13,005 bases of DNA from Nitrospirota bacterium (GTDB taxonomy: Bacteria > Nitrospirota > UBA9217): positions 1 through 13,005 of the forward strand of contig JAOUEV010000078.1 of NCBI GenBank assembly GCA_029858565.1. The letters run 5' to 3'. The stretch's first letter is position 1. Every line of letters starts with the position of its first letter. The position numbers and the translations under genes are program-made. This document shows, piece after piece, positions 1-13,005 of this stretch. The notes beneath the pieces are model-generated. The model was not told the origin of the DNA, did not search any database, and saw only the letters and a list, made by a program, of their open reading frames with translations.

Positions 1-498
1 TCGCAGGGTCCTTGTGTCAAGAACAGTGATGCCGGACACCCGCTTCGACCTGCCCTCCATGAAATCCGTCGCTCCTTCGATACGGTCCAGAACCCAGGTA
101 AGGGGAGCGCGGGTGCGGCGGTCCAGTACCCGCTCGAAGGAAAAGCGCACATCCCCGGCGGTCAACTCCCGTCCGTTGCTGAAGTGAATATTCCGCTTAA
201 GATGGAAGGTATAGGTCCTCTGGTCCGGGGCTAAACTCCAGGCGGACGCAAGGTCGGGGACGATCTCCAGGGATTCGTTGAAACGAACGAGGCCGTTGAA
301 GATCTTTGCCGCAATGCTGCCGCCGGTCACATCGGTGATAAGGGCAGGGTCCAAGGTTGTGGGATTGGCTGAAAGCCGAAGGGTCAGGTAACCGGGATAA
401 CGGTTCTCCGCAGGATTGCAGCCAGCGCAGAACAGCGAAATGACCAGCAGACCGATGCCTGTAGACAACGAGAAAAGACGCCGTTCCTGTCGCAGCAT
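1..498 (-). CDS. ABC transporter substrate-binding lipoprotein, family 5 (OppA/DppA-like), 5' part; runs off the window edge
   Basis: Not in the ORF track. Manual translation from ATG 498 gives MLRQERRLFSLSTGIGLLVISLFCAGCNPAENRYPGYLTLRLSANPTTLDPALITDVTGGSIAAKIFNGLVRFNESLEIVPDLASAWSLAPDQRTYTFHLKRNIHFSNGRELTAGDVRFSFERVLD..., open to base 1. It has a signal peptide with lipobox-like CAG-C and the family-5 motifs TLDP, IFNGLV, PDLAxxW, YTFHL and FSNGxxLTAxDVxFS. Confidence 0.93.
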   Translation of the reverse strand, partial: MLRQERRLFSLSTGIGLLVISLFCAGCNPAENRYPGYLTLRLSANPTTLDPALITDVTGGSIAAKIFNGLVRFNESLEIVPDLASAWSLAPDQRTYTFHLKRNIHFSNGRELTAGDVRFSFERVLDRRTRAPLTWVLDRIEGATDFMEGRSKRVSGITVLDTRTLR

Positions 499-505
499 TG
501 ATCCG

Positions 506-1237
506 CTATCTCCGCGAAGCTGCTACAAGAGCGGAGAACAGCTTGGTGGTCGCTTTGTCCGCCGGGGTCTTTTCCGGGTGCCACTGAACGGCGATCAGGA
601 ACTGCTTTCCGCGAAGCTCGAGAGCTTCGAAGACACCGTCCGGGGAAACCGCAGAGAGCCGCAATCCCTTGCCGGGAGTCTGGATGCTCTGGTGATGGGA
701 ACTTCGAACCTTTATATCGCAGTCTCCGGCGATGCGGCAGTCGCCCAGGCCTACTACATGGCATAATTGAGTGCCTTCAAATATGCTGATCTGGTGATAT
801 ACTGTTTCGCCGCTTCGTGACGGGCCGTGCTTGATCGTTTTGGGGATGTCCTGGGAAATGTCCTGGTACAGGGACCCGCCGAGGGCGACATTGGCAAGCT
901 GGGCTCCATAGCATATTGCCAGAATGGGCTTCTTGGCCTTGACCGCGGCTTTAAAGAGCTTGATCTCAAATCGCACACGATCGTCGTTTGCAAGACGCAG
1001 TTTGGCGCCTGGACGGGGTTTTTGCCGGTAGAAACGGGGGTGGATATCATCGCCGCCGGTAAAGACAAAACCATCTAACTTCTTAATGAGGTCCGGTATC
1101 GCCTGATCAAGGCTGGGAACCGGGACAGGGATGCCACCGGCCTTCAGTATTGCTTCACTGTAATCTCTGTCAAGCGTGTTGAGATATCGTGCAGGTTCCT
1201 TCTCAAGGTTCATTGTTACGCCGATCAAAGGCTTCAT
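506..1237 (-). CDS. Gamma-glutamyl-gamma-aminobutyrate hydrolase family protein (peptidase C26, class I glutamine amidotransferase fold, PuuD-like)
   Basis: Start moved to MKPLIGVT (ATG 1237), preceded by GGAGGT. Motifs TGGDDIHP, AICYGAQ (nucleophile Cys), GGSLYQD, SSHHQ and VQWHPE (His-Glu). 243 aa. Confidence 0.9.
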   Translation of the reverse strand: MKPLIGVTMNLEKEPARYLNTLDRDYSEAILKAGGIPVPVPSLDQAIPDLIKKLDGFVFTGGDDIHPRFYRQKPRPGAKLRLANDDRVRFEIKLFKAAVKAKKPILAICYGAQLANVALGGSLYQDISQDIPKTIKHGPSRSGETVYHQISIFEGTQLCHVVGLGDCRIAGDCDIKVRSSHHQSIQTPGKGLRLSAVSPDGVFEALELRGKQFLIAVQWHPEKTPADKATTKLFSALVAASRR

Positions 1238-1288
1238 GAGCCAACCTCCCCCGAAGCGGTTATGCATCCGAATACTATTGCCTCGAAA

Positions 1289-1317
1289 TTTATAGCATAT
1301 TTGACTCCCGTTGTCAG
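1289..1317 (-). promoter_or_regulatory. Putative sigma70 promoter for the C26 hydrolase / ABC substrate-binding protein unit
   Basis: Minus strand CTGACA (1317-1312), 17-nt spacer, TATAAA (1294-1289), with an extended -10 TGn, in an AT-rich intergenic region. Confidence 0.55.
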
Positions 1318-1392
1318 TGTGAGATTCTAGTTTTAGATTTATTGATTGCTGGAAAAACAATGGGTTATGAAATATGTGCTGACCGGACTCGT

Positions 1393-2316
1393 TTATCGGC
1401 TCATCAGAAGTTCCATGATCGCCTTCTGCGTATGCAAACGGTTCTCCGCCTGGTCAAATACGACTGATTGCGGCCCGTCGATCACGGACGCGGAAATTTC
1501 CTCACCGCGATGAGCGGGCAGGCAGTGCATGACCATGGCATCGGGTGCGGCCGCCTTCATCAGTTTGTCATTCACTTCGAAACCGGAAAATGCCTTGACC
1601 CGCTGCGCATGTTCCTTCTCCTGGCCCATACTTGCCCAAACATCGGTATAGACTATATCCGCGTCCTTGGCAGCTTTTTTCGGATCACCGGTAAGCATCA
1701 GTTCAGATCCGGTTTGAGATGCAACCTGTTTTGCCTCACGCATGATGCCGGCGTCAGGCTCATAGCCTGCGGGGCAACCGAGAGATACATGCATCCCCAT
1801 CTTGACACATGCTTCGATCAGGGAGTGGGCCATATTATTCCCGTCGCCGACATAGCAGAATCGCAATCCCTTGAGCGTACTTCGTTTCTCCTGGATGGTA
1901 AAAAGGTCCGTCAGGGCCTGACAGGGATGATGGAGGTCGGTAAGTCCATTGATGACCGGGATGCCGGCATGGCGGGCCAGCTCTTCGACCATGGACTGGG
2001 CGTAGGTCCTGATCATGATGCCGTCAAGATACCGGGATAAGGTGCGTGCCGTATCAGCGACCGGCTCGCCCCGTCCCATCTGGAGGTCTTGGGAAGAGAG
2101 GAAGAGTGCTTGACCGCCGAGCTGGTACATGCCCACTTCGAAGGAGACCCTTGTCCGCGTTGATGATTTTTCGAAGATCATCCCGAGGGATTTTCCCTTG
2201 AGCGGATGGTATTCAACGCCGCTCGCCCTGGTCTTCTTGAGCCAGGCTGATCGGTCGAGGATCCTTCCAATATCATCGGGGCTCAGCGCATTGACGGTCA
2301 AGAGGTCTTTGTTCAT
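1393..2316 (-). CDS. argF: Ornithine carbamoyltransferase
   Basis: Start MNKDLL (ATG 2316) after AAAGGAG. Motifs FEKSSTRTRVSFE, INGLTDLHHPCQ, GDGNNMA, YTDVWASMGQE, MHCLPAHRG and FDQAENRLH. 307 aa. Confidence 0.97.
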   Translation of the reverse strand: MNKDLLTVNALSPDDIGRILDRSAWLKKTRASGVEYHPLKGKSLGMIFEKSSTRTRVSFEVGMYQLGGQALFLSSQDLQMGRGEPVADTARTLSRYLDGIMIRTYAQSMVEELARHAGIPVINGLTDLHHPCQALTDLFTIQEKRSTLKGLRFCYVGDGNNMAHSLIEACVKMGMHVSLGCPAGYEPDAGIMREAKQVASQTGSELMLTGDPKKAAKDADIVYTDVWASMGQEKEHAQRVKAFSGFEVNDKLMKAAAPDAMVMHCLPAHRGEEISASVIDGPQSVVFDQAENRLHTQKAIMELLMSR

Positions 2317-2338
2317 GCTTGCTCCTTTAAAAAGCAAT

Positions 2339-2359
2339 GGGCGGCTGTGGCAGCCGCCC
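2339..2359 (-). terminator. GC-rich hairpin between argD and argF (terminator/attenuator-like or mRNA-stabilising)
   Basis: GGGCGGCTG-3 nt-CAGCCGCCC perfect 9-bp inverted repeat, followed on the minus strand by ATTGCTTTTT. Confidence 0.45.
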
Positions 2360-2386
2360 GGGATAGATGTAGGTCGATCGGGAAGT

Positions 2387-3580
2387 TCAGCGTCTGCTGA
2401 AGATCCTGTCAAGCGCGTCGATCAGCCTGTCGATCTCCTCTTCGGTTATGATGAGTGGCGGCATGAACCGCAGAACGGTATCAGCGGTGCAATTGATCAG
2501 AAAACCCTCTTTCAGGCAGGCGGCAACGATGTCCTTGCCGGGAATGTCAAGTTCCATGCCGACGAGCAGCCCTCTGCCCCGAACGTCCTTGATAAAGGAG
2601 TATTTCTTCCGGAGCTGTCCCAATCGATCCAAAAAATGCGCCCCCAGCCGGCTTACGCTCTGAATGATTATTCCGTCCTCGAGAAGCGTTTCCAGAGCGG
2701 CCACTGCGGTCGCGCAGGCAAGGGGATTGCCGCCAAAGGTCGATCCGTGCGCACCGGGCGCGAACGCGTCCGCGACGGGATTCGTGGCAAGAAGCGCTCC
2801 AATGGGGAATCCATTGCCGAGACCCTTGGCAAGGACCATGACATCAGGGCAAAGGCCTTCTTGCTCGTAGGCAAAAAGGCTGCCGCACCTCCCCATGCCG
2901 GTCTGGATCTCATCGAACATGAGCAGCAGTCCGTGCTTGTCGCAGATCCTGCGAAGCGACGCAAGGTAGCCGGCTGACGGGATGTTCACGCCGCCTTCGC
3001 CCTGGACCGGTTCAACAAGGATCGCGCAGGTCTTATCGTTCACCGCCGCCTCGACCCCCGGAATGTCATTGAACGGAACGAAGCGAAAGCCGGGCACCAT
3101 TGGTTCGAAGCCTGAATGGAATTTTTCCTGGGCCGTCGCGGAGACTGCGCCATAGGTTCGGCCGTGAAAGGAGCCCCGCATGGTGATTATCTCGTACCGG
3201 TCCTTTTTAAGGACCTCGCGGCTGTATCTTCTGCTGAGCTTGATAGCGGCTTCGACAGCCTCGGCGCCGGAGTTGCAAAAGAAAACTTTATCGGCGAATG
3301 AATTCTTCACCAGGCTCTTCGCCAGGCTGATCTGCGGTTCGATGTGAAAGTGGTTCGAAACGTGCATGAGCCGCTGAGCTTGCTTCTGGAGCGCGACGAC
3401 CACGTGCTGATTGCAGTGACCCAGATTGCAGGTCGCCACGCCGCAGACGAAGTCGAGATACTCCCTGCCTTCAGAATCGAATACCGATGCACCCCGTCCT
3501 TTTACCAGGACGAGAGGCTGCCGGGCATAGGTGTTCATGAGATACTGCTGCGACTCCTTGATAAGCTCGCTTGTGATCAT
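2387..3580 (-). CDS. argD: Acetylornithine aminotransferase (class III PLP-dependent)
   Basis: Motifs MNTYAR, CNSGAEAVEAAIK, SFHGRT, EPVQGEGG, FDEIQTGMGRCG, LAKGLGNG (PLP lysine), HGSTFGGNP and LRFMPPL. Adjacent to argF. 397 aa. Confidence 0.95.
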   Translation of the reverse strand: MITSELIKESQQYLMNTYARQPLVLVKGRGASVFDSEGREYLDFVCGVATCNLGHCNQHVVVALQKQAQRLMHVSNHFHIEPQISLAKSLVKNSFADKVFFCNSGAEAVEAAIKLSRRYSREVLKKDRYEIITMRGSFHGRTYGAVSATAQEKFHSGFEPMVPGFRFVPFNDIPGVEAAVNDKTCAILVEPVQGEGGVNIPSAGYLASLRRICDKHGLLLMFDEIQTGMGRCGSLFAYEQEGLCPDVMVLAKGLGNGFPIGALLATNPVADAFAPGAHGSTFGGNPLACATAVAALETLLEDGIIIQSVSRLGAHFLDRLGQLRKKYSFIKDVRGRGLLVGMELDIPGKDIVAACLKEGFLINCTADTVLRFMPPLIITEEEIDRLIDALDRIFSRR

Positions 3581-3589
3581 AGGGGTTTA

Positions 3590-3618
3590 AAAGTAACATA
3601 AAGTACACGGAAAATCAA
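3590..3618 (-). promoter_or_regulatory. Putative sigma70 promoter for argD-argF
   Basis: Minus strand TTGATT (3618-3613), 17-nt spacer, TACTTT (3595-3590) with TGn extension, 9 nt before the argD ATG. Confidence 0.5.
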
Positions 3619-3660
3619 ACGAAAAAGCTCTATTACCGCTGTCCGAGAGGTCATTTCAGG

Positions 3661-3689
3661 TTGTTTCCGGCCCATTGTCATGCTATCAT
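3661..3689 (+). promoter_or_regulatory. Putative sigma70 promoter for folD
   Basis: TTGTTT (3661-3666), 17-nt spacer, TATCAT (3684-3689) with TGn extension. Divergent from the argD promoter. Confidence 0.5.
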
Positions 3690-3721
3690 TAGCACCATAC
3701 TTCAATGATCCGGGAGGGCTC

Positions 3722-4621
3722 ATGTCAACATCCATGAAAGGGACAGAACTGTCCTCGAAGATAATTGCGGCGGTCAAGGATGAGACCGATCGGCTATCCA
3801 AGATCGGCATACGGGCCGGTCTCGCGCTGGTGCTCGTGGGTGAGGACCGGTCCTCATATATGTATTACCAGGCGATTCAAAAATCCGCAGAGCGCGCGGG
3901 GATCGATATCTTCAGCAATACGCTGCCCAAGACCGCCTCGCTGAACGAGATACTGAACCTCATAAAAAGCCTGAACAATGATGAGCGGGTGAACGGGATC
4001 CTCGTATTCATGCCGTTGCCAAGGCATATTGACACGCGGAAGGTCGTGAACGCCATAGCATCAGAAAAAGACGTTGACGGCCAGGGAGCGATTTCGGTGG
4101 GAAGACTTTCCGCTGATGAATCCACGGCGCAATTGTTCGAATCAGGATTTACACTGACGGCCCGGTCGACGTTCCTGCCCTGCACGCCCTACGGCGTTAT
4201 GCGGCTCTTGGAGCACTATGGTATCGATCCGAAGGGAAAGAAAGCAGTCGTGGTAGGCAAGAGCCTGGCCGTGGGAAAACCGCTGTCCATGATGCTCCTG
4301 GTGAAGGAGGCGACGGTCGCCGTCTGTCACCGGGAAACGCGCGACCTTTCCGCGGAAACGATCCAGGCCGACATCCTCTGCACCGCTGTGGGGCGCCCCG
4401 GGCTGATCACCGGATCGATGGTCAAGCCGGGTGCCGTGGTCGTGGATATCGGGATCAATGTGTTGGACAGCGGGGAGACGGTCGGGGATGTGGACTTTTC
4501 TTCGGTGTCCGTCAAAGCGTCGCTGATCACCCCGGTGCCCGGCGGCGTCGGACCGGTGACAATAGCGATCCTGCTCAAGAACACGGTCATATCGGCGAAA
4601 CGCATGATCGGCGTAGGGTGA
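3722..4621 (+). CDS. folD: Methylenetetrahydrofolate dehydrogenase/cyclohydrolase family protein (FolD); probably dehydrogenase-only
   Basis: Start ATG 3722 after GGGAGG. Motifs LALVLVG, GILVxxPLP, KDVDG, PCTP, VVVGKSLAVGKP, VVDIGIN, VGDV and ITPVPGGVGP. 299 aa. Confidence 0.93.
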   Translation: MSTSMKGTELSSKIIAAVKDETDRLSKIGIRAGLALVLVGEDRSSYMYYQAIQKSAERAGIDIFSNTLPKTASLNEILNLIKSLNNDERVNGILVFMPLPRHIDTRKVVNAIASEKDVDGQGAISVGRLSADESTAQLFESGFTLTARSTFLPCTPYGVMRLLEHYGIDPKGKKAVVVGKSLAVGKPLSMMLLVKEATVAVCHRETRDLSAETIQADILCTAVGRPGLITGSMVKPGAVVVDIGINVLDSGETVGDVDFSSVSVKASLITPVPGGVGPVTIAILLKNTVISAKRMIGVG

Positions 4622-4700
4622 GCGGAGATTCATTCGGAATCATTGCTGCGGACCGAGAAACATTCGGGTCGCGCCAGGCTTCTGCGGGAATAAAAGAATG

Positions 4701-4729
4701 TTGACAAACCCTGCGGCATCATTCACAAT
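4701..4729 (+). promoter_or_regulatory. Putative sigma70 promoter producing a leaderless mRNA for the CheW-LysM gene
   Basis: Perfect TTGACA (4701-4706), 17-nt spacer, CACAAT (4724-4729), then 6 nt to ATG 4736. No Shine-Dalgarno sequence. Confidence 0.6.
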
Positions 4730-4735
4730 CACTCC

Positions 4736-7306
4736 ATGACACGTACCATTCTCCAGTTCACCCTCCAGGGCCGTCCGTTCGGCGTTTGGGAGAGCGACGT
4801 CGCGTCCGTTGTACGCGCGCATTCGCTTCACCATCTGCCGCTGACCCCGGCTTGTGTGGCCGGTATGGCCGTAATTGAGGACCGGGGGACGACCATCATT
4901 GACACCGGCGTCTGCGTCGGTCTTCAGCCGCAACGCGCTGACGTCAAAGCGTCGTTCCTGTTGATCGGCGACGGCAGCAAAAGAACGGGATATCGCGTCG
5001 AAGGTTCTGTTGAAACGGTTCCCTGTGAGGACGACCATATCCTGCCGCTGCCCGACCAGGTCAGGACCGAGATCCTGCGTTCCTGCGCTGTCCCGGACAG
5101 GACCATCATCCCGATCATAGAGATCAGACAATTGCAGGACCGCATCAGCAGAGGGATCATAGACGTTCCTGAACCTTCCGATAGCGGTGCACTTGAGAAG
5201 GTGCAGGCCGTCGACCAGAAGGCTGTTCGCGTTGTTTCCATCGCTGATGAGCGGCTGTGCGTTACCGGCACCGGTTCGGTTCTCGTGCCCGCGGGAGCAG
5301 GCGACCTTTGCGAAATACCAGGACCGGAAGGACGCCCGAACAGACTGCTCTTGCACAAAGGGAGGGTGGTACCGCTTCTGCCTGTTGCGGAACGCCTTGG
5401 CATGGAATCTTTTCGGAACTTTGCAGCGGTCCTGGTCATGGAGCTAGAAGGAAACTTTTATGGTCTGACTGTGGCCGCTGATCACGGACTTCTTGAAGAA
5501 GACGCTTTCACCATGAAGCCGCTGCCGCCGCTCGTTCAGGGCAGTTGCTTCCGAAATGCGGTCATCCACCAGGGGGAGGTTATACCGCTGATCGATCTCG
5601 CGGGGATCGTCACGGCCCGCTCCGGCACTGCTGACGAGCTGCCGCTTGCCGAGAGATATCGTCCTGCCCCATCGTTCCCGATGAAATTCCAAAAAGATGC
5701 CGTGAATATCACGGAAGTCGCCTTGTTCGGTGGAAAACATGGAATACCCCAGGATGAGGTGAGGGAGGTTCTGCCCTACTCGGCGCCGAGAAGAGTGCCC
5801 AATGCTCCCGCGATCGTTCTCGGCGTTATCGAGAGAAGCGGCAAGGTCCTCCCGGTGCTCGACCTTGCGGTGATCTTCGGAAGACGGTCGCCGGTTACTG
5901 ATACATGGAAGCTCGTTCACCTGGAAAACGGTGATTTCGAAGCGCTGGTGGCTGTTGAACAGATCCTGGGAGATAAACAGCTTTCCCTGGATGTTCAGAA
6001 GCAGGTGCCGATTGTTCTGCCCTATGACGTACTGTACGGCTGCTATCTTGACGAGAACGTAGTTCGCCTGATCGTGAACGTTCAGTCATTGACCGTCCAT
6101 TTTGAAGAGACCACGATCCGCGATTTCATGTCCACCATGAGCCCGGTTGTTGCTGAACCGCCGGTCATTATGCCCGCGACAGCGAATATCGGCCAGCCTC
6201 GTTCTGACGACAGGATGGACCGTGACACTGGAATATCATCACCGCCCGATACCCGTGAACAGCAGTCGTCTTACGAGCATCAGCCGGCACTGTATGCGTC
6301 GGGAAACAGAGAAATGCCGAAGGCCGCGCAGTCCTGGAGCGACCGCGTAGGGACAGGGCATCAGGCATATGAACAACCAGTATCGAAGGATAATCCACCA
6401 GTGCCGGAATCCGCACGATCCATTGATGATGAAAATGCGCGGATGCGGTCCGAAAAAGAACGTCTTGACGCGGAACAGGCTGCGCAGAGAGCAGAGGACG
6501 AACGGATAAAAGCGGAACAAGCCCGAGTTCAAGCCGAACGTGAGCGTCATGAAGCCGATGCAGCGCTGAAAGCTGAAGAGCAACGGCTGCAGCGGGAGCG
6601 GGTGCGGGAAGAAGAGGCTAGGCGGGCTCAAGAAGAGAAAGAGAGATTAGAGCGGGCCGCTGCGCAGGCAGAATCAGATCGAACCGAAAAGGCCCGATTG
6701 CAGGCTGAAGAAGAAAAAAGGTTCGAAGAGGAGCGGGTGAAACTGCGGGAAGCCCATGAATCCCGGGAACGGGAGCGGCGAAGGAAAGAACAAGAAATGG
6801 CAAGGGAATCGGCACCGGGACCGCGTTCTGCTGATGACCGCAGGATGCCCATCCCTGATGATCGACAGGAACAGGAATCATCCCGTCGAGCGGAATCCCC
6901 GCAAGTCCCTGGCAGGACCCATGCAGCCAGGAATATCATGGTGTCCCTGCTGGTCGCAGCAGTGCTGCTCCTTGTGTTCTTTTTCCCCGGGGCCGGCAAA
7001 AAGGACCGGGCTCCCGACGTTACTTCGAAGGCCAGGAGCACAGCGTCGAGCGATCACGCTGAGCATTCTGACAAGATCGGATCCGCACAAAAAGACCAGG
7101 AGCCGCCGCTGGTGCTTGCGGTGCCCAGGACCATGCCGGTTCCTGACCCGGCTGTTTATGTTGTTGCGAAAGGCGACACTCTCTGGAGCATAGCCAAACG
7201 CTTCACCGGGAACCCGCTGAACTACCCTCGTGTGGCAAAGGACAACAGTATTGCCACGCCAGACCTGATCTATCCCGGCCAGCGGATCAGGCTTAAAAAA
7301 GAATGA
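4736..7306 (+). CDS. Multi-CheW-domain membrane protein with C-terminal LysM (3x CheW-like, disordered linker, charged helical rod, TM, LysM)
   Basis: CheW-like repeats at aa ~1-133 (ILQFTLQGRPFGV...LPLTPACVAGMAVIEDRGTTIIDT), ~163-291 (HKGRVVPLLPVAERLG...QGEVIPLIDL) and ~324-453 (GIPQDEVREVL...RRVPNAPAIVLGVIERSGKVLPVLDLAVIFG). E/R/A-rich segment aa ~563-691. Hydrophobic IMVSLLVAAVLLLVFFF at aa ~734-750. LysM YVVAKGDTLWSIAKRF...PDLIYPGQRIRL at aa ~808-853. No N-terminal signal peptide. Confidence 0.85.
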   Translation: MTRTILQFTLQGRPFGVWESDVASVVRAHSLHHLPLTPACVAGMAVIEDRGTTIIDTGVCVGLQPQRADVKASFLLIGDGSKRTGYRVEGSVETVPCEDDHILPLPDQVRTEILRSCAVPDRTIIPIIEIRQLQDRISRGIIDVPEPSDSGALEKVQAVDQKAVRVVSIADERLCVTGTGSVLVPAGAGDLCEIPGPEGRPNRLLLHKGRVVPLLPVAERLGMESFRNFAAVLVMELEGNFYGLTVAADHGLLEEDAFTMKPLPPLVQGSCFRNAVIHQGEVIPLIDLAGIVTARSGTADELPLAERYRPAPSFPMKFQKDAVNITEVALFGGKHGIPQDEVREVLPYSAPRRVPNAPAIVLGVIERSGKVLPVLDLAVIFGRRSPVTDTWKLVHLENGDFEALVAVEQILGDKQLSLDVQKQVPIVLPYDVLYGCYLDENVVRLIVNVQSLTVHFEETTIRDFMSTMSPVVAEPPVIMPATANIGQPRSDDRMDRDTGISSPPDTREQQSSYEHQPALYASGNREMPKAAQSWSDRVGTGHQAYEQPVSKDNPPVPESARSIDDENARMRSEKERLDAEQAAQRAEDERIKAEQARVQAERERHEADAALKAEEQRLQRERVREEEARRAQEEKERLERAAAQAESDRTEKARLQAEEEKRFEEERVKLREAHESRERERRRKEQEMARESAPGPRSADDRRMPIPDDRQEQESSRRAESPQVPGRTHAARNIMVSLLVAAVLLLVFFFPGAGKKDRAPDVTSKARSTASSDHAEHSDKIGSAQKDQEPPLVLAVPRTMPVPDPAVYVVAKGDTLWSIAKRFTGNPLNYPRVAKDNSIATPDLIYPGQRIRLKKE

Positions 7307-7395
7307 CCTCTCATATCTGAATCGCTCAGATCCGAACTCAAGCGTTTCGGTTTCAACCTTTTCAAGAAGCCGGACCGTGCCACACTTGAAAATGA

Positions 7396-7424
7396 TCGGC
7401 CTGCCCGGTTCTCGGGCAGGCCGA
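7396..7424. terminator. Probable intrinsic terminator hairpin between convergent genes
   Basis: TCGGCCTGCCCG-GTTCT-CGGGCAGGCCGA is a perfect 12-bp stem. It is followed by TCATTTT on the minus strand and CACTGTCTTT on the plus strand. Confidence 0.65.
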
Positions 7425-7489
7425 CACTGTCTTTGCATGCCGGTCATGAACTCAGAAAGTGAAGCCTTCTTCACCGGTGCGGAAAGCGC

Positions 7490-8695
7490 TTACTGGGGCG
7501 CAGTCATCGGAGTTCCTCCCGGAGGACCGACGAGAAGTTCGAGTGAATTCGCTGTTGACGCGGCGACATCAACGGAAAAATCACCAAAGGTCTTTGACGA
7601 AAGTTCGTCTGACAGGACCTGGGCGCTGCCTTTGTAATCGACCGATATTTTTGCGACACCGTTCGAGAAGCTTCGTTCATGGATCTCTTTGATGCCGCGC
7701 ACCTGGTTCTTGAGCACGTCCTTGAACTTCACGAACTGGCTCTTGTTCAAACCGGTGACCGTGATATTGACCGACCTGGTGCCTCCGGTCTCCCTGGAGT
7801 ACATGGCCAGTATCTTCGTCGTCAGCTGATCTGCGGCGTTCGCTGCGGCTTTCTTGAGCGCTTCGTTCCCGGCCGTGAGGTCGTTCGAATGGACCGCCGG
7901 CGCGTTGGTCGATACCGAGGCCAGAACCTGGCCGGTGTCCGTGCGGACCGCTTTCAGCACAAGGTTCGCCTGGGCCGACTTGAGCGCGCCGATCGTGCTC
8001 TGGATCTTCGAGAACGCCTTGCCGACGATGACGACCTCGGCGCCTGCCTGATTCCCCAGGGTCTGCGCCTGGGATGACGACAGATCCGTGACGTTATAGG
8101 CAGCGGTCACCGAGATCCTGCCCGCGGAAGCGGCGTGGTCGATCATCTCGAATCCCTTTTCCGTGAACTTGTCCATAAGCACGCTCTCGACGATTGCCAT
8201 GTCGCTCTGCTGGGCATATGTCCCGCCGCGCCACCAGGCATAGAGCTCCTGGCCGATGTTCTGCTCGGCGACGAGGATCATGGTGCGGGGTTTGTGCATC
8301 TGACCGAGAAGTATGCCGACGGCGGACATGTCGTCGGTAAGTTTGCCCAGGGAGACCTCTGCGGTGATGACGACGCGCAGCAGGTTCCCTTCCACGATCT
8401 CGTTCGTTATGTTGTAGCGTTTGATGTATCCCTTGGTCTGGGAAAGGATCTTGTCGCTGATGACCTGGTAGTTCTCCACCTGGGTCTGCGAGTCGATGAG
8501 CGTTCCGATCGCCTGCTCCACAGCCCGTTGTTGGGCATCCTGGATTGCGGCATCGCGGGCGATGTCGCGCAGGTTGTTCTGGATCACGGCGACACCTTCG
8601 GCAGAAACTGTCTTGGATTCGTCCTGGGCGGCTGCGGGGAAGGCGGTCAACAACAGGGCAAACAGCAGGAGCAGATGTTTTTTGATCCCTGGCAT
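7490..8695 (-). CDS. Secreted protein with an FlgT N-terminal/LPP20-like domain followed by a TolB-N/CsgG-like alpha/beta domain
   Basis: Start MPGIKK (ATG 8695) after AAGGAGGA. Sec signal peptide KKHLLLLFALLLTAFPAAA-Q. VSAEGVAVI...ARDAAIQDAQQRAVEQAIGTLIDSQTQVENYQVISDKILSQTKGYIKRY...LRVVITAEV resembles FlgT_N. AGAEVVIVG...LKAVRTDTGQVLAS resembles CsgG/TolB-N-like domains. 401 aa. Domain calls are by recognition, not HMM. Confidence 0.75.
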   Translation of the reverse strand: MPGIKKHLLLLFALLLTAFPAAAQDESKTVSAEGVAVIQNNLRDIARDAAIQDAQQRAVEQAIGTLIDSQTQVENYQVISDKILSQTKGYIKRYNITNEIVEGNLLRVVITAEVSLGKLTDDMSAVGILLGQMHKPRTMILVAEQNIGQELYAWWRGGTYAQQSDMAIVESVLMDKFTEKGFEMIDHAASAGRISVTAAYNVTDLSSSQAQTLGNQAGAEVVIVGKAFSKIQSTIGALKSAQANLVLKAVRTDTGQVLASVSTNAPAVHSNDLTAGNEALKKAAANAADQLTTKILAMYSRETGGTRSVNITVTGLNKSQFVKFKDVLKNQVRGIKEIHERSFSNGVAKISVDYKGSAQVLSDELSSKTFGDFSVDVAASTANSLELLVGPPGGTPMTAPQ

Positions 8696-8746
8696 GGGAG
8701 TTCCTCCTTGGTTCGCGTGGAGATGCGAGCAGGTCCAACGTGAGCA

Positions 8747-8775
8747 ACTATACCAGAGTGCGGGAATGTGGTCAA
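8747..8775 (-). promoter_or_regulatory. Putative sigma70 promoter for the FlgT-like gene
   Basis: Minus strand TTGACC (8775-8770), 17-nt spacer, TATAGT (8752-8747) with TGn extension. Confidence 0.65.
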
Positions 8776-8795
8776 GGTACCAGTACCGTTCCCGG

Positions 8796-8815
8796 GAAAA
8801 TATCTGGATATTTTC
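8796..8815. promoter_or_regulatory. Perfect AT-rich inverted repeat, candidate operator
   Basis: GAAAATATC-TG-GATATTTTC (9-2-9), overlapping the predicted pdxJ -35 element. Confidence 0.45.
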
Positions 8816-8833
8816 AGTGCTCAATGATAGAAT
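8805..8833 (+). promoter_or_regulatory. Putative sigma70 promoter for the pdxJ cluster
   Basis: TGGATA (8805-8810), 17-nt spacer, TAGAAT (8828-8833) with TGn extension. Confidence 0.55.
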
Positions 8834-8866
8834 TCAGCCCATCTTCATTTTGCAAGGAGGATCACG

Positions 8867-9580
8867 GTGCCGAAGCTGTCCGTCAACATTGATCACATCG
8901 CTACTATCCGACAGGCGAGACGGGGGAACGAGCCCGACCCTGTGGCAGCGGCAACGCTTGCCGAGTTTGCTGGCGCCGCAGGGATCATCGCCCATCTGCG
9001 CGAGGACCGCAGGCATGTTCAGGACCGCGACCTTTTGCTGCTGCGCCAGACGGTGCGGACCAAACTGAACCTGGAGATGGCGGCCACCGCGGAAATGCAG
9101 CGCATCGCGCTGGATCTGCGGCCCGATATCGTTACGCTGGTGCCGGAGAAACGGGAAGAATTAACGACCGAAGGCGGACTGGATGTGGCTTCGCGGATGG
9201 AAGGACTGACCGCGTTCATCGCAACGCTCCAAAAATCAGGCATACCGGTCAGCCTGTTCATCGATCCTGTGGAAGGGCAGATAGAAGCAGCTAAAAAAGC
9301 AGGGGCCCAGTGGGTCGAGATCCATACGGGTTCATATGCGAACGCTGACAGGGAGTTCGAACGGGAGCACGAACTTCAAAAGGTCATTGCTGCGGCGACT
9401 ACCGCGGCCAAGCTTGGACTTCGCGTCGGCGCAGGACATGGATTGAACTATGTCAATGTCCAGGCGATCGCCTCGATCCCTGAGGTTGAGGAGCTCAATA
9501 TCGGCCACAGCATCATTTCCCGGGCGGCTCTTGTGGGCATGGATCGGGCTGTGCGGGATATGGTCGCTCTCGCGAAATAG
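8867..9580 (+). CDS. pdxJ: Pyridoxine 5'-phosphate synthase
   Basis: GTG start after AGGAGG. Motifs [57 protein letters not shown] and ELNIGH. 237 aa. Confidence 0.97.
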
Positions 9581-9696
9581 TGCCGGTGAACATGCCTGAC
9601 CGCAGTTTGCGGTATAATTCAAATGCCGGTCGATGAATGACCTGCCACTCCAGTTAATGAACAGCGGCAATCCGTTGCAGGGCAGAAGGGGATATC

Positions 9697-10101
9697 ATGA
9701 TCGTCGGAATCGGAGTTGACCTTGTCAAGATCGAACGAATTGAAAAGGCCGGCAGCGGGCATCCGGGCTTTCTGGAGCGCGTTTTCACGCAGCGAGAGCG
9801 GGACTACTGCAATCGACAGAAATATCCCGCCCAGCATTATGCCGCACGGTTCGCTTCAAAAGAAGCGGTGCTCAAGGCCTTTGGCACCGGCCTGAGCGCT
9901 GGAATGAAATGGACCGATATCGAGGTGCTGCATGGAGAAGGCGGCGGTCCGATAGTGAATATTTCAGGGGCTGCCAAGGATCTTGCGGACCTGAAAGGCG
10001 TGAAGCAGATCATGCTGAGCTATTCACACGACGAGGGATATGCTGTTGCTCATGCGGTTCTCATCGGCGGAGGACATTTCGGAGTTATGGACAACGCGTA
10101 A
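9697..10101 (+). CDS. acpS: Holo-[acyl-carrier-protein] synthase
   Basis: Motifs MIVGIGVDLV, FLERVFT, AARFASKEAVLKAFGTG, WTDIEV and LSYSH. The pdxJ-acpS linkage is canonical. Confidence 0.96.
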   Translation: MIVGIGVDLVKIERIEKAGSGHPGFLERVFTQRERDYCNRQKYPAQHYAARFASKEAVLKAFGTGLSAGMKWTDIEVLHGEGGGPIVNISGAAKDLADLKGVKQIMLSYSHDEGYAVAHAVLIGGGHFGVMDNA

Positions 10102-10192
10102 TTCAACATCGCACCAGGAGAGCAAATTCAACGCCAAGGCAGGAAGGCTCGTCACGGGCGTACTCGTGACAGCTTACGATGGAAGTGTGCAT

Positions 10193-11748
10193 ATGAAGCT
10201 TGTTACGGCAAAAGAAATGACGAACATCGACCGAAGGGCGATCCGTGAGTTCGGCATCCCCGGAATGGTCCTCATGGAAAATGCCGCCGCAGCCGTCATG
10301 CAGGAGATGGAACGGCATTTTGAGGGACTCGCTGGAGTCAAGGTGGGTATCGTCTGCGGCAGGGGAACAACGGGGGCGACGGTCTGGCCCTGGCCCGGAG
10401 ACTCAGGAACCGCGGTTGGGCGGTACGCGTTGCGCTGCTCGCGCCTTTTGCCTCGCTCAAGGGCGAGGCAAAGCAGAACCTGTCCATCCTGCGGAAAACC
10501 GATGTGGAGATCCTGCCCAATGCATCGGCAACGGCCCTGGGAGAGGTCATTTCCTGGTCCGACATCCTGGTGGACGCTTTACTCGGCATCGGGTTGAGCA
10601 AACCGCTCAAGGGCAGCTACTCGCTGGCTGTCGAACTGATGAACCTTTGCGCCAAACCGGTCGTTGCCGTGGATATTCCGACCGGTATCGATGCTGACAC
10701 GGGACAGGTGCTGGGATCGGCGGTGCGCGCCTGCCTGACCGTAACCCTGGGACTGCCTAAACGGGGTCTCTATCTTTATCCCGGAGCTGACTTTGCGGGA
10801 AAGGTCGCTGTCGCAGATATAGGCATCCCCTCAGAGGTCATTGAAAAAGAGCGCGTAAGGACCAACGTCCTCGACAGTTCCCTGATGCAGGATGCCATGG
10901 ATCTCCGCGAACGGAACGGCCATAAAGGGGACTATGGTCATCTGATGGTGCTGGCGGGTTCCCTGGGCAAGGCCGGCGCGGCTGTCATGACGGCGCTAGG
11001 GGCACTCAGGAGCGGAGCCGGTCTTGTCACGGTTGCCGCGCCTGCTGGCATCGTACCCATCCTGCAGCAGCAGGTGTTCGAAGCCATGTGCATGCCTGCG
11101 GGAGAAAGCATTGACGGCACTCTCGGCATGGGGGCGGAAAACGAGATCCTGAAGGCATCTGCAGGGATGTCAGCAATGGCCGTCGGCCCGGGTCTGACGA
11201 CCCATGCCGAGACCGTGCAGGTGGTTAAAAACCTGCTCCGCAGGTTGCAGGTGCCGCTGGTGATCGACGCGGATGGATTGAACGCTCTCGCCGGTTCAGC
11301 GGATATCCTGAAAGGCACCAGGATGCCGGTGATCGTGACGCCTCATCCCGGAGAAATGGCGCGTCTTGCGGGAATTTCTTCCCGGGAGGTTCAGAACGAC
11401 CGGATCGGAACAGCAAGTTCCTTTGCGCTGAAGTACGGAGTGACCGTAGTGCTGAAAGGCGCCGGAACGATCGTTGCCACGCCCCAGGGCGATGTTTTTT
11501 TGAATACGACCGGTAATCCGGGCATGGCGACAGCGGGAACCGGAGACGTGCTGACCGGCATGATCGCGGGACTGCTCGCGCAGGGATATCACACCTTGGA
11601 AGCGGCCTGCATAGGGGTCCATGTTCACGGAGCAGCCGGGGATCTCGCCGCACGGGAAAAGGGCGAAGCCTCAATGATCGCCGGCGATCTGATCGGGAAG
11701 ATCCCGGCCGCGATCCGGAACATAACAGCTGCCGCAGGTGAAAACTAA
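10193..11748 (+). CDS. nnr: Bifunctional NAD(P)H-hydrate epimerase/dehydratase (YjeF/Nnr), interrupted by a 1-nt frameshift at ~10362-10367 (sequencing error or pseudogene)
   Basis: From ATG 10193 the frame reads MKLVTAKEMTNIDRRAI...LMENAA...IVCGRG. It continues in another frame from 10366 as NNGGDGLALARRL...VDALLGIG...AVDIPTG...HKGDYG...GAGLV...GPGL...VIDADGLN...TPHPGEMARL...VLKG...MATAGTGDVLTG. Adding one base restores the CGxGNNGGDG motif and a ~518-aa protein. Confidence 0.9.
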
Positions 11749-11848
11749 GAGCGCTTATTTCATCGGTGGGTCATCCGGTAAGGTATATTCGTTCCCCATT
11801 TAGCACGTACATAGTAAAAACGTTCCTACTCTCCTGTGAGGTGATCCC

Positions 11849-12307
11849 ATGCTGACCGCGAAAGATATCATGACCAAGGATGTAGTGTCTGTGACCGCGA
11901 CCACCTCTGTTGCTGAATTGGCGGGCCTGCTGGCGAAGAACCAGATCAGCGGCGCTCCGGTGATCGATGCGTCAGGTGCGCTTGTCGGCATCGTGACGGA
12001 AAATGACCTGATCAGCCAGAACAAACGGCTCCATATCCCCACGGTGGTGAGCTTTCTCGACGCGGCCATCTACCTCGAAAGTTCGAAGAAGTTCGCCGAG
12101 GAGGTCAAACGGGTGACCGCTACCCAGGTCGGGGATATCTGCGCAAAGAAGGTCGTCACGATAACCGAAGAAACCTCCATGACCGATATCGCGACGATCA
12201 TGGCGGAAAAGAAAGTGCATCTCCTTCCGGTGATCAGGTCCGGAAAGGTAGTTGGCGTCGTTGGAAAGCGGGACCTGGTCCGCGCTATCGCCGCGCAGGG
12301 AGCATGA
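11849..12307 (+). CDS. CBS domain pair (Bateman module) protein
   Basis: AKDIMTKDVVSV...ISGAPVID..G.LVGIVTENDL and VGDIC.KKVVTI...VHLLPVI..GKVVGVVGKRDL. GAGGTG Shine-Dalgarno. 152 aa. Confidence 0.92.
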   Translation: MLTAKDIMTKDVVSVTATTSVAELAGLLAKNQISGAPVIDASGALVGIVTENDLISQNKRLHIPTVVSFLDAAIYLESSKKFAEEVKRVTATQVGDICAKKVVTITEETSMTDIATIMAEKKVHLLPVIRSGKVVGVVGKRDLVRAIAAQGA

Positions 12308-12795
12308 TGTTCAGTATCGTCACTGCGAACACGGAACAAACCGAGGAGCTGGGCAAGATCATCGGGACCCTGCTTGAACCGGGTGACCTGCTCTGCCTCT
12401 TTGGGGACCTCGGAGCCGGTAAAACACATCTTTCCTATGGTATCGCGCAGGGGCTCGAGGTCCGGGAGCAGTATATCACCAGTCCAACGTTCACCTTTGT
12501 GAATGAGTACGAAGGCAGGATACCGTTCTATCACATCGATCTGTATCGGCTGAAGGATCCGTCGGAACTGGAAGGCATCGGTTTTGAGGAATATGTGGAA
12601 TCCGACGGCGCGACGGTGATAGAATGGGCCGAACGGGCCGAGGAAGAGCTGCCTTCGGCATTCCTGAGCATTTATCTATCCCATCTTTCCGAGAACAGCA
12701 GGGAAGTAGGTTTCCTGGCGGAAGGTGAACGATACGAGAAACTGCTTGAAAATCTTCGTGACCGGATAAAAGGTATCTACATCGAAGCGATATGA
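12304..12795 (+). CDS. tsaE: tRNA threonylcarbamoyladenosine biosynthesis ATPase TsaE (YjeE)
   Basis: Walker A GDLGAGKT, plus ITSPTF, YHIDLYRL and VIEWA. ATGA overlap with the upstream gene (alternative start 12307). Confidence 0.96.
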   Translation: MMFSIVTANTEQTEELGKIIGTLLEPGDLLCLFGDLGAGKTHLSYGIAQGLEVREQYITSPTFTFVNEYEGRIPFYHIDLYRLKDPSELEGIGFEEYVESDGATVIEWAERAEEELPSAFLSIYLSHLSENSREVGFLAEGERYEKLLENLRDRIKGIYIEAI

Positions 12796-13005
12796 AAAAG
12801 ATCGGCATCATAGCCAAAGACATTGCCAAGGCACGCGCCGCCCTGGTCAGGCTGAACCGCTGGCTTGCATCGAGAGGGAAAGAGGTCCTTATCGACGAGC
12901 GATCAGCCGGGGTGGTGGGGCTGCCGGGGATGCCGGAACGCGACCTCGCCGGTCTCGCGGACATGATCATCGTATTGGGCGGCGACGGAACGCTTCTTTC
13001 CGCGG
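12792..13005 (+). CDS. nadK: NAD(+) kinase, 5' part; runs off the window edge
   Basis: Not in the ORF track. ATG 12792 overlaps the tsaE stop (ATGA). MKKIGIIAKDIAKARAALVRLNRWLASRGKEVLID...ADMIIVLGGDGTLLSA contains the GGDGT motif. Confidence 0.9.
   Translation, partial: MKKIGIIAKDIAKARAALVRLNRWLASRGKEVLIDERSAGVVGLPGMPERDLAGLADMIIVLGGDGTLLSA

What the first reader, a model, noticed from the sequence alone, without database searches (positions are those of the whole stretch)
4736..7306. Triple-CheW / helical rod / TM / LysM protein: candidate single-chain peptidoglycan anchor for chemosensory arrays
Seen: three tandem CheW-like domains at the N-terminus with no signal peptide, a long charged rod, one TM helix and a C-terminal LysM. 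No che or MCP genes are in the window. Known: CheW couples chemoreceptor tips to CheA in the array baseplate and is normally soluble, and LysM binds peptidoglycan. In Vibrio, arrays are positioned by a multi-protein chain: HubP/FimV (periplasmic LysM plus TM), ParC, and ParP with its CheW-like array-integrating domain. Inference: this N-in/C-out protein may collapse that chain into one polypeptide, with topology reversed relative to FimV/HubP. It would insert into the baseplate and tether or nucleate arrays at the cell wall, or relay wall state to a Che-like pathway. I do not recognise this architecture as a characterised protein.
Basis: partly seen in the sequence, partly recalled or inferred. 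Interest (0 to 1): 0.88.

Follow-up and report, generated by a model that had tools for sequence, protein, structure and literature searches.

The report
Cell-wall-anchored triple CheW membrane protein
This gene encodes a membrane protein with three chemotaxis-adaptor (CheW) domains inside the cell and a cell-wall-binding domain outside, an uncharacterised but widespread design that may pin chemoreceptor arrays to the cell wall.

Summary
ORF 4736-7306 (+) encodes 856 aa. It has three CheW-like domains, each above Pfam's cut-off and each modelled with the CheW fold. They are followed by a 90-aa disordered stretch, one 128-aa charged helix, one TM helix and a C-terminal LysM.

It is not a one-off. 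A profile of the triple-CheW module finds 496 clusters (50% identity) at E<=1e-30, and the best 150 all cover the whole module. LysM is present in 129 of 152 members. Four members carry an OmpA-family domain instead, in two separate places on a tree. That exchange is the strongest evidence that wall anchoring is the selected role of the C-terminus.

Binding to receptors or CheA is not shown. The gene lies outside che operons and is patchy (15 of 201 phylum genomes). No CheA type tracked with it, and a canonical CheW arginine is not kept. The "rod" is an ER/K-type single helix in Nitrospirota but a Pro/Glu/Ser/Ala-rich spacer elsewhere.

I found only automatic names and no paper describing it. 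Best reading (about 0.5): a wall-anchored tether or scaffold for chemosensory arrays. It is a new variant of a known kind, of moderately high interest.

The parts
4701..4729 (+). Promoter-like site (TTGACA-17-CACAAT, 10 of 12). It ends 7 nt before the ATG, so the mRNA may be leaderless or have a very short leader.
   Evidence: consensus scan: 2 sites found against 1.0 +/- 1.1 in shuffles, so weak evidence; sequence shows no obvious Shine-Dalgarno motif
4736..7306 (+). ORF of 856 aa: triple CheW, spacer, TM, LysM
4736..5155 (+). CheW-like domain 1 (aa 1-140)
   Evidence: Pfam 43.4 bits; model strands 2-128 plus helix 130-138; family mean pairwise identity 0.43
5216..5623 (+). CheW-like domain 2 (aa 161-296), the least conserved
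   Evidence: Pfam 32.0 bits; model; family mean pairwise identity 0.35
5651..5689 (+). Conserved inter-domain linker motif (aa 306-318; Y308, S312, F314 and F318 are nearly invariant or invariant)
   Evidence: alignments A1, A2, A3; short helices 304-307 and 313-317 in the model
5690..6103 (+). CheW-like domain 3 (aa 319-456), the most conserved. It holds the NGDF and YGCY motifs and a 41-42-aa stretch 45-55% identical to eight of the genome's ordinary CheWs.
   Evidence: Pfam 52.3 bits; invariant columns; BLAST; alignment to E. coli CheW 8c5v_E; family mean pairwise identity 0.57
6152..6421 (+). Predicted disordered segment (aa 473-562)
   Evidence: pLDDT below 50; poorly aligned in A1 and A3
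6425..6808 (+). Single long helix (aa 564-691, 128 aa, about 19 nm at 0.15 nm per residue), ER/K-type
   Evidence: DSSP helix 564-691; composition, no heptad register, excess of i/i+4 salt-bridge pairs
6935..6991 (+). Transmembrane segment (aa 734-752)
   Evidence: Kyte-Doolittle 2.71 over 19 aa; helix 734-749; present in 34 of 34 aligned homologues
7109..7300 (+). Periplasmic LysM domain (aa 792-855; Pfam match 808-853)
   Evidence: 17 invariant or nearly invariant columns in A3
7396..7424 (+). Terminator-like hairpin (13 pairs, 10 G-C) between this gene and the convergent FlgT_N-like gene

Best explanation
The gene encodes a bitopic inner-membrane protein with its N-terminus in the cytoplasm.

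Anatomy:
- A rigid module of three CheW-lineage domains sits in the cytoplasm.
- A long flexible or helical acidic spacer follows: about 260 aa here, including a ~19 nm ER/K helix.
- A single TM helix links the spacer to the periplasm.
- A ~50-aa periplasmic linker leads to a LysM domain that binds peptidoglycan.

Most likely mechanism. The CheW module takes CheW-type positions in, or at the edge of, the CheW/CheA-P5 baseplate lattice of a transmembrane chemoreceptor array. The spacer runs back to the membrane, and LysM fixes the whole to the sacculus. The array is thereby pinned, positioned or nucleated at a fixed place on the wall.

Shown: the domains, folds, topology logic, family size, and the conservation of a wall-binding C-terminus.

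Inferred: every protein-protein contact of the CheW module, peptidoglycan binding itself, and the cellular effect.
For: 1. Three CheW-fold domains are present. Their family profiles lie closer to the genome's CheWs (hhalign probability 97.4-99.3%) than to its CheA-P5 domains (32.5-94.3%).

2. pTM 0.83 for the 470-aa module suggests a fixed mutual arrangement of the three domains.

3. Domain 3 is the most constrained (mean pairwise identity 0.57 against 0.43 and 0.35). It keeps a 41-42-aa stretch 45-55% identical to eight of the genome's canonical CheWs. That stretch aligns with E. coli CheW residues 13-65 of chain 8c5v_E. This is the region of strands beta4-beta5 of subdomain 2, which bind CheA-P5 (passage of PMC6952110).

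4. The wall anchor is conserved.
- LysM is found in 129 of 152 family members.
- A TM is followed by an 89-194-aa tail with LysM in 34 of 34 aligned full-length members.
- Four members have an OmpA-family domain instead: L033 at 60 bits, P0117 at 63, P0130 at 59, P0151 at 51.
- On a FastTree these fall in two places. One is a clade of P0117/P0128/P0130/P0151 (support 0.80). The other is L033, grouped with the LysM forms L032 and P0099 (support 0.95).

5. The spacer is always long (171-384 aa; about 700-1,050 aa, estimated from the Pfam coordinates of the 1,210-1,627-aa members), acidic and poorly conserved. That fits a tether that must reach the baseplate, which lies some tens of nm below the membrane (distance recalled, not from a call).

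6. Carriers have chemosensory systems.
- The own genome has 25 CheW-domain matches, including 6 CheA-sized ORFs, 15 single CheWs and a CheV.
- CheA is present in 5 of 5 carriers from other phyla and in 12 of 12 carriers in the phylum sample.

7. There are precedents for CheW-like domains as array anchors for appended parts. ParP appears in the abstract of PMC5706961 (listing). CheWS is described in PMC10653840 (abstract and sections 12 and 25). A 3xCheW protein links receptors to CheA in Vibrio cholerae cytoplasmic arrays (passage of bioRxiv 10.1101/2022.05.07.491037).
Against: - No contact with MCP or CheA was tested successfully.
- The three domains are the weakest of the 25 CheW-domain matches in the genome (31.8-52.2 bits against 71.5-135.7 for the others).
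- The Arg of the canonical CheW 'NLRG' motif (E. coli R62, residue number recalled) aligns with Ser in domain 3 and is not conserved in the family (A1).
- The gene is never in a che operon. CheA or CheW genes lie within 3 genes in 0 of the 33 loci displayed plus the window. An MCP gene lies within 3 genes in 3 of 33 (L013, L024, L034), on the opposite strand.
- In 10 Gallionella-type loci a GGDEF protein lies within three genes upstream (directly adjacent in 9; REC-GGDEF or PAS-GGDEF-EAL).
- The distribution is patchy: 15 of 201 genomes of the phylum, of which 2 are weak partial matches, and 11 of 44 in the own family. Most relatives with arrays therefore do without it.
- In 32 relatives, no CheA type seen with the C41-type query was confined to carriers.
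Confidence: 0.5

Rival explanations
1. Wall-anchored adaptor for a partner outside chemotaxis. The CheW-like (double SH3-like) domains have been re-used as a generic protein-binding platform. On this reading the protein is a landmark or anchor for some other cytoplasmic assembly, for example polar, flagellar or pilus-associated complexes, or c-di-GMP enzymes. It would be functionally closer to HubP/FimV than to CheW.
For: - The domains are highly divergent and the canonical Arg is lost.
- The gene is never in a che operon.
- In Nitrospirota it has a convergent FlgT_N-like neighbour in 9 loci.
- In Gallionella-type loci GGDEF/EAL/REC proteins flank it.
- It does not co-vary with a CheA type.
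Against: - Profiles of all three domains still match CheW at 97-99% probability.
- Domain 3 keeps the canonical beta4-beta5 stretch.
- Every carrier examined has CheA.
- All characterised CheW-like domains I know of act in chemosensory arrays (recalled).
- The neighbourhoods are each conserved within one lineage only, so they may reflect shared ancestry rather than function.
Confidence: 0.22
2. Envelope-state sensor or relay. The protein is fixed to peptidoglycan on one side and to a kinase-controlling lattice on the other. It would transmit changes in wall-membrane geometry (turgor, surface contact, wall damage) to a CheA, or to a Wsp-like c-di-GMP output.
For: - The protein has a rigid ER/K helix in series with flexible segments.
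- REC-GGDEF and PAS-GGDEF-EAL genes are adjacent in 10 Gallionella-type loci, and an EAL-GGDEF gene lies two genes away in 1 Nitrospirota locus.
- A peptidoglycan DD-carboxypeptidase gene lies upstream in the same Gallionella-type clusters.
Against: - The spacer varies from 171 to about 1,000 aa (the upper end estimated) and is Pro-rich and probably disordered in many members. That is a poor force transmitter.
- The periplasmic part is only a linker plus LysM, with no sensor domain.
- The c-di-GMP neighbours are confined to one lineage.
Confidence: 0.13
3. Sequestering or decoy CheW. The membrane- and wall-bound CheW module captures CheA or receptors outside the lattice, lowering or spatially restricting signalling of one of the many chemosensory systems.
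For: - It is an accessory gene with a patchy distribution in genomes that have many CheA/CheW paralogues.
- Excess CheW is known to disturb arrays (recalled).
Against: A decoy has no evident need for a wall anchor that is conserved across phyla and exchanged for OmpA, nor for a long spacer.
Confidence: 0.08

Closest known systems
CheW.III / 3xCheW proteins (three fused CheW-like domains; Vass et al. bioRxiv 10.1101/2022.05.07.491035 and .491037; the Vibrio cholerae example links an unusual MCP to CheA in cytoplasmic arrays)
   Same: Three tandem CheW-lineage domains in one chain.
   Different: CheW.III is defined as having no other detectable domain and is soluble. Here a spacer, TM and LysM or OmpA follow. 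The domains here are much more divergent. I did not test whether the family descends from CheW.III.
ParP (Vibrio; C-terminal CheW-like array-integrating domain, tethers arrays to ParC at the pole; PMC5706961, abstract seen in listing)
   Same: A CheW-like domain would be used to hook an array to a positioning system.
   Different: ParP is soluble, has one CheW-like domain, and reaches the wall only indirectly through ParC and HubP. Here the anchor is in the same chain. No sequence comparison with ParP was made.
HubP / FimV polar landmark proteins (LysM + TM + long acidic cytoplasmic part; PMC8789113 and bioRxiv 10.1101/2025.10.27.684771 seen in listings only)
   Same: Single LysM, single TM and a long acidic cytoplasmic region; a link to the positioning of chemotaxis arrays.
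   Different: The order is reversed: LysM is N-terminal in HubP/FimV (recalled) and C-terminal here. HubP/FimV have no CheW domains, and this protein showed no FimV motif (one search lists none; the genome search was uninformative).
CheWS of Treponema denticola (CheW + CheR-like SAM sensor; PMC10653840, abstract and sections 12 and 25 read)
   Same: A CheW domain serves as an array anchor for an appended functional part. That paper notes 30 further undescribed CheW architectures.
   Different: The appended part there is a cytoplasmic sensor below the rings. Here it is a membrane and wall anchor.
FrzB of Myxococcus xanthus (divergent CheW lacking the CheA-binding beta4-beta5; PMC6952110, passages read)
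   Same: A divergent CheW that acts as an array organiser rather than a kinase coupler.
   Different: FrzB lacks beta4-beta5, whereas domain 3 here keeps that stretch. FrzB is a soluble single domain.
MotB/Pal-type N-in bitopic proteins with a periplasmic OmpA-family peptidoglycan-binding domain (recalled)
   Same: Four family members have TM + linker + OmpA-family domain at the C-terminus.
   Different: There is no acidic residue in the TM segment shown, and no stator or Tol-Pal partner genes were seen. The cytoplasmic part is 650-750 aa instead of a short tail.

Membership tests
CheW-like domain (PF01584), CheW lineage | Sequence match above Pfam's gathering score | tested here: met
   Three domains at 43.4, 32.0 and 52.3 bits against 23.5.
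CheW-like domain (PF01584), CheW lineage | Two-subdomain, double SH3-like beta-barrel fold | tested here: met
   AF2 pLDDT 87.7. The 17 listed Foldseek PDB hits with E<=0.001 (18 counted) are CheW or CheA chains, TM by target up to 0.85.
CheW-like domain (PF01584), CheW lineage | Closer to CheW than to CheA-P5 | tested here: met
   hhalign probability 97.4, 99.3 and 97.6% against the genome's 15 CheWs. Against its 6 P5 domains the values are 32.5, 94.3 and 85.9%.
CheW-like domain (PF01584), CheW lineage | Binds the receptor tip at the junction of the subdomains and CheA-P5 through beta4-beta5 | not testable with these tools
   Only indirect evidence. Domain 3 keeps the beta4-beta5 stretch. The canonical Arg of 'NLRG' is not conserved.
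CheW.III architecture (Vass et al.) | Three fused CheW-like domains | tested here: met
CheW.III architecture (Vass et al.) | No other detectable domain | tested here: not met
   TM plus LysM; definition from the passage.
LysM (PF01476) | Sequence match and beta-alpha-alpha-beta fold | tested here: met
   44.2 bits against 20.9. Model strands 792-796, 807-809 and 850-855, helices 816-824 and 827-836, pLDDT 82-91.
LysM (PF01476) | Located where peptidoglycan is (periplasm) | tested here: met
   By topology logic only. There is a single TM, no signal peptide, and a 730-aa N-terminal part without a hydrophobic segment. The positive-inside bias is 4.0 against 2.6 K+R, in 24 of 34 members. No dedicated topology predictor was available.
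LysM (PF01476) | Binds peptidoglycan | not testable with these tools
   Supported indirectly by replacement with OmpA-family domains in 4 members.
HubP / FimV | N-terminal periplasmic LysM followed by a TM and a cytoplasmic C-terminal part with the FimV motif (recalled definition) | tested here: not met
   The domain order is the reverse. No FimV family appears among the NCBIfam hits.
ParP | N-terminal ParC-binding region plus one C-terminal CheW-like domain; soluble (recalled definition, abstract) | not tested
   The architecture differs (three domains, TM, LysM). No ParP sequence was compared.

The most novel reading that the evidence does not exclude
The fused triple CheW is a preformed half of a CheW-only hexameric ring. 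Two chains would close a six-membered ring in the kinase-free hexagons of the receptor lattice. Their spacers would run up through the receptor-free centre of the hexagon to the membrane, where LysM or OmpA pins that lattice node to peptidoglycan. This would be a covalently wall-registered chemoreceptor array. It would give a direct physical route from sacculus geometry to array order and hence to kinase cooperativity.
Probability: 0.1. Interest if true: 0.85.

Novelty: new variant of a known kind. Interest (0 to 1): 0.62.

Why it matters
How chemoreceptor arrays are placed and held in the cell is known for only a few models: the HubP/FimV-ParC-ParP chain in Vibrio and Pseudomonas, and membrane curvature or stochastic nucleation elsewhere.

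A single protein that joins CheW-type lattice positions to peptidoglycan would be a new and simple solution. It would also be the first direct array-to-wall link.

The family is large (hundreds of 50%-identity clusters). It spans Nitrospirota, Gallionella-type Betaproteobacteria, Desulfuromonadales-type and Spirochaetota MAGs, so it is a recurring design rather than a curiosity.

The LysM-to-OmpA exchange makes the anchoring half of the hypothesis unusually well supported from sequence alone. The array half is directly testable by two-hybrid, pull-down, localisation and cryo-ET.

If instead the CheW domains bind something outside chemotaxis, that would be the first such use of the fold.

Tried and rejected
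- Homodimer of the triple-CheW module. Complex prediction with two copies of aa 1-470 gave no verdict (score 0.00, controls not run). This is not evidence either way.

- Expression. The look-up of sequencing runs listed no RNA holder.

- FimV/HubP in the own genome. TIGR03505 gave no match, but the control genomes rang nowhere, so the result is uninformative.

- Other LysM and CheW genes of the genome. These are an SLT-LysM transglycosylase, a 437-aa LysM protein 7 kb from a che cluster, and a CheV. None showed a link to this gene.

- Partner by co-occurrence.
  - CheA gene regions of three carriers from other phyla were compared with the own proteome. A flagellar-type CheA is the only type shared by all.
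  - The single CheA detected in the Spirochaetota carrier is of that type. The MAG may be incomplete.
  - A search with the C41-type CheA in 12 carriers and 20 non-carriers found CheAs in 32 of 32, and no type confined to carriers.
  - I did not run the other five CheAs.

- Synteny as a functional clue.
  - The order FolD - this gene - FlgT_N-like - PdxJ - AcpS is kept only among Nitrospirota loci.
  - The PLD - ABC - DD-carboxypeptidase - GGDEF context is kept only among Gallionella-type loci.
  - Both are therefore weak evidence of function.

- Coiled coil for the rod: rejected in favour of an ER/K single helix.

- Independent origin of the OmpA forms. With midpoint rooting their common ancestor is the root. 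Re-rooting on the window protein gives two placements. Branches are long (1.65 and 2.22), so I claim at least one and probably two exchanges.

- Literature. Three searches for CheW with LysM or peptidoglycan-binding terms found no description. Fig. S10 of PMC10653840 and the supplements of the Vass et al. preprints, which may list this architecture, could not be seen.

Full report
**What is there.** The window holds an 856-aa ORF at 4736-7306 on the + strand.
- Pfam finds CheW-like domain PF01584 in three stretches and a C-terminal LysM PF01476.
- Scanned as separate thirds, each CheW-like domain passes the 23.5-bit gathering score on its own: 43.4, 32.0 and 52.3 bits. LysM scores 44.2 against 20.9.
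- An AlphaFold2 model of aa 1-470, built on 35 homologues, has mean pLDDT 87.7 and pTM 0.83.
- Foldseek against the PDB counts 18 matches with E<=0.001. The 17 listed (ranks 1-17) are all CheW or CheA chains, and P5 is CheA's CheW-like domain. One example is the E. coli core-signalling-unit CheW 6s1k_C, E 3.4e-10, TM by target 0.80.
- The full-length model (34 homologues, pLDDT 76.1) adds a disordered stretch at aa 473-562 and one unbroken helix at 564-691.
- It also shows a second disordered stretch, a TM helix at 734-749, and a beta-alpha-alpha-beta LysM at 792-855.

**The 'rod'.** The 128-residue helix is 27% Glu, 21% Arg, 17% Ala and 6% Lys, with 10% strong hydrophobics.
- No heptad register puts more than 17% strong hydrophobics at a/d positions.
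- There are 33 i/i+4 opposite-charge pairs against 21.9 +/- 3.7 in shuffles.

This is the signature of an ER/K single alpha-helix (my knowledge of that motif), about 19 nm long, rather than a coiled coil. It is not a family constant. The spacer between domain 3 and the TM is 171-384 aa in 34 aligned homologues.
- In Nitrospirota members it is Glu/Arg/Ala-rich.
- In Gallionella-type members it is Glu/Ala/Pro/Ser-rich, and it is net acidic in 33 of 34.
- Members of 1,210-1,627 aa contain nothing but CheW and LysM, so only the spacer is longer.

What is conserved is a long acidic tether, not a ruler.

**Topology.** There is no signal peptide and no hydrophobic segment within the window protein's N-terminal 473 residues (highest 19-residue hydropathy there 1.32; across the family the maximum is 1.91). 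The TM scores 2.71.
- K+R in the 15 residues before the TM average 4.0 against 2.6 after.
- 24 of 34 homologues have more before, 5 have equal numbers and 5 have fewer.
- In the OmpA-type member L033 the TM is preceded by RDERRDDRAKRGSRKRR.

N-in/C-out, with LysM in the periplasm, is the only reasonable reading. No dedicated predictor was available.

**The family.** The word-based search first gave 11 relatives with the same two Pfam families plus one partial. A scan of one genome per species gave 35 loci. All are MAGs titled Nitrospirota or Nitrospiraceae, Gallionella or Nitrosomonadales or 'beta proteobacterium', Deltaproteobacteria, Desulfuromonadales and Spirochaetota.

By eye, 31 of the 35 ORFs end in the LysM motif. 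One ends in an OmpA-like tail. Three are cut or broken: L019 runs off its contig, and L022 and L029 stop early.

The exhaustive profile search with the triple-CheW module found 496 representatives (50%-identity clusters) at E<=1e-30. The best 150 are all at E<=2e-107, and most of them cover the profile end to end (a few are cut pieces).

A LysM HMM built from this family finds LysM in 129 of 152 members held. Of the other 23:
- three (P0117, P0130, P0151) have a TM and an OmpA-family domain at 63, 59 and 51 bits;
- 18 lack any hydrophobic segment after domain 3 and end inside the spacer, which looks like truncation, though I did not verify that for each;
- two (P0138, P0141) are unclear.

**The LysM/OmpA exchange.** L033 (Spirochaetota MAG) has the same plan: NGDF and YGCY motifs, an acidic spacer, a TM at 654-675, then OmpA PF00691 at 60 bits.

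On a FastTree of the N-terminal modules of 146 members, P0117/P0128/P0130/P0151 form one clade (support 0.80). L033 groups with the LysM-bearing L032 and P0099 (support 0.95). The branches are long, so I claim at least one and probably two exchanges.

Two unrelated peptidoglycan-binding folds occupy the same position. This is strong comparative evidence that wall anchoring is what the C-terminus is for.

**The CheW module.** Domain 3 is the most conserved. Mean pairwise identity in the family is 0.57, against 0.43 for domain 1 and 0.35 for domain 2. Domain 3 holds most of the invariant columns.
- All three family profiles match the genome's 15 single CheWs better than its 6 CheA-P5 domains.
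- The three domains show no significant BLAST similarity to each other (E>=0.07). Only domain 3 keeps a 41-42-aa stretch 45-55% identical to eight ordinary CheWs of the genome.
- HMMER aligns that stretch to E. coli CheW around '...GVTNLRGVIVPIVDL...'.
- According to the introduction of PMC6952110, strands beta4-beta5 of CheW subdomain 2 bind CheA-P5, and the receptor tip binds at the junction of the subdomains.
- The Arg of NLRG aligns with Ser here and is variable in the family. I recall this as E. coli R62, important for function. I count this against a fully canonical CheW role.
- The linker between domains 2 and 3 carries a conserved aromatic motif (Y308, S312, F314, F318) whose role I could not examine without coordinates.

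**Context and distribution.** The gene looks monocistronic.
- A promoter-like site ends 7 nt before the ATG. A 13-bp hairpin follows between it and the convergent next gene. These are consensus matches only.
- No che or MCP gene is among the window's 12 other long ORFs.
- Neighbours are 54-87% identical to Nitrospirota MAG loci, apart from one weak 34% match, so the organism is a Nitrospirota member.
- Its genome (3.9 Mb, 144 contigs) has 25 CheW-domain matches. These comprise 6 CheA-sized genes, 15 single CheWs, a CheV and this gene.
- One cluster is of the pilus (Pil-Chp-like) type.

Across the 33 loci where the gene was displayed, none has CheA or CheW within three genes. Three have an MCP on the other strand. 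In 10 Gallionella-type loci a REC-GGDEF or PAS-GGDEF-EAL gene lies within three genes upstream, directly adjacent in nine of them. One Nitrospirota locus has an EAL-GGDEF gene two genes downstream. Each neighbourhood is confined to one lineage, so I give it little weight.

In a sample of 201 genomes of the phylum the module is found in 15. Two of these are weak ~500-aa partial matches. In the own family it is found in 11 of 44, and it is patchy within genera.

**Do carriers have chemotaxis?** Yes.
- The CheA dimerisation domain is present in 5 of 5 carriers from other phyla, with 2, 2, 3, 1 and 3 matches.
- CheA-like genes are in 32 of 32 relatives searched, 12 carriers and 20 non-carriers.

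The refutation 'carriers lack cheA' fails. However, no CheA type was confined to carriers.
- The C41-type orthologue (>=52% identity) is seen in 9 of 12 carriers and 17 of 20 non-carriers.
- By my reading, the ~900-aa CheA-REC type is seen in most of both groups.
- The two Gallionella-type genomes have a flagellar-type cluster and a Pil-Chp-like cluster. The Spirochaetota carrier shows only a flagellar-type CheA.

**What is known.**
- Vass et al. (two bioRxiv preprints, passages read) define CheW.II and CheW.III as two or three fused CheW-like domains with no other detectable domain. They are 1-3% as abundant as single CheW. The one studied CheW.III links an unusual MCP to CheA in Vibrio cholerae cytoplasmic arrays. 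They considered only architectures with 40 or more Pfam sequences, and their text has no mention of LysM.
- Muok et al. 2023 (PMC10653840; abstract and sections 12 and 25) show that CheWS uses its CheW domain to anchor a sensor to the array. They count 30 undescribed CheW architectures in Pfam. The list is in Fig. S10, which I could not see.
- Cassidy et al. 2015 (PMC6746300, passages) establish CheW-only rings in the kinase-free hexagons of a 12-nm lattice.
- Three full-text searches combining CheW terms with LysM or peptidoglycan-binding found no description of this architecture.
- Databases give only automatic names: 'chemotaxis signal transduction protein/nucleoid-associated protein YgaU', 'chemotaxis protein CheW', 'hypothetical protein', and 'CheW-like/LysM domain-containing protein' (a cluster of 108 members).

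**Verdict.** This is a large, phylogenetically scattered, uncharacterised family of N-in bitopic proteins. It joins a conserved triple CheW module, by a long acidic tether, to a periplasmic peptidoglycan-binding domain.

The array-integration half is plausible by homology and precedent but untested, and some evidence weighs against a canonical CheW role.

I put 0.5 on a wall-anchored array tether or scaffold. The rest is divided as follows:
- a non-chemotaxis adaptor, 0.22;
- an envelope-state relay, 0.13;
- a decoy, 0.08.

It is a new variant of a known kind (the CheW-lineage scaffold), of moderately high interest.

Noticed in passing
window 7490-8824 (-): A 444-aa protein with FlgT_N (34.5 bits against 28.8) and a sub-threshold DUF3280 match, convergent with the finding. 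Its homologue is a neighbour in 9 Nitrospirota loci (58-72% identity). A flagellar H-ring-type domain next to a CheW-LysM gene is suggestive, but the synteny is lineage-bound.
   Followed up: partly
window 10193-11718 (+): The YjeF_N/Carb_kinase (Nnr-type) gene appears split between two frames. Residues 1-60 of the L007 homologue match 10193-10372 in frame 2, and residues 78-509 match 10423-11718 in frame 1. This is a frameshift or an assembly error.
   Followed up: partly
window 4701-4736 (+): The promoter-like -10 hexamer ends 7 nt before the ATG, with no visible Shine-Dalgarno motif. The mRNA is possibly leaderless.
   Followed up: no
L003, L009, L015-L018, L020, L021, L026, L030 (Gallionella-type loci), upstream of the homologue: There is a conserved same-strand run: PLD-type phospholipase, ABC exporter, DD-carboxypeptidase (Peptidase_S11), an unknown ~170-260-aa protein, then REC-GGDEF or PAS-GGDEF-EAL, then the triple-CheW-LysM gene. 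This is often followed by a metallophosphoesterase and another PAS-GGDEF-EAL or REC.
   Followed up: partly
L036 (G000:C88:2279-11416): A pilus-type chemosensory cluster in the own genome: REC-DUF4388, CheY-like REC, CheW, MCP, CheA-REC (893 aa), two small CheWs and a REC protein. Domain 1 of the finding has its best, though weak, BLAST hits to divergent CheWs, two of the top three from this cluster.
   Followed up: partly
L041:6905-8218 (-) = G000:C41:104904-106217: A 437-aa protein with one LysM near its N-terminus (aa 92-139), 7 kb from a flagellar-type che cluster. It is a possible FimV/HubP-like landmark.
   Followed up: no
G062 and G122 (same phylum, family f16): ORFs of about 500 aa match only the first two domains of the profile (E 2.5e-32 and 1.2e-24). 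They may be a two-domain CheW form related to this family.
   Followed up: no
L022 and L029: The homologues stop early: 609 aa plus a 228-aa second ORF in L022, and 747 aa in L029. These are frameshifts or assembly errors in those MAG contigs.
   Followed up: no
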